Shown here one piece after another: positions 1 through 64,000 of a DNA stretch of 64,000 nucleotides. Numbering within the stretch: position 1 is the first letter of the stretch; each line of letters begins with the position of its first letter. Position numbers and translations under genes: made by a program. Origin of the DNA: an uncultured bacterium (GTDB taxonomy: Bacteria > Actinomycetota > Acidimicrobiia > Spongiisociales > UBA5794); NCBI GenBank assembly GCA_963801165.1, contig CAWDDT010000009.1, positions 128,001 to 192,000 of the forward strand, read 5' to 3'. The notes under the pieces were generated by a model, which did not search any database, was not told the origin of the DNA, and was given only the letters and a program-made list of their open reading frames with translations.

Positions 1-197
1 GCCACCGCGTCGCTCCACTTCTCTTCGAGCAGGGCGTGTTGCAGCTGGCCGAGCACCTCGGGTGAGAAGATCCGTCGATCGGCCCGGGCGACGAGACGGA
101 CGGCGAGTGCCCGGTGGAGGACGGCGAAGTCCTCAGCCACCAGGACCCCCGGCGGGTTGTCGCGGATGACAGCTACCGCAACGGTGGGATGGCTCAC
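1..197 (-). CDS. Hypothetical protein (partial, runs off left edge)
   Basis: GTG at 197 overlaps the MTase stop (GTGA); open frame MSHPTVAVAVIRDNPPGVLVAEDFAVLHRALAVRLV...LLEEKWSDAV to the window edge. Confidence 0.6.
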   Translation of the reverse strand, partial: MSHPTVAVAVIRDNPPGVLVAEDFAVLHRALAVRLVARADRRIFSPEVLGQLQHALLEEKWSDAV

Positions 198-1702
198 GAG
201 AAACCTTCCACTTCCTCGTCGCTCCAGAAGCCGGGCAGCGGGCGGTCCGCCTCGCCGGTGGCGTATGACCTGAGACGTTTCCGGCCGGCATCGTTGAGCA
301 TCTCTATGGCGTCCCAGAACGCCCCACCCTTGCCGGCGGCGCGCAGGGCGTTGTCTCCCTCGCTGCCGGGCTGGGGGAGGTGAGACGTGAGCAGCAGCAG
401 CCGGATAGGTGGTGCGGATGGTCCGTCGCGTTGCTCGCTCTCGCGTAGCACCAGAGCCCGCCCGAGCGTCTTCCATACCGTGTCGGTGCGGCGTAGACCG
501 CCGCGGGTGGTGGTGAAAGCCCCGGAGACGTCGACGTACCAGGCGTTGTCGGTGCGATCGGTGACGAGGAAGTTGAACTGTGCGCCGGTGCCCTTGACCC
601 GGTGGCCGCGTTTCTGGACGGTGAACCCGGCCGCCTCCAACGTGTCTTGTGCAATCTGCTGGGCTGCCTTGCCCTCCCTGGTGGCGCGGGCCTGGAAGTC
701 GTCGCTGTTGTCGATCTGGGGCGGTTCGATGGCCTCGGCAGGCTCGTCGTTGGAGACCGCATGTGCGATGTCGATCTTGCGCTGGTGCTCGCGCTCGGCG
801 GCAACACGCTCACGCGCGATGTCGACGTAGGCGGGCTCCAGGTCGTAGCCGACGGCGCGTCTCCGTCTCTTGATGGCAGCTACGAGCGTCGCCCCCGACC
901 CCATGAATGGATCGAGCACGAGGTCGTCCTCGTAGGTGTATAGGTTGATGAGCCGCATCGGCAGCCCGACCGGGAACGGTGCCGGGTGGCGTGCGCGCTG
1001 GGCGCTCTCGGCGGGGATCTCCCAGATGTCGAGCGTGGCCTCCATGAACTCGTCCGCGGTGATCTTGGTGTCGAACGGGAGGTCCAGTGCCTGACGCTGC
1101 TTGGGTGACTTGGCCCGATCGAAGCGCCCCTTGCTGGCGATGATGACACGCTCGGTGATGTCTCGCAGAACGGGGTTGGTGGCCTTGCGGTATGAGCCCC
1201 AGGCCACCGAGCCCGAGGCGCCGTCGGCCTTCTTCCAAATGACCTCCCCGCGCAGCAGGAGGTGGAGCCGGTCCTGGAGGATATGGATGACATCGGAGGC
1301 GAGACTCCGGTATGGCTTACGGCCCAGGTTGGCGACGTTGACCGCGATCCGCCCACCCGGCTCGAGCGTGCGGACACACTCTGCGAAGACATCGTGGAGC
1401 AACTCGAGGTACTCGAGGTAGGAAGCCGGCACGCCGTCCTGGCCGAGATTCTCCTCGTATTCCTTGCCGGCAAAGTAGGGCGGTGACGTGACGACGAGGG
1501 CAACCGAGCGGTCCGGGATCGCGCTCATGTCCCTTGAGTCGCCGAGCATGCACACGTCGCCGAGCCGGGGCCGCTCACCGATCTCGTCGTCGTCTGAGAT
1601 GACCGGCGCCTGGAACCGTGCGTAGAACTTCGACGCATCGTGGCTCTGACGTCTGCCCACGCCGAACGATGATGTCGATGTCGGTTCTCGGTTGATCGTC
1701 AC
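194..1702 (-). CDS. Site-specific DNA methyltransferase (N4C/N6A, beta class) with C-terminal PD-(D/E)xK-like domain
   Basis: TSPPY motif IV precedes HPAPFP and DPFMGSG motif I; extra C-terminal ~165 aa LEAAGF...QFNF...YVDVSG; start re-picked at GTG 1702. Confidence 0.88.
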   Translation of the reverse strand: MTINREPTSTSSFGVGRRQSHDASKFYARFQAPVISDDDEIGERPRLGDVCMLGDSRDMSAIPDRSVALVVTSPPYFAGKEYEENLGQDGVPASYLEYLELLHDVFAECVRTLEPGGRIAVNVANLGRKPYRSLASDVIHILQDRLHLLLRGEVIWKKADGASGSVAWGSYRKATNPVLRDITERVIIASKGRFDRAKSPKQRQALDLPFDTKITADEFMEATLDIWEIPAESAQRARHPAPFPVGLPMRLINLYTYEDDLVLDPFMGSGATLVAAIKRRRRAVGYDLEPAYVDIARERVAAEREHQRKIDIAHAVSNDEPAEAIEPPQIDNSDDFQARATREGKAAQQIAQDTLEAAGFTVQKRGHRVKGTGAQFNFLVTDRTDNAWYVDVSGAFTTTRGGLRRTDTVWKTLGRALVLRESEQRDGPSAPPIRLLLLTSHLPQPGSEGDNALRAAGKGGAFWDAIEMLNDAGRKRLRSYATGEADRPLPGFWSDEEVEGFS

Positions 1703-1771
1703 AATGCTTGAACCATACCCGGAGGGTGTGACACGGTTGGTGATCGGCGGTCGAGAGCGCAACCGTATGGT

Positions 1772-1820
1772 TTGACACGCCGTCATGCAGACTGTAACTT
1801 TTACTCGTTGGAACGTTCCA
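1772..1820 (+). promoter_or_regulatory. Sigma70-type promoter and LacI-type operator upstream of iolE
   Basis: TTGACA(1772)-17 nt-TAACTT(1795); perfect palindrome TGGAACGTTCCA at 1809-1820. Confidence 0.7.
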
Positions 1821-1850
1821 CAGATCGACCATGAGACCGGAGGAGAGACC

Positions 1851-2738
1851 ATGGGCGGCTTTCTCGACAGGATTGCCGGAGCTCCAATTACTTGGGGTGT
1901 CGACGGTAGCCCGGGCTGGGGTCACCTCATGGACGCCGACCGTGTGCTCGCCGAGATGCAAGAAGTCGGTTTGAAGGCGACGGAGCTCGGGCCCGACGGT
2001 TATCTCCCCGCGAACCCTGCGGAGCTTGCCGACAAACTCGCTGGCTACGAGCTGGAGCTGGTCGGCGGATTCGTACCGGTGGTTCTCCATCTCCCCGACC
2101 GTGTTGCAGATTCCCTCGACTACTTCGCCCGGGCCTGCAAGACGCTTGCCGGCTGTGGCTCGGATGTCGTGGTGCTTGCCGCCGGATCGGGTCTCGACGG
2201 CTACGACCGGTCGATCGACATGAGCGAGGACGAATGGAAGGTCTTCCTCGAGAACATGGAGAAGGTCGTCGACATCGCCGAAGACGCAGGTCTGGTCACG
2301 GCTTTTCACCAGCACTGGGGGATGGCCATCGAACAGCCCAAGCACGTCTACCGTCTCATCGAGGACAGCACCGTGGACTTCTGTCTCGACACCGGCCATT
2401 TGTTCCTGGGCGGCGCCGACCCGACCGAGATCGCCAGGGCGGCCGCAGGCCGGGCGTCACACGTCCATCTCAAAGACGTCGATGGCGCCATGGCTGAGCG
2501 GGTACGCGCCCATACGCTGCCGTTCCGGCAGGCGAACATAGACGGCATTTTCGTTCCGCTCGGTGACGGAGCGATCAACTTCCAGACATTTATTCAGACA
2601 CTCGAGGACGCCGGCTTCGACGGCTGGTACGTGCTCGAGCAGGACTGTGTCCTCGACGCCGATCCGGCGCCGGGCGAAGGTCCGATAGAGGACGCCATGA
2701 AGAGCATCGACTATCTGAAGTCACTGAGTATCGCTTGA
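1851..2738 (+). CDS. iolE: Myo-inosose-2 dehydratase / sugar-phosphate isomerase TIM barrel
   Basis: APITWG, ELGPDG, HQHWG, LDTGH, HVHLKD, VPLGDG, VLEQD motifs; SD GGAGGAG; adjacent sugar ABC importer. Confidence 0.75.
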   Translation: MGGFLDRIAGAPITWGVDGSPGWGHLMDADRVLAEMQEVGLKATELGPDGYLPANPAELADKLAGYELELVGGFVPVVLHLPDRVADSLDYFARACKTLAGCGSDVVVLAAGSGLDGYDRSIDMSEDEWKVFLENMEKVVDIAEDAGLVTAFHQHWGMAIEQPKHVYRLIEDSTVDFCLDTGHLFLGGADPTEIARAAAGRASHVHLKDVDGAMAERVRAHTLPFRQANIDGIFVPLGDGAINFQTFIQTLEDAGFDGWYVLEQDCVLDADPAPGEGPIEDAMKSIDYLKSLSIA

Positions 2739-2933
2739 GGCATTGATCCTCGTCGTGCGGAGGAGGCGCACGGCTGGTCATGCAATAGAGGAGTATTTCC
2801 CACCGTATGAGTGGGTCCAACGAGATTGGCCTCGGTATTCGAGGTCGACGTGTTGTCCGGTGAAGTGTTTCTATTCGCCGGACCTGGCGACCCCGCAGAG
2901 TGCGGGCGTCTCAACACTGAGGAGGAAGAGAAT

Positions 2934-3968
2934 ATGAAGAAGAGGATCATTCTGATCCTTGTCCTCGCTTTCGCACTGCTTGTAGCGGCATGTGGCGGAG
3001 ACGACGGTGCAGCGTCGACAACGACGACCGCCGGCGGCAGCGAGGGATCGACCACCACCGCGGCGTCGGGCGACACCGGCGCCGTGACCCAGCGCGGATA
3101 TCACTTCATCGTTGTTTCCCATGGTCAGTCATCCGACCCGTTCTGGTCGGTAGCTGCCAACGGGGCCAGCGATGCTGCCAAGGACATGGGTGTCCAGGTC
3201 GACTGGCAGGCACCCGGAACCTTCGACATGGTCGAGATGAGCAACCTCATTGACGCCGCCGTCGCCGCCCATCCCGATGGGCTTGTCGTGACGATCCCGG
3301 ACGCCGACGCGCTCGGTGCTTCCATCAAGAGCGCCGTTGCCGCCGGTATCCCGGTCATCTCGATGAATTCGGGCAGTGATGTCTTTGCCGATCTCGGAGT
3401 GTTGGTCCACGTTGGCCAGACCGAGTACGAAGCCGGTTTGATCGCCGGTCAGAAGTTCAAGGACGAGGGCGTCACAAGCGCCATCTGCCTGAACCAGGAG
3501 GTCGGCAACGTCGCGCTCGACCTACGTTGCCAGGGCTTCGAGGACGGTCTCGGCGTTCCCGTCAAGGTCGTTGCAGTCGAGCTTTCCGATCCGACTGGTG
3601 CCCAGCAGACGGTCGGGGCCGAGCTGCAAGCAAACCCTGTCGACGGCATCCTGACCCTCGGTCCCACCGGTGCCCAGCCCACGCTGGCCGCACTGGATGA
3701 GGCCGGAATGCTCGGGCAGGTCAAGTTCGCCACGTTCGACCTGTCCCCGGAGGTGCTCCAGGCGATCGTCGACGGCAACATGCTGTTCGCCATCGACCAG
3801 GCCCAGTACCTGCAGGGCTACCTGCCGATCGTGCTGCTGACCAAGTATCTGGAGACCGGGGCGCTCCCGCTGGGTAGCGTCGACCGGGTCATCCTGACCG
3901 GTCCGCAGATCGTGACGGCAGATAAGGCCGCAGACGTGATCAAGTACTCTGAGGAAGGCCTCAGGTAA
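2934..3968 (+). CDS. Sugar (inositol-like) ABC transporter substrate-binding lipoprotein
   Basis: Lipobox LVAAC, Thr-rich linker, [19 protein letters not shown]; SD GAGGAGG. Confidence 0.9.
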
Positions 3969-3977
3969 GTACTCGAC

Positions 3978-4018
3978 GCCGCTTTCGGGGGCCTGCCTAA
4001 GGTAGGCCCCCGAGCGGC
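3978..4018 (+). terminator. Intercistronic stem-loop after the SBP gene
   Basis: GCCGCTTTCGGGGGCCTGCC-TAA-GGTAGGCCCCCGAGCGGC followed by TATTT. Confidence 0.6.
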
Positions 4019-4038
4019 TATTTCGGGAGGAGGATCAC

Positions 4039-5115
4039 GTGGTAAGCAACACGGCGCCACCGGCCCCACCGACACCGAGTGTCGATGAGCGTGTCAGACA
4101 GGTGGGTGTGCTCAGCAAGCTTCTGACCCGACCGGAGTTGGGTGCCGTCGCCGGCACCGTCCTCGTTTGGGTGTTTTTTGCGGTCATTGCCCATGGGAAC
4201 AACTTCGTGAGTTGGCTGACCCTCGCCTCCATTCTCAACCGGGCGGCCCCACTCGGCATCCTCGCCGTTGCGGTGGCTCTGCTGATGATCGGTGGTGAGT
4301 TCGATCTCTCGGTCGGCTCACTGATCGGGTTCTCCGGGATGACGATCATGGTCCTCGTCTTTCCCACCGATGGTGGCGGGTTCGGCTGGTCGCTGTGGCC
4401 GGCGATGGTGCTAGCCCTCCTCATCGCAGTGGCCAGCGGGATCTTCAACGGCACCCTGGTGATGACCACGAAGCTGCCCTCTTTCATCATCACCCTGGCC
4501 ACTCTCTTCATTTTCCGGGGGCTCACGATTGCTCTCACCCGGTATTTCACCGACCGCACTCAGCTAGGTCATCTCGACACTGTCTCGGGATACGGTCTCG
4601 CCAACACGCTGTTCTCACAGAAGATCACGATCCTGGGTGCCAGCTACAGCGTGTCAATCCTATGGTGGATTGCCCTCACCGTGCTCGCTACCTGGGTGTT
4701 GCTGCGCACCAGGTCGGGTAACTGGATCTTCGGGTCCGGCGGCGACGCCGATGCCGCCCGCAACCAGGGGGTTCCCGTAAGCCGTACCAAGATCGCACTG
4801 TTTGTGGCGACCGCGATGGCGGCGTGGCTGGTTGCCGTGATCCAGGTCGTCGAATTCAAGTCGGCCGACACGCTGCGAGGGACGCTCCAAGAGTTCTATG
4901 CGATCATTGCCGTCGTAATCGGCGGCACCCTGCTGACCGGAGGCTACGGCTCGGCGGTCGGGGCGTTCTTGGGAGCACTCATCTTCGCAATGGTGCAGCA
5001 GGGCATCGTCATCACGGGTGTCAACGGCGACTGGTTCCGCGTGTTCGTAGGTGTGGTGCTGGTGGTGGCCGTGGTGTTCAACCAGTACGTTCGGCAGCAG
5101 GCGGCGAAACGATGA
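4039..5115 (+). CDS. Sugar ABC transporter permease (BPD_transp_2)
   Basis: [33 protein letters not shown]; many TM segments. Confidence 0.92.
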
Positions 5116-5987
5116 GTGACAACGGTACTCCCCTCCTCGAAATCAAGAACATCTCGAAGTACTTCGGTAGCGTCATCGCCCTGCAGGATGTCTCGGCGTT
5201 TGTCCGCGCCGGTGAAGTGACCTGTCTGTTGGGTGATAACGGCGCCGGCAAGTCAACCCTCATCAAGGTTCTCTCCGGTGTGCACGCACCATCCGAGGGG
5301 CACTACTTCTTCGACGGCCAAGAACAGCAATTCGACTCGCCCCGCGACGCTCGTGACATGGGCATCGCCACCGTCTACCAGGATCTGTCGATGATCCCGT
5401 TGATGGCGGTGTGGCGCAACTTTTTCCTCGGGGCCGAGCCAACCAAGGGTTGGGGTCCATGGCGCCGGTATGACGTTGATTTCGCTAAGACGACGACGCT
5501 CGACGAGCTGCACAAGATGGGGATCGAAATCCGTGACCCGGATCAGTCGGTTGGCACGCTATCGGGTGGTGAGCGGCAGTCCGTCGCCATTGCCAGGGCC
5601 GTCTACTTCGGTGCCAAGGTCCTGATCCTCGACGAGCCGACCGCGGCCCTCGGGGTCAAGCAGGCGGGTGTCGTGCTCAAATACATAGTCCAGGCGAAAA
5701 ACCGGGGCATCGGCGTGATCTTCATCACCCACAACCCGCACCACGCTTACCCGGTTGGGGATCACTTTGTGATCCTGCGCCGTGGTCAGGTGTCCGGCGA
5801 CTTCGCCAAAGCCGAGCTACCGCTCGAGCAGCTCGTGCAGATGATGGCGGGCGGTGCCGATCTCGAGGTGCTCCAGCATGAGCTCGAGGCTGAGTCACAG
5901 AGTGGAGGCGAGGACGCCGATGCGATAGCGGAGACCGCCAAGAGCATCAGTGCAGAGCTTCACGACCTCGGTGCCGAATCGGACTGA
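5112..5987 (+). CDS. Sugar ABC transporter ATP-binding protein
   Basis: [22 protein letters not shown]; ATGA overlap with permease. Confidence 0.93.
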
Positions 5988-6553
5988 CTGGTGGCCCAAT
6001 TGCGTACGACGGCGATGGCGTCGTTGGTCAGGTCGATGCCCTGACGCAGCGTGCGGTCGCCGAGGACGTATTGCACCGTCGCCTCTGCATACTGCTCGGA
6101 CGGGGTGGTTTTCCAATCGGCGCCGTCAAACCATGCGGTGTCGGTGGGAAACCCCTGTGCCGAGAGGAACGCCGGCCGCAGTTCTTCTTGCTGGGGGCAG
6201 GTGAACTCGACGTTATGGGCGAACTCGTGAACCAACTCGTCGCTGAGGGTTGCCGGGGTACCAGGCACCCTCACGACGACGGTGGCGGTGTCCGGTTGGT
6301 ATTCGCCGCGGGTGTCGAGTTCCCAGGCGGCGTGCAAGGTGACATCGCCGATGCAGTCGAGGCGTGCCGGATGGTATTCGAGGAATTGTGCCCAGACGTC
6401 GGTGGCGAGCTCCTGCAAGTCGGAGGGAACGCTGGAGTCGAAACGCAGCTGCGGGGGCGACTCGGCACAGCCGGATGCCAAAGACCCCGTGAGGAGAGCG
6501 GCGATTGCTAGAGAAACGATACGGCGCACATCAGCGAGACTAATGGTGGCCAC
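5960..6553 (-). CDS. Putative lipoprotein with HExxH zinc-metallopeptidase-like motif
   Basis: Lipobox LASGC; LVHEFAH and downstream PSEQYAE. Confidence 0.65.
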
Positions 6554-6594
6554 GGTGGGCCTAACGGGCCCGGACTGATATCAAAGGAGTCGCA

Positions 6595-7362
6595 ATGGAT
6601 CTGTACCCAGACTTCAGACTCGGCGGCAAGGTGGCGGTGGTCACCGGGGCCAGCAAGGGCATCGGCCGAGATCTGGCGAACGCGCTGGCCGGGGCCGGCG
6701 CCCGCGTTGCCGTGACCGCCCGGAGTGAGGCCGCCCTTGCCGAGCTGGCGGCTGAGATCGAGCGCTCCGGCGGTGAGGCCTACCCGGTTGGGCTCGATGT
6801 TGGGAACGTTGCCGCTATCGGCCCCGTGTTCGACGACATCCGCGGTCACTTCGGCTCGGTAGACATTCTCGTTAACAATGCCGGTCTCGGTGCCAACCAT
6901 CCTGCCGAGGACGTGACCGAATCCGCCTGGGATGCGATGATGGACGTCAATCTGAAGGGTCTCTTCTTCTGCTGCCAGGCGGCTGGTCGCATCATGCTGG
7001 AGCAGGGATCGGGCCGGATCGTCAACATGAGCTCGCAGGCGGGCGTTGTCGGCATCCGCGACCACGCTGTCTATTCCGCCAGCAAGGGTGGGGTGAACAT
7101 GCTCACAAAGGTGCTCGCTCTCGAGTGGTCGAGCCGGGGAGTGACGGTGAACGCGGTGGCGCCAACCTTCATCTATACGCCTGGCACTGCCGAGCGGTTG
7201 GACCAGCCCGAATATCTGGCCGGGGTACTCGACCGGCTTCCCATCGGCCGGGTGGGCTCAACCACCGACGTGGCCGCCGCCGTCATCTACCTGGCCTCGC
7301 CGGCCGGCGGCCTCGTCACCGGCCACGTCCTACTGGTCGACGGCGGCTGGACGGCGCAATAG
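6595..7362 (+). CDS. SDR family oxidoreductase
   Basis: TGASKGIG, NNAG, YSASK, VDGG; SD AAGGAG. Confidence 0.93.
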   Translation: MDLYPDFRLGGKVAVVTGASKGIGRDLANALAGAGARVAVTARSEAALAELAAEIERSGGEAYPVGLDVGNVAAIGPVFDDIRGHFGSVDILVNNAGLGANHPAEDVTESAWDAMMDVNLKGLFFCCQAAGRIMLEQGSGRIVNMSSQAGVVGIRDHAVYSASKGGVNMLTKVLALEWSSRGVTVNAVAPTFIYTPGTAERLDQPEYLAGVLDRLPIGRVGSTTDVAAAVIYLASPAGGLVTGHVLLVDGGWTAQ

Positions 7363-7734
7363 GTCCAGGTGACGGCAGCCCACCATCCCTAGACACAATG
7401 CTGTGGTGGTGCTCGGCAAGCGGCATCGCTCCGCATGGATCCGAGACCGATGACGTATGGCATCTGCGGCGGGCGACGCCGAGCGCCACGAGCTCTCTGG
7501 GCGGACAGCGATGCGATAGGCTTTGGTTTCTGATGGGAATCTCGTCGTTCCGGCTTCTGTGGGGCAGAGGGTGACCAGGCCGGTGTCTGGCGAGGCAGCG
7601 CTCACCTGCGAGGCCCCCCTCGGCGGGTGTACGCCCTTTGCGTTCGGAGCTGGACTTATCGTCCTCGGTGATAGCGCTGGCGAATCTATCTTGGCTAGGC
7701 TCGTTGACCGTCCGCCTGGCTTGGTGCAGCACTG

Positions 7735-8292
7735 ATGACGAGTCATATCGAGTTGGTTGAAGTTCGTGTCCGGGGGTGGGCACTCGGAGCACTTGCCTCA
7801 AGTCTCACGGTCGTCTGGCTGCTGATGCTGTTTCTAGTGCACGTATACGTTCCGTCGGACCTCGGCGGTCTCTCTCGGCCGATGCGGCCACTCCTTCCGT
7901 ACGTCGCGGTGACCATACTTATCAGTATCTGGAGGTTCGACACGGCCAGCAACGTTGGAAGGATCGTGATCGACGACCACGGTCTTTCTCTGCCCTGGTT
8001 TTGGTGGGAAACGCATCGGCTCACCCTTTGGTCCAAGGTTGCTAGGGCCGAGGTCGATGCCGTCGCCGGGAGTGGTGTGCGGGCGCAGCGGCTCCGTCTG
8101 TTTGGACCTCGTGGGTCGGTATGCGCACTTGTTGGAAGAAGGTGGGTCGACGACTGGGATCTGTTGCTGCAAGCGGTCCGGGACCGTGACGTGGAGATCC
8201 ACGTGACCCCTGCGGTGAGCGCCTGGGATGCCGCTGCCGCCGATGGCCTCATCAGGCCCCGACCTCGGTGGCTGTCTCGACGACGGAAATGA
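7735..8292 (+). CDS. Hypothetical membrane protein (bacterial PH-like C-terminus)
   Basis: Two TM helices then IVIDDHGLSL...LWSKVARAEV pattern. Confidence 0.5.
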   Translation: MTSHIELVEVRVRGWALGALASSLTVVWLLMLFLVHVYVPSDLGGLSRPMRPLLPYVAVTILISIWRFDTASNVGRIVIDDHGLSLPWFWWETHRLTLWSKVARAEVDAVAGSGVRAQRLRLFGPRGSVCALVGRRWVDDWDLLLQAVRDRDVEIHVTPAVSAWDAAAADGLIRPRPRWLSRRRK

Positions 8293-8653
8293 CCACGCGA
8301 TCTTCATCGCCGCGTCAGGGCTGGGCCGCATGCTGATTGATATCGAACGCGTTCTCGGGTTTGGTGCAAGGTCTGGCGCTTGGGCCGCCTGCCCGAACGG
8401 TAGGGGAACCACAAGCTCACCGGGGTTGTCGATGGCGGAACGCGTGCTCTTCCCCGTCACCGAGTTTCGGCGCGGACTAGGTCGATGCGACGGAACCGCT
8501 GTCGGTTACCTTCGAGCTCTCCCGTGGTGAGGACGAGCCGACGGTCGTCACCAAACGCAGGTACCCCGTCCGCTGTCGCATCGTCATATTGTGCCAAACC
8601 CGGCGTGATCGGGCGAGTTCGTGAGACGGCCACTGAGGTGGGTTCCCGCGTTG

Positions 8654-9811
8654 TCAGCTCGCAGCCAGAGTCTCGTGCACGGCGGTTGCCGCCAGCGCCG
8701 TAACCCGATCATCCATCGGGAAGGTGTGCTCCCCGGCGTGGACGACGTATGCACGGTCGAGCCGGAGGGTGTCGAGTGCCGAGTGCAGCGACTTGGTCAT
8801 CCGGGGCGCGGTAGTGCGTTTCATCTCGAATCCGAGACGATGTCCGTCCTGGATGGTGAACAGGTCGAGCTCGGCACCGGCGTGGGTCGCCCAGAAGTAC
8901 AGGTCCCGGGGAGCTGCTCCAAGCGCGGCGGCGATTTCGGCAATCAACAGCGATTCCCAGGAGTACCCGGCCACGGGGTGTGCCAGCACGGCGTCGAGAT
9001 CGCTCAGGCTGAGAAGCGTGTGAAGTAGCCCCGTGTCAGCCACGTATAACTTTGGTGACTTGACCTGCCGTTTCTTCACGTTCTCGAACCACGGTTGGAG
9101 CTGCCGTACCACCAGCGCCGAGGTCAGCATGTCGAGGTAGCTGCGGACCAGGTGGCCCGATAGGCCGAGTGCTTTCGAGAACGCTGCCGCGTTCCAGGTG
9201 GTGCCGTGGCTGTGGGCAAGCATCGTCCACAGCCGGCGCATGGTCTGTGAAGGGACGGTGATTCCGAGCTGGGGCAGGTCACGCTCGAGAAAGGTTCTGG
9301 TGAAGTCTTCTCTCCACTTGAACGACGCACCGTCGTCCTCGGCGAGGAAGGAGCGAGGGAACCCGCCCCGATTCCACAGCCTGTTCAGGTGTGCGACCCC
9401 CACTTCGTCGCTGGTGAACGGGGTGAGGTCCAGGTAGGCGATCCGGCCCGCCAGAGTCTCCGACGTCTGCCGGAGCAGGGCACCCGAGGCACTCCCCAGG
9501 ATCAGATATTGGGCGGTGGTACCAGGACGGTCGATCAGCACCCGGAGCACCGCAAAGACCCCGGGGAGACGCTGAACCTCATCGAGGACCACGAGTCCCG
9601 TGAGCGACGACAGCGCCAACTCCGGATCCTGCAGACGCGCCAGGTCGGCTGGCGACTCGAGGTCGAAATGGTGCACCGGACCGGTGCACGCCTCGGCGTA
9701 TTGCCGAGCCAGAGTCGTCTTCCCGACCTGTCTAGCACCGAGGACGGCCACAGCCGGGTTGTGGTCGAGTAACCACGACAGGCGGCGCAGGTGCACATCT
9801 CGGGCAATCAT
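8654..9811 (-). CDS. AAA_14 ATPase with DUF4143 domain
   Basis: GARQVGKTT, LDEVQ, LGSAS, LAGR, KSPKLYVADTG, ELD...EMK. Confidence 0.9.
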   Translation of the reverse strand: MIARDVHLRRLSWLLDHNPAVAVLGARQVGKTTLARQYAEACTGPVHHFDLESPADLARLQDPELALSSLTGLVVLDEVQRLPGVFAVLRVLIDRPGTTAQYLILGSASGALLRQTSETLAGRIAYLDLTPFTSDEVGVAHLNRLWNRGGFPRSFLAEDDGASFKWREDFTRTFLERDLPQLGITVPSQTMRRLWTMLAHSHGTTWNAAAFSKALGLSGHLVRSYLDMLTSALVVRQLQPWFENVKKRQVKSPKLYVADTGLLHTLLSLSDLDAVLAHPVAGYSWESLLIAEIAAALGAAPRDLYFWATHAGAELDLFTIQDGHRLGFEMKRTTAPRMTKSLHSALDTLRLDRAYVVHAGEHTFPMDDRVTALAATAVHETLAAS

Positions 9812-9823
9812 CTCACCAGGATA

Positions 9824-9858
9824 CTAGAAAATCTCAAATCCCCTTGCATATTTTCAAG
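9824..9858. promoter_or_regulatory. AT-rich inverted repeat over the AAA_14 promoter
   Basis: CTAGAAAAT-17 nt-ATTTTCAAG; minus-strand -10 TATCCT 6 nt before ATG. Confidence 0.5.
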
Positions 9859-9994
9859 GATGGAATCGGCGGTCTGCTCCGTGTCGGTGATCCTGCCTTG
9901 CTGGTCACTCACGTCACGGAGGACGGGCTCAGACCGATCTGGTACGCAAGAACGTCTCGAACCCGCCTGTGTCAGACCGGTAAGGGCGCATTCA

Positions 9995-10978
9995 CTACAG
10001 CTCGAAAGCTGACAGGTCGCGGAGTTGCTCGATCCGGTGGGTGGCCTCTATGTAACGCACGGTGCCCGTCTTGGCGCGAAGGACCAGCGAGTGGGTGCTT
10101 ACCGTGTGGCTTGCAAAACGAACGCCCCGGAGCAGTTCGCCTGACGTCACCCCGGTGGCGGCAAAGAAGGTGTTGTCGGAGTTGACGAGGTCGCGCGTGG
10201 TCAGCACCTGGGTGAGATCGAGACCTTCCTGGGCTGCATAGTCGCGCTCGCTGTCGTCACGAGGCCACAGCTTCGCCTGAATCTCTGCGCCAAGCGCCGT
10301 GAGGGCACATGCGGAAACGACCGCCTCCGGTGACCCGCCGATGCCGAAGAGGATGTCGACACCGCTATCGGCTTTAGCCGTGGCGATGCTGCCCGAGATG
10401 TCTCCGTCGCCGATGAGCACGATGCGGGCGCCGGCCTTACGCACCGCGTCAATGTACGGTTCGTTGCGGGGCCGGTCGAGGATGATCGCGGTTACATCCG
10501 ACACCGGTTTCTCGTAGGCTCGGGCCACCTGGGCGAGGTTGTGGGCCACCGGCGCCTCGATATCGATCATTCCGGCGGCCGCCGAGCCCACTGCGATCTT
10601 GTCCATGTAGACGAGACTGCCCGGGGCGTACATCGACCCCCTTGGGGCGAGTGCGATCACGGCAAGCGCACCGGGCAAGCCACGGGCAGTCGGCCGGGTG
10701 CCGTCGACGGGATCAACGGCGACATCCACACGGGGCGGGTTGCCGTTGCCGACCCGCTCGCCGTTGTAGAGCATCGGGGCTTCGTCCTTCTCGCCCTCAC
10801 CGATGACGACAACGCCGTCCATGTCGATAGTCGAGAGAACCTGACGCATCGCATCGACCGCCGCCTGATCGACCGCCTCTTTGTCTCCCCGGCCCTGGTA
10901 ATGGGCGGCCGCGATGGCGGCCACCTCGGTCACCCGCACCAGGTCGAGCGCGAGGTTTCTCTCTGGCTTCTCCGGCAT
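9995..10978 (-). CDS. glpX: Class II fructose-1,6-bisphosphatase
   Basis: RNLALDLVRVTE, VIGEGEKDEAPML, DPVDGT, FFAATGVT. Confidence 0.95.
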   Translation of the reverse strand: MPEKPERNLALDLVRVTEVAAIAAAHYQGRGDKEAVDQAAVDAMRQVLSTIDMDGVVVIGEGEKDEAPMLYNGERVGNGNPPRVDVAVDPVDGTRPTARGLPGALAVIALAPRGSMYAPGSLVYMDKIAVGSAAAGMIDIEAPVAHNLAQVARAYEKPVSDVTAIILDRPRNEPYIDAVRKAGARIVLIGDGDISGSIATAKADSGVDILFGIGGSPEAVVSACALTALGAEIQAKLWPRDDSERDYAAQEGLDLTQVLTTRDLVNSDNTFFAATGVTSGELLRGVRFASHTVSTHSLVLRAKTGTVRYIEATHRIEQLRDLSAFEL

Positions 10979-10988
10979 CGATGTCCTC

Positions 10989-12167
10989 CTACGAGACTCG
11001 AACGATCAACGCGTCGCCCTGGCCCCCGCCGCCACACAGCCCGGCGGCACCGATGCCGCCTCCCCGGGCGCGCAGCGCGTTGATGAGGGCGATGGTGATC
11101 CGCGCACCGCTGGCACCGACCGGGTGGCCTAGTGCGACGGCCCCGCCGTTCACGTTCACCTTCTCCGGGTCCAGTCCCAGCATCTTGGTGGACCACAGCG
11201 CCACCGCAGCGAACGCCTCGTTGATCTCGACCAGGTCGAGGTTGCTGGGATCCAATCCGGCTGCGGTGAGGGCACGGTCGATTGCCTGTGCGGGACGCTC
11301 CTGCAAAGTGGCGTCGGGTCCTGCGGTCTGCCCGTATCCGAGGATCTCGGCCAGGATGGGAAGACCGGCCGCCTCGGCGGCGGAGCGGTCGGCGACGATG
11401 ACGGCCGCTGCACCGTCGGAGATCTGTGACGAGTTGCCCGCAGTAACGGTGCCGTCGGCGACAAACGCCGGCCGCAGCTTGCCCAGGCTCTCGACCGTGG
11501 TGCCCGGGCGCATCCCCTCGTCCTCCTCGACCAGCAGCGGATCGCCACGTCTTTGCGGAACCTCGACCGGCACGATCTCTTTGCCGAGGACGCCCGACTT
11601 GGTGGCATTGATGGCACGCTCGTGTGAAGCGGCAGCCCACTCGTCCTGCTCTTGCCGGCTGATGCCGAGCGTGACGTTTTTGCGGTCCGTGGACTCGCCC
11701 ATCATGCACTCATCGAATGAGCACATCAGCGCGTCGTGCTGCAGTGAGTCGGCCAGAGTGGCATCTCCGAGCCGGAACCCCTGGCGGGCCCCTATCAACA
11801 GATGAGGAGCGTTGGTCATCGACTCCATCCCTCCGGCGAGGACGAACCTGGCCTCGCCGAGCCGGATTCGCCTGCCGGCCTCCTGGATTGCGGTCATGCT
11901 GGAGAGGCACGCCTTGTTGATGACGGTCGACGGCACGCTCATCGGCACGCCGGCGGCAAACGCTGCCGGTCGGGCGCTCACCTGACCCGAGCCTGCCTGG
12001 ATCACTTGCCCGAAAAGGACCTCGTCGAGCTGAGCCGGATCGAGGCCGGCGCGGTCGACGGCCCCTCTCATTGCGACGGTGCCGAGCTCCGCAGCCCGGA
12101 GCGGGGTGAATGCTCCGTTGAGCTTGCCAAACGGTGTGCGGGCAATCGAGCAGATGACCGGGTTCAT
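10989..12167 (-). CDS. Acetyl-CoA C-acetyltransferase (thiolase)
   Basis: RTPFGK, NKAC, NEAF, GHPVGASG, CGGGG. Confidence 0.95.
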   Translation of the reverse strand: MNPVICSIARTPFGKLNGAFTPLRAAELGTVAMRGAVDRAGLDPAQLDEVLFGQVIQAGSGQVSARPAAFAAGVPMSVPSTVINKACLSSMTAIQEAGRRIRLGEARFVLAGGMESMTNAPHLLIGARQGFRLGDATLADSLQHDALMCSFDECMMGESTDRKNVTLGISRQEQDEWAAASHERAINATKSGVLGKEIVPVEVPQRRGDPLLVEEDEGMRPGTTVESLGKLRPAFVADGTVTAGNSSQISDGAAAVIVADRSAAEAAGLPILAEILGYGQTAGPDATLQERPAQAIDRALTAAGLDPSNLDLVEINEAFAAVALWSTKMLGLDPEKVNVNGGAVALGHPVGASGARITIALINALRARGGGIGAAGLCGGGGQGDALIVRVS

Positions 12168-12397
12168 CCAATCCTTCCTGGTCGCTACCTGCGATGGTAC
12201 CCGGTGACGGGGGCTGCGATCCCGCGTTCGGGCGACCAATTCGTCTCGTCAGCCCAGATCTCCGTCTTGCGCTGGTGGTGTGACCGGTGGCTCACCTCCG
12301 CTCTTGCCAACTAGATACACCGCGCTTCAGTGGTCGGTCTCGCATGACGATGGTGCACCTATGTGCACTCTGCCACGACGTTGACAATACCCAAGGG

Positions 12398-14383
12398 ATG
12401 GGGATCAGATTGCTGTCACCAGAGCGGGGCTCAGGGGGAGAATCGCACAGACGCAACGTGATGTTGATGGGTGGATCGCTTGCCGACCGCGACGTCATTG
12501 CCCGGTTGCTGTCGGAGGCGGGCAGCGACGCGTACGACCTCGACTGGGTGCAAAGCGAGTCCGCCATTGTCTGGGGGCTCGGCGGCACACAGGTGATCCT
12601 CTGGCGGCTCGGCGAGGGAGCGAGGCTGGCAGAGTTCGTAGAGTGGGTCGATGCTGCCGAGCACACCGCACCGGTAGTGGCGGTCATGGATCCGGGTGAG
12701 GATGACATCGCGGCGATACGGTGCGGTGCGACAGACGCGGTGATCTTCGACCATCTCGACGCCGGCACGCTGAGTCGATCCATCCGCTACTCCGTGGAGC
12801 GGCACAGGCTGATCACAGAGCTAGAGCGTGAGCGTCAGCTTCTGCACGCCCTTCTCGACACCCTTCCCTCTGCGATCTACTTCAAGGACGCCGAGAGTCG
12901 CTTCCTGAGGATCAGCCGGAAGCTGGCCAATGACTTCAATCTGGCTCATCCATCGCAGGTGATCGGCAAGACGGACTCGGACTTCTTCGCAGAAGAGCAT
13001 GCGACCAGGGCATTTCGCGACGAGCAGGCGCTCGTCGGAGGCGAAGTGGACGTGATCCGGAAGGAAGAGCGGGAAGTCTGGGCCGACGGTCGGGTCACCT
13101 GGGCTGCTACTAGCAAGCTGCCGCTACGTGACCGGATGGGCAGGATCGTCGGCACCTTTGGCATGTCCCTGGACGTTACGGACAAGAAGGCCGCGGAGTC
13201 ATTGCTACGTAGTGACAAGGAGGCGGCCGAGGATGCCAGCAGGGCCAAGTCCGACTTCGTCGCCAATATCAGCCACGAGATCCGGACCCCGATGAATGCC
13301 ATCCTCGGGATGACGGATCTCGTCCTCGAGACCGATCTTGACGCCACCCAGCGCGACTACCTCGAAATGGTCCGCGAGTCTGCGGAAGCTCTCATGGTGA
13401 TCGTCGACGATGTTCTCGACTTCTCGAAGATCGAAGCAGGCAAGATGGACCTATCGCCGACCACGGTCGACATTCGCGCGCTATGTGCTCAGACCCTCAG
13501 CCCGCTCTCGGTTCGCGCCGATCGAAAGGGCATCGAACTCGTTGTCGACGTTCACGAAAGCGTGCCGTCACTGCTGGTTGTCGACAGTGTGCGGCTCCGC
13601 CAGGTCATTGCGAATCTGGTGGTCAACGCCGTCAAGTTCACCGACACGGGAAGCGTGACGTTCTCGCTGGCATTGGCTGCCGAGTCCGACGAGGAGGTTG
13701 TTGTACGGTTCGCCGTTCGCGATACCGGCATCGGCATTCGCCGGGCGAAGCTCGGTGAGATCTTCGCTGCATTCGAGCAGGCAGATGCGTCGACGACCCG
13801 CCGATTTGGGGGTACGGGTCTCGGCCTGAGCATCTCTTCGCGCATCGTGACGCTGATGGGCGGTGTCCTGGTGGTGGAGAGTGAGGAGGGTGAAGGGAGC
13901 ACATTCCATTTCTCCGTTGCCGTTCCCAAGGGCGAGCAGCTGGCGGTGATGCCTCAGGCTCAGGCGGTCAACCGCGAGGCAGACGATCTTGCCGCGGCTC
14001 TCGCACTGAAAAGCGTACTCATCGTCAACGACTCGCACGCCAGCCAGCGTGTGCTCCAGGCCCAGCTGCAGCGCCATTCGATCCAGACGGACTGTGTTGC
14101 CGATGGCGTCGCCGCTGTAGAAGCAGTGAGGAGGGGCGGTGTCGATTTGGTGCTGATGGACGTGCAGATGCCCGTTCTGGACGGCCTGGCCGCGACCCAG
14201 CTGATCCGTCGAGAGGAGCAGGGCTCGGGGTCCCGGATTCCCATCGTCGCGGTCACTGCGCGTGCTATGAAGGGGGATCGGGATCGATGTCTTGCCTCGG
14301 GCATGGACGAGTACGTTGCGCTGCCGACGACAACGGTGCGTCTGCTCCGTGCGATGGCAGCTGCGACAGATGGTTCGCCCTGA
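12398..14383 (+). CDS. Hybrid sensor histidine kinase (pseudo-REC, PAS, HisKA, HATPase, REC)
   Basis: ANISHEIRTPMN, NLVVNAVKFT, DTGIG, GGTGLGL, LMDVQMP; start uncertain (12398-12470). Confidence 0.9.
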   Translation: MGIRLLSPERGSGGESHRRNVMLMGGSLADRDVIARLLSEAGSDAYDLDWVQSESAIVWGLGGTQVILWRLGEGARLAEFVEWVDAAEHTAPVVAVMDPGEDDIAAIRCGATDAVIFDHLDAGTLSRSIRYSVERHRLITELERERQLLHALLDTLPSAIYFKDAESRFLRISRKLANDFNLAHPSQVIGKTDSDFFAEEHATRAFRDEQALVGGEVDVIRKEEREVWADGRVTWAATSKLPLRDRMGRIVGTFGMSLDVTDKKAAESLLRSDKEAAEDASRAKSDFVANISHEIRTPMNAILGMTDLVLETDLDATQRDYLEMVRESAEALMVIVDDVLDFSKIEAGKMDLSPTTVDIRALCAQTLSPLSVRADRKGIELVVDVHESVPSLLVVDSVRLRQVIANLVVNAVKFTDTGSVTFSLALAAESDEEVVVRFAVRDTGIGIRRAKLGEIFAAFEQADASTTRRFGGTGLGLSISSRIVTLMGGVLVVESEEGEGSTFHFSVAVPKGEQLAVMPQAQAVNREADDLAAALALKSVLIVNDSHASQRVLQAQLQRHSIQTDCVADGVAAVEAVRRGGVDLVLMDVQMPVLDGLAATQLIRREEQGSGSRIPIVAVTARAMKGDRDRCLASGMDEYVALPTTTVRLLRAMAAATDGSP

Positions 14384-14399
14384 CGCGTCGGGTCGACAA

Positions 14400-17300
14400 T
14401 CAGCTCATTTCGATCTCGTCGAGAAATCGACGAACCCGTACCGTGCTGACCTTGCCGCGGGTACCCAGAGTCTGGGCGAACAGGCTGACCCGCAATTCCT
14501 GGATCATCCATGCAGCATCCATCAGGCGTACGTCATCTGGAACCGCAGCCGCAATGCGATCCAGCTCGGCTTCGAGGCTATGAATGACCGCCATGTTGGC
14601 CGTGTCGCGGGCCGAATCTGACGCCACCCGGTCGATTCGCAGAATGATTGCCTCCAGATAGCGTGACACGTCGGCGATCCGGTCGGAGCCGATCCTGGTG
14701 AGGAAACCGGGGTATACGAGGGCGGCGACCTGGTTGGCGATATCGTCGATGACCGGGCGATGGCGCTCATCGTCGAGACGGTTGAAGGCTATCTCGGCTT
14801 CCTCGAGGGCGGTCAGCAACTCGAGCGACTCAGCAGCCACCCGGGTCACTAGCGGATGGAGCTCATCACGGGCCACGGCCAGCAGTCGATCGAACCCGGT
14901 TGCATCCCAGGCAGGGCCGCCGGCACGGGCGATGATTTCACCGAGGGCACAGCCGAGACAGTCGTCGACCCATTCGGTCTGATCTCGATGCGGTCCCACC
15001 CCGAGCGCCGCCTTGGCGTCCCGGTCGAGCATCGGGCGGAGCAGCTTGCCGGGTGAAGGTAGGTTGAGCAGCAACAGTCGGATCGTGCCCTGCCACATCG
15101 CGGCGGACTGCTCCTCCGGGGTCGCTAGCAGCCGTACACCCACCGAGTCTCCCTCGTCGACGAGTGCCGGATACGCATTGACGGTGTGGTCCGCCCCGGA
15201 GACGGCGAGGACCTGCGGCAGCTCGCCGATGCTCCATTCGGTGAGCCCGCTGGTTTCGAGATCATGGGTCGTTGCATCGACGGCGGCGGCGGTCTCTGCC
15301 CGTACGTCCTCCTTCAGGACGCGGAGATCACGACCCTCGACGACGACGCTGCCGGTGTCGTCGACGACCCGGAACGTGGGCCGGAGATGCGGGGGCAAGG
15401 AGTCGAGATCGAATGCATCCACCGGAATAAGCTCATTGCCGATCCGGTGCAGTTCACGACGCAGCGTGTGCAGCAAACCTGCGTCGTCACTATCGGAGAT
15501 AGCCGCAAGCACTGTGCGTGCGGTGTCCGGCACCGGGGCGAAGTTCTTTCGCAGTTTCTTGGGAAGGCTCCGGATCAGCTCGATGACGAGCTCCTCGCGG
15601 TAGCCGGGTACATGCCATTCGAAGACCGCCGGGTCGATCCGGTCGAGCCCACGCAGCGGGATGTCGACCGTCATGCCGTCGTGTGCGCTACTCGGGTCGA
15701 ACTCGTAGTCGAGAGGGAGCCCGAGATCTCCGTACTCCCAGACTTCGGGATACGCGTCAGGGTCGGGTGGGGCCACCGTGCGGTCGATTAGAACCTCGTC
15801 GCTGAGGTGGAGGAGATGGGGCTGAACCCCCTTCATGTCCCGCCACCACCGATCGAAGCGGCGAACGTCCGCGACGTCCTCGGGGATACGTGCGGCGAAG
15901 AAAGCCACGAGAGTGTCGTCGTCGACGAGCAGGTTGGCTCGGCGCTCTCTTGTCTCTATCGCGAGCACGTTGTCGATCTGGTTGCGGTTGTGTTCCACGA
16001 AGACATGTGCGGCGTCCCACTCGCCTGCGACCAGTGCGTGCCGGATGAAGAGCTCGCGGGCCGTCCGTGGGTCTATCCGGCCGTACTGAACGACGCGATC
16101 AACATGCAGTTGCATCCCGAACAACGACACCGACTCGCGGGCAACCGCGGCGCCGTGCTCGGTGTCCCACCACGGGTCGGAATAGGATCGGTTGATCAGG
16201 TGGCTCCCCGCTTCTTCCACCCATTGCGGTGAGACGCCGGCGACGGTGTGCGCCCACAGCCGGGTGGTCTCGACCAGCTCGCCCGCCATGACCCACTCGG
16301 GTGTCTGCTTGAACAGGGTCGAGCCTGGAGAGATGAAGAACCGGGCAGAGTGGGCACCGCGATACTCATACCCGTTCGGGTCCTTCTTGCCTACGTGCGA
16401 GAGCAGCCCAGTGAGCAGCGTCCTGTGAATGACGTCTTGGTCGGCCGGTTTCCGATTGCGGTGGAGCCCCAGCTCGTCGGAGATGTCGCGCAGCTGCGAG
16501 TAGACGTCCTGCCATTCGCGCACCCGCCTATAGCTCAGATACTCGTCGCGGCACAGCCTGCGGAACTGGTTGGAGGTACGAGCCCTCCGCTCGGTTCGAA
16601 GGTAATCCCACAGCGAGAGCCAGCCCAGGAAGTCGCTTCGCCCGTCGCGGAACCGGGCGTGCATCTGATCGGCTTGCTGTTCCTTGTCGACCGGTCGCTC
16701 TCTCGGATCCTGGATGGAGAGGGCGGCGGCGATGACCTCGACTTCAGCCAGGCAGTCGTTGCGATGGGCCGCAAGCACCATCGTTCCCAGCCGGATGTCG
16801 ATCGGGAGACGGGCAAGTTGCCTTCCGATTTTCGTCAACCGGGGCTTGCCTTCTCCGCCGGATTCGAGTGCCCGAACCTCCTCCAGTAGCGCATAACCAT
16901 CGCGGATGGAACGCGAGTCGGGCGGGTCGAGAAACGGGAACGACTCGATGTCACCGAGATCGAGGGCCACCATCTGCAAGATCACGGACGCCAACCCGGT
17001 GCGGAGCACCTCGGGTTCGGTGAATTCGGGACGGGTGGCGAAGTCGTCCTCCGAGTAGAGGCGGATACACACCCCGGGGCCGAGCCGGCCACAGCGACCG
17101 GCCCGCTGGTTGGCCGACGCCTGTGAGATCGGTTCGATGGGAAGCCGCTGCACCTTGGTGCGTCGCCCGTAGCGGGAGATACGTGCGGTGCCGGCATCGA
17201 CGACGGCCCGGATGCCGGGGACGGTCAGGGAGGTCTCGGCCACGTTGGTGGCGACAACGATCCGGCGTCCGGTGTGAGCGGCGAAGACACGGTTCTGCTC

Positions 17301-18296
17301 GCCCGTGGACAGCCGCCCGTAGAGAGGGACGACCTCCGTGTGGCGCAGACCGAGATCGTCGATCGCCTCAGCGGCGTCCCTGATCTCCCGCTCGCCGGAG
17401 CAGAAGACGAGGATGTCCCCGTCCTTTTCGGTGAACAGCTCGACGACGGCGTCGCAGATGCCCTCCGGTTGGTCCTTTGGCTCGGGTAGCGCAACGTCGT
17501 CGAGAGGCCGGTACCGCAGCTCGACCGGGTGGGTGCGCCCGGAGACCTCGACGATCGGAGCGTTGTCGAAGTGGGCGGCGAACCGCTCCGTGTCGATGGT
17601 GGCCGAGGTGATGATGACCTTCAGATCGGGCCGCTTCGGGAGCAAGTTCTTGAGATAGCCGAGGAGGAAGTCGATGTTGAGGCTGCGCTCGTGAGCCTCG
17701 TCGATAATGATGGTGTCGTAGCGGTTTAGCCGGCGGTCGTGGTGTATCTCGTTGAGGAGGATGCCGTCGGTCATCAGCTTGACCAGGGTCCTGTCACCAA
17801 CCTGGTCGGAGAACCGCACCGTGTACCCGACCAGCCCGCCGACCGAGTCACCCAGCTCCTCGGCGACCCTGGTTGCGATCGAGCGGGCGGCGAGCCGGCG
17901 GGGCTGGGTGTGTCCGATCCAGCCTTTGACCCCGCGCCCGAGCTCGAGACATAGCTTGGGGATTTGCGTGCTCTTCCCCGAACCGGTCTCCCCGGCCACG
18001 ATCACGACCTGATGGTCACGGATCGTATCGAGCAAGTCCTGCCTGCGACCGGTGATGGGGAGCTCGGCCGGATAGGAGATCTTGTCGGGGAGCGCTTCTT
18101 GCCGTGCGGCGAGCTTGCGAGTCGCGGCCTCGATCTCGTGCTCGAGTGCATCGAGCACCCGGGCACGTTTGTCGGGCGCGGCGATCCTGGCCGCACCCGA
18201 GATCCTCCGCTGGAACTGGCGGCGGTCGGCCGGCGTGAGCCCGTCACTTCGGGCGCGCAAATCGGAGATGCGTACGGACATTCGGATCGGTCGCAT
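14400..18296 (-). CDS. hrpA: ATP-dependent RNA helicase HrpA
   Basis: GETGSGKST, DEAH, SAT, QRAGRCGR, C-terminal ELRVSLFAQ (DUF3418). Confidence 0.95.
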   Translation of the reverse strand: MRPIRMSVRISDLRARSDGLTPADRRQFQRRISGAARIAAPDKRARVLDALEHEIEAATRKLAARQEALPDKISYPAELPITGRRQDLLDTIRDHQVVIVAGETGSGKSTQIPKLCLELGRGVKGWIGHTQPRRLAARSIATRVAEELGDSVGGLVGYTVRFSDQVGDRTLVKLMTDGILLNEIHHDRRLNRYDTIIIDEAHERSLNIDFLLGYLKNLLPKRPDLKVIITSATIDTERFAAHFDNAPIVEVSGRTHPVELRYRPLDDVALPEPKDQPEGICDAVVELFTEKDGDILVFCSGEREIRDAAEAIDDLGLRHTEVVPLYGRLSTGEQNRVFAAHTGRRIVVATNVAETSLTVPGIRAVVDAGTARISRYGRRTKVQRLPIEPISQASANQRAGRCGRLGPGVCIRLYSEDDFATRPEFTEPEVLRTGLASVILQMVALDLGDIESFPFLDPPDSRSIRDGYALLEEVRALESGGEGKPRLTKIGRQLARLPIDIRLGTMVLAAHRNDCLAEVEVIAAALSIQDPRERPVDKEQQADQMHARFRDGRSDFLGWLSLWDYLRTERRARTSNQFRRLCRDEYLSYRRVREWQDVYSQLRDISDELGLHRNRKPADQDVIHRTLLTGLLSHVGKKDPNGYEYRGAHSARFFISPGSTLFKQTPEWVMAGELVETTRLWAHTVAGVSPQWVEEAGSHLINRSYSDPWWDTEHGAAVARESVSLFGMQLHVDRVVQYGRIDPRTARELFIRHALVAGEWDAAHVFVEHNRNQIDNVLAIETRERRANLLVDDDTLVAFFAARIPEDVADVRRFDRWWRDMKGVQPHLLHLSDEVLIDRTVAPPDPDAYPEVWEYGDLGLPLDYEFDPSSAHDGMTVDIPLRGLDRIDPAVFEWHVPGYREELVIELIRSLPKKLRKNFAPVPDTARTVLAAISDSDDAGLLHTLRRELHRIGNELIPVDAFDLDSLPPHLRPTFRVVDDTGSVVVEGRDLRVLKEDVRAETAAAVDATTHDLETSGLTEWSIGELPQVLAVSGADHTVNAYPALVDEGDSVGVRLLATPEEQSAAMWQGTIRLLLLNLPSPGKLLRPMLDRDAKAALGVGPHRDQTEWVDDCLGCALGEIIARAGGPAWDATGFDRLLAVARDELHPLVTRVAAESLELLTALEEAEIAFNRLDDERHRPVIDDIANQVAALVYPGFLTRIGSDRIADVSRYLEAIILRIDRVASDSARDTANMAVIHSLEAELDRIAAAVPDDVRLMDAAWMIQELRVSLFAQTLGTRGKVSTVRVRRFLDEIEMS

Positions 18297-18383
18297 GGTA
18301 ATAGCGTGGCTACCGGGCCGGATGGCCGGAGAACTCTCCCGGCTTGTCCGGGGCTGCGCCGGGGGCGTAGTACCTTTATGCGA

Positions 18384-18791
18384 ATGTTCGCCTACAACTT
18401 GCATCACGTAGCTCTGGCGGTTCGTGACCTCGATGCGGCAATCGCCGACTACGCCAGGCTGTATGGCGCCGAGCCGATGTCCCGCGAGGTGGTTGCCGAG
18501 CAGGGTGTCGAGGAGGCGATGATCCCGGTGGGCGGTTCGTACATACAGTTGCTACAACCGCTGGGATCCGATACGCCGGTGGGTCGATTCATCGAATCCC
18601 ACGGTGAAGGGATGCATCACATCGCTCTTGCCGTCGCCGACATCGAAGCCGCGCTTGCGCATCTGAAGGCGGAGGGCTCCCGACTCATAGACGAGCAGCC
18701 CCGCATCGGAGGCCACGGCGCCCGCATCGCATTTGTGCATCCCAAGTCGTTCGCCGGAACGCTTGTCGAGCTCTTAGAGTCGGTCCAGTGA
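18384..18791 (+). CDS. mce: Methylmalonyl-CoA epimerase
   Basis: HHVALAV, EQGVEEA, GEGMHHIA, AFVHPK...LVEL. Confidence 0.88.
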   Translation: MFAYNLHHVALAVRDLDAAIADYARLYGAEPMSREVVAEQGVEEAMIPVGGSYIQLLQPLGSDTPVGRFIESHGEGMHHIALAVADIEAALAHLKAEGSRLIDEQPRIGGHGARIAFVHPKSFAGTLVELLESVQ

Positions 18792-19030
18792 AGTACGAGG
18801 TATCAGGTCGTCCGAGCCACGAGGAGACCGCAGCCATAGCCGCGGTCATCGATGCGGTCATCGAGGAGGAGTCACGGGCGCTGGCCACGCCGGCGCAGGT
18901 GCCACGACAGAGCTCCTGGGTGCTCGCCTGGCGACCCCGGGACGTGCCGGCGCCGCTTCCCTCCCATACCTACGACTCCAGGTCATGGGCCGATGCTGAG
19001 CCCGTTGCCCGTCTCGAGTCGACGGAGTAG
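18788..19030 (+). CDS. Acyl-CoA carboxylase epsilon subunit-like small protein
   Basis: GRPSHEETAAIAAVI...SSW pattern; GTGA coupling to mce. Confidence 0.55.
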   Translation: MKYEVSGRPSHEETAAIAAVIDAVIEEESRALATPAQVPRQSSWVLAWRPRDVPAPLPSHTYDSRSWADAEPVARLESTE

Positions 19031-19063
19031 CGGTCTCAGAAGGTCCAACATCCTCCTACCGGC

Positions 19064-20428
19064 TCACGCCTCCGTAGACTCGACCGACTCGTCCTGTTCG
19101 TCGTCCGCGGTCTCCTGGTGGGTCGTACCGGCTTGCGGGATGATCTTCGACAGCTGCAGCGAGAAGCGGAATGAGGCACCCCTGGGGAATCGGGGTGCGT
19201 ACCAGACGTCACCGCCCATGGCCCTCGCCAACTGGCGGGCGATGGGCAGCCCGAGTCCGACACCGTCGGCGGCCCGGCTGTCTCCCTTGTTGAGCTGCTC
19301 GAAGTGCTCGAAAATCCTCTCCCAGTCGCCCTCGGCGATACCCGGACCGTTGTCCGCCACTGTCACCGTATAGATGTCGGTGCCCTCCTCGCCTGCGATC
19401 TGCACCGAATCGCCCCCGTACTTCCTTGCGTTGTCGAACAGGTTGCGCAGGATCTGTCCGGTCCGGCCCCGGTCGGCCTTGACGATCACCCCGCCGGGAA
19501 CGGAGGTGTCGATCTCCTTGCCGGTCTGCGCAAAGACGAGCCGCGCCGTTGCCGCTATCTCGTTGGCGAGATCGAACTCCTGGGGGCGGAGCCGGAGCCG
19601 GCCGGCTTCGATACGTGGGATCACCAGAATGTCCTCGACCAGGTCGCTCAGATGATGTGCCTCCTGCCTCATGATGATGAGGAACTCATCGATCTCTTCG
19701 GGATCTAGATCGGCCCAGTTCGACCGCAGAGTCTCCGAGAACCCGGCAATGCTGGTGAGCGGGGTCCGGAACTCGTGGCTGACCATCGATACGAATTCGT
19801 CCTTCAGCTCGACGGCACGCCGCTCCGCAGCCAGCGCCGCCCGATGGCGCATAGTGGATGCGTGGAGTGCCTGGACGGCACCGTACAGCAGTGAACCCAC
19901 GAGGAGCGACATCAGGACAACCGAGACGATATCGAATACGCTCGCCTTGGTCTCACTCAGCTGTGGGTCTCCAAGCGGGGCAAGGATCGCAACCGGGATC
20001 CCGACGGCCAGCGCCGTCCCGACCAACGCCGCAGCCTGGGGAATGGGCAGCAGAAGGAGGGCACCGGTGAGCAGGTACAGGAATGTCGCCGCAAGCGAGA
20101 TGCCGACTTCTCCCTTGAGCAGCTCGATCCCGGCAAATACGACCGTGTCGGTCAGCAACATCGGGAGGGCGCTTGTGCCGTGGTTGCGGCGCATTAGACC
20201 ATCCCCAACGAGGTAGGCCGCGACAACCGCCGACCAACGTGAGTTGGTCTCGATCATCCCGGCGAGCGCAAGCGTCACCAGCACGACGCCGAGCAGGGCA
20301 CGCACGGTGTTCACGCGTTTGCGGACCTCGGCATAGGCGACGGGCGCCTGGATTCTGGCAAGGTCAGGGGTGCTCACGGGTGTAACGCCCTTTGTTGACG
20401 GCTCCCTGTCGCTTGCAGGATACGACAT
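19064..20428 (-). CDS. Membrane sensor histidine kinase
   Basis: Several TMs, VSHEFRTPLT, NLFDNARKYG, DNGPG, GVGLGL. Confidence 0.92.
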   Translation of the reverse strand: MSYPASDREPSTKGVTPVSTPDLARIQAPVAYAEVRKRVNTVRALLGVVLVTLALAGMIETNSRWSAVVAAYLVGDGLMRRNHGTSALPMLLTDTVVFAGIELLKGEVGISLAATFLYLLTGALLLLPIPQAAALVGTALAVGIPVAILAPLGDPQLSETKASVFDIVSVVLMSLLVGSLLYGAVQALHASTMRHRAALAAERRAVELKDEFVSMVSHEFRTPLTSIAGFSETLRSNWADLDPEEIDEFLIIMRQEAHHLSDLVEDILVIPRIEAGRLRLRPQEFDLANEIAATARLVFAQTGKEIDTSVPGGVIVKADRGRTGQILRNLFDNARKYGGDSVQIAGEEGTDIYTVTVADNGPGIAEGDWERIFEHFEQLNKGDSRAADGVGLGLPIARQLARAMGGDVWYAPRFPRGASFRFSLQLSKIIPQAGTTHQETADDEQDESVESTEA

Positions 20429-20441
20429 AGCAGCAGCGTAC

Positions 20442-21305
20442 TCACTGCTCCGGTGCTGGAGGGATCGGTTGCCGGGCCGCCTCGAGCTGATCGACAACAT
20501 CGTCGGGGACACGCAGATCGCCCTTGCCGGAGCCGATGCGAAGGTGCGGCTTGTACTTGCCGTGATAGTCGGAGCCGCCCGTGGCGACGATGTGGAGGTC
20601 GTCGCATATTTGGGCGATGTGGGTTCTCATTTCGGGGGTGTACTCGCCGTAGTAAGCCTCGATCCCTCCCAGCCCGAGCGATACGAGCTCACGGAAGCCT
20701 GTGGCGAATTCCCGGGCGTTGAGGTTGAGCGTGTGCGGGTGGGCGATCACCGGCACTGCGCCGCATTCCCGGCTCAGTGTGATTGCCTCCGCCGCCGTGA
20801 GCCTCATCCTGGGAACGTATCCGGGGCGGCCCGCCGCGAGGTAACGGTCGAAGGCCTCGGGGACCGTCTCCACGTACCCCTTCTCGATGAGGACACCTGC
20901 GAAGTGCGGGCGACCGACAACCCCGGTGCCGGCCTCGCGGCGCACCTCGTCCATTGTGATGTCGAGGCCCAGTGCGCATAGTCGGGACACGATCTCGTCG
21001 TTGCGGTGGGCGCGGGAGTCGCGTAGTCCTGCAAGACGATCCTGCAATGCCCCGGGTCCCGGCTCGAGAAAGTACACAAGCATATGCATCGCTTCGGTGC
21101 CCCATGCCACCGAGAGCTCGGTGCCACCGATGAACCGGATACCTTGCTGCCGTGCCGCAGCCGCGGCCGCGGGGAGGCCGTCGAGAATGTCGTGGTCGGT
21201 CAATGCGATACCGGTGAGGCCGGCGGCATGGGCTTGTGCGACGATGTCCTCAGGTGTATCGGATCCGTCCGAGTACACGCTGTGCAGGTGAAGATCAACC
21301 GTCAC
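20442..21305 (-). CDS. PHP domain phosphoesterase
   Basis: DLHLHS..SDG, LTDHD, GRPH, AHP, GGSDYHG. Confidence 0.92.
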   Translation of the reverse strand: MTVDLHLHSVYSDGSDTPEDIVAQAHAAGLTGIALTDHDILDGLPAAAAAARQQGIRFIGGTELSVAWGTEAMHMLVYFLEPGPGALQDRLAGLRDSRAHRNDEIVSRLCALGLDITMDEVRREAGTGVVGRPHFAGVLIEKGYVETVPEAFDRYLAAGRPGYVPRMRLTAAEAITLSRECGAVPVIAHPHTLNLNAREFATGFRELVSLGLGGIEAYYGEYTPEMRTHIAQICDDLHIVATGGSDYHGKYKPHLRIGSGKGDLRVPDDVVDQLEAARQPIPPAPEQ

Positions 21306-21312
21306 CGGGCCT

Positions 21313-21480
21313 TCAGCCCCAGACTGCGTTGGCCACGATCAACAGCACGAAGAAGACCACTACCCATATCGCCACGCGTTTCGCGGTGCTGAGGACCTTC
21401 TCGCGTCGGTTCACCTTGTTGAGCTCAACTTGCTTGACGGCCCGGTTCTGCCGTTGCCGCTCGCGTTTGTCAGTCGCCAT
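21313..21480 (-). CDS. Small basic membrane protein (55 aa)
   Basis: MATDKRERQRQNRAVK...VAIWVVVFFVLLIVANAVWG fills the gap between the cyclophilin and PHP genes. Confidence 0.65.
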   Translation of the reverse strand: MATDKRERQRQNRAVKQVELNKVNRREKVLSTAKRVAIWVVVFFVLLIVANAVWG

Positions 21481-21512
21481 GCTGCCCAGAGCATAGCGAG
21501 CGAGCGATCGGG

Positions 21513-22280
21513 CTATCCGTTGATGATGACCCGTTCTATGTACAGGGTCTCGAGCGGGACGCTCTTCTCGCCGAAGGGGTTGACGCCGAGCGGGATCCCG
21601 GCGATGGCGTCGAGGGCATCGAAGCCGCCGACGACCTTTCCGAAGTAGCTGTAGTCGTTGGGAAGCGGGGCGTCGGCGAGTGTGATGAAGAACTGCGATC
21701 CGCCCGTGTTTGGTCCCGAGTTGGCCATGGCCAGGGAGCCCGTCGCGTATACGAACCCGGCTTCGGGCAACTCGTCGGGGATGACGTAGCCGGGACCGCC
21801 ACGCCCGGTGGCCGTCGGGTCGCCGGCCTGAACGACGAAGCCGGGCACTATCCGATGCGACACCGTCCCGTCGAAGTAGCCGCTGCGGGCGAGGAAGACG
21901 AACGAGTTGACGGTCTCCGGTGCGATTGACGGGTCGAGCTCCACGACGATGTCGCCACACGAAGTCGTGATGGTGGCCTTGACCATCTGTGCCGGGTCGA
22001 GCCCCTGGTCTTCCGGAGCGTCGAAGGTCATCTCCCGCGCCGGTTCCGGTGCCGTCGCCCCGCACGCGGTTGGCTGGGCCGTGAAGCCCGCATAGTCGGA
22101 TGGGGGAACGCTGGGGAGGGTGATCTCGGGGAGGCTGCCGGTCGTCGTTGTGGAGTCGGCCGTTCCTGTCGATGTGTCGGAAGACGCCGCGCCGGCGTAT
22201 TTGTCGCCCCCGCCGCACGCCGCAGCGAGAAGGGCCACGCTGAGCGCGAGGAGGGCGAGCCGTGTGGTGTGGGAACGCAT
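21513..22280 (-). CDS. Cyclophilin-type peptidyl-prolyl isomerase lipoprotein
   Basis: Lipobox LAAAC; HRIVPGFVVQAGDP, LAMANSGPNTGGSQFFI. Confidence 0.93.
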   Translation of the reverse strand: MRSHTTRLALLALSVALLAAACGGGDKYAGAASSDTSTGTADSTTTTGSLPEITLPSVPPSDYAGFTAQPTACGATAPEPAREMTFDAPEDQGLDPAQMVKATITTSCGDIVVELDPSIAPETVNSFVFLARSGYFDGTVSHRIVPGFVVQAGDPTATGRGGPGYVIPDELPEAGFVYATGSLAMANSGPNTGGSQFFITLADAPLPNDYSYFGKVVGGFDALDAIAGIPLGVNPFGEKSVPLETLYIERVIING

Positions 22281-22336
22281 GAGAGGGGATGGTAGGGCAC
22301 CCGGTCACATACAGGTGCGCGCCGCCGGCCTCGGGC

Positions 22337-22819
22337 TCAGTCGCCTTTACCCGTTCGGGCTCGCCAGCGGGCGAGCATCTCGGGGATCTCGGCGGCCATG
22401 AACTCGAAGAAGTCCGCCATCTCGGTGAAGCGCCCACCCGCTGCCGTTGTAGGCCCACCCAGCGTTTCCGCTCCGCGGCGAGCCCGTCCGGCGACCCGGC
22501 TGAAGAAGTCGGTCTTGAGGATCGATGCCTCGTACCAGGCCGAGTTGGGTATCGCATAGGTGGCGCGGCGGCGTCCGGGATGGGGACGTGGTACCACCAG
22601 CCCGACATCGACGAGGTAGCGGACGGCACCTGAGATGGCGGCTGGGCTGACGCCGAGGCTCTCGGCCAGCTCTCCGGCGTCGAGGGACTCCCGCTCGGTC
22701 GCCATGAGCAAGAAGAGCACCCTGCCCGGCATCCGCGGAAAACCCCACGATGCCATCAGCAGCGCCGTCTCCTCGACCAGCTCGAGGAGGGCGGGATCCT
22801 CGGGTGTTTGCTCGGCCAC
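22337..22819 (-). CDS. MarR/GbsR family transcriptional regulator
   Basis: [29 protein letters not shown]; divergent from ABC exporter; start re-picked at GTG 22819. Confidence 0.87.
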
Positions 22820-22832
22820 ACCGGGACCATAG

Positions 22833-22876
22833 GTGAATTTCACAACCTTCACAAGTTTATGAAAGTAGTATATGTT
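22833..22876. promoter_or_regulatory. AT-rich operator/promoter between the regulator and ABC exporter
   Basis: Palindromes GTGAA-T-TTCAC and TTCA-8 nt-TGAA; -10 TATGTT 6 nt before ATG 22883. Confidence 0.55.
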
Positions 22877-22882
22877 CGGAGC

Positions 22883-23773
22883 ATGGAAGATGTAATCGAA
22901 GTTCGGGGTCTCGAGAAGAGGTTCGGGTTAACTGTTGCCCTGGACGGTCTCGACATGTCAGTTGCCGCCGGCGAGGTGCATGGGTTTCTCGGTCCAAACG
23001 GTGCCGGCAAGTCGACGACGATCCGGGTCCTGCTCGGGCTGATCCGGGCAGCCGCCGGCTCGGCTCGTGTGCTTGGCAGCGACCCGTGGCGCGACGCCGC
23101 TGAGTTGCACAGGAGGCTTGCCTACGTGCCCGGTGACGTCGCCCTATGGCCGATGCTATCGGGTGGAGAGGTCATCGATCTGTTGGGTCGAATGGGTGGG
23201 GGCCTCGACGGCCGGCGCAAGACGAGCCTGATCGACCGATTCGAGCTCGATCCCACCAAGAAGTGCAAGACGTACTCGAAGGGCAACCGGCAGAAGGTGG
23301 CCCTCATTGCTGCCCTCGCCTCAAACGCCGAGCTACTCATTCTCGACGAGCCGACCTCCGGGTTGGACCCGTTGATGGAGGCCGAGTTCGGTCGGGTGAT
23401 CAGAGAAGACAGCGGGAACGGGCGATCGGTGCTGATGGCGAGTCACATCCTCTCCGAGGTGGAGGCATTGTGCGAGCGGGTGAGCATCGTGAGAGCAGGG
23501 AAGATCGTCGAAACGGGGTCTCTCGACGATATGCGCCATCTGACCAGGACCACGATCTCGGCAGAACTCGCCGCATCACCGGCCGGGCTCCCTTCTCTCG
23601 AGGGCGTGCACGATCTGTCTGTTGACGGGGCTACGGTCAGTTTCCAGGTCGATCAGACTTCGCTCGACGCCGCCTTGAAGGTTCTCGCCTCGGCCGGTGT
23701 CGTGTCGTTGGTCAGCAGGCCGCCAACGCTCGAGGAGCTGTTCCTGAGGCACTACCAGGAGGCCTCGTCGTGA
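22883..23773 (+). CDS. ABC exporter ATP-binding protein
   Basis: [27 protein letters not shown]. Confidence 0.93.
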
Positions 23774-25365
23774 GCGAGATCGCCGGTCTCGGCCGGATGA
23801 TCAGGATGATTCTGCGGCGGGACAGGATCCAGCTCCCGGTGTGGATCCTCGTCATCGGGTTGCTTCCGGCGGGGGTCGCGTCTGCGTTCACCGGGCTCTA
23901 CCCGACCACTGCGGCCCTGAGCACCGCGGCCGCCACTATCGCCTCGAACACCGCCTTTGTGGCGTTCCTCGGCCCGATCCAATCTCCAACCCTCGGCGGT
24001 CTTGTCGTGTGGCGCGTGGGTGCAGCCCTCTCGGTCCTCGCCGGCGTGATGAGCGTGTTGCTCATCACCCGCCACACGCGGGCGGAAGAGCAGACAGGGC
24101 GGAGAGAGCTGATCGGGTCGACCACCATCGGACGCCAGGCGCCGCTGGCGGCCGCGATCGTGGTCGGGGCGGCAGCCAATCTGGTCGCCGGGCTGCTTAT
24201 TGTGGCAGGGCTGCTCAACGCCGGGCTGGAAGCGAAAGGAGCGGTGGCCTTCGGGCTCGCCATCACTACGGTCGGATGGCTTTTCACGGGTATCGCCGCG
24301 TTTGCCGCCCAACTGCCCGACAGCAGCCGGACCAGTAATGCAATCGGCATGGCGGTGATCGGTGCATCGTTTGTGCTTCGGGTAGCCGGCGACGCGGCCG
24401 GTACCGGCGGAGCGGGATGGCTGTCGTGGATCTCGCCTATCGGGTTGGCCGCACGGGTAGGGGCGTTTGCCGGCGAGCGGTGGTGGCCCGTCCTGGTGCT
24501 GACGATCGTGGCCCTGGGGCTTGTGGCGACTGCTTTGGCAATCTCCAACCGGCGGGATGTCGGATCGGCGGTCATCCGCACCGGGCGCGGTCCTGCCGAA
24601 GCCGTGCCGTCGCTCCGGTCTCCGTGGGCGCTCGCCTGGCGCCTACAGCGCGGCCTCGCTCTTTCGTGGACGGTCGCCTTTGCCGTGTTCGGGTTGCTCC
24701 TCGGCGCGTTCGCCGAGGGTGTCGGGACGCTGATGGAGGAGACCCCCACCCTCGCCGATGTGATAGCCCGTCTGGGTGGTTCGTCAATCATCTCCAACGC
24801 CTATCTCGCCGCCATGCTCAGCGTCGCCGCGGGTATCGCGGCGGCACACGGAGTGCAGGCGGTGCTCAGACTGCATGGGGAGGAGACCGACCAGCATGCC
24901 GAAATCGTTCTCGCCGGTGCCGTCGACCGCCGTAGCTGGGTCGGTAGCCACCTGCTCTTCGGCGTGATGGCGCCGGTTGTGGACATGGTCGTATTCGGGG
25001 CGGCGATGGGGTTGGCGTACGGGATATCTACCGGCGACGCCACTGAGGTCCTCCGGGTGGCCGGGGCAGCAATGGTCTACGTGCCCGCTTCCTGGGTGAT
25101 GGTTGGATTGGCCCTGCTCGTGTTTGCGGTCGTCCCGCAGCGCGGCGCCCTCGGCTGGAGTGCGCTTGGCGCCGCGCTGATCCTGACACTGCTGGGCAGC
25201 GCGCTCAACCTCGACCAGTGGCTGCTCGATCTGTCGCCTTTCACCCATTCACCGAGTGTGCCCGGGGGTGCGGTTCGTGCGCTTCCCCTGGTTGTCTTGA
25301 TAGGCCTCTCCGGATCGCTCGCCTGGTCCGGGCTAATGGCCTTCGGACACCGCGACCTGGAGTGA
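23770..25365 (+). CDS. ABC-2 exporter permease (polyketide-exporter-like)
   Basis: [22 protein letters not shown]; about 12 TMs; GTGA coupling. Confidence 0.88.
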
Positions 25366-25431
25366 CCCGGACATCATCCGCTACATCGGCGGTGATTACT
25401 CACCTCTCGCGTACCCCGTTACACTCGCCGA

Positions 25432-26670
25432 ATGCCGTTCGTAGTGCAGAAATACGGTGGTACCTCCGTCGCCGACGCGGAGCGTATTCGAGCCGTTGCC
25501 GCCCGAGCCGTTGCCACCCACAGGTCGGGACATGACGTTGTTGTGGTCGTCAGTGCGATGGGCAAGAGCACGGACGATTTGATCACTCTGGCTGGTGAGG
25601 TGACGCCGAACTCGCATCCCCGCGAGATGGACATGCTGCTCACGGCGGGGGAGCGGATCTCGATGGCGCTGGTGGCGATGGCCATCCAGGATCACGGGGC
25701 CGGCTCGATGAGCCTCACCGGTTCCCAAGCAGGGATCCTCACCACCGAGGAGCACGGGCACGCCGAGATCATCGGCATCCGAGGGGACCGGGTCCGAGAG
25801 GGGCTTGCCGAGGGGAAGATCGTCATTGTGGCCGGTTTCCAGGGGGTGAACCCGGAGACCCGCGACGTGACCACGCTGGGTCGGGGTGGCTCCGACGCAA
25901 CCGCGGTCGCCCTGGCCGCAGTGCTGGGAGCCGACGTCTGCGAGATCTATACCGACGTCGACGGTGTTTTCACGGCCGACCCTCGTCTCGTCCCTCATGC
26001 AACCAAACTCGATGAGATCACGTTTGAAGAGATGCTCGAGTTGGCCTCGGCAGGCGCCGGGGTTCTGATGGCTCGTTCGGTCGAGTTCGGCCGCCGCTAC
26101 CACATACCGATACACGTTCGCTCGTCGTTCCACGGCGGGGTCGGGACGTGGGTCAAGGAGGAAACCATGGAAGAGGCGATCATTCGGGGTGTAGCCCATG
26201 ACGTTTCGGAGGCCAAGGTCACGGTCCATGGTGTTCCCGACGCACCGGGTCTGGCGGCACAGCTGTTCGAGCCGCTGGCCGATGCCGGCATCACTGTCGA
26301 CATGATCGTTCAGAACGTGTCTCGGGCAGGTGTGACGGACATCAGCTTCACGGTCCCGAGGACCGATTTGGCCACGGCCGAAGATGTTGCCAAGACGACC
26401 GCCGCCGCCATAGGTGCAGCCGGTGTGGATGTCGACCACAACATCGCCAAGGTGTCCCTGGTTGGCGCCGGTATGAAGCACGAGTTCGGTATCGCCGGCA
26501 AGATGTTCCGGATCCTCGCCGACCATCACGTCAATATCGAGATGATCAGTACTTCTCCGATACGTATATCCTGCGTGGTTCGAGGCGATGACGTCGCGGC
26601 CGCGGTGCGCGGCCTCCACGATGGGTTCGGGCTCGGTGCACGCGGAGAGGAGGGTGCGGACAATGGGTAA
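25432..26670 (+). CDS. ask: Aspartate kinase (alpha; beta subunit from internal start 26167)
   Basis: [22 protein letters not shown], two ACT domains. Confidence 0.96.
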
Positions 26671-27673
26671 AAGGACTGCGATTGTCGGTGCGACCGGTGC
26701 CGTCGGCACCACCATGCTCTCGATTCTCGAGGAGCGCGACTTCCCGGTTTCGGATTTGCGTCTGCTCGCCTCGAGCCGGTCGGCGGGACGGGTGATCCCC
26801 ACCCGGTGGGGTGAGGTCACGGTCGAGGATCTGGCCACCGCAGACCCTGCCGGCATCGAGGTGGCGCTGTTCTCAGCCGGCGGGAGCCGGTCGAAGCAGT
26901 ATGCCCCCGTGTTCGCCGGCGCAGGTGCCGTGGTCATCGACAACTCCTCGGCGTTCCGGCAGCAGGACAACGTTCCTCTGGTGGTGGCGCAGGTCAACGA
27001 CCATGCCATCAAGGAGCACGAGGGCATCATCGCCAACCCGAATTGCACCACGATGGTGCTCATGATGGCGGCAGGGCCGCTCCACCGCGCCGCCGGGTTG
27101 CGGGCGATGACGGCGACCTCCTACCAAGCGGTGTCCGGGACCGGGCAGACCGGTATGGAAGTGCTCGCCCACGAGATAGACGTCCTCGGCAAGGACCGGG
27201 AGCTGCTCGCCAGGGGTGGTTGGACCGAGCCGGGCAGCGACGTATACAGCCGGCCGATCGGCTTCAACGTGCTGCCGCATGCGGGGTCGTTCACCGAGCA
27301 GGGATACACCGACGAGGAGTGGAAGCTGGTCAACGAGACGCGCAAGATCCTCGAGGCTCCCGACATCCGGGTCGAGCCGTTCTGTGTGCGGGTACCGGTG
27401 ATGGTCGGGCACGGGATCGCGGCCACCATGTTCTTCGACCGCTCCGTCTCCGTGGACGAAGCGAAGGAGATTCTCGCCGACGCTCCGGGTGCTCAGCTGT
27501 GGGACGATTCGAAGGTACCGACGCCGCTCGACTCGGCAGGCATCGATGACGTTCTCATCGGTCGAGTCCGCACCACGGTGGGAACCGGGGGCGGGATCAG
27601 CCTCTGGACCGTGGGCGACAACCTGCGCAAGGGGGCGGCTCTCAACGCCGTCCAACTCGCCGAGCTGATCTAG
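26663..27673 (+). CDS. asd: Aspartate-semialdehyde dehydrogenase
   Basis: [29 protein letters not shown]. Confidence 0.96.
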
Positions 27674-27697
27674 GCCACTCGCCGGGAGTTGTCCTTG

Positions 27698-27883
27698 CTA
27701 CTCGTCCCCGGCCGAGCTGCGCCGGGCGAGGAGGAACACGATGCCCGCCGCCAGCGCCAGGGCGGCCCCGGCGAGACCCACGAGGGGTGGAACGACGTCG
27801 GGGCCGAGCACGACGTGTCCCAGCAGCACCACTATTCCCACGGCGCCTAATCCGGTTGCGATCTTGTGTTCGGTGAACGGCAT
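27698..27883 (-). CDS. Small hypothetical membrane protein
   Basis: Two TM helices; SD AGGAGAG; coupled to the TetR stop. Confidence 0.65.
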   Translation of the reverse strand: MPFTEHKIATGLGAVGIVVLLGHVVLGPDVVPPLVGLAGAALALAAGIVFLLARRSSAGDE

Positions 27884-28542
27884 CAGTTCTCCTCTCCTCT
27901 GTCTGTCTCGGGGGCGACGATGGCGTCGCAGATGAAGTCGATCGGTCCTTTCATCGCATCGGAGTCTGTGGGCGTGCCGTGAAAGAACTGGAAGAACGCA
28001 CGCTCATGACACAGGCTCAGGATGAGCGAGGACGCGGCGCCGCAGTCGACATCGGATCGGACCCGCCCTAGCTCCTGCTCGGCGCGGAGGTACTGCTCGA
28101 GGGGATGGGCGTCGAACCCTCCGGCGGCCTCGCTGCCCGCCCCGAAGATCCTCCGCAGGGCTGCGAGGAGTCCCTGGTCGGAGAAGACAGAACCAAAGAG
28201 CGGGACCAATCTGTCGAGGACGCCGCTGATCTCGCCTGCCGCCCGCCGCACGTTGGCGCCGACCGTCGCCCTGCCTGCTCGCCCCGCGATGGCCTGCAGC
28301 GGTTGCGATGCAGTGTGCGCTTGCCGGATCATCGCAGCAACGATCAGGTCGTGCCGGTCGCTGAAATAGTTGTAAAGCGTACCGACGGCGACACCCGCCT
28401 CCTCTGCGATGACCCGTGTCGAAGCCGCCGCGAGACCATCGCGGACGATGACGCGGTGGGCGGAATCGAGGATGTGAGCCTTCACGGCGTCCGAGTCGCC
28501 ATCGGTCGACGCCATCAAGTGAGGTGGTAGTGGTCTAGGCAT
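27883..28542 (-). CDS. TetR/AcrR family regulator
   Basis: IAEEAGVAVGTLYNYF HTH. Confidence 0.92.
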   Translation of the reverse strand: MPRPLPPHLMASTDGDSDAVKAHILDSAHRVIVRDGLAAASTRVIAEEAGVAVGTLYNYFSDRHDLIVAAMIRQAHTASQPLQAIAGRAGRATVGANVRRAAGEISGVLDRLVPLFGSVFSDQGLLAALRRIFGAGSEAAGGFDAHPLEQYLRAEQELGRVRSDVDCGAASSLILSLCHERAFFQFFHGTPTDSDAMKGPIDFICDAIVAPETDRGEEN

Positions 28543-29275
28543 CCCGGTAACGCTCCCATACGATCGCGGCCGCCATTATCACCGCGGCATATGCGATCAG
28601 AACAACGGCGGCGGTAGCCGGACTCAGCAGGTCGGGGGTCCCGATGCCGCCGACGAGTGCTCGTCCCGCCCCCATTGGAAGCCACCGGCCGAAGCTCGGG
28701 AAGAATCCTTCGGCGATATGCTCAACCACGGCCATCCAGGAAAGCCACCCGACGATTGCGACCACCTGGTTGCGGACCAGGCTCCCCGTGGCGGCGCCGA
28801 TGCCACAGAAGAGAGCGGCATAAAGGGCTGTGGCGCCGAGGGTCGACCACGAGGTCGACGGGCCGAGCGGGAAACCGAGATCCCTGACTCGATACATGAG
28901 CAGGGCCGTCGCAAGTGCGGTGCCGGAGGCCAGGAGCCCGAAGATCCCGCCGGTCGTCAGGGCCGTTGCCAGCTTCACAGCGATAACCCGCGGTCTGCGT
29001 GGTGTCGTCAGGAAAGTGTCGATCGCAGTGCCGTGCCGGTACTCGCCGGCCGAGATGATGATCCCGAGCACGAGGACGAATATGGCGCCGGCGACCGATA
29101 CGCCGAGAACGTCACGCGCCCCATTCGCCGACTCCAGATCGATGCCGGCACTGTCGGCTACGAGGACTGTGCTGGCCACGGCGAGCCCGCTGAGAGTGAC
29201 CGTGGTCACCAGCAGGGCCCATGGTGTTCGCACCGTTCTCAGCTTGAGAAACTCCGCGGCGAGTAGATCCCTCAT
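28535..29275 (-). CDS. ABC-2 transporter permease
   Basis: AEFLKLRT, GEYRHGT...TPRR; about 6 TMs. Confidence 0.88.
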   Translation of the reverse strand: MRDLLAAEFLKLRTVRTPWALLVTTVTLSGLAVASTVLVADSAGIDLESANGARDVLGVSVAGAIFVLVLGIIISAGEYRHGTAIDTFLTTPRRPRVIAVKLATALTTGGIFGLLASGTALATALLMYRVRDLGFPLGPSTSWSTLGATALYAALFCGIGAATGSLVRNQVVAIVGWLSWMAVVEHIAEGFFPSFGRWLPMGAGRALVGGIGTPDLLSPATAAVVLIAYAAVIMAAAIVWERYRDA

Positions 29276-30165
29276 GGCTTCACCTCCGTACTCGTGAGCT
29301 CGAGAAACACATCCTCTAGCTGCCGCCCTCCGGTGGCGCGGGCCAGTTCCGACAGGACGATGTCCTCGCGAGCCGCCAGCCGACCGATATCCTCGGAAGT
29401 GGCACCTCGGATGATGAGGCGACCGTCGCCGTTGCTACTGACGGTCCAACCGCTCGATTCGGCCAGCGCCGTCAGCCTCTCCTTGTCGGGGGTGCGCACA
29501 GCCACGCCACCAGCGCCTGCCGTTACCTCTGTTGTTGTGCCGCGCCGGATGACTTGCCCGTTGTTGATGATCACGATCTGATCGGCAACGGTCTCGACCT
29601 CGGCGAGCACGTGGCTGGAGAAGAGCACGGTCCGCCCCTGGTCTGCCCATTTTCGCATCTGGGTGCGGAGCCAGGCAATCCCGGCAGGGTCGAGACCGGT
29701 GGCCGGCTCGTCGAGGACGAGCACGGGTGGGTCTCCGAGGAGAGCAGTCGCAAGAGCTAGACGCTGCCGCATTCCTTGTGAGTACCCGCCGACCTTGCGC
29801 CGCTTTGCCGAAGTCAGGTCGGCGAACTCGAGAACCTGGTCGACGCGCCGGCGTGGCAACCCGGCGCCACGAGCAACGATGCGCAGGTGTTGTTCTCCGC
29901 TCCGTCCGGGATGGAACCCTGCATGGTCCAGCACGGCCCCGACTTCGAGGCGTGGTCGAGCGAGATCGCCGTAGCGTGTCGTATCGATGAGCGCGGTGCC
30001 CGAGTCGGGGCGTGCCAGGCCGAGAAGCACCCGGAGGGTTGTCGTCTTGCCTGCCCCGTTCGGTCCGAGGAAGCCGGTCACGGCGCCGGTGGGTGCCGTG
30101 AAGCTCACCCCATCGACGGCACGGGTGGTTCCGTAGGTCTTGGTCAACGAATCTATCTCTATCAC
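29272..30165 (-). CDS. ABC transporter ATP-binding protein
   Basis: GPNGAGKTT, YSQGMRQR, LDEPATGLDP. Confidence 0.93.
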   Translation of the reverse strand: MIEIDSLTKTYGTTRAVDGVSFTAPTGAVTGFLGPNGAGKTTTLRVLLGLARPDSGTALIDTTRYGDLARPRLEVGAVLDHAGFHPGRSGEQHLRIVARGAGLPRRRVDQVLEFADLTSAKRRKVGGYSQGMRQRLALATALLGDPPVLVLDEPATGLDPAGIAWLRTQMRKWADQGRTVLFSSHVLAEVETVADQIVIINNGQVIRRGTTTEVTAGAGGVAVRTPDKERLTALAESSGWTVSSNGDGRLIIRGATSEDIGRLAAREDIVLSELARATGGRQLEDVFLELTSTEVKP

Positions 30166-30177
30166 GTCCCCTCCTTT

Positions 30178-30236
30178 ATGAGCGGTCGTTCATTATCTTG
30201 TCGGGGCATTATGAACGAGCGCTCATTACCTGTCAA
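30178..30236 (-). promoter_or_regulatory. Promoter with two TetR-type operators
   Basis: Minus strand TTGACA-17 nt-CATAAT; ATGAGCGGTCGTTCAT (30178-30193) and ATGAACGAGCGCTCAT (30211-30226). Confidence 0.75.
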
Positions 30237-30290
30237 GGTGTTGTCCGGAACCCGATACCCGCGATAGGACCGGGGTTGGCCGTTTCCGAG

Positions 30291-31529
30291 CTAGCGAGCC
30301 GGGGAGTTCCGGTAGGCGGTGAGAGCGATGATGGCAAAGGCGGTCAGCTCGCCGATCCCGAAGGCGTAGGCAGCCCTGGTGAGCGGATCGGTTCCCGAGA
30401 CAAGGAGCACCACCGCGGCGACTAGCGCCGCTAGGACCCATCCGACGGCCAGGTCCCGGGTACGGCCGCGGGCAACGAGGATCTGAGTGACGAACACGAT
30501 GGTGAGGGCGGCCACCGCACCGGCGCCGCCGAGCCCGGCCACCAGAGGAGTCGGACGGAACTCGGCTCCATACATCACCTCGATGATCGTGGGGAGGATC
30601 GCATAGCTGGTGACACCACCGACGAGCGCAGCCGTCCCGCCGAGTGCGGCGAGTCGGGCCGCCCACTTGTGGAGCACCTCAGGTTGGTCGTCGCTCAGAG
30701 CGGTTGTCATCGCCGCAAGGAACCGTGTCGCCAGCGGGTACGACGCGGTGATCGGTCCGCGCAGCAACGTGAACGTGATGAAGTAGATGCTGACCTCGGC
30801 GGCGGTTCCGCCGATCAGGCCAACCACGAGCGGGCCGCCCGCCAGGATGAGCTGGGAAAGGGCCGAGGCGACGACGAGAAGCTGGAGCAAGCCCGTGGTC
30901 TTGGGAACCTCACCCGGGCTACGGTTCGGATGGATCTGCACGCGGTAGGGACGTACCAGCAACAGTGTCAGCGGGGCGGCTCCCAGCGAGAACGCAAACC
31001 AGAACGAGCCGGCGCTTCCGACCGAGAAGACGATGCCGAGAGTGACGAGAGCAAGCGCCTCGAGCATCATCGTGCCACCGTACGCAGTGAAGCGGCGGCG
31101 CCCGGCCATGACGCCCCGGGCGACGGTCATCAGCGTCCTGGCAAACAGCAGCAGGGCGATGGCGATGACGAAGATCGCACGACCCTCAAAGAAGCGGTCT
31201 ATGCCGAGGGCAGCCACGGCGACCCCGATGGTGACCCCGGATCCCAGCGTGACGGCGATCTGACGGCGCGCATGAGAATCGAGCGCCTCGCCCGCCCGTA
31301 TGGTCACGGACCGGGTCGTTGTCTGCTCGACCGGCAACATCACGATGGTGTAGACGAGGAACCCGATGGTCCACACGGTGGCGACCGGAGCGAAGCCCTC
31401 GGCGCCGAGCGAGCGGCCACCCACGACCTGGAAAACGTATGCGCTCAGCGACGCAACGATCGCCCCCACGGCGATTGCCCAGGTGCCGTCGTTGGTGCGC
31501 GGCGTGTCGGTGCTGATTACCTGGTTCAT
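30291..31529 (-). CDS. Polysaccharide flippase-like (MOP/Wzx) membrane protein
   Basis: About 12 TMs; YVFQVVGGRSLGAEGF, ARGVMAGRRRF..YG. Confidence 0.7.
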   Translation of the reverse strand: MNQVISTDTPRTNDGTWAIAVGAIVASLSAYVFQVVGGRSLGAEGFAPVATVWTIGFLVYTIVMLPVEQTTTRSVTIRAGEALDSHARRQIAVTLGSGVTIGVAVAALGIDRFFEGRAIFVIAIALLLFARTLMTVARGVMAGRRRFTAYGGTMMLEALALVTLGIVFSVGSAGSFWFAFSLGAAPLTLLLVRPYRVQIHPNRSPGEVPKTTGLLQLLVVASALSQLILAGGPLVVGLIGGTAAEVSIYFITFTLLRGPITASYPLATRFLAAMTTALSDDQPEVLHKWAARLAALGGTAALVGGVTSYAILPTIIEVMYGAEFRPTPLVAGLGGAGAVAALTIVFVTQILVARGRTRDLAVGWVLAALVAAVVLLVSGTDPLTRAAYAFGIGELTAFAIIALTAYRNSPAR

Positions 31530-31681
31530 CCGGGGGACATTAACCGTACCCGGACACAGCCGTGCGTGTCGGTTTGGCCCACTGACCGACGCTTTGTCAA
31601 CGCGTCCGGCCGCGGTCAGTCCCGCCTCCGGGTTCGCAGGCGCTGCCTGGAACCGGGACGAATCTGCGGATAGCCCAAGCG

Positions 31682-31870
31682 CTACTCGAGAGGCGCGACG
31701 CAGGGTCGGAGTTTGGTGTCGATCTTGATGATGTGATCCCGTACCCGGTTGCTCACCTCTTGCTGGGTCTCGATGGCGAGCGCATCGGTGACACCCTCGG
31801 ACTCGACCCGCTCGCTGATGCCCTTGAAGACCTCGAAAAAGGCGGCATGAGCGCGGATCGACCGATGTTG
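31682..31870 (-). pseudogene. Bacteriohemerythrin-like C-terminal fragment
   Basis: RAHAAFFEVF...LAIETQQEVSNRVRDHIIKIDTKL resembles H..H..F / W..HI...D; no N-terminal half seen. Confidence 0.45.
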
Positions 31871-31954
31871 GGGAAGAGCCGATCTCGCCCTTATGCGATG
31901 GGTGCAGTATGCCGATAGGTGATGTACCGTAGGTAATGCCGTGTGAGGTGGCGC

Positions 31955-32410
31955 ATGAATACCAAGAACTCGATAGTCATCGACCGTCCCATTGACGAAG
32001 TATTTGCCTACGTGAGCAACGTGGAGAATATGCCTCGCTGGGTTTCCGGCGTGCGCAAGGCCCGGCTGCTGTCGCACCGGTTGAAGGCAGGGGCCAAGTT
32101 CACCACCGAGTACGCCGAAGGGCTGCGCAGCACCCGGATCGATTTCAGCGTTGTGGAGTTCGACCCGCCCCGACGCTTCGTCGCCAAGTCGGAGCGGGGA
32201 CCCTTCTCGTTCCCATTCCGCGGCACCTTCGAGTTCCGCCCTGTTGACCACGGTACCGAGGTGATCACGGACATCGATACCGCAGGTGACAGCCTCGCCA
32301 ACCGGTTGGCCGATCTGCTATTCGGCCCGTTGGTGCGGCGGGGGTTTCAGCGCCGTCTCCAGGACGAGCTTCAGGCCCTGAAGGCCGGGGTCACTCGCTC
32401 CGCCCGTTAG
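31955..32410 (+). CDS. SRPBCC family protein
   Basis: SIVIDRPIDEVFAYVSN.ENMPRW; SD GAGGTG. Confidence 0.88.
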   Translation: MNTKNSIVIDRPIDEVFAYVSNVENMPRWVSGVRKARLLSHRLKAGAKFTTEYAEGLRSTRIDFSVVEFDPPRRFVAKSERGPFSFPFRGTFEFRPVDHGTEVITDIDTAGDSLANRLADLLFGPLVRRGFQRRLQDELQALKAGVTRSAR

Positions 32411-32624
32411 CCGGCCGATCACCGGGCGCCAGGCTGATCCGTGCTGCTCTCCGCGACCGAGCACGACATGGCCACATGGACGGAGACGAGAACAACGCGG
32501 ATCCCTACCGCTCAGGACGCTCCGGGTGCTCGAGTTTGGCGGTCCGATCACGGCGATGCGGTCCGACCGTGAGAATCACCTGGCTCTGTCACGCGGGCCG
32601 ACGTTTGTCGATGGTGCCGTGAAC

Positions 32625-32655
32625 GGGAAAGGCCGGCGGCTGTTGCCACCGGCCC
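32625..32655 (-). terminator. Hairpin terminator after tRNA-Pro
   Basis: Minus strand GGCCGGTGGC-AACA-GCCGCCGGCC then TTT. Confidence 0.55.
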
Positions 32656-32732
32656 TGGTCGGGACGGCCGGATTTGAACCGGCGACCTCATCGTCCCGAA
32701 CGATGCGCGCTACCAAGCTGCGCTACGTCCCG
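32656..32732 (-). tRNA. tRNA-Pro (anticodon CGG)
   Basis: CGGGACGTAGCGCAGCTTGGTAGCGC...CATCG-TTCGGGA-CGATG...GGTTCAAATCC...CCCGACCA, 77 nt cloverleaf. Confidence 0.96.
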
Positions 32733-32768
32733 AGAGGGGTCGATTGTAGCGCCAACTCAGGCGATCTC

Positions 32769-34016
32769 CTATCCCAGTCTCTCCACACGGATGCGGTCGA
32801 TGCGGTTTCGGTCCATCCGCATCACGACGAGCCGGTAGTCGTGGATGGTGAGCTGGTGCCCATCGCCGGGGATGTGCCCGGCGGTGGCCATGTATAGGCC
32901 GCCGATTGTCGAATAGGGTCCTTCGGGGAACTCGTGGTCGACCGCGGCATTGAAGTCGTCCATGGCCAGCCTGCCGTCGGCCATCCAGCGGCCCGGGCCG
33001 ATCTTGACGATCGAGGGGATCCCCGGGTCGTACTCGTCCTGGAGCTCGCCGACCAGTTCCGACACGAGATCCTTTATTGTGACCAGGCCCTCTACTCCGC
33101 CGTGCTCGTCGAGCACGAGCGCCATCGTGAACCGGCGCGCCCGCATGTCCTGTAGCACCCCTAACACCGCAGCCGACTCGGGCACGTAGTTGGGTTTGCG
33201 GATCAACCCGGCGATCGCCCGTGGTGACGGGTCACCCGTGAAACGCAGTACGTCCTTGACGTAGAGGATCCCGATCAGGTCGTCGAGGTTTCCTCCGGTG
33301 ACCGGGAATCGCGAGTGGGCGGCCTTGTTGACCGCGTCTCTCACGTCCTCGATCGTGACAGGGTCGCCGAGGGTCACGATGTCGACCCGGGGCGTCATCA
33401 CGTCGCGCACCGGCCGGTCGGCCAGGGTGAATAGGGCGTCAATGATTTCCCGTTCCGCCGCCTCGATCTCGCCGCCGGCTGCGCTCAACTCCGCCAATGC
33501 GAGGATGTCGGCCTCGGTCACCCCGCTGTACGGATCGCCGTGCATCCGGAACACCCGCAACAAACCCCTCGTCACCGCGGTGAAGAGACGGGCGATCGGG
33601 CGCATCACGAGCGACAGCCGCCAGATCGTCGGCGCGACCGCCAGCGAGAACCGTTCCGGGTAGCGGGCGGCGATCGTCTTCGGGGTGATCTCGCCGACTA
33701 TGAGCACGACGACCGTCACGACCAGCGTCGATACCCACGGCCCCCAGCGATCGCCGATGAGGGAGATGAACAGAGTGGTGGCAACCGCGGCTCCGAGAAT
33801 GTTGGCCAGGTTGTTGGCGACCAGCAACGTCGACAACAAGCGGTCGGGCTCGGCTACCAATTGGGCGACACGCTTGCCACGCCGCCCGGTCGCCGAGATC
33901 TGATGAACCCGCTCCCGGCCGATCCCGATCAATGCCGTCTCGGAGCCGGAGAAGAACCCCGAGCTGATCGCACAGATTGCAAGGATGCCGATATAGGCAA
34001 TGTGGGTTGGGCTCAT
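32769..34016 (-). CDS. Hemolysin/CNNM family protein (DUF21-CBS-CorC)
   Basis: FFSGSETA, GEITPK, VMTPR, HSRFPV, DEHGG, GELQDEYD. Confidence 0.92.
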   Translation of the reverse strand: MSPTHIAYIGILAICAISSGFFSGSETALIGIGRERVHQISATGRRGKRVAQLVAEPDRLLSTLLVANNLANILGAAVATTLFISLIGDRWGPWVSTLVVTVVVLIVGEITPKTIAARYPERFSLAVAPTIWRLSLVMRPIARLFTAVTRGLLRVFRMHGDPYSGVTEADILALAELSAAGGEIEAAEREIIDALFTLADRPVRDVMTPRVDIVTLGDPVTIEDVRDAVNKAAHSRFPVTGGNLDDLIGILYVKDVLRFTGDPSPRAIAGLIRKPNYVPESAAVLGVLQDMRARRFTMALVLDEHGGVEGLVTIKDLVSELVGELQDEYDPGIPSIVKIGPGRWMADGRLAMDDFNAAVDHEFPEGPYSTIGGLYMATAGHIPGDGHQLTIHDYRLVVMRMDRNRIDRIRVERLG

Positions 34017-34045
34017 GTCGCTGCGCAGTCTATGGAACCGGAGGT

Positions 34046-34417
34046 TCAGCCGGCGATCGCTTTCTCGATGGCCGTGCGGAGATCGTACGCAGAGAAGGGC
34101 TTGACCACCGACGCCGCTGCCCCGGCTCGCTTGGCCAGGAACGAGTCGGCCGTGCGATCGAGCAGCAGTACCACCGGCACTGCCTCCATGTCGGCCATGG
34201 CCGCCTGCTGGTGGATTTCCCTGGCGATCGCCATCCCGCCCATGCTTGCGACCTGGAGGTCGATGACCACGACGTCGGCGGGGTTGGTTGCCAGCAGCTC
34301 GACGATGGTGGTGGGATCGCTGTGGTCGATCAGTGTGAAATCGGGTTCGGTCAGCGCAGCGTGGACCTCGTTGCGGGGCCAGGCTTCGTCTGCGATGACG
34401 ATTACGCGAGATGGCAT
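34046..34417 (-). CDS. Single-domain response regulator (actinobacterial Rv3143-like)
   Basis: VVVIDLQVASMGG, LLLDR.AD, VVKPF. Confidence 0.85.
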   Translation of the reverse strand: MPSRVIVIADEAWPRNEVHAALTEPDFTLIDHSDPTTIVELLATNPADVVVIDLQVASMGGMAIAREIHQQAAMADMEAVPVVLLLDRTADSFLAKRAGAAASVVKPFSAYDLRTAIEKAIAG

Positions 34418-34479
34418 GGAGGAAAGCGTAGCGCGCCCGGTCGTCGGTACCGTATCCGAAATATGTACCATTCCCAGCC

Positions 34480-35763
34480 GTGTTGAGACGTATTCCCTTT
34501 TTCCTACTGTTGCTCGGCACCGTGTTGGCGGCCGTTCCTGCGCTGGCGCAGGACGCCCCCGCCGCCGGCCCGATCGCCGTCGCCGACGTACGCGGGCCGC
34601 TCGATCAGCGCGCCCTCGACTTCCTGGACGACGTGGTTCTGAACGAGGACGCCCAGCTCATCGTGCTCAAGGTCGACAACCCTGGCGTGGCCTCTGGTGA
34701 CATCAAGCCATTGCTCGACGACATTCGCGGTTCTGCAACCCCGGTGGTGGCCTGGGTGGGTCCTGAGGGTGCGGTGGCGTTCGGCGATACCGTCGGGATT
34801 CTCGATGCGGTCCAGGTCGCCGGGGGCGCACCCGGTGCCAGGTATGGGTTCTCCGACCCGATGTTCCACGGCGTGATCGATCGCGCCCGGCTTGAGGACG
34901 CACAATTCAATGACCTAACCGACTCGCAGCACGTGATCGAGGTGACCGACGACCGGCCCGGCTTCATCGTGCAACCGACGATCGGCCAGTTCATCGCAGC
35001 TCTCGACGGCATGCAGATAGAGACCTCGGCCGGTCCTGTGACCCTGGAGACCGCCAGGGAGGAGACCCGGCCCGGCGGCGTGGTCGTGATCACCTCCTCG
35101 GTTGATGTCCGGTTTCTCAAGCCGACGCTGCTGACCCGGTTTCTTCGGTTGGGGACCAGGCCCGATGCTGCGTTCTTCTTCCTGCTCGCCGGACTGGCCG
35201 TTGCCGCATTCGAGTTTTACGCCGCCGGCGCCGGTGTTGCCGCCGCGGTTGCCGCGCTGGCGCTGTTCCTCGCCGGTTACGGGTTCGCCACTCTGCCGGT
35301 GCACTGGTGGGCGGTTGTCACCGCGGTTGCCGGCATCGGGCTGGATACGTGGGATTTCCAGCGTCAGGAACTCGGCATCCGCACGATTGTGGGCACCATC
35401 CTCATGTTCAGTGGCGGTCTGGCGTTTGTTGGAGGGCCCCAGCAGATCAGCACCAGCTTCTGGGGCGTGCTGCTCACGGTGATCGGGATCACGTTGTTCT
35501 ATCTGTTTGCCATGACGACCATCGTCCGCTCCAGGTTTGGCACGCCAACCATCGGTAGGGAGCATCTCGTCGGTGCAGTTGGAACGGTCGAGTCCGTTCT
35601 CGACCCCGACGGTGTCGTGATCATCGAGGGGGCCAAATGGCGAGCCCGCGCTCATCGGGCGACGTCAGTTTCCGCGGGGGCCGAGATCGAGGTACTCTCG
35701 GTCGAAGGGATAACGCTCCAGGTGGCACCACACGAGGTCGCGAAATCCCAGCCAGATAATTGA
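34480..35763 (+). CDS. NfeD family membrane protein
   Basis: Signal peptide, Clp-like DNPG/PVVAWVGP, TM bundle, C-terminal OB fold (LDPDGVV.IEGAKWRA). Confidence 0.82.
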   Translation: MLRRIPFFLLLLGTVLAAVPALAQDAPAAGPIAVADVRGPLDQRALDFLDDVVLNEDAQLIVLKVDNPGVASGDIKPLLDDIRGSATPVVAWVGPEGAVAFGDTVGILDAVQVAGGAPGARYGFSDPMFHGVIDRARLEDAQFNDLTDSQHVIEVTDDRPGFIVQPTIGQFIAALDGMQIETSAGPVTLETAREETRPGGVVVITSSVDVRFLKPTLLTRFLRLGTRPDAAFFFLLAGLAVAAFEFYAAGAGVAAAVAALALFLAGYGFATLPVHWWAVVTAVAGIGLDTWDFQRQELGIRTIVGTILMFSGGLAFVGGPQQISTSFWGVLLTVIGITLFYLFAMTTIVRSRFGTPTIGREHLVGAVGTVESVLDPDGVVIIEGAKWRARAHRATSVSAGAEIEVLSVEGITLQVAPHEVAKSQPDN

Positions 35764-35850
35764 CGGAATATTCCTGGCGTAATCTGGAGTAGATGCCTAG
35801 CGTCCGGAATCCGGTACGTCCGCATTTCACCGTTGCGGGAGGAGGAGTTA

Positions 35851-36123
35851 GTGACGTCGATCGACCGTTCTTGGCAACCTGTAGCCCTCTGTCGGGGGAA
35901 CCATTCTCACCTCTTCTTTCCCCCGACAACCTCAGAACGCAAAGAGGAGAGGGAGCGAAGAGAACTACGGGCCAAAGCGGTGTGCCAGGTCTGTCCGGTA
36001 CAAGCCGACTGCCTGGACTACGCGCTGGAGTCGACCGAACAATACGGGATCTGGGGCGGCTTCACCGAGACGGAGCGCCGCCAACTCCCGGCCGCCCGCA
36101 AACGAGTCGCAGCAGCGGTCTGA
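35851..36123 (+). CDS. whiB: WhiB family transcriptional regulator
   Basis: ALC...FFP...AKAVCQVCPV...CL...GIWGG..ETER; SD GGAGGAGG. Confidence 0.93.
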   Translation: MTSIDRSWQPVALCRGNHSHLFFPPTTSERKEERERRELRAKAVCQVCPVQADCLDYALESTEQYGIWGGFTETERRQLPAARKRVAAAV

Positions 36124-36151
36124 CCGGCGAAGCTCCGACCCTGGGTATCCG

Positions 36152-37918
36152 CTACTGCCGCAGCGTCCTGACGTCGCCACGTCTGCGTGTCACGCCCTGT
36201 TTGTCGAGCCATTCCAACAGAGGCACAGCCTGGCGCCGCGTCACCCCGATCTGGTCCCGGAACCCGGCGACGGTGAACCCCTCCGGTAGTTGCCCGAGGG
36301 CGGCTCTGATCGTCTCCACCTGCTCGGGGAGATACACGAGATCGGCATCGATCCGGATCAGCTGTCCCTCGCGCACCAGGGCGTGCAGCAACTCCTGCTC
36401 CAACCCGAGGTGGCCGGCCCGGGGCACGTCGAGTCCCGCCCGCAGCATCTCCTGAGCGGTACGCCACGCCTCCTGTTCCGCAGGGGACAACCCGGGCTCG
36501 AAATCCGCAGTGCGAATCGTCGCTCCTTGATCGATGAGCCCGGCAGAGCCGGCCACCACCAGCGCTATCGATTCGGGCTCGCAACCCAGGGTCGTCGCTA
36601 GTTCGGCCTTCGGGATTCCGGGTCGCAGCCGGTGCTCCGTCTCGAACCTGCGGGTCGCCTTCACTATCTGGTCGAGTAGGTCGGCGGCCGCGGCATCACC
36701 CATCGCCCGCGAGCCCGCCCGGTAGCGAGTTCGGGGAACACCGCCGGCCGAGTCGCGGGCCAGGTCATCCAGATCGGCGGTGCCTCGAATCGACAGCAAT
36801 ACGTCGGCGACTCGATCGGGTCCTTCGGCGAGAGCTGCGCTCAGGGAGGGAGCTGATGCGCGAGCCCGCCTCCCGGAGCGGGGCGGATGTGGGTCGAGGA
36901 CAACTCCGCCGGCGACGACCGCCCGTCGCCCGGTTTCGCGCAAGATGAATCTGTTCCCGGCGCACAGCGGTACGGCGCGCCTGGTCTGGAGGAGCCCGAG
37001 GCCAGGCTCCAGGATCCGAAGCCGAACCGGCCATGCCCCACTCCCCATGTGCAGGTGGTACGCCCCCCGTGCCGTGAGCTCATCATCGAGCGACCGCACC
37101 GCCCGGAGCGCCACAAGGAACCGATCGGTGGTCGCAATCGACCCGGGCGGGGCGAGGAGCATGCCGCGTTCGGCGGTCTCGGTGCCTGCGAGATTGAGCG
37201 CGGTGCGGCTCCCGGGCGGAACCCACTGCGCCGGGGCGTCGTGGTGTTGCAGCCCGCGTACCCGAACCGCTACCCGTCCCGGCCACAGAGCCAGGTCGTC
37301 GCCCATGGCCACCGGGCCCCCCGCCAACGTCCCCGTTACAACGAGTCCGGCCCCGGTGATGTGAAAAGCCCGGTCGATCCAGAGGCGGGGCCGTCCCCGA
37401 TCGCCGGGCTCTCCGGCCGCCTCCAGTTGGGAGACAAGCGTCCGTTGCAGCTCGTCCATGCCGGTACCGGTCACCGGCGAGACCCGCACGATCGGCCACT
37501 CGCTTGCCGCCGTCCCCTCGGTCCGCTCCAGTACCTCGATCTCCGTGAGGTCGATGGTGTCGGCGTCGGCGAGATCGACTCTGGTCAGGGCAATGACTCC
37601 GTGCCCGATCTCGAGCAGGTCGAGCACGGACAGATGTTCCTCGGTCTGCGGCATCCACCCCTCGTCGGCGGCAACCACGAGGAGGGCCACGTCGATGGCG
37701 CCCATCCCGGCCAGCATGTTCTTGATGAACCGTTCGTGGCCGGGGACATCGACGAAACCCACGTCGAACCGGCCGAGCTGTGTCCAGGCGAACCCGAGAT
37801 CGATGGTCAGCCCACGTTCTTTCTCCTCTGCCCAGCGGTCCGGGTCCCGACCGGTGAGTGCCTCGATCAGCGTCGACTTGCCATGGTCGACATGTCCGGC
37901 GGTGGCGACGATTGGCAT
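36152..37918 (-). CDS. selB: Selenocysteine-specific elongation factor
   Basis: TAGHVDHGKS, TIDLGF, DVPGHERF, C-terminal winged helix TRRQAVPLLEWLD. Confidence 0.95.
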   Translation of the reverse strand: MPIVATAGHVDHGKSTLIEALTGRDPDRWAEEKERGLTIDLGFAWTQLGRFDVGFVDVPGHERFIKNMLAGMGAIDVALLVVAADEGWMPQTEEHLSVLDLLEIGHGVIALTRVDLADADTIDLTEIEVLERTEGTAASEWPIVRVSPVTGTGMDELQRTLVSQLEAAGEPGDRGRPRLWIDRAFHITGAGLVVTGTLAGGPVAMGDDLALWPGRVAVRVRGLQHHDAPAQWVPPGSRTALNLAGTETAERGMLLAPPGSIATTDRFLVALRAVRSLDDELTARGAYHLHMGSGAWPVRLRILEPGLGLLQTRRAVPLCAGNRFILRETGRRAVVAGGVVLDPHPPRSGRRARASAPSLSAALAEGPDRVADVLLSIRGTADLDDLARDSAGGVPRTRYRAGSRAMGDAAAADLLDQIVKATRRFETEHRLRPGIPKAELATTLGCEPESIALVVAGSAGLIDQGATIRTADFEPGLSPAEQEAWRTAQEMLRAGLDVPRAGHLGLEQELLHALVREGQLIRIDADLVYLPEQVETIRAALGQLPEGFTVAGFRDQIGVTRRQAVPLLEWLDKQGVTRRRGDVRTLRQ

Positions 37919-37919
37919 C

Positions 37920-39245
37920 TCAGGCCAGGGTCTCCGCCACGAGCAAGTCGTCGCCGGGGTCGACGGTGCGCAGGTCGATGATCAGCTCACCCTCGCGCCG
38001 TCTGGCGAGAATCGGTGGGGTGGCCGAGAGCAATCTGGCGAACAGCTCGTCGGCGTCGCCGTGGACGTGGAGATTGGGGGAGGCGATGGTTGCCCCGGGC
38101 ACGGAGCCGGCGCCCGGCACCGACTCCCCCCGGACGACGTCGCCCTTCCCGCCCAGCTTGTCGAGAAGTTGCCGGTGACGCCGCTCCAGCTCGTCGTAGT
38201 CGAGAGAGACCATCGCCCAAAACGGGATCTCCCCGCCCCGGTCGTCTGCATACAGCTCGAGGGTTCTCGCCAGCGCAGCGTGGGTGGCCCCGTCGATTCG
38301 CAATGCCCGCGCCAGCGGGTGGCGGGCCATCCGCTCGATTAGGTCGGTGCGGCCGACGGCGATACCGGTCTGCGGGCCTCCCAGAAGCTTGTCACCGGAG
38401 AAGAGGACGACATCGGCTCCGGCCTCGAGAGTCTGGCGCACCGCAGGCTCGTCGGCGAGCCAGGCGGGTGGGCTTCCCGGCAACCAGGGAACGTTCGCAT
38501 CGAGCAGACCGCTGCCGATGTCGGCGATGAGCGGAACGCCGTGACGCCGCGCCGGTTCGACGAGATCCGCGAGCGGCGTCGACTCGGCGAAACCCTGCAC
38601 CCGGTAGTTGGAGGGGTGGACCTTGAGGATCGCCGCCGCGGTCTCGATCTCCCGCTTGTAGTCCTCCAGCCGGGTCCGGTTGGTCGTCCCCACCTCGACG
38701 AGCCGGCACCCGGAGGCGATCATCAGCTCGGGTAGACGGAAGGAACCGCCGATTTCGATCTCCTCGCCGCGGGACACAACGGCGCTTCCCGAGCCGGCGA
38801 TCGCCGCCAGCGCCAGCAGCAGGGCCCCGGCGTTGTTGTTGACGACGAGGGCGGCTGCGGCTCCGGTCAGCGCCTGGAGCAGGTGTTTCGCATAAGCGGC
38901 GCGGCTGCCTCTGGCCCCGGTGCCGACATCGAACTCGACGTTGCTGTAGCCGGTGGCGGTTTCGGTGGCTGCCACCACGGCGTCCACGGGCAAGCGAGCC
39001 CGACCGAGGTTGGTGTGGAGCAGGACCCCGGTGGCGTTGACGATTCGGGTGGGGCGGGTAGAGGCGATCGTCGTTGCGATCTCGATTGCGTGGCTGGTCG
39101 GATCGGGGGAGCCGCCCTTGCGAATCTCGCTACGGGCCGCCTCGACGGCGGTGCGGGCGACGGTGGTGGCGAGCCTGCGGGGCAAACCACGCGCACCCAG
39201 CTCGGTGGCGAGGTCGTCGACCCGGGGAAGGTTCTGCAAATCCAT
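37920..39245 (-). CDS. selA: L-seryl-tRNA(Sec) selenium transferase
   Basis: NATGVLLHTNLGRA, EIGGSFR, EVGTTNRT, FSGDKLLGGPQ. Confidence 0.95.
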   Translation of the reverse strand: MDLQNLPRVDDLATELGARGLPRRLATTVARTAVEAARSEIRKGGSPDPTSHAIEIATTIASTRPTRIVNATGVLLHTNLGRARLPVDAVVAATETATGYSNVEFDVGTGARGSRAAYAKHLLQALTGAAAALVVNNNAGALLLALAAIAGSGSAVVSRGEEIEIGGSFRLPELMIASGCRLVEVGTTNRTRLEDYKREIETAAAILKVHPSNYRVQGFAESTPLADLVEPARRHGVPLIADIGSGLLDANVPWLPGSPPAWLADEPAVRQTLEAGADVVLFSGDKLLGGPQTGIAVGRTDLIERMARHPLARALRIDGATHAALARTLELYADDRGGEIPFWAMVSLDYDELERRHRQLLDKLGGKGDVVRGESVPGAGSVPGATIASPNLHVHGDADELFARLLSATPPILARRREGELIIDLRTVDPGDDLLVAETLA

Positions 39246-39282
39246 GTGGCAGAGCCTACCCATACCGTTATCCTCGGATGTC

Positions 39283-39660
39283 ATGCGTCCCCGAACCTCG
39301 CTGTTCCTAGCTTTCCTTCTCGTGCCACCCATCGAGATCGGTCTCTTCATCGTCGTCGGTGGCTGGATCGGGCTGTGGCCGACGGTCGGCATCGTCCTGC
39401 TCACCGCTTTCCTCGGTGCTCGTCTCGTGTCGAGGCAGGGGCGTGGCGTGCTGGGACAGTTGCGTGCCGAATTCGTCGCCGGACAGTTCCCGGCCACGAC
39501 GCTGGCCCACGGAGCGATGATCCTCATCTCCGGTGCCCTGCTGCTCACGCCCGGTTTCCTGACGGACCTCATCGGATTCTCCCTGCTGTCACCCCAGATC
39601 CGGGAGGCACTCCGCAAATGGGCGGTGCGCCGGTGGTCCAACCGGATCACCATCCTGTGA
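39283..39660 (+). CDS. fxsA: FxsA family membrane protein
   Basis: VPPIEIG, LLLTPGFLTD. Confidence 0.88.
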   Translation: MRPRTSLFLAFLLVPPIEIGLFIVVGGWIGLWPTVGIVLLTAFLGARLVSRQGRGVLGQLRAEFVAGQFPATTLAHGAMILISGALLLTPGFLTDLIGFSLLSPQIREALRKWAVRRWSNRITIL

Positions 39661-40457
39661 CGAGCGAACCACGTCCTTCGGCGACAGCGTGTGTTCTCCA
39701 CCAGACGGCTGCGGGCATCGAGGTGTTGATGGTGCGCCGCAGCAGCTCCGCCCGGTTCATGGCTGGTGCCTGGGTATTTCCCGGCGGTGCCGTCGATCCC
39801 GAGGACCACGATCCTGAGAACCTCGCATTGCTCGACGGCTTCCCCGTCGGCTCCGAGAACGGACCGTGGTTGGCAGCGGCGTTTCGCGAGGTCGTCGAGG
39901 AGACGGGGATCTGGCTAACCCGACCGCCCCGTGTCGAGCCGCTCAACGACATAGGTGTCTTTGCGACGGCGCACCGACAGGGTCGCGCTTTCGCGGCCGA
40001 TGCCGCGGTGTACTTCGCCAATTGGGTGACGCCTTCCATGGTCCCGGTACGGTTCGACGCCCGTTTCTTCATCGTCGCCATCGAAGATCGCGTCGTCCCG
40101 CACCCCGACGGGCTCGAGATAGACGCAGCCGAGTACGTCGCCCCCACAGAGGCGCTGCGCCGCGCCGCCGCCGGCGAGTGGCTAGTGCCATTCCCGACGC
40201 AGCGGACGCTGCACGATCTCGCTGGATTCCGTTCCGTCCCGGCCGCGCTCGAGGAGTGGCGGCACCGCCCTGTCGTTCGGGTCCAACCCAGGCTGCGCGT
40301 AGGCGATGGTGGGGCACTCGAGGTGGTGATGCCGGGCGAACCCGGCTTTGATGAGCTCGAAGATGCCGGCCCGGATCCGGAGGCACTGGCTCAGGCGGCA
40401 CGCGTCGCTGCCGGAAACGGCAGCCCGGTTGTGGAGGTTGCCCGTGGCGAGGATTGA
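39657..40457 (+). CDS. NUDIX hydrolase
   Basis: VFPGG...AAFREVVEETGI, WVTP, RFDARFF. Confidence 0.9.
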   Translation: MTSEPRPSATACVLHQTAAGIEVLMVRRSSSARFMAGAWVFPGGAVDPEDHDPENLALLDGFPVGSENGPWLAAAFREVVEETGIWLTRPPRVEPLNDIGVFATAHRQGRAFAADAAVYFANWVTPSMVPVRFDARFFIVAIEDRVVPHPDGLEIDAAEYVAPTEALRRAAAGEWLVPFPTQRTLHDLAGFRSVPAALEEWRHRPVVRVQPRLRVGDGGALEVVMPGEPGFDELEDAGPDPEALAQAARVAAGNGSPVVEVARGED

Positions 40458-41232
40458 GCGGGTGCTGGCCCCAAACCCGGGGCCGTTCACGGGCCCGGGC
40501 ACGAACACGTATATCCTCGAGTCCGGTGGAGCCGCGCTGGTGCTCGACCCGGGCCCGGTGATCGTCGAGCACCTTCGCGCCATCCGGACTGCTCTCACCG
40601 GGCTGCATCCTGTCGCCGTGGTGGTGACGCATACCCATCCCGACCACGCTCCTACGGCGAACGGGCTCGGCCGTGAGCTCAACGTCCCAGTTTTCGGCTT
40701 CGCCCCCGGCAGCGAGTTCGAGCCAACCGATCTCCTGGAGGACGGCGGAGAAGTCGTGTTCGGGGGCGATCGCCTGATTGCTGTGCACACACCCGGGCAC
40801 ACTTCCGACCATCTCTGCTTCAGGCTCGGTCGCCACCTCTTCACCGGTGACCACATCATGGGCGGATCCACTGTGATCATCGACGATGCGGCCGCCTACA
40901 TGAGGTCGCTCCGCAAGATCGCCGCGCTCGAGCCCGATCGGCTCTATCCCGGCCACGGTCCCGAGCTGCCCGAAGCGGGTCAGGTGATCGCCGAGTACAT
41001 CGACCATCGGGTAGCGAGAGAGCAGCAGATACTCGTCGCCGTTGCCGGCGGTGCGGCGACGATCGGTGAGATCGTCGATGCCGTGTACGCCGGTCTCGAC
41101 CCGTCGTTGCGGTTGGCGGCGACTATCCAGGTACATACCCAGTTGATAAAGCTAAGGGACGAAGGTCGGGTATCTTTGGGTGCCGGTGGTGCCCACGGGG
41201 CAACGGTCGTCGAGCGTGTGGAGACGCCGTGA
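40444..41232 (+). CDS. MBL-fold metallo-hydrolase (LACTB2-like)
   Basis: APNPGPFTGPGTNTY, THTHPDH, TPGH, FTGDH. Confidence 0.92.
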   Translation: MARIERVLAPNPGPFTGPGTNTYILESGGAALVLDPGPVIVEHLRAIRTALTGLHPVAVVVTHTHPDHAPTANGLGRELNVPVFGFAPGSEFEPTDLLEDGGEVVFGGDRLIAVHTPGHTSDHLCFRLGRHLFTGDHIMGGSTVIIDDAAAYMRSLRKIAALEPDRLYPGHGPELPEAGQVIAEYIDHRVAREQQILVAVAGGAATIGEIVDAVYAGLDPSLRLAATIQVHTQLIKLRDEGRVSLGAGGAHGATVVERVETP

Positions 41233-42392
41233 AATCAGCCATACAACCGAGACGGTGGGGTCGGGTCTCTCGATACCTGACGGTGCTCATTGTCTTTTTG
41301 CTCGGTGTCGCCCCTGCCCTCACCGCATCGGCCCGGCTCGAGATCACACAGGACGACATCAAGGCGGCAGAGGCCCACCGTCGCGAGGTCGGTGCTCAGC
41401 TGGATGCCGCCACCAAGGACTACGACACCGCGGTGAACCGGCTATACGATCTCCAGGACACCCTCGCCTCGCTGGGGGCGTCGCTCTCCAATCTGGAGCG
41501 AGAGCTGGCCGTCGCCCGGGTTGCGGCCCAGGAGGTCGCCGCCCAGCGCTACATGTATGCGGATTCGGGGCAGTCGGCTCTTCTCGAGGCCGCCACCCTC
41601 GACGACGTCAGCCTGCGCTCCAGCTATCTCGATCGACTCAGTCGCCAGGGGAGCGATGTCATATTGCGGATGTACGGGCTTCAGGACAGCTTCGAGCAGC
41701 AGCAGAACGCCGTTGCCGACACGGCCAGCGAGCAGGAGGCGACCAACGCCGAGCTGGAGTCTCTGGCCGCAGGCATCATGAGCCAGCTCGACGATGCCAA
41801 CAAGGCATATGACGACATAGTTGCGGCATACAACAAGCAAGAGGAAGAGCGGCGCGCCCGGGAGGAAGCCGCGCGGAAGGCCAGGGAGGAGGAGGCCGCC
41901 CGGCAGGCGGCGGCCGCGGCGGCAACGACAACGACAACGACGACGACGTCTGCCCCGTCCTCAGACTCAACGCCACCCCCGCCTAGCGGGTCGCTGGTAT
42001 GTCCGGTCGACGGTGCTGTGAGCTTCACAGATACCTGGGGTGCGCCCCGTTCGGGAGGGCGCACCCACCAGGGTGTCGACATGCTCGCCTCGCGTGGCAC
42101 CCATGTCGTGGCTATCGAGAGCGGCAAGATCAAGAGACTCGGCAACGGTGGTCTCGGTGGCATCACCGTCTGGCTCACCGGTAAAAGCGGGGACCTGTAC
42201 TACTACGCCCATCTCGATGGTTGGGTCGATGGGTTGAAGGCGGGACAGTCGGTCACTGCCGGCGAGTTGATCGGCTATGTCGGCAACACAGGCAACGCCC
42301 GCTACACGGTGACCCACCTTCACTTCGAGTACCACCCCGGCGGCGGCCACGCCGTTAACCCCACGCCCCTCGTCGCCAGCCTCTGTCGCTGA
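41229..42392 (+). CDS. Coiled-coil M23 family peptidoglycan endopeptidase
   Basis: Signal peptide, coiled coil, Thr linker, HQGVD, YAH, HLHFE. Confidence 0.92.
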   Translation: MKSAIQPRRWGRVSRYLTVLIVFLLGVAPALTASARLEITQDDIKAAEAHRREVGAQLDAATKDYDTAVNRLYDLQDTLASLGASLSNLERELAVARVAAQEVAAQRYMYADSGQSALLEAATLDDVSLRSSYLDRLSRQGSDVILRMYGLQDSFEQQQNAVADTASEQEATNAELESLAAGIMSQLDDANKAYDDIVAAYNKQEEERRAREEAARKAREEEAARQAAAAAATTTTTTTTSAPSSDSTPPPPSGSLVCPVDGAVSFTDTWGAPRSGGRTHQGVDMLASRGTHVVAIESGKIKRLGNGGLGGITVWLTGKSGDLYYYAHLDGWVDGLKAGQSVTAGELIGYVGNTGNARYTVTHLHFEYHPGGGHAVNPTPLVASLCR

Positions 42393-42405
42393 ACTAGGGA
42401 TCGGG

Positions 42406-42768
42406 TCACTCCGGGGCGAGAGCGTCCCATCCGTCAGGCCGGCGTTTCTTCGTTAGCTTGGAGACAACCAGGAGATACGACTCGTCGACTGCCTCCCGGA
42501 TCTCTTTGGAGGGGATGGCACCGTCGGTCCGTAGCGTGTTCCACCCGGAGCGGCCGATGTACGCCATCACCGAGGCTTCATCCGGGTACCTCAGCAGCCA
42601 CTCGTCGGCTTCGTCACGGTCGGCACCGCATTTCACGCCCACCGACTTTTCGCCGACGAACGCAAAGATCTTCGCATCCACCTTGGCAACCGTCGTGTCC
42701 TCCCACGGCTCGTCCCGCCAGGCCCCGGGCTTGGCGAGGCAATAGGCGAGGAGGTCTTCGTAGGTCAC
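42406..42768 (-). CDS. MmcQ/YjbR family DNA-binding protein
   Basis: YCLAKPGA, KIFAF, VKC, YIGRSGWN, VDESY. Confidence 0.9.
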   Translation of the reverse strand: MTYEDLLAYCLAKPGAWRDEPWEDTTVAKVDAKIFAFVGEKSVGVKCGADRDEADEWLLRYPDEASVMAYIGRSGWNTLRTDGAIPSKEIREAVDESYLLVVSKLTKKRRPDGWDALAPE

Positions 42769-42804
42769 GACGACGAACCTACTCGCCGGAGCCGGAACGG
42801 TGTA

Positions 42805-43176
42805 TCAGATGAAGTGGCCGATGATCTGGAAGAGAACAACGATCGCAATCACCGTCCAGAATCCGACGACGTAGGTCGCATACCCCTTTGCCACCTTGGT
42901 GACGACTCGAATCGGTGTTGAGGGGCTCTCGGAGAATGGGCTGGGGACCCGAACGAGAACTCGGCTCCGGAAGGACTTTGCGACCAGGATCGCGGCGACC
43001 ATGGTGAATCCGAACCCGACCGCGAACACCAAAAAGCTGAGCGGATGGGGATCCGTCACTATCGCTTCCACGAGAAACAGGAGTGCGATCGGCAGAGCGA
43101 GCCAGCGTCGCCGCCGGAACTCGTTGTCTGTGTCGCGCCGATGACCGTCGTCTGGATCACGAAATGTTCCGTTCAT
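42805..43176 (-). CDS. Hypothetical membrane protein
   Basis: Three TMs; paralog of the C-terminal half of 43246-44097. Confidence 0.65.
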   Translation of the reverse strand: MNGTFRDPDDGHRRDTDNEFRRRRWLALPIALLFLVEAIVTDPHPLSFLVFAVGFGFTMVAAILVAKSFRSRVLVRVPSPFSESPSTPIRVVTKVAKGYATYVVGFWTVIAIVVLFQIIGHFI

Positions 43177-43185
43177 CTCCACCAC

Positions 43186-44222
43186 CGTATCACGACGCCA
43201 TGCCGGCAATTACGGGCGATCGGTCTTCCAGGGTCGGTTGCCAGATCAGAGATGCTCGATGAGAAACGTGGGTACGTCGAGAGCCGCGATCAGCGCCAAC
43301 AATCCAACGGCGTAGATGGCAAGGCCCTTCGCCACCATCGTGAGAACCCGAATCGGCTTCGACTGGCTTTCGGTGAAGCGAGTAGGGATACGAGTGAGGA
43401 CCCGCCGTCTGAGGTACATCACGGCAAAGACAACGGTCAGCACGGTGGCCGCAAGCCAGAGAGAACCTCCCAGGAAGGCCAGCGGCTGGTCGGTGGAAAG
43501 CAGAGCCACAGCTATCCAGATCGTTATATCCGCCGCCACGGCGAACACCAGGCGCATGCGATCTTGACGCTCACGATCGGATCTCGAGTCCTGCAATGGG
43601 TGCGTGCTTGGCATCTCATCACGACGCTTCGTTGCCAACTCGTGGCTACCGTCGTCCCCGCGGGCCAATGCAGCGCGGTGCATGATCTCGTTGGCCAGAG
43701 GTCGTTGCCAACCGGGATCGTGGAAGGGCATCAGAGATGCTCTGCCCGAATGGACGCCGACTTTCGAACCGTCGGTGAGGTACAGCTCCAGGAATCTAGA
43801 GCCGGCACGCCGGCCGGTGAACCGGGCGCTCGCTATCGACTCGTATCGGATCTGTTTCGTCGACAGAACCCGATACATAGACAGCTGAGATTCCCCGAGT
43901 ACGACCCGTTGTCTCAGGTTGAGTTGGATCCCGCCGGCAAGAAGGAGTATCCCCAGCACAGACCACGCGGCTGTGTTCTCTCTCCCCGGCATCAAGTCGA
44001 CGGTGCTCGTGACGATCCACAACGCACCGGCGAGCACGCCCACGCTCAGAATCGCACCGTTCCGGTACACCACGTCCGAACCTCGCACGTACTTCATGGA
44101 GCAACAACCAGAAGCCGGGGATCCCGCCGTGGATAATCAGATCTCATATCACCCAATGGTTGCGTCCTTCCCCTCGGATGCCTCGTTGGGGACGCCTCCT
44201 GTCGTTCATCGTATCACGACGC
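43186..44222. repeat. Dispersed repeat (CGT)ATCACGACGC, three copies
   Basis: 13-mer at 43186 and 44210; 10-mer at 43618. Confidence 0.65.
43246..44097 (-). CDS. Hypothetical membrane protein (PH-like N-half plus duplicated membrane module)
   Basis: Two TMs plus KQIRYESIASA PH-like segment; C-half similar to 42805-43176. Confidence 0.6.
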   Translation of the reverse strand: MKYVRGSDVVYRNGAILSVGVLAGALWIVTSTVDLMPGRENTAAWSVLGILLLAGGIQLNLRQRVVLGESQLSMYRVLSTKQIRYESIASARFTGRRAGSRFLELYLTDGSKVGVHSGRASLMPFHDPGWQRPLANEIMHRAALARGDDGSHELATKRRDEMPSTHPLQDSRSDRERQDRMRLVFAVAADITIWIAVALLSTDQPLAFLGGSLWLAATVLTVVFAVMYLRRRVLTRIPTRFTESQSKPIRVLTMVAKGLAIYAVGLLALIAALDVPTFLIEHL

Positions 44223-44291
44223 TCTGTCGGCACCAGCTGGCGTTTGGCCCTCTCCAAGCGTCTTGCACTCATGTGAACAATCCTTTACTCT

Positions 44292-44311
44292 GTGTAAAGA
44301 ATCTTTTACAC
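44292..44311. promoter_or_regulatory. Palindromic operator upstream of XRE operon
   Basis: GTGTAAAG-AATC-TTTTACAC just before SD AGGAG. Confidence 0.7.
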
Positions 44312-44323
44312 CAGGAGACCATC

Positions 44324-44821
44324 GTGCATTCTGAGGAAGTCCGTCTGCCCGACGACGACGAGCCCGTATCAATGGCAAAGGCGGAGCGAATCGCTTGGGC
44401 CTACCTGACGGCAGTGGTGATCATCTCCGGTGTCTACTTCATCGTCGTGATCTCCCGTGCCGTGTCGCAACCGATCGATCAAGTGTCGTGGGTGGCTCCG
44501 ATGCTGTTGGCGATCGGGCTGGGCGTGCTGGGCACGATTGTGGGTGCGATCATCGGAAGCGTGGTCGGTGGCATCGGGATCAAGCTCCGTGGAGGAGACG
44601 CGGCAGTCGAGTTCGCCTCCGACGCCCGTGATGAGGAGATCAGACGGGTCGGCGACCGCGCCTCGATGGGTGTTACCGCCGCCGGTTTCGGGGGGGCGCT
44701 CATCCTGGCGATGCTCGGTGCCGACACATTCTGGATCGGCAACGCGCTCTACCTGGCCGGTGCCGTCGGTGCGGTGGCAGAAACCGTCACCAAGATCCGG
44801 TTCTACCGGCGCGGCTTCTGA
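44324..44821 (+). CDS. Hypothetical membrane protein
   Basis: Four TMs, DARDEEIRR.G motif, YRRG end, typical partner of XRE regulators. Confidence 0.75.
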   Translation: MHSEEVRLPDDDEPVSMAKAERIAWAYLTAVVIISGVYFIVVISRAVSQPIDQVSWVAPMLLAIGLGVLGTIVGAIIGSVVGGIGIKLRGGDAAVEFASDARDEEIRRVGDRASMGVTAAGFGGALILAMLGADTFWIGNALYLAGAVGAVAETVTKIRFYRRGF

Positions 44822-45060
44822 TGACACCCAAGCCAACCCGCGTGACGAACCAGATCCGTGTCCTCCGATTCGAGGCCGGGGAGATGACCCAGGCCGAGCT
44901 CGCCAGACGGATCGGGGTCACTCGACAGACGATCATCGCCATCGAGCGCGGACGCTACTCCCCGTCGCTCGAAATGGCGTTCCAGATAGCCAACGTCTTC
45001 GAACGGCCGCTCGATGACGTTTTTCGCTACGACGACGGCCCAAACCGAGAGGAGCAATGA
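44821..45060 (+). CDS. XRE family HTH regulator
   Basis: MTQAELARRIGVTRQTIIAIERGRYSPSL. Confidence 0.93.
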   Translation: MTPKPTRVTNQIRVLRFEAGEMTQAELARRIGVTRQTIIAIERGRYSPSLEMAFQIANVFERPLDDVFRYDDGPNREEQ

Positions 45061-45737
45061 TGGACGAGATGAATCGCGCCGCTCGTCTGACCGGCCTCGC
45101 CTACCTGGGAATAGCCGTTTCCGCTTTCGTGGGCACACTGTGGATCCGCCCGCAGCTGTATGCGGCAGGCGACGCCGTAGCCACCGCGGCCAACCTCGTC
45201 GCTCACGAGGGACTTGCTCGGGTGGGGATCGCCGCCGATATCACCATGGTCCTCACCCAATGCCTGGCTGCGCTCTACTTCTTCAAGCTGTTTCGTGGGG
45301 TGAGCCTTTTTGCGGCCGGATCGCTGGCTGCATTTGCGTTCATGAACGGGGTCGTCGGTCTTGTCTCGGTCACGTTCTCAGCGGCCGCGCTGACGGAGGC
45401 GCTCGGCGGAGCAGCCTCCGCACCGGCCAACACGCTGGTGCTGTACCGTCTCACCGATGCCGTCTGGGACGCCGGCCAGGTCTTCTTCGGTCTGTGGCTG
45501 ATCCCGATGGGCTGGCTCGTCTTGCGTTCGGGGTTTGCATCACGTGTCCTCGGCTGGCTCCTCATCGTTGGCGGTGTCGGCTACATCATCAGTACCTATC
45601 TCGACTTCCTCTTTGCGGTCGGCGACACCGTTGCTACCGCGCTCATCGTCCCGGCCACGATCGGCGAGTTCTGGATGATCGGCCACCTGCTGAGCAAAGG
45701 GGTGCGCTCGCGCTCAGCCCGGGTGGCCGTTGACTGA
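45057..45737 (+). CDS. DUF4386 family membrane protein
   Basis: ARLTGLAYL, FFGLWLIPMG, GEFW..LL.KG. Confidence 0.8.
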   Translation: MMDEMNRAARLTGLAYLGIAVSAFVGTLWIRPQLYAAGDAVATAANLVAHEGLARVGIAADITMVLTQCLAALYFFKLFRGVSLFAAGSLAAFAFMNGVVGLVSVTFSAAALTEALGGAASAPANTLVLYRLTDAVWDAGQVFFGLWLIPMGWLVLRSGFASRVLGWLLIVGGVGYIISTYLDFLFAVGDTVATALIVPATIGEFWMIGHLLSKGVRSRSARVAVD

Positions 45738-45742
45738 AGCGG

Positions 45743-46882
45743 TCAGCCGAGTTGGGCAAGCTGCTCGGCGACCAGGTTGAGCCGGGCCGAGCAGCTGTCG
45801 TCGCGGATCGGGGGGAGAAGCTCCGACAGCGATTTGGCGGCAGCCAGAATGGCGACCGCCGACGGCGAATCCGGCTCAGCGGCGACGACCGGATTGCCGG
45901 TGTCCCCACCCTCGGCGACGCGGGGGTCGATCGGCACCCTCGCCAGCAGTTCGACCCCGAGATCGTCGGCAAGTGCCTGGCCGCCACCGGTGCCGAACAA
46001 TGCGTAGTGCTCACCGTCGGGTGTAGTGAATCCGGACATGTTCTCGATGACGCCGATGACAGGCATGTGGGAGCGGCGCGCCATGTCGGCCACCCGGGCG
46101 GCGACCTTCTGTGCGGCCAGCTGTGGTGTGGTCACGACGACCATCTCTGCCTGGGGCAGCAACCGGGCCAGTGCCATCTGTACATCGCCGGTGCCCGGCG
46201 GCATGTCGAGCAGGAGATAGTCGAGGCTCTGGTCCCAGCTGACGTCCCGCAAGAACTGCTCGAGCGCCTTGGACAACATCAGCCCTCGCCACATCAGGGC
46301 AGTGTCCTCGTCGTCGAGCAACAGACCCGTCGAGATCACATGAATACCGTGAGCAACCAGCGGGACGATCTTGCGGTCGTCGCCCGCCATGAGCCGTTGC
46401 CCGGTGAGCCCGAGGATGCGGGGGATGGAGAAGCCCCAGATGTCGGCGTCGAGAAGCCCGACCTGATGACCCTGCGCCCTGAGGGCAAGAGCCAGGTTGG
46501 CGCTCAGCGACGACTTGCCGACGCCGCCTTTCCCGCTCGAAATGGCGACCACCCTCGTGTTGGGGTGAACCATGGTCGGCTCAGCCTGATCCCTGGCTCT
46601 TCTCCGTGCCCGATCCATGAGCCCGGAGCGTTCCTCCTGGGTCATGGCCCCGATTTCGATCGTGACGTCCTCGACACCGGGCACCGTCTTCAACTTGCGG
46701 ACGGCTTCGTTCTCGATCTGGTCGCGCAACGGGCAGGCGGCGATCGTCAGCGCCACCCGCACCGTGACGTGGCCGCCGTCGATCCTTACATCTTTGACCA
46801 TGCCGAGATCGACGATGTCCGCGCCCAATTCCGGGTCGATGACCCGCTGTAGGGCTGTATAGATCTCCGTCATCTGAACCAT
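45743..46882 (-). CDS. mrp: Mrp/NBP35 (ApbC) Fe-S carrier ATPase
   Basis: VIDPELG, CPL, SGKGGVGKS, DMPPGTGD, ENMS. Confidence 0.93.
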   Translation of the reverse strand: MVQMTEIYTALQRVIDPELGADIVDLGMVKDVRIDGGHVTVRVALTIAACPLRDQIENEAVRKLKTVPGVEDVTIEIGAMTQEERSGLMDRARRRARDQAEPTMVHPNTRVVAISSGKGGVGKSSLSANLALALRAQGHQVGLLDADIWGFSIPRILGLTGQRLMAGDDRKIVPLVAHGIHVISTGLLLDDEDTALMWRGLMLSKALEQFLRDVSWDQSLDYLLLDMPPGTGDVQMALARLLPQAEMVVVTTPQLAAQKVAARVADMARRSHMPVIGVIENMSGFTTPDGEHYALFGTGGGQALADDLGVELLARVPIDPRVAEGGDTGNPVVAAEPDSPSAVAILAAAKSLSELLPPIRDDSCSARLNLVAEQLAQLG

Positions 46883-46981
46883 GGTCAGAAGCGTAGACTG
46901 CCGGCGACGGCCTAAATGACCTATCGTCATAGTGGTAACTAGGTAATAGAATCCGTCCGGGCAGCAACATGTGGAGACAAC

Positions 46982-47338
46982 ATGATCACAAACGATGAGA
47001 CGACCACCCTCCAGGGCGTGACCCTGAGTAGCAACGCCGCCGCCAAGGTCCGTGAACTCATCCAGGCGGAGGGTGACGAAGCGCTCTCGCTGCGTCTCGC
47101 CGTTCGCCCCGGTGGTTGCTCCGGTTTCACCTACGACATGTACTTCGACGCCGCCATCGATGACACCGACATAGTCAACGAGACCGACGGCGTACGTGTG
47201 GTAGTCGACTCGGAGAGCGCCGCAATGGTTGGCGGTGCGACCATCGATTTCCGCGACGGCGGTCTCCAGGGCGCGGGCTTTGCCATCAACAACCCGAATG
47301 AGCAGCGTTCCTGCGGCTGCGGCCAGTCGTTCTGCTGA
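46982..47338 (+). CDS. HesB/IscA/ErpA A-type Fe-S carrier
   Basis: GGCSG, NPN...CGCGQSF. Confidence 0.93.
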   Translation: MITNDETTTLQGVTLSSNAAAKVRELIQAEGDEALSLRLAVRPGGCSGFTYDMYFDAAIDDTDIVNETDGVRVVVDSESAAMVGGATIDFRDGGLQGAGFAINNPNEQRSCGCGQSFC

Positions 47339-47393
47339 TCGAGCTGCGACTGATCGATAGCTGACGACCGGAGCGCCGCATTAGCCTGACGCC

Positions 47394-48131
47394 ATGACAA
47401 CACGTGGTGGCGGCTGTCTCAGGTTGATCCTCGGTCTGATCCTGATTCCTGTCCTCCTCGGAGGGCTTGCCTGGTTTCTCGCCGACCTCGATCGGGTACT
47501 CTCCCACGAGAAGGTCGAGGCTGTCGTCGTCGATCTCATTCCCAGCGTCGACTCGGACGGTGAGACCGTCTACGCGCCGGTCTACGAGTACGAGGTCGAC
47601 GGCAGCACGTACCGCTACCAGTCGTCAGTCAGCCTCGGTGGCGTGGTCGTTCCCGACATCGGTGACCCAAAGACGCTGCTGTACAACCCGAACGATCCGG
47701 CGGACGCCAGGGTCGACAATGTCTTCCTGCTGCTCTGGCTCCCCGGCATCATGGTTGTCCTCTCAGCGCTCGTTCTGTTTCTCCTGATATCCAGGTGGGT
47801 GCGACGGTCCTGGCGTGCTCGGGAAACGGAATGGCCCCAGCCGGGGCAAGCTTCGTCGCCACCCTGGTCCGCACCGCAGCAGCCTGCTGCAACCGGGAGG
47901 GAGACGATCACGGCCACCTTCATGGGCGTGGAAGCGTCACCGATGGACGAAGAGGGCCGGGTGCGGTACCGGGTGCGGGCTCGCACGGAAGTCGACGGTG
48001 AGTACCGTCGCTACGAGAGCAACTGGCTCGACGAGGATCCGACGCTAGGTCTGATGAAGCATGGCAACCAGGTGGAGGTACGCGTCGATCCCGACAATCC
48101 GACCGACTACGAGGTCATCATTCCTGAGTAG
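47394..48131 (+). CDS. DUF3592 domain membrane protein
   Basis: YAPVYEYEVDG, LLYNPNDPADA; second similar domain ending VRVDPDNP.DY. Confidence 0.75.
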   Translation: MTTRGGGCLRLILGLILIPVLLGGLAWFLADLDRVLSHEKVEAVVVDLIPSVDSDGETVYAPVYEYEVDGSTYRYQSSVSLGGVVVPDIGDPKTLLYNPNDPADARVDNVFLLLWLPGIMVVLSALVLFLLISRWVRRSWRARETEWPQPGQASSPPWSAPQQPAATGRETITATFMGVEASPMDEEGRVRYRVRARTEVDGEYRRYESNWLDEDPTLGLMKHGNQVEVRVDPDNPTDYEVIIPE

Positions 48132-48159
48132 CCTGGCTTGCAACCTAGTGGAGGTCGCC

Positions 48160-48540
48160 ATGCCCAAGAAGATACTCGACGCACCAAGTGGCCCGAACCC
48201 GGTCGGTCCCTATTCGGTCGTCACCGAGGCCAACGGATTCGTCTTCGTATCTGGTCAAGGGGCTCTGGACCCGGCTACCAACACGCTTGTGACGGGCGGA
48301 GTCGAAGCCGAGACGGATCAAACCATGAAGAACATCGGTGCCATCCTCGGCGACGTGGGGCTTGGTTATGAGGACATCGTCAAAACCACCATATTCCTCG
48401 CCGACATGGGTGACTTCCCCAAGGTGAATGAGATCTACGGTCGCTACGTCGGCGACTCCAGACCGGCTCGCTCCACGGTGCAGGTGGCGGCTCTACCGCT
48501 CGGTATTCAGGTAGAGATCGAGGTCATCGCCGCCAGGTAG
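48160..48540 (+). CDS. RidA family enamine/imine deaminase
   Basis: GPYS, VSGQ, PARSTVQVAALP..VEIE. Confidence 0.92.
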   Translation: MPKKILDAPSGPNPVGPYSVVTEANGFVFVSGQGALDPATNTLVTGGVEAETDQTMKNIGAILGDVGLGYEDIVKTTIFLADMGDFPKVNEIYGRYVGDSRPARSTVQVAALPLGIQVEIEVIAAR

Positions 48541-48616
48541 CGCCGGTAGCGAGGAGGATCACCGCACACACTGCTACTAGCGTTCGAGGCACAGATTCCT
48601 CGAGGAGGTCCCTACC

Positions 48617-50132
48617 GTGAACCGCGATCAGATTCTGAGTTCGCTTGGACTGGTGGATGTCAATCCCGGTGCGTACGCCGCCGGATGGTTGGATACCGGT
48701 GGAGAGCCGCTTACCAGCTTCGACCCGACGACGGGTGAGCCAATCGCCTCGATCAACCAGGCGACGGTCGCCGACTACGAGAGCGTCGTGGCCAACTCGA
48801 TCGCGGTTTTCCGGGAATGGCGCATGATCCCCGCCCCCGAGCGCGGCCAGTACGTCCGCCGTCTCGCCAACGCTCTCCGCGAGTACAAGGAGCCGCTTGG
48901 AGCGCTCGTCTCGTACGAAATGGGGAAGATCAAGGCGGAGGGCGAGGGCGAGGTCCAGGAGATGATCGACATCGCCGACTTCGCCGTCGGTTTGTCGCGT
49001 CAGCTCTACGGCCTGACGATGACCTCGGAGCGGCCCCGCCATCGGATGTACGAGCAGTGGCATCCGCTCGGGCCGGTAGGGCTGATCACCTCGTTCAATT
49101 TTCCCGTCGCCGTGTGGAGCTGGAACGCGTCTGATTGCAGCGGTCTGTGGCGACACCGTCGTCTGGAAGCCGTCGAGCTCGACACCGCTCACCGCGGTTG
49201 CCGTCACCAACATCGCACGAGAGGTCATGGCGGGTTCCGGGTTCGAGGGTGTCTTCAGCCTCGTCATCGGGTCTGGGAGCAGCGTCGGTGACACGATGAT
49301 CAACGACCGCAGGGTGCCGTTGATCTCCGCGACCGGTTCGTGTGGGATGGGGGAGAAGGTCGGCACAGCTGTCGCCAAGCGGCTGGGCCGGTCGCTGCTC
49401 GAGCTCGGTGGCAACAATGCCATCGTCGTCATGGACGATGCCGACGTCGACCTGGTCACCAGAGGCGCACTCTTTGCTGCTGTGGGCACTGCAGGCCAGC
49501 GGTGCACGTCGTTGCGACGTCTGATCATGCAGCGCGGAATCTCAGATCAGGTGAGCAAACGTCTTGTCGAGGCGTATGCCAGAGTGCCGGTCGGTGATCC
49601 ACTAGAGGACGGTGTGCTGATGGGCCCGCTGATCAATCCGAAGGCAGTTGACACCTTCGCCGCCGCTGTCGGGATCGCCCGGGAGCAGGGCGGCGAGGTT
49701 CTCTACGGCGGCAATGTCCTCGACAGGGACGGCCACTTCGTCGAGCCGACCCTCATCAAGATGCCGGCGGGTGCTCCGATCCTCGAGGTGGAGACCTTCG
49801 CCCCGATCCTCTACATCATCGAATTCGACGATCTGAGCGAGGCGATCGCCATCCAAAACGGCGTCCAACAGGGGCTCTCGTCGGCGATCTTCACCGACTC
49901 TGTGAAGTCCGCAGAGCGGTTTCTCTCCCACGAGGGGTCGGACTGTGGCATCGCCAACGTCAACATCGGTACCTCGGGCGCCGAGATCGGTGGTGCTTTT
50001 GGTGGCGAGAAGGAGACCGGCGGTGGGCGGGAGTCCGGTTCGGACGCCTGGAAGGCGTACATGCGACGCCAGACGGTCACCATCAACTGGAGCGACGAGC
50101 TGCCGCTGGCCCAGGGGATCGAGTTCGGGTAG
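48617..50132 (+). pseudogene. Aldehyde dehydrogenase (ALDH7/Pcd-like), +1 frameshift near 49130
   Basis: FNFPVAVWSWNA[t]LIAAVCGDTVVWKPS, then LELGGN, AGQRC, ETFAP, GRESG in the second frame. Confidence 0.85.
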
Positions 50133-50155
50133 CCGCGTGCTATCACCCCTCCGAC

Positions 50156-52303
50156 TCACCCCTCCGATTCACCCTTCGACACGAAGTTGATGACGCGTCC
50201 CGGGACGAACACGACGCGGTCGACCTCGCTTGCACCGGGCACGGCCTCAACCCGGGCCCGTGCCGCGCCGGAAACGTCGGCCTCCGTGGCACGATCGGCG
50301 ACGACGATCACCCCACGCAGTTTCCCGTCCACCTGAACCGCAATCTCCACCTCGTCGGGGCTCGCCCCGTCGGCGATCGGCCAGGGTTGGGTGTGCACCG
50401 AAAACTCGTTGCCGAGCCGGGACCAGAGCTCCTCAGCCAGGTGGGGCGCAATCGGCGCCAGCAGACGAACCAGGACGCTCTTGGCCCGCGCCGATTTGGC
50501 CACGCCCACGAACTCCATCAGCCGGGCGATGGCCACGTTGCAGGCCAAGCGCTCCAACGCGGCGGTCACCTCCTCGACGGTCCTGGATATGGCCGGTTCG
50601 TCGGGCCCCGGTCCGTCCGGCTGCTCGATGGCTCGCCAGCAGCGGGCGTAGAAGCGCTCGATCCCGGCGATGGTGCGGTCGGAGAACTCGCCGCCACGCT
50701 CCCACGGCGCCGAGAACATCAGCGCACCGCGCAGCACGTCGATTCCATGATCGACGATGTACTCGTCGGGTGACACGACGTTGCCCCGGCTCTTTGACAT
50801 CTTGGCGCCGTCCAGCACGATCAACCCGCCGAGCCGGATTCGGGGGAACGGTTCCTGGAACGGAACCAGCCCGAGATCGTGCATCGCCATCGTGACGAAC
50901 CGGGCGTAGAGGTGATGACGCTGTACGTGCTCTGAGCCGCCCGCATAGAAGTCGACCGGCAAGACGGCCCGGGTCCGCTCGCGATCCCAGGGTACGTCGT
51001 CGAAGTCCGACGAGGGATACCTCAGGAAGTACCACGCCGAATCGAGGAACGTGTCGCTGACGTCGCTCTCGCGCCTGGCCGGTCCGCCGCAACGCGGGCA
51101 GGCGACGGTGAGCCACCCGGGCACCCTGGCCAGCGGGGAGACGCCCGTTGGGCGGAAGTCGGCGACTTCGGGAAGCAGGACCGGCAACTCGTCTTCGGGG
51201 ACCGGGACCGGTCCACAATCGTCGCAGTGGACGATCGGGATGGGTGGTCCCCAATACCTCTGGCGTGAGATCAGCCAGTCACGTAGCCGGTAGCGCACCG
51301 CCGGCCGTCCCACCGCTCCAGCGGCGCCGTCGTCCAGCAGCGAGGCGTGCGAGACGGGAAGCCTCACGGCTGCCGCCAGAAGGGCGTCACGATCGTCGTG
51401 GGCGGGCACGCCCATGACCGCACCCGTGCCGTACGACTCAACGACGTAGTCGGCCGCGACCACGGGCAGCGGCTTCCCCGTGATCGGATGCGGCCGGGTC
51501 GATCCGACTGCCGGGTGACCCGGAGAGACGGCGACAAACGTGGCCGCAGGTAGCGTGTCGGGTCTCGTCGTGAATACGGTCAGGTCGCCAAAGTCGATCT
51601 CACGGCCTTCCGACCTACCGATCCATTGTCGCTGCAGCCGTTTCGAGCGCTCCGGCCAATCGAGGTCCTCCAGACCGGTAAGCAGCCGGTCCGCATACGC
51701 CGTGATCCTCAGGAACCACTGTGTCATCACGCGCTCTCTCACCACCGAGTCGCACCTTTCACAGACCGTCCCGTCGTGCTCGGTCTGCTCGCGGGCCAGG
51801 ACCGTCATACAGGACGGGCACCAGATGACGGGGGCCTCCGCCCGGTACAGCAGGCCCGCCTCGAAGAGACGAACCAGGAGCCACTGAGTCCACCTGTAAT
51901 ACTCGGGCCTGCTCGTATCGATGACGCGGGACCAGTCCCAGCATGCCCCGATCTGTGAGAGTTGCTCCCGGTAGCGAGCCGTCGTCCGCTCGGTCAGGGT
52001 TCGTGGGTGCTCGCCGACGCTTATGGCGTAGTTCTCGGTATGAATGCCGAAGGCATCGAAGCCGATCGGCTGGAACACGTCGTCGCCCCGCATCCGCCGG
52101 TAGCGGCCGAAGGCGTCGACGCCCACGTAGCGGAACACGTGGCCGACGTGCAGACCCTCGGCGGAGGGGTAGGGGAACTCGACCAGGTTGTAGAAGATCC
52201 GATCGGGATCAACCGTGTCGAGATCGACGTGACCTAGGTTTGCGGCGTCCCATTCCTTACGCCACCGCGTTTCGATAACGCGTACGGGGTACGGCATTGC
52301 CAT
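50156..52303 (-). CDS. leuS: Leucine--tRNA ligase (compact, 715 aa)
   Basis: FPYPS..LHVGH, DWLISRQRYWG, DTFLDSAWY, KMSKS, VQVDGKLR. Confidence 0.92.
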   Translation of the reverse strand: MAMPYPVRVIETRWRKEWDAANLGHVDLDTVDPDRIFYNLVEFPYPSAEGLHVGHVFRYVGVDAFGRYRRMRGDDVFQPIGFDAFGIHTENYAISVGEHPRTLTERTTARYREQLSQIGACWDWSRVIDTSRPEYYRWTQWLLVRLFEAGLLYRAEAPVIWCPSCMTVLAREQTEHDGTVCERCDSVVRERVMTQWFLRITAYADRLLTGLEDLDWPERSKRLQRQWIGRSEGREIDFGDLTVFTTRPDTLPAATFVAVSPGHPAVGSTRPHPITGKPLPVVAADYVVESYGTGAVMGVPAHDDRDALLAAAVRLPVSHASLLDDGAAGAVGRPAVRYRLRDWLISRQRYWGPPIPIVHCDDCGPVPVPEDELPVLLPEVADFRPTGVSPLARVPGWLTVACPRCGGPARRESDVSDTFLDSAWYFLRYPSSDFDDVPWDRERTRAVLPVDFYAGGSEHVQRHHLYARFVTMAMHDLGLVPFQEPFPRIRLGGLIVLDGAKMSKSRGNVVSPDEYIVDHGIDVLRGALMFSAPWERGGEFSDRTIAGIERFYARCWRAIEQPDGPGPDEPAISRTVEEVTAALERLACNVAIARLMEFVGVAKSARAKSVLVRLLAPIAPHLAEELWSRLGNEFSVHTQPWPIADGASPDEVEIAVQVDGKLRGVIVVADRATEADVSGAARARVEAVPGASEVDRVVFVPGRVINFVSKGESEG

Positions 52304-52351
52304 GAGAGCGGCCCCTCCCGTCGTGTCCGTCGAGTCATGTGCGTCTCCTTT

Positions 52352-52414
52352 CAGAAACAGAAAACCTCCCAGCGCGGGCATGGGAGGTTTGGCGCAGACC
52401 AGTGTGGTCTGCGC
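52352..52414 (-). terminator. Attenuator hairpins in the leuS leader
   Basis: GCGCAGACCA-CAC-TGGTCTGCGC then AAACCTCCCA-loop-TGGGAGGTTTTCTGTTT. Confidence 0.8.
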
Positions 52415-52452
52415 TAATTGATGAGAAGTCGAGTGCGTGTTGCCGGCCTCAT
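52414..52452 (-). CDS. leuS leader peptide MRPATRTRLLIN
   Basis: Tandem Leu codons CTT CTC just before the stop; -10 TATATT 7 nt before ATG; abuts the hairpins. Confidence 0.7.
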   Translation of the reverse strand: MRPATRTRLLIN

Positions 52453-52471
52453 GGTGTCAAATATAGCGGCC

Positions 52472-53410
52472 TCATCGCCGCAGTCGCGCCGGGAGAATCG
52501 TCTTCCCACGCTTTGCCGCCCATTTGCCGCGCTCGATCGTGGCACGGAACCGTGCTCCGAGCGTCGGGTGAGTGCCTCTCGTCTCATAGCCGAGATCGCG
52601 CAGCAGATCGCCTGCGATGGCCTCGAAGATGGCGATGTCACGGTCGGTCATCGCCTCGGACCAGTCCCGGGTTCCCGTGGTCGGAGGGCGGGCGACATTG
52701 CGGAACGCCTCGGGCTCATGAGAGCTGGCAACGAACTCGTCCGCGTTCTCGTGATAGCGCAGCATCGCCGGTTGCCACGTGAGGTCGAGGAACTCGCAGA
52801 TGCGGCGCACTTCGGTCTCTGTGTCTGCCACGAGGTCTTCATAGCGAACTTCCGTATACCGTGACGGGCCGAGCGCCAGGCCCGCGCTGCGGCCTCGACT
52901 CACCCGGGAGCGCCAGTACAGAGCACCTTCGGCCAGGGTCGATGGTCCCCACGGTCGCTCTATATAGGAGAGCGCGACGTTACGACCGTCGCGTATTACG
53001 TTCACGAACCGGGCCTCCGGGAAGAGCCGGGCGAGCTCCGGGATCTGGATGATATAGCCCGGGGTCTTGTCGCCGTACCGCGGCTTGTCCTGTGCGGCTG
53101 CCCAGAGCACAAAGACGGCTCGCACCGCATCCGACAGGGTCTCCGGCGGCTGTGCCGCCATTGCTGCTTGGACCGCGGATCGTTCCAGCCCCATCCGGCG
53201 ATAGTTGGGGTTCTTGTAGATCGTGTCGAGGAAACGCCCCACCTGAAAGCCGCCCGCGGTAAGCATCCGCTCCTTGCGCGCCACGGTTCCGATGAACTGG
53301 GGTTCGTGCGCCACCGCCAGGTCGGGATGGGCGTCGAAGATGGTTCGCAGCAATGTCGTCCCGGATCTGCCGCTGCCGACAAAAATCGGGAAGGCGTCTT
53401 GTTGGCTCAC
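52472..53410 (-). CDS. Sulfotransferase (Sulfotransfer_3)
   Basis: GSGRSGTT, YGDKTP, IRDGRNVALS, RYEDLV. Confidence 0.92.
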   Translation of the reverse strand: MSQQDAFPIFVGSGRSGTTLLRTIFDAHPDLAVAHEPQFIGTVARKERMLTAGGFQVGRFLDTIYKNPNYRRMGLERSAVQAAMAAQPPETLSDAVRAVFVLWAAAQDKPRYGDKTPGYIIQIPELARLFPEARFVNVIRDGRNVALSYIERPWGPSTLAEGALYWRSRVSRGRSAGLALGPSRYTEVRYEDLVADTETEVRRICEFLDLTWQPAMLRYHENADEFVASSHEPEAFRNVARPPTTGTRDWSEAMTDRDIAIFEAIAGDLLRDLGYETRGTHPTLGARFRATIERGKWAAKRGKTILPARLRR

Positions 53411-54420
53411 TACAGGACGTCGAGCTCACGCAGGATGCGGGCGAACTCGGCGCCGACCGGTTGCATTCCCTCTGCGGTGAAATGGGCGAAGTCGACCTGT
53501 TCGTCGACACCCGCTTGCTTGAGAATCCGATCGACGTCCACGACGTGGAAGTCCAGCTGCTTGGAGAGCTCGAGAAGAGCGATGTGGAACTCGCGGCGGC
53601 GGGTGACGTTGGCCTGCTTCACGAGCTGGTAGTTGTGGGTGAGGTCTTGTGGGTCAACCACCAGGGTCGTGTAGACGACCGGCTCGGCGTGGGCCCGGGC
53701 GCGCAGCTCCTTGACGATCGTTCTGACGTTTGCCATGTAGTCGTCGATCGAAATCCGTCCGACCTTCTCGTATTCCTTGCGAAACCACTGTACGTTGTCG
53801 AGGTCGCCGAGTACCTCGTTGAGGTTCTGGTTTAGCCACCAGCCACCGGGGTCAACCACAAACCCGTGCTTCTTGTTGCGATAGAGGGTGCGAATGACAT
53901 CGGTGCCACCCGACATCACGACGACGTTGCGAGGGAACTCGCCGTACCGCTTCTCGAGCGGGTATTGCAGCGAAGACCCGAAGAACGTTGGTTTGAATTG
54001 CTCGGGCCTGATCTTGAGACGGCGGCACAGCTCCTCGATGGCGTCGCGGGGAATGTTGCCCAGGGTCTGCACGACCTGACTGGTGGCATATGCACCGACA
54101 CCCCCGCCGCGCTCGCGGGATATGGCGAGGCTTCCCTTGATGCCCTCACGCATCAACGGAGCCCCGGTGAACACCGAAGGCAGGTCACAGCCCCCCCGGA
54201 GGGCCACGCCGCGTCTTGGTCCGTCGAAGGCCTCGTTCTCGCCGATCAGCACGAACCCGTTCCCGGCCTTCTGGACCCACCCGGGTCCCGACTCCGTCGC
54301 CACCCTGCCGCGGGCCTGCTTCATATAACGCCGTTTGAGGAAACGTTCGACCTTCGAGTCTTCGCCTGCCACCGACCGCAAGGCACGGTGGCCCAGTTTC
54401 AATCCTTTGGAGACGGGCAT
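53410..54420 (-). CDS. SGNH-like protein, GGCD...DFAH (module copy 1, protein A1)
   Basis: GGCD at block-I position, VVDVDRIL, DFAHF; paralog of 59965-60927. Confidence 0.65.
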   Translation of the reverse strand: MPVSKGLKLGHRALRSVAGEDSKVERFLKRRYMKQARGRVATESGPGWVQKAGNGFVLIGENEAFDGPRRGVALRGGCDLPSVFTGAPLMREGIKGSLAISRERGGGVGAYATSQVVQTLGNIPRDAIEELCRRLKIRPEQFKPTFFGSSLQYPLEKRYGEFPRNVVVMSGGTDVIRTLYRNKKHGFVVDPGGWWLNQNLNEVLGDLDNVQWFRKEYEKVGRISIDDYMANVRTIVKELRARAHAEPVVYTTLVVDPQDLTHNYQLVKQANVTRRREFHIALLELSKQLDFHVVDVDRILKQAGVDEQVDFAHFTAEGMQPVGAEFARILRELDVL

Positions 54421-54421
54421 C

Positions 54422-54847
54422 TCACTCCTCCTCGATGTCGACGGCGTTGGCGACAACCCTGATGGACGGAAGCGACGCGATGTCCTGGGCGGCTTCCCCG
54501 CCGGGCTCCCCGCCCGACGCGAGCAGCGCCAGCGTGTCCCCAACCTTCATCCCCCCGCCGGTCGCAACCAGATGCTCGAGGACCACACCGCCCTCGGACG
54601 CGACCAGCTGGAAGCGGAGACCGGATGTCTCACGTGTCTCCACCTCCTCGCGCACCTTCTTCTTGCGGCGCAGCGACGTGAGGATGCTTGCCTGCTGGGT
54701 CTTGCGCAGGGCGACTACTTGCTCGATGGAGACGACGCAGAGCTCGTCGCCAAAGATGAAGGATTCGCCCGGGGCCTTTGACCACTTGATCACGCGGCCG
54801 CCCTGGAGCTGGGGACCGACCGAGGGCATCTGGAGGGTCAGCTTCAT
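54422..54847 (-). CDS. Lipoyl/biotinyl-like domain protein lacking the acceptor lysine turn
   Basis: MPSVG...GRVIKW.K.PG...GDELC and ASEGGVV...GGGMKVGDTLA flanking a ~30 aa insert. Confidence 0.7.
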   Translation of the reverse strand: MKLTLQMPSVGPQLQGGRVIKWSKAPGESFIFGDELCVVSIEQVVALRKTQQASILTSLRRKKKVREEVETRETSGLRFQLVASEGGVVLEHLVATGGGMKVGDTLALLASGGEPGGEAAQDIASLPSIRVVANAVDIEEE

Positions 54848-55536
54848 TGCCGTTCCCCGCGGGTGCCAACCTGCGCCACCAAAGTTCGCTCGTCGAAGAA
54901 CCCGTAGTCCGCGAGAACTCGCAATGTCTCGTCCCGCACCATCGCCGACCCCTCCGGCGAGAGCTCCAGCGGCCCGGGAACGACCTTGCCACCGCCCGCT
55001 TCGGCGACCAGCCGGTCGACGTCGATTACCGAGAGCCCGACCTCGTGGGAGGTTTGGAAGAGGGCAAGGTTGATGCGATGGGCACGAAGCATGATCGGCT
55101 CGACTGAAAACCCATGGAAATTGGAAACCGGGTCACCGGGGTCGAAGCTCGATACCCCGACCACGAGCACATGGGCACCGCAGTCTCGCTTGATCGCGTC
55201 GAACACGGCGACCAGGTCGTCATGGAAGCCGGCAACCGCATCCCGCGGGTCCTTCGCCCGGTTGGTGAGCTGCTCGGCCTCCCCGCTCACGTCGAGGACC
55301 ACGACATGTGGTGTAGATCCGTAGATCGATTCGAGGGTACCGGCGTCGAGCCGGGTGCGCAGGTCGCCTAGACCCCCGTACTCGTCGTATGTCACGGCCA
55401 GCTCGACGTTGGACGGTGTGGTGTTCAGCTCGGTGGCCAAGCCGTGATCGAGATGGGCCCCACCGTCGTTCTTGGCCAGGAACGCGTTGCGCACGACGTC
55501 GCCACCAAGCGCCAGCACACGCATCGTTTCGGTCAT
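54844..55536 (-). CDS. SGNH-like protein without catalytic motifs (module copy 1, protein B1)
   Basis: VSSFDPG, RAHRIN, VIDVDRLVAE; similar to N-part of 60938-61936 and C-part of A1. Confidence 0.65.
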   Translation of the reverse strand: MTETMRVLALGGDVVRNAFLAKNDGGAHLDHGLATELNTTPSNVELAVTYDEYGGLGDLRTRLDAGTLESIYGSTPHVVVLDVSGEAEQLTNRAKDPRDAVAGFHDDLVAVFDAIKRDCGAHVLVVGVSSFDPGDPVSNFHGFSVEPIMLRAHRINLALFQTSHEVGLSVIDVDRLVAEAGGGKVVPGPLELSPEGSAMVRDETLRVLADYGFFDERTLVAQVGTRGERQ

Positions 55537-55613
55537 TGGTACTCCCCCTCAGAAGTTCTATCCGCCCGTCGATGAGCGTAGCAGCGGCCCCATTCGGTTC
55601 GGGACAGGTTTTT

Positions 55614-56513
55614 CTAAATGCCCCAACCCAAGTCAAAGTCCAGCAGTTGTTCCAGATCGCGGTTGGAGTCGGCGTAGCGTGCTGCGAGCTCGGAGCCGAC
55701 CGGCTCGGGAATGTTGGGCTTCTCCAAGGGCTTCCTGGCATAGCTGTAGTTACGGAACTCGGACGGCGACCAGCGGGCGGCACCGACGAAGTCGAGTATC
55801 TCCTGGAGCACCGCACCGGGGTCGGCGAAGAACTCGGAACTCTCGAGGATGAGGAAGTTCTCCCTCGGAAAATGCTCGAACCAGCGACGCAATTGCTCGG
55901 CGTAGAACCCGCGCGTCGCATACGAGTAGCGACGAAACGGCATCACCCTCGCCAGCGGATCCCGTTTCATCTCATCGAGCTGTCCGGCGAGACGATCCTG
56001 CTCGGCAGCAATTGCGTCGGGGAACGACAGCTCCTCCAAACCGAGGCGGGCCATGTGGTGGTAGTGGGAGAAGGCCCGTTCGACGGGCTCGCGCAGCAAG
56101 ACGACGAGCTTGGCGTCGGGAAGCAGACTGCGGAGACGCTCGGGAGCCCGGGGATCGAAGAGGTAATCGGGGGTTGCCTCGAACGTGAGCAGCGATCTCC
56201 CCATGGCCCGGTGCAGCAGCCGTCTCATCTTCAGGGGATAGTGGGCCCGGTACCAGGCTTCCCCCCGGCCGTAGCCGATGGTGAAGTACTCGATCTCCTT
56301 GCGCAGCGACGGTGCTATTTCGGGGTGCCGGCCGAGGTACTTGTACAGAGAGCTGGTCCCGCAACGCTGCCCACCGATGATCACGAAGTCGGGGAGCATA
56401 CGGTACCGGGCCGTGAGAGTGCGCAGACGCAATCTGATGCGCACCAGCTTGCGGCGAGCAGCCATGGGCGTGACGGTCTTCAAGGCGTCGACGGCCCGCT
56501 GCCGCCAACTCAT
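55614..56513 (-). CDS. Sulfotransferase (heparan-sulfate-ST-like)
   Basis: PDFVIIGGQRCGTSSL, KEIEYF, EATPDY, LREPVERAFSHY. Confidence 0.92.
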   Translation of the reverse strand: MSWRQRAVDALKTVTPMAARRKLVRIRLRLRTLTARYRMLPDFVIIGGQRCGTSSLYKYLGRHPEIAPSLRKEIEYFTIGYGRGEAWYRAHYPLKMRRLLHRAMGRSLLTFEATPDYLFDPRAPERLRSLLPDAKLVVLLREPVERAFSHYHHMARLGLEELSFPDAIAAEQDRLAGQLDEMKRDPLARVMPFRRYSYATRGFYAEQLRRWFEHFPRENFLILESSEFFADPGAVLQEILDFVGAARWSPSEFRNYSYARKPLEKPNIPEPVGSELAARYADSNRDLEQLLDFDLGWGI

Positions 56514-56661
56514 CGGCGAATACCAAACATCACAAGCCCCTCCCACCCCGGCGGTTGAGCGGGCAGCGTAACATCGCCGGACCGGTCGCAAGGGCCGGAT
56601 GCCCGATACTGTGGGGTCCGCGGGGCAGCCGCGCGACCGCCTCCTATAGTGACCAGGAATC

Positions 56662-57267
56662 ATGACCAACCAGAAGGTCTTTGGCATCGGTTTTCACAAG
56701 ACCGGGACGACGTCGCTGGCCCGTGCGCTCCGGGTTCTTGGCTACCGTGTCGCCGGTCCGTTTGGCGTCCATGATGCCGACATCTCCGCCACGGTGGTCG
56801 CCCGTGCGATCGAGACCGCCGGTGAGTGGGATGCCGCCCAGGACAATCCATGGCCGATCGTGTTCCGCGACCTCGATCGTGCGTTCCCCGACTCCAAGTT
56901 CATCCTCACGACCCGTGTCACCGATGATTGGCTGCGCAGTGTCGTTCGGCACTTCGGGGGTACGACGACCCCGATGCGGGAATGGGTGTACGGGGTCGGC
57001 GACCCGGCCGGTAACGAGAGTGTCTACAGGGAACGGTACGAGCGGCACAACCGTGAAGTCGTGGAGTATTTCGCAGAGCGACCGCAGGACCTGTTGGTGT
57101 TCCGGCTTGCGGATGGTGACGGGTGGGAGGAGCTGTGTGGATTCCTCGGTGTTGCCGTACCCGAGCAGCCGTTCCCGCACGCCAACGCTCGCGGGGAGCG
57201 AAGCACGATGCGCGTGCTGACTCGTCGGGCACGCCGCATACTGGGACTTGGTCCTAGGCGCCCTTGA
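56662..57267 (+). CDS. Sulfotransferase-like protein (Sulfotransfer_4)
   Basis: KVFGIGFHKTGTTSL, FPDSKFILT.R, GWEELCGFLG, PFPHAN. Confidence 0.88.
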   Translation: MTNQKVFGIGFHKTGTTSLARALRVLGYRVAGPFGVHDADISATVVARAIETAGEWDAAQDNPWPIVFRDLDRAFPDSKFILTTRVTDDWLRSVVRHFGGTTTPMREWVYGVGDPAGNESVYRERYERHNREVVEYFAERPQDLLVFRLADGDGWEELCGFLGVAVPEQPFPHANARGERSTMRVLTRRARRILGLGPRRP

Positions 57268-58114
57268 TCGCTGCCGCCAGCCAGTCGGCCGATTTGTCGG
57301 CGAGAGTGTTAGCAGCGTGATGACGGTCTTGCGACACCTGTTCCGCCAGCCACCACGGCTCGCTGCCGGTGCGGTCTTGATTTGCCACGTCGATGCCGGC
57401 GTGTGACCACGCCTCCACGATCGGTTCCATGTTGAGCGATCCAAAGGGAACGATCATCACCTTGGTCTCCAGCGGGGTGTAGTCGCTCAGTTTCTTTCCG
57501 GCGATGCTGTTGTGAAACGCCGACGTGATCTCGTAGCCGAGCAGCTCGACCACTCCGTCCTGGTCCAGCCGCTTCAATACCTTGTCCAGCGATTCGGGCT
57601 TGGCCTCGGCTTTGAGAGCCGCGATCGCGTGGCTACGCACCGCATCGCGAATGAATGCGTCCGTGTCCGGAATAGGATCCCACAGCAAGATCGCGGTGCC
57701 CGCCTCCTCCTCGGCGAGCGCCGCCGCGGGGTAGGCGCCCAGCCGAACCGCGGCGTAGCCGACCCGGTCCAACCCGGTTCGTTCCTTCAAGCGCGACCTC
57801 ACCTCGCGACCAGCGTCGATCATCGCCGGGAGCGTGAGGTCGGTGTCGAGCCCTTCGCTGTTGCCGTCGCCGCGGTATTGGAAACGATGGACTGCGATGC
57901 CGCGGGCCGCCAGAGCGCGGGCGAGTACGACCTCGAGGTGATACGCCTTGAGCATCTCGGCATGGGTGGAGCTGCAAATGACTACGGCGCCTTCGATCTC
58001 GCCGGCGGGAAGGTGGATGCTGCCCAACATCTGGGGGGCTTCGCCGAAGTAGGCGATCTCCTCGGTGATCCCGGTGATCGGGTGGCGACGGGTTGCAGCG
58101 ACGTTCGTCGTCAT
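57254..58114 (-). CDS. Alpha/beta-hydrolase-fold protein lacking the nucleophile
   Basis: LARALAARGI..HRFQYRGDGNSEG; elbow AVRLGA; LLWDP. Confidence 0.78.
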   Translation of the reverse strand: MTTNVAATRRHPITGITEEIAYFGEAPQMLGSIHLPAGEIEGAVVICSSTHAEMLKAYHLEVVLARALAARGIAVHRFQYRGDGNSEGLDTDLTLPAMIDAGREVRSRLKERTGLDRVGYAAVRLGAYPAAALAEEEAGTAILLWDPIPDTDAFIRDAVRSHAIAALKAEAKPESLDKVLKRLDQDGVVELLGYEITSAFHNSIAGKKLSDYTPLETKVMIVPFGSLNMEPIVEAWSHAGIDVANQDRTGSEPWWLAEQVSQDRHHAANTLADKSADWLAAAIKGA

Positions 58115-59055
58115 GGGGTCATCTCCTCCACCCACGCCACCGAGGTCTTGATGACGATGTCCTGGATGCGTACCGAGAGGAAGCCTCTGACGACTCCGGG
58201 CACGACCTCGACCGCGACCAGATCGGCGAACCGTTCCAGTTCCCTGCCCAGCCGGGCCTCGCTGGCCTCCTGAAACTCGGTCCAGAAGAAATCATCGTCG
58301 CCGTAGAGAAAACGGACGGGCACGCCATCGCTCAAGAGCCGGCGCAATGGGCGGTGAAAACCGGGGTCGGCATCTCGGGGGTCGGAATCACCGGCCGTCT
58401 CCTGCCTCTTGTCCGCCGCGTCACGGGAAACGCCGAGCTTCCTGGCAACGATCCGCACCGCGGCCTTGCGTGCGGTCGGATTCTTTGCCAGCTTGCGGAC
58501 GATGCGTTTCGAGAAAACCCTTTTCGCCAACTCCCCGGTGCTGACGTGCTCGGCGAGGTGGTCTGCGCCACCTACCCCTTTGGTGCCACTTCGGGTCGGC
58601 GGAGCGAATAGGTACAGACCGCGGACCCTCGGGTCGCCGGCCGCCCCGTGCAGTGCTCCTCTCGACCCGTAGCAGGTGGCGATCACGAGTATGTCGGTGA
58701 CCCCACGCGAGGCGAGCAAATCGAACGCAGCCTTAGCTTCGGGTACCGCGGGGGTCTCGAGCTCGTAGCAGAAGGGCTCGCCGATGCTGTCGCCGAGACC
58801 GGTGTAGTCGAGACGAAGGACCGGGTATCCGCGCTCGGCCAGCGATCGAGCCAGCTTCAACCACATGCGGTTGCGCCCGAGCGTTGTGGTGCCGCCGAAC
58901 GTGCCCGACATCAGCAGCACGCCGGTCGTTTTCGGCTCGACTTTGGTTGGCTCGCTGAGCAAGCCGAAAATCGTCTTATCCGGTTCCGGGAAGAAGACCG
59001 GCATGTCTCTGGACAGGGCCTCAATTGGCTGGTCAGTGCTCACATCGACCGTCAC
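58111..59055 (-). CDS. Alpha/beta-hydrolase-fold protein with Cys at the nucleophile elbow
   Basis: NRMWLKLARSLAERG..LRLDYTGLGDS; elbow ATCYG; LYGDDD. Confidence 0.78.
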   Translation of the reverse strand: MTVDVSTDQPIEALSRDMPVFFPEPDKTIFGLLSEPTKVEPKTTGVLLMSGTFGGTTTLGRNRMWLKLARSLAERGYPVLRLDYTGLGDSIGEPFCYELETPAVPEAKAAFDLLASRGVTDILVIATCYGSRGALHGAAGDPRVRGLYLFAPPTRSGTKGVGGADHLAEHVSTGELAKRVFSKRIVRKLAKNPTARKAAVRIVARKLGVSRDAADKRQETAGDSDPRDADPGFHRPLRRLLSDGVPVRFLYGDDDFFWTEFQEASEARLGRELERFADLVAVEVVPGVVRGFLSVRIQDIVIKTSVAWVEEMTP

Positions 59056-59173
59056 GCGCAAGTCCCCCTTGCCTGGCTTTGCGTGCGGGGATTGTATATC
59101 GCCACCTCTCTGGCCCACTACAAGTTGCACGTCGCTGCCCTGTAGTCGGTCCCCCGGTTAGTATCGCTCGCTC

Positions 59174-59959
59174 ATGGAGATGGCGAAGCGCGCGCGTATG
59201 ATCTTGTGGCCGGCACTCGCTGCGGTCTTGTTGGTGACAGCATGCTCGGGGACCACCACTGCGACGACGACGTCCTCTACCGAGCCGCCCGGCACCTCGA
59301 CGACGGTGGCCGACACCACAACTCCACCAACTACCGCAGCGACGACGACATCGACCACATCTACGACGGCTGCGGTCACTCAGGAAGGAGCGGGACACGG
59401 GTCCGGGATCATCGGGATCGTTGGGTGCTCCAACTCGGCGATGGCCGCAGCCGGCTACGACGTGGTCTCCGCCAAGGACTATCTGACGCAGGGGGGTCTC
59501 ACCGGGGGATCCATTGCCGTCTGGGGCAATCCGGGCCCCGCCCGGTACGACCGCTACTGGGGGCTGTACGACGACCGGCGGCCCACCGATGGCTACACCG
59601 CCACCTGGTTCCAGCTGTGTATCCGGACCACGGAGCACAAAGGGAGCTTCAACGACGAGATCAAGGGCTGGATACAGCACGTTGTCGACCAGATCCACGA
59701 GCGCGATCCCGGGATCCCGATCTGGATCTCCCCGGTCAACAGCTACACCGATGGACTGGTGTGCCCCACGATCGGAGAAGAAGGTGCGGCCATCGCCACC
59801 GAGGCTGCTGATTGGGCGGCGGGGAACGTCTCCGGGGTGGAGCGGGGACCCGACCTGGGCCCGATCCACGCCGACGAGCTCGACCCGGGCGAGCAATGTC
59901 ATCCAAATCTGACGGGGCAGAGCGCCCTCGGGGAGCAGCTAGTCGCGTTCTTCGATTAG
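59174..59959 (+). CDS. Lipoprotein with SGNH-like domain
   Basis: Lipobox VTAC, Thr-rich linker, IVGCSNS, QCHPN..G. Confidence 0.7.
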   Translation: MEMAKRARMILWPALAAVLLVTACSGTTTATTTSSTEPPGTSTTVADTTTPPTTAATTTSTTSTTAAVTQEGAGHGSGIIGIVGCSNSAMAAAGYDVVSAKDYLTQGGLTGGSIAVWGNPGPARYDRYWGLYDDRRPTDGYTATWFQLCIRTTEHKGSFNDEIKGWIQHVVDQIHERDPGIPIWISPVNSYTDGLVCPTIGEEGAAIATEAADWAAGNVSGVERGPDLGPIHADELDPGEQCHPNLTGQSALGEQLVAFFD

Positions 59960-59964
59960 GAGCG

Positions 59965-60927
59965 TCAACTGAACACCTCGCGTTCACGCAGCACCCGTAC
60001 GAACTCCTCGGCAATCGCCTTCTTGTGCTCGGGCATGTACTTGACGAAGTCGCCGAGCCCTGACACACCGACCCCCTTCAGGATGCGGTCGGCGTCGACA
60101 ATCGAGAAGTCCATCTTCCTCGACAGCTCGATGAGCGCCAGCGCGTACTCCCGGCGCCGGGTGCGATGCGGGCTGTGGCTCAGCTTGTAGTCGAAGACTT
60201 GTCGTCCTGGATCAACCGTCAGCGTGTTGAGGTAGACGACCTCGGCGCCGAGCCGCTGGCGCACCAGGTTGACGATCCGCTCGAAGTTCGCCATGGATTC
60301 CTCGAGGGGGAGCCGGCCGGCCTTCTCGAAGTTCTTGGCGAACCATTTCACCGTGTCGAGGTCGCCTAGCGCTTCCTTGATGTCGGCTGCGAGCCAGAAC
60401 CCGCCCGGGTCGACGAGGAAACCGTGCTCCTTGTGCCGGTACAGGGTTCGGGACAGATCCGTGGACATAGTCAAGACGACGACGTTCTTCGGAAACGCAC
60501 CCATCTGCTCATGGCCGGGCACTACGAACCCGGGCTCGAAGAGCACCGGTTGGAACATGTTCTTCTCGAGTTGCAGCCGCTCAGAGACCTCGGCGACCGC
60601 GTCGGCGTCGACTCCGTCGACGGTCTGGAGGATTAGATCTGATCGCGTGAATTGTGCCCGCCCCGCGGCCCAGGCGGCGCCGGTTGCCGATGTGGCGCGG
60701 CGCAACCACGGGCCGGACTCGGCGATGATCCAGGTGTCGCAGCCACCGTACCCGAAGACACCGATTCTCTTCTCGTCCCCGCGGAACACCACGTAGGTTG
60801 TCTGCTTGGTCATCCCCGAGGTGCGCAGAGCGGTGCGGTTCCTCATCCGACGCAGCTTGGTCTCGATGGCGCTGTCGTCGCCGGCGAAGCGGCGCAAAGT
60901 GCGCACGGCCCTCTTCTTCAGCTTCAT
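59965..60927 (-). CDS. SGNH-like protein, GGCD...DFVK (module copy 2, protein A2)
   Basis: Shares RTLYR.K.HGF.VDPGG.WL, LGDLD.V.WF and TRRRE with A1. Confidence 0.7.
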   Translation of the reverse strand: MKLKKRAVRTLRRFAGDDSAIETKLRRMRNRTALRTSGMTKQTTYVVFRGDEKRIGVFGYGGCDTWIIAESGPWLRRATSATGAAWAAGRAQFTRSDLILQTVDGVDADAVAEVSERLQLEKNMFQPVLFEPGFVVPGHEQMGAFPKNVVVLTMSTDLSRTLYRHKEHGFLVDPGGFWLAADIKEALGDLDTVKWFAKNFEKAGRLPLEESMANFERIVNLVRQRLGAEVVYLNTLTVDPGRQVFDYKLSHSPHRTRRREYALALIELSRKMDFSIVDADRILKGVGVSGLGDFVKYMPEHKKAIAEEFVRVLREREVFS

Positions 60928-60937
60928 CTGACGTTCC

Positions 60938-61936
60938 TCACTCTGCCGTCCTCGTCCCCACCCGGAAGTCCGCACCTGCCAATTCGCTGCCCGCGTCACC
61001 CTCAGGTGATGTCACCATGACCCCGGCGACGTCACCGGCGGTGGCGGCCGCACCGTGGGGAACCGTGATCTCTCGCAGGTACGCGGCGCCTCCGGCCACG
61101 ACGGTTATGTCGATCGAGCGCACACGCTCGGCCTTCCTGGATCGCCCACCGGTCTTCTCCGGGTTCGTGTTCTCATCCTCGTGTCCCATATCGAAGCGAT
61201 GCACCCGCGTCTCGAAACGAAAGTCGAATAGCGGATCGCCGTCGGCGACTGCTGCGCCCGGGCTCACGTGCCATCTGGTCACGGTGCCTACCCTCGTCCT
61301 GCGGTCGAAGCTCGGGATGACGAGCCGCATCACCGGTGCTTGCAGCGTACCTCCGAGCGCTCCCGATTGATCGATGGCCGTCACCGCCTCCTCGGTAAGG
61401 AAGTCTAAAGCGGCGCCGGTCAACTCGCCCGGGCCGGGAACAGTCTCGATTCCGCCCACTTCGGCGACGGCGCCGTCAACGTCGATCACCTGGATGCCGG
61501 CATCGCCGGCCCGGTGCTCGAGATTGGCAAGCAGCCGATGCGCCCTCATGGCGAACGTGTCGGGCACCCCGCCGTATCTATGTACCCGCTGGGTCGGGTC
61601 GTAGGTCGAGACCGTGAACAAGAACAGCGTCACGTCGTATCCGGCGAGCAGCTTGGCGACGGTGACGAGATTGTCGATGGTCTGGTCCGGCTCGAGCGGA
61701 TCGGGTTGGAAGAGCTCCATATGAAGCGAGGTGATGAGCGCGCCGGCAGGTATCGTGTTCGCACGCACGTACCGCACCAACGCATCGCTCCGCATCGCCG
61801 GGAGCCTGGTGATCGCGGCTCCGGCCCGCTCTTCGAGCAGACCGGGGCGACCGATGGTCGCGACTATGTCAGGCGACTCAGTCAACGTGACCGCGCGCTC
61901 GCCCACCCTGGATGTCGTGTCGTTCAAAGCCATCAT
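60938..61936 (-). CDS. Fusion of SGNH-like B domain and pseudo-lipoyl domain (module copy 2)
   Basis: VSTYDP, RAHRL, VIDVDGAVAE, then GTVTRWHVSPG..VADGDPLF; start uncertain. Confidence 0.68.
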   Translation of the reverse strand: MMALNDTTSRVGERAVTLTESPDIVATIGRPGLLEERAGAAITRLPAMRSDALVRYVRANTIPAGALITSLHMELFQPDPLEPDQTIDNLVTVAKLLAGYDVTLFLFTVSTYDPTQRVHRYGGVPDTFAMRAHRLLANLEHRAGDAGIQVIDVDGAVAEVGGIETVPGPGELTGAALDFLTEEAVTAIDQSGALGGTLQAPVMRLVIPSFDRRTRVGTVTRWHVSPGAAVADGDPLFDFRFETRVHRFDMGHEDENTNPEKTGGRSRKAERVRSIDITVVAGGAAYLREITVPHGAAATAGDVAGVMVTSPEGDAGSELAGADFRVGTRTAE

Positions 61937-62094
61937 CCCCCACGAGTCTGTCGTGAGAATAGCCACGGGTTCTGCCTGGTAGAGGGCGAAGCCGATGTGC
62001 ATACCCAGGGCGCGTTACCGCCCCCCGGCAGGATCGCGTCGGGTGTAAGGTCTCGACTCAGTTCAGTCGCACCAGGCGCGATCACGAGGGATCG

Positions 62095-62886
62095 ATGAGT
62101 GTTGTCACGTACGGGGATCGGGCATTTCGGCGCGCCACGGCGCCGCTGCGGCACTACCCCGGATTCCTGATTATCGGTGGGATTCGGTGCGGCACGACCT
62201 CTCTGATCCGCTACCTCGGTGAGCACCCCGAAGTCGCTATCGCCTCGACCAAGGAGCCGCATTTCTTCGACTGGAACTTCGGGCGCGGCGACAACTGGTA
62301 CCGATCCTTCTTCCCGCTGCGCGTAGCCGGCAGGCATCTCGTCGTGGGTGAGTCGAGCCCCGCCTATCTGATGGACACGCGGGCGCCGGCCCGGTCGGCC
62401 GCCTCGATGCCGGAGGCCAGGCTGCTGTTGCTCGTGCGCGACCCGGTGGAGCGAGCGCACTCTCACTACCGCTACCGGTACGAACGGGGCCACGAGCCAG
62501 CCGCCACGTTTGAAGAGGCGCTGGCGCTGGAGGAGGAGCGCTTGAAGCAGGCTGTTGCCTCAGGCCGGGGACAATCGCTGCTGAGCGGATACTTCCATCA
62601 CGGGCTGTACGAGACCGGTCTCAGCCGGTGGCTCGAGCATTTCGACCGCTCCCAGATCATGACGATTGCCAGCGAAGATTTCTACGCCGACACCAGTGGC
62701 GTCTTCGCTCGCATTCTTCGCTTCCTGGGATTGACCAACTATGAGCTAGACCATTACGCCGTGCACAACGCCGCCGCGAGCGCCACGATGGATCCTGTCA
62801 CCAGAGCGAGCCTCGTGGACCGCTACCGGGAGCCGAACGAGCGGTTGTACGAGCTGATTGGCGTCGACCTCGGATGGGCCCGATGA
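62095..62886 (+). CDS. Sulfotransferase (heparan-sulfate-ST-like)
   Basis: IIGGIRCGTTSL, KEPHFF, ESSPAY, RDPVERAHSHY. Confidence 0.92.
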   Translation: MSVVTYGDRAFRRATAPLRHYPGFLIIGGIRCGTTSLIRYLGEHPEVAIASTKEPHFFDWNFGRGDNWYRSFFPLRVAGRHLVVGESSPAYLMDTRAPARSAASMPEARLLLLVRDPVERAHSHYRYRYERGHEPAATFEEALALEEERLKQAVASGRGQSLLSGYFHHGLYETGLSRWLEHFDRSQIMTIASEDFYADTSGVFARILRFLGLTNYELDHYAVHNAAASATMDPVTRASLVDRYREPNERLYELIGVDLGWAR

Positions 62887-63770
62887 CGAAGCTGACGTCG
62901 GTGTTGATCCTATCCGACAAGTCATCGGGGTCGAGTGTGCTCCAGCGCGAGCTCGCCCGACACTCTGGCGTGAACACGATGCGGAAGCCGCCCCACCAGG
63001 AAGGGGAGACCCTCTATTGGAGCAAGTGCGCGGCCCTCCTCGGCCTGCCGCAGCCGGCCATGATCGACTCGAAGCTCCTACCGATGTCGGCCGGCCGGGC
63101 AAGCTCCGCCCTGGCGAATCTCATTGCCGCCAATCTCGACGGCCCTGTTGCGACGCCGGCGACCCGTGCCGAGGTCTTCGCCGTGTGGCGTGCGCTCACG
63201 GAACAGTACGCACCTGCGTTCCTGGAGAAGTCGCCACATCACCTGCACAATCGAGCCGTTCTGGAGCTGTTGCTCGACGCCGCCGCGAGTCTCGACGACG
63301 TCGATTTTCGTTTCATCGGTCTCGTGCGCAACCCACTCGATACTCTCTACTCCATGTGGCAGCGTTGGCGCACCGTACCCGAGGCGAGGGCCGGTGAGTG
63401 GTGCCGGGCATACGAAAACCTTTTGTGGCTGCAAGACGCTGTGCCGGGAGCAATCCGAATCATTCGCTACGAGGACATGGTCACGCAACCGGCCGTAGTC
63501 ACCGGTGTGCTCGATTTCATCGGTGTGACGCCGGATCCGATCGTGGGTGAGGGATTCCACCGTGGATCGCTTCACGCATGGAGAGACGACTCGAGGTTCG
63601 GCTACCAGCCGGATTCCCGACTCCGTGCACTGGCCGGCGCGTTTGGCTACGGCCCGGACGATCTCGACAGCGGCGCCAGCCGCTTGTGGCCGTTCGAGCG
63701 TGAGCTGCTGCACAGGGTGCGCCGGCTCCGGACGAGGGCGGGGTCGATCTGGCGGTCGGGTAGACATTGA
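62883..63770 (+). CDS. Sulfotransferase family protein
   Basis: SDKSSGSS, FLEKSP, VRNPLDTLYS, RYEDMV; ATGA coupling. Confidence 0.82.
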   Translation: MTKLTSVLILSDKSSGSSVLQRELARHSGVNTMRKPPHQEGETLYWSKCAALLGLPQPAMIDSKLLPMSAGRASSALANLIAANLDGPVATPATRAEVFAVWRALTEQYAPAFLEKSPHHLHNRAVLELLLDAAASLDDVDFRFIGLVRNPLDTLYSMWQRWRTVPEARAGEWCRAYENLLWLQDAVPGAIRIIRYEDMVTQPAVVTGVLDFIGVTPDPIVGEGFHRGSLHAWRDDSRFGYQPDSRLRALAGAFGYGPDDLDSGASRLWPFERELLHRVRRLRTRAGSIWRSGRH

Positions 63771-64000
63771 ACGGCGATCGACTCTCCCCAGCGGGAGCAA
63801 GCGGGGCCTGCTGCGCCGTGGCCGGTGCTCCGATACACTCCCGGTCGGGGGGAAGCGCAGAGACGACTTGGTCGGTCAGCATGAGGGGTAGCGGAATGCC
63901 AGCAGACGGCTCCATCAGCGGTGGCGAACCGACTCGCGCCCGCTCGGCGGCGGAAAAGGAGTGCCGGCACGTCGCCTCCGTGGGTCTCGTTGCGATCCTC

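Follow-up and report, generated by a model that had tools for sequence, protein, structure and literature searches.

A Lysine-less Lipoyl-Fold Protein Is Encoded in a Conserved Module with Two SGNH-like Proteins in Acidimicrobiia and Other Bacteria

A 141-aa protein from an uncultured bacterium of the Acidimicrobiia, here called LIP, has the fold of a lipoyl domain and lacks the acceptor lysine, and its gene sits between those of two SGNH-like proteins, A and B, in an unnamed three-protein module (A-LIP-B) that is conserved in at least four phyla. On balance, we favor the view that LIP is a nonlipoylated adaptor of this module, which would be an acyltransferase fed by a carrier protein and built around a Cys-dependent SGNH enzyme resembling TviD. 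The module probably decorates a sulfated cell-surface sugar polymer. All coordinates below refer to the window, the whole 64,000-nucleotide stretch that we analyzed (contig CAWDDT010000009.1, positions 128,001 to 192,000).

A Lipoyl Fold without the Acceptor Lysine

The LIP gene and its parts are the following.

54422–54847 (−): LIP, 141-aa lipoyl-fold protein without the acceptor Lys (ORF translation, Pfam, profile, and structure model)
54713–54847 (−): LIP aa 1–45, first half of the β-sandwich, with Gln43 (codon 54719–54721) at the position of the acceptor Lys
54614–54712 (−): LIP aa 46–78, 33-aa insert ALRKTQQASILTSLRRKKKVREEVETRETSGLR, net charge +6 (profile alignment; low model confidence)
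54494–54613 (−): LIP aa 79–118, second half of the β-sandwich (…LVASExG…VGDxLA…; profile alignment and AF2 model)
54425–54493 (−): LIP aa 119–141, acidic linker and conserved C-terminal strand (I/F)-R130-V-V-A-N (alignment and model)

The translation of the ORF is the 141-aa protein quoted in the preliminary description of this DNA, which had seen in it both signature halves of the lipoyl β-sandwich, and sequence and structure comparisons bear this out. Pfam Biotin_lipoyl (PF00364) matches LIP at 24.0 bits (gathering score 22.1, E 3.4e-5) over aa 4–41 only, and the Pfam scan of the 141-aa protein found no domain besides this one. A profile of 16 close LIP homologs matched E2/E3BP lipoyl domains of known structure (E 3.5e-10 to 1e-5), with LIP 1–45 aligned to lipoyl residues 1–45/50 and LIP 79–118 to the residues immediately after. 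Structure prediction, which had been proposed as a check, likewise recovered the lipoyl fold: the model is a flattened β-sandwich of two four-stranded halves (AF2, VIA-align, and Foldseek) to which are added the insert and one extra strand, with a pLDDT of about 85–90 in the core and below 50 in insert residues 46–74. VIA-align superposes LIP on the PDHK2-bound L2 lipoyl domain 3crk_C with Z 11.3, rmsd 1.8, and 83/87 residues aligned, and target-normalized Foldseek TM scores against isolated lipoyl/BCCP domains range from 0.70 to 0.86. An ESM Atlas search with LIP returned generic biotin/lipoyl clusters only.

It had further been claimed that the E-T-D-K-A turn is replaced by a basic insert. 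The insert (A46–R78) and the loss of the Lys stand, but the turn itself is retained: S40-I-E-Q43-V fills the E-T-D-K-A positions, with Gln for Lys, and the insert is placed after it. The acceptor lysine at the hairpin tip (E-T-D-K-A / A-M-K-M) is absent both from LIP and from a second copy in the window, described below, which has Thr. Because no Lys is present, we rejected the reading of LIP as a normal lipoylated or biotinylated carrier. The observation that no 2-oxoacid dehydrogenase or biotin carboxylase lies nearby also extends to the contig, where our search found no E2 catalytic core and no biotin carboxylase; the 3 E2 cores and 2 biotin carboxylases that the genome does encode all lie on other contigs. 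LIP thus shares with the lipoyl domains of E2/E3BP (PF00364) the β-sandwich and its two recognizable sequence halves, but differs from them in its Gln, its insert, and its extra conserved C-terminal strand, and also in its surroundings, which include no E1, E2-core, or E3 partners on the contig and consist of SGNH-like, sulfotransferase, and hydrolase genes.

The second copy of LIP is part of a fused protein and is accompanied by a paralog of B.

60938–62002 (−): ORF of a fused A-LIP protein, 354 aa, with its LIP domain at aa 225–354 (60941–61330; family profile)
59965–60927 (−): B2, paralog of B (39% identity), likely start M25, with GGCD kept and DFVK in place of DFAH

This copy falls under every Pfam cutoff (PF13533 at 13.7 against 29.8) and is recognized by the LIP family profile at E 2.6e-20. 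As had been described, it carries a different insert of similar length at the equivalent site (31 aa, 61109–61201); that insert is not basic, its net charge being 0.

Judged by its sequence, LIP is a member of a real protein family and not a degenerate one-off. The family search recovered 840 representatives at E ≤ 1e-3; among the best 150 matches, 106 are 115–175 aa long and most cover nearly the entire profile, and relatives of about 140 aa account for at least 106 clusters. Not one of 107 aligned members has Lys at the acceptor position, which is occupied instead by Glu (57), Gln (11), Asp (11), Ser (6), and others. P8, W22, G27, and G33 are near-invariant throughout the family, and W22, G33, and R130 are invariant in a 98-sequence alignment; R130, in the C-terminal strand, is found in 106/107 members. 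A, LIP, and B all lack an NCBIfam model, whether taken from the window or from an Anabaena locus, and homologs of the three proteins, where their sources name them, are called hypothetical, biotin/lipoyl-containing, or SGNH/GDSL hydrolase family proteins.

LIP Is Embedded in a Conserved Three-Gene Module

The two partners of LIP are encoded on either side of it, on the same strand.

54844–55536 (−): A, 230 aa, SGNH-like paralog of the C-terminal half of B, without the Cys/His catalytic residues
53410–54420 (−): B, 336 aa, SGNH fold, start at M42 of a 377-aa ORF, with C78-D79 (GGCDL) at codons 54184–54189 and H313 at 53482–53484

A, LIP, and B are a translationally coupled trio. The start ATG of LIP overlaps the stop of A (ATGA) and the ATG of B comes directly after the stop of LIP; overlapping start and stop codons link A, LIP, B, and the sulfotransferase gene ST1 (ORF coordinates with the corrected start of B). 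Related loci, gathered with an alignment of B, number 79 and are distributed over Acidimicrobiia, Chloroflexota, Gemmatimonadota, and Cyanobacteria (four phyla). They hold 84 full-length B genes, and LIP lies directly upstream of 77 of these; among the remainder, LIP is downstream for 2, the contig ends for 1, and there is none for 4. An A-like domain in turn lies directly upstream of 70/78 such LIPs, in the same ORF in 19. LIP also occurs fused to its partners: the second copy in the window is an A-LIP protein, and one genome encodes all three as a single A-LIP-B chain of 666 aa.

Complex prediction, fed with alignments built in this analysis, suggests that the three proteins assemble. A+LIP+B scored 0.72 (runs 0.73, 0.55, and 0.72) against 0.00 for the best control; the runs share at least 31% of their contacts, and partner pLDDT is 71 or higher. 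The mark for this score is attained by 58/80 solved complexes and 2/110 mismatched pairs, in a calibration on single-chain pairs. The predicted interface comprises LIP 11–12, 32–33, 82, 84–86, 127, 130, 132, and 134–135, A 210–228, and B 256–269, and places a conserved surface of LIP, R130 included, on the C-terminal tail of A, which is itself conserved (D-Y-G-F-F-x-x-R-P-L-x-x-Q-x-G), and on the HNYQ loop of B (262–265). In the geometry that we propose from this model, the β-sandwich of LIP would clamp the A tail and the B loop beside the active-site region through the R130 strand together with the surfaces of G33 and S84-E85. LIP, a barrel-sandwich hybrid that would no longer be a cofactor carrier, would then be the structural adaptor of A-LIP-B. 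The preliminary description had already supposed that a carrier fold was repurposed as an adaptor, and this idea is supported by the missing Lys (0/107), the position of LIP upstream of B (77/84), the fusions, and a complex prediction that passes its controls.

A lipoyl fold with comparable modifications is known from the periplasmic adaptors HlyD, AcrA, MexA, and ZneB: as described in PMC4446572, their lipoyl domain lacks the lysine, and the loop that would carry it bears an insertion thought to be complex-stabilizing. As in those proteins, the insertion in LIP falls between the half-motifs (LIP profile positions 45 and 79), and LIP aligns with HlyD (5c21) at Z 9.3. Unlike them, LIP has an insert of about 33 aa with no coiled-coil hairpin in the prediction (pLDDT <50), appears as a cytoplasmic stand-alone 141-aa domain without β-barrel, membrane-proximal domain, or anchor, and partners SGNH-like proteins, not transporters. 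We rejected the possibility that LIP is a fragment of an efflux-pump adaptor because the other adaptor domains and a transporter partner are both missing. Beside the efflux adaptors, LIP would be a second, independent case in which a lipoyl fold, minus its Lys and plus an insertion in the lysine loop, has become an assembly element.

B Is an SGNH Protein with a Candidate Cysteine Nucleophile

The fold of B is that of SGNH proteins. Foldseek gave E 3.4e-6, and the model matches 3rjt at Z 13.7 (model residues 68–332), PatB at 11.2, and SsfX3 and OatA at 10.6. Block I of B reads G-G-C78-D79-L and follows strand 69–75, with Cys78 at the junction of strand and helix that block I occupies; the canonical G-D-S with its Ser nucleophile is absent, and the D-x-x-H of block V is present (D310xxH313). 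C78, D79, and D310 occur in 77/77 homologs and H313 in 70/77, the other 7 being B2-type proteins with Lys at this position, the window's B2 included. A putative oxyanion residue, Asn251, is found in 73/77 homologs and is replaced by Thr in the window's first B. A sequence search with the B profile against solved structures returned one chance-level match only, and when hhalign compared the B alignment with a canonical SGNH protein encoded in this genome, the probability was 1.6%; because these sequence comparisons failed, the block-I register, with either C78 or D79 at the Ser position, is taken from secondary structure and aligned ranges only. A, which lacks the Cys and His, appears from sequence to be catalytically dead.

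SsfX3, PatB, and OatA (Z 10.6–11.2) are SGNH-fold acyltransferases. The PDB title of SsfX3 names a salicylyl-acyltransferase of a tetracycline pathway, which makes it an SGNH precedent for aromatic acyl transfer. All three are single polypeptides with a Ser nucleophile. In contrast to B, none has a lipoyl-fold partner.

A closer functional parallel may be TviD, the Cys-dependent SGNH O-acetyltransferase of the Vi antigen, and B most likely acts like it, with Cys78 as the putative nucleophile and with a different donor. According to PMC8760489, TviD is an SGNH protein whose block I lacks the GDS and in which C18A and H253A each abolish O-acetylation; it is cytoplasmic, its substrate is a GT4-made, ABC-transporter-dependent glycan, and it binds its partner through an extra domain. 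B resembles TviD in several features: an atypical block I, a candidate Cys nucleophile (G-G-C78-D), a DxxH motif (D310-x-x-H313), and GT4 genes in 28/41 long loci. The two differ in that TviD uses TPR repeats whereas B has a lipoyl-fold subunit and a dead paralog, and in that the donor is acetyl for TviD and would be a carrier-protein thioester here.

A Carrier-Protein Cassette amid Sulfotransferase Genes

The module of the window is surrounded by the following genes.

52472–53410 (−): sulfotransferase ST1 (PF13469, 125 bits), whose start overlaps the stop of B
55614–56687 (−): sulfotransferase ST2, upstream of A on the same strand, domain from aa 99, start codon uncertain
56662–57267 (+): sulfotransferase ST3 (PF17784)
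57254–59130 (−): two adjacent α/β hydrolases with weak likeness to hydr2_PEP and hydr1_PEP (exosortase A system-associated hydrolases)
62095–63770 (+): candidate sulfotransferases ST4 (62095–62886) and ST5 (62874–63770), divergent from the fused A-LIP gene

ST4 and ST5 were named without a Pfam scan: jackhmmer searches seeded with them arrived at the ORF sets also obtained from ST1 and ST2, and blastp matched them to ORFs in two related genomes that are also hit by ST2. NCBIfam had nothing for either.

Across loci, the trio is part of a wider cassette, consisting of a PigA-like dehydrogenase (ACAD), an amino-acid adenylase, a carrier protein (ACP), and sometimes a halogenase, amid sulfotransferase and GT4 genes. 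Among 41 loci of at least 18 kb, 22 have the ACP, 20 the adenylase, and 18 the ACAD; all three occur in 13 and at least one in 28, while 13 have none of them within 9 kb. The same 41 loci include 30 with a sulfotransferase, 28 with a GT4, and 10 with a halogenase-like gene. The Anabaena locus has the order ACAD-adenylase-ACP-flavin halogenase-A-LIP-B; in the genome studied here, the ACP, adenylase, and ACAD lie in the same island, 26–30 kb downstream of LIP and not adjacent to it. The adenylase is above the cutoff of TIGR01733 (397.1 against 317.4 bits) and the carrier protein above that of PF00550 (22.6 against 20.8 bits). The top NCBIfam matches of the ACAD are PigA (471.5 bits, equivalog cutoff 500) and RedW (443.9, cutoff 650), the next family scoring 337. 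The preliminary description had mentioned an ACP as a possible partner of LIP, and an ACP indeed forms part of the system, accompanying the trio together with adenylase and dehydrogenase genes in many loci.

This gene content recalls pathways that build pyrrolyl-2-carboxyl-S-carrier intermediates, which share with the cassette a stand-alone adenylase, a small carrier protein, a PigA/RedW-like flavoprotein, and, in some loci, a flavin halogenase. In coumermycin A1, for example, CouN7 transfers the carrier-bound pyrrole acid to a free acceptor, as described in PMC8748450. The cassette differs from such pathways in having the SGNH/lipoyl-fold trio as candidate transferase and not an α/β-hydrolase alone, in that no PKS/KS genes were seen, in its setting, which is a sulfated envelope-glycan island and not an antibiotic cluster, and in PigA/RedW scores that remain under the equivalog cutoffs.

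We propose a pathway in which the donor would be an acyl group on the carrier protein, made by the co-conserved adenylase and PigA/RedW-like dehydrogenase. The acyl group may be pyrrole-2-carboxyl, halogenated in some lineages, and B, using Cys78, would pass it on to a glycan hydroxyl; this glycan would itself be sulfated and exported by an ABC transporter. A more ambitious proposal, which we advance tentatively and consider doubtful in its entirety, is that A-LIP-B represents an undescribed class of carrier-protein-dependent glycan O-acyltransferases, with LIP as a clamp between the Cys-SGNH subunit and its dead paralog and with the insert positioning an anionic partner, which would place pyrrole-2-carboxyl (halogenated in some lineages) onto sulfated envelope glycans of Acidimicrobiia, Chloroflexota, and Cyanobacteria. 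No paper on the A-LIP-B module came up in literature searches, judging by the titles listed, nor did any report of pyrrole-2-carboxyl chemistry on a bacterial envelope polymer. Such a system would link antibiotic-style carrier-protein chemistry (adenylase, PigA-like dehydrogenase, and halogenase) to the sulfation and acylation of surface glycans. Both a carrier-protein-fed Cys-SGNH transferase and an unusual acyl decoration on the envelope polymers of Acidimicrobiia are directly testable hypotheses. Acidimicrobiia are abundant and mostly uncultured, and cultured cyanobacteria (Anabaena and Microcoleus) carry the module, so that bench tests are feasible.

The Insert Is Variable and Usually Basic

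The insert of LIP opens with a family motif, L-[RK]-R-T-x-R-A-x-x-L, which is followed by a variable R/K-rich stretch. Across the 107 members, its length ranges from 7 to 64 aa (below 22 aa in 4), and its net charge has a median of +6, against −9 for the rest of the protein; 16 inserts have a charge of 0 or less. Within the adaptor reading that we prefer, the insert would grow from the hairpin that bears the lipoyl-lysine in true carriers and would form a flexible, lineage-variable arm; strongly basic here on an acidic body, it probably engages an anionic partner, be it the carrier protein, PAPS or a sulfated glycan, or the membrane.

More specific roles can be weighed against the charges of these inserts and of the proteins encoded nearby. 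The insert could be a docking arm for the acidic carrier protein, with LIP delivering the acyl-S-ACP to B, and the charges are suggestive: the ACP domains of these loci have a median net charge of −13 over about 80 aa (n = 41; −14 for the ACP of this genome), opposite in sign to the typical insert, and in the 9/65 loci (those with enough upstream sequence) in which an ACP gene lies directly upstream of A, the inserts also have a median of +6. We nevertheless regard this role as unlikely, given that the four cyanobacterial inserts have net charges of −4, −3, +1, and +2 although the ACPs of their operons, in the same gene string as LIP, have −10 to −12, and given the net-0 insert of the window's second copy. 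Since the cyanobacterial inserts are not basic, docking of the ACP by charge is not universal.

To a similar degree improbable is a coupling of acylation to sulfation, in which the basic insert would bind the sulfated product, PAPS, or a sulfotransferase. Sulfotransferases occur in 56/79 loci, and here ST1 overlaps the stop of B. The median insert charge is +6 where a sulfotransferase was detected (n = 52) and +2 where none was, among loci of at least 15 kb (n = 12), and the most basic inserts belong to the extra stand-alone LIP copies that come right after a sulfotransferase gene (median +9, n = 19); we treat these contrasts as descriptive, and not as a statistical test, because the loci are close kin and sulfotransferase detection is incomplete. 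Detection missed another sulfotransferase family in two cyanobacterial loci whose inserts are not basic, and the A-LIP-B core is also found without a sulfotransferase within 9 kb, both of which speak against the coupling.

Less probable again is a passive role for both: the insert would be a disordered loop that is simply tolerated, and LIP a linker left over from a fused ancestor, doing no more than hold A and B together. Beyond its first ten residues, the insert is poorly conserved across the family, its length varies widely, its model confidence is low, and several fused forms have short inserts of 15–19 aa. Against this, the first part keeps its motif (L47 in 60, R/K49 in 75, A53 in 73, and L/I56 in 81 of the 107 members), and within Acidimicrobiia the insert is almost unchanged over its whole length, which argues for selection.

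Finally, it is very improbable that LIP is still a carrier, with a residue of the insert or the sandwich taking a noncanonical covalent group such as the acyl group itself: its fold is that of a swinging-arm carrier and K49, S54, and S58 are invariant among its 16 closest relatives, but across the 107 members none of the insert's Lys, Ser, Thr, or Cys residues is conserved, the invariant W22, G33, and R130 either are structural or belong to the predicted interface, and the neighbors that were annotated showed no ligase-like gene. The preliminary description had entertained such a modification on the insert and had suggested aligning homologous inserts to look for an invariant residue. The alignment speaks against it: no residue is invariant among the 107 inserts, position 49 is Arg in 67 and Lys in 8, position 50 is Thr in 36 and Ser in 11, and Lys is missing altogether from 15 inserts. 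In the AF2 model, helix within the insert is limited to residues 51–54 (pLDDT <50), and the insert lies outside the confident part of the predicted A-LIP-B interface.

A lipoyl fold without its acceptor lysine

LIP, the protein quoted in the preliminary description, is encoded between two partner genes, A and B:

53410–54420: B, an SGNH-fold protein, with its start placed at M42 of the listed ORF as judged from homologs
54422–54847, minus strand: LIP, 141 aa
54844–55536: A, an SGNH-like protein, whose end falls inside the LIP start codon

The ATG of B directly follows the LIP stop, and B in turn shares an overlap between its stop and the first codon region of a sulfotransferase gene. Only residues 4–41 of LIP match Pfam Biotin_lipoyl (24.0 bits against a gathering score of 22.1), and in NCBIfam it scores best against E2 subunit N-termini. 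A profile of LIP and 15 close homologs picked up E2 and E3BP lipoyl domains of solved structure (E 3.5e-10 and weaker). Its positions 1–45 pair with lipoyl residues 1–45/50, placing "s-i-e-q-v" beneath "e-t-d-k-a", and positions 79–118 pair with the lipoyl-domain residues that come directly next. From these alignments we conclude that both lipoyl halves are present, with Gln43 in place of the acceptor lysine and a 33-residue insert (46–78) just past the turn.

Structure prediction, proposed in the preliminary description as a check, gave an AF2 model with a core pLDDT of about 85–90, insert residues 46–74 below 50, and an additional C-terminal strand at 131–136. Superposed on the PDHK2-bound L2 lipoyl domain, the core gives Z 11.3 and rmsd 1.8 over 83/87 residues; BCCP domains are further structural matches, and the split lipoyl domains of HlyD, EmrA, CusB, MexA, and AcrA rank lower. 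Alignments and model thus bear out the earlier claim that both halves of the lipoyl/biotinyl signature are present. The same description had the acceptor hairpin replaced by an insert of about 30 residues: the lysine is indeed lost and the length is about right, but the turn is kept and the insert follows it. It was also correct that no 2-oxoacid dehydrogenase or biotin carboxylase lies nearby, since the three E2 cores and two biotin carboxylases of the genome are all on contigs other than that of LIP. LIP belongs to the lipoyl-fold superfamily by its fold and half its sequence, yet lacks the lysine that defines it.

A word-indexed search returned 16 close relatives (54–99% identity, Acidimicrobiia where named) with a nearly invariant insert, and an exhaustive profile search returned 840 representatives at E ≤ 1e-3. 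Among the best 150, 106 are 115–175 aa long, and in most the profile is covered almost end to end; family counts were taken on an alignment of 106 relatives plus the query (107 sequences). The acceptor position is Glu in 57, Gln in 11, Asp in 11, Ser in 6, and Lys in 0/107, and P8, W22, G27, G33, G103, and R130 are near-invariant. The insert (median 33 residues, range 7–64) opens with L-[RK]-R-T-x-R-A-x-x-L and continues as a variable Arg/Lys-rich stretch, with a median net charge of +6 (at least +4 in 81/107, zero or below in 16/107); outside the insert, all 107 proteins are acidic (median net −9). We sought a conserved insert lysine in this alignment and found none: K49 is invariant among close relatives, but the position is Arg in 67/107 and Lys in 8/107 family-wide, and 15/107 inserts contain no lysine. 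On sequence grounds, family-wide loss of the lysine excludes a conventional cofactor carrier, and, judging by the alignment, a fixed insert residue is unlikely to bear a new modification of the non-canonical kind raised earlier.

The lipoyl domain of periplasmic adaptor proteins is the closest precedent for this feature. LIP, by contrast, is cytoplasmic and stand-alone, has other partners, and carries an insert without a predicted coiled coil, and on these grounds we rejected its membership in that family.

A conserved gene unit

The interest of LIP comes mainly from its module, which is undescribed and widely conserved. Our literature searches turned up no description of an A-LIP-B module, and apart from generic labels its homologs are named "hypothetical protein". 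Among 401 sampled genomes of the phylum, 53 match the LIP profile at E ≤ 1e-8, in only four at full length; the other matches run from position 1 to around 50 and no further, inside long E2-like frames. The order A-LIP-B beside sulfotransferase genes recurs in 2/3 of the other full-length genomes, and one sampled genome joins all three as a single protein:

Related locus L034, 793–2793, minus strand: A-LIP-B triple fusion, 666 aa, with an 85-aa carrier protein and an AMP-binding enzyme encoded ahead of it

Starting from 42 aligned B homologs, we gathered 79 loci, mostly labelled Acidimicrobiia or Actinomycetota, with six from Chloroflexota, four from Cyanobacteria, and one from Longimicrobiales. 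LIP is directly upstream of 77 of their 84 full-length B genes and directly downstream of two; four more lack a LIP, and the remaining B gene sits at a contig end. An A-like domain directly precedes 70/78 such LIPs, in 19 cases within the same reading frame.

In many Acidimicrobiia loci, a further stand-alone LIP copy sits immediately behind the sulfotransferase that follows B (A-LIP-B-ST-LIP′), an arrangement not found in the window's genome, and two loci (L055, L063) have a LIP′-type copy after B and no LIP between A and B:

L039, 11028–11444; L040, 5706–6125; and 17 further loci: extra LIP′ copies, insert 35–36 aa, median net charge +9 (n = 19)

Partners and predicted complex

The B model (mean pLDDT 85) has an SGNH domain at residues 68–332, with two helices and a small sheet ahead of it. 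GDSL esterases are its best structural matches (Z 13.7), and same-fold acyltransferases also match (PatB, Z 11.2; OatA, 10.6; the salicylyl-acyltransferase SsfX3, 10.6). Behind the first strand, at the site of G-D-S in SGNH enzymes, B reads G-G-C78-D79-L. Residues C78, D79, R177, D190, D295, D297, K301, and D310 are kept in 77/77 full-length B sequences, and H313 of the D-F-A-H block in 70/77, with Lys in the other seven. A published precedent for such a block I Cys is TviD of the Vi-antigen locus, described in PMC8760489 as an SGNH-family O-acetyltransferase without the GDS motif, whose O-acetylation is abolished by C18A and by H253A and whose extra domain binds a GT4 polymerase. A matches the C-terminal half of B as a paralog, lacks the invariant residues of B, and has its own conserved C-terminal tail, D-Y-G-F-F-x-x-R-P-L-x-x-Q-x-G. 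Pfam and NCBIfam hold no model for A or B.

When A, B, and LIP were predicted together as three chains, each from its own alignment, LIP scored 0.72 (runs 0.73, 0.55, 0.72) versus 0.00 for the best of three controls; no less than 31% of contacts agree between runs, and partner pLDDT does not fall below 71. The same mark was reached by 58/80 solved complexes and 2/110 mismatched pairs, counts that apply only roughly to a three-chain job because the calibration was built on pairs and its own alignments. Confident LIP contacts are at residues 11–12, 32–33, 82, 84–86, 127, 130, 132, and 134–135. In the model, the conserved A tail (210–228) contacts LIP, including D210 with R130, as does a B loop (256–269) that contains near-invariant P257 and H-N-Y-Q 262–265 and is disordered when B is modelled alone. 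With its contacts on the A tail and B loop, the model puts family-conserved LIP residues in the interfaces. This prediction and the natural fusions support LIP as the putative clamp of an A-LIP-B heterotrimer, in line with the earlier proposal of a lipoyl fold repurposed as an adaptor.

The duplicated cassette and neighboring genes

The cassette is duplicated within a region of unusual sulfotransferase density, with five genes in 11.3 kb (52472–63770):

52472–53410: ST1, Pfam sulfotransferase match, with a weak NodH/NoeE-like match
55614–56687: ST2, Pfam sulfotransferase match
56662–57267: ST3, Pfam sulfotransferase match
57254–59130, minus strand: two overlapping alpha/beta-hydrolase genes, weakly like exosortase A system hydrolases 2 and 1 (60 and 68 bits in NCBIfam, far under cut-offs)
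59174–59959, plus strand: lipoprotein-like ORF with a Thr-rich stretch, between the two cassettes
59965–60927, minus strand: B2, a paralog of B
60938–62002: A-like domain fused to the second LIP copy (C-terminal 130 residues; LIP family profile E 2.6e-20)
62095–62886: ST4, named solely on local jackhmmer and blastp matches
62874–63770: ST5, named likewise

The seven B proteins paired with a fused A-LIP (B2 and those of L037, L097, L100, L101, L111, and L112) all keep GGCD and read D-F-V-K for D-F-A-H, a block V His-to-Lys change; they are either degenerate paralogs or users of a different catalytic base.

Near-identical DNA to 52472–56687 occurs in assemblies labelled salt marsh and soil metagenomes; seven sequencing runs, with no RNA run among those listed, contain at least half of the sampled words from this stretch.

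Possible partners of the insert

In the second LIP copy, Thr takes the place of the lysine and the insert is 31 residues long, so the similar length and shared site reported for it hold, but this insert has a net charge of 0. Support is mixed for the insert as an arm for an acidic carrier protein, the ACP dock of the preliminary description: carrier proteins have a strongly negative net charge (median −13, n = 41; −14 in the window's genome), but cyanobacterial LIPs, with the tidiest carrier-protein operons, have inserts of net −4, −3, +1, and +2, and the insert of the window's second copy carries no net charge. Evidence for a tie to sulfation is only suggestive. In loci with a detected sulfotransferase, inserts have a median of +6 (n = 52), versus +2 (n = 12) in loci of at least 15 kb without one, although these loci are close kin and detection overlooked another sulfotransferase family; the most basic inserts (median +9, n = 19) belong to the stand-alone LIP′ copies of many Acidimicrobiia loci. 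The insert is absent from the confident contacts of the three-chain prediction. As read from the alignments, the family keeps an insertion at the lysine loop that opens with a short, amphipathic-looking stretch, and the charge of this insertion is a lineage trait.

A carrier-protein cassette and a proposed pathway

Upstream of A in Chloroflexota and all four cyanobacterial loci are acyl-CoA-dehydrogenase-like, AMP-binding, and small carrier-protein genes, and many Acidimicrobiia loci have this same trio within 9 kb. Of the 41 loci that span 18 kb or more, 22 have the carrier protein, 20 the adenylase, 18 the dehydrogenase, 13 all three, and 28 at least one; sulfotransferases occur in 30, GT4 in 28, polysaccharide deacetylase in 18, and flavin-halogenase-like genes in 10. 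Alpha/beta-hydrolase pairs recur in nine of them, beside a second carrier-protein gene. In the window's genome, carrier protein, adenylase, and dehydrogenase lie 26–30 kb beyond LIP on the same island, which also has GT4, deacetylase, CapD-like, GNAT, SLH-domain, and ABC-transporter genes. The adenylase passes the NCBIfam amino-acid adenylation model. The dehydrogenase is best matched by two prolyl-carrier-protein dehydrogenase families, below both cut-offs (PigA, 471.5 bits against 500; RedW, 443.9 against 650), with the next family at 337. Anabaena sp. UHCC 0451 has the order sulfotransferase, GT8, PigA-like dehydrogenase, adenylase, DUF3179, carrier protein, Trp-halogenase-family flavoprotein, A, LIP, B, GT2, the halogenase-like gene being located between carrier protein and A. 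Flavin-dependent halogenase-like genes occur in 14/79 loci (Actinomycetota, Chloroflexota, and Cyanobacteria), by a search that may catch other FAD monooxygenases:

L102, 6161–7504: flavin-dependent halogenase-like gene, similar in 13 other loci

In the pyoluteorin, prodigiosin, and aminocoumarin pathways, such a gene set makes a pyrrolyl-2-carboxyl-S-carrier protein, which is halogenated on the carrier. For coumermycin, CouN7 shifts the pyrrole acid from carrier to a free acceptor, as stated in PMC8748450. No ketosynthase was seen in the A-LIP-B loci, which makes A-LIP-B the obvious candidate for off-loading: it would take the acyl group from the carrier protein and probably pass it to a glycan hydroxyl. 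The module would thereby link carrier-protein chemistry with the way sulfated envelope glycans are decorated. The lipoprotein-like ORF and SLH-domain proteins further along the island (L036, 4966–8874) suggest that this glycan is tied to an S-layer-type envelope.
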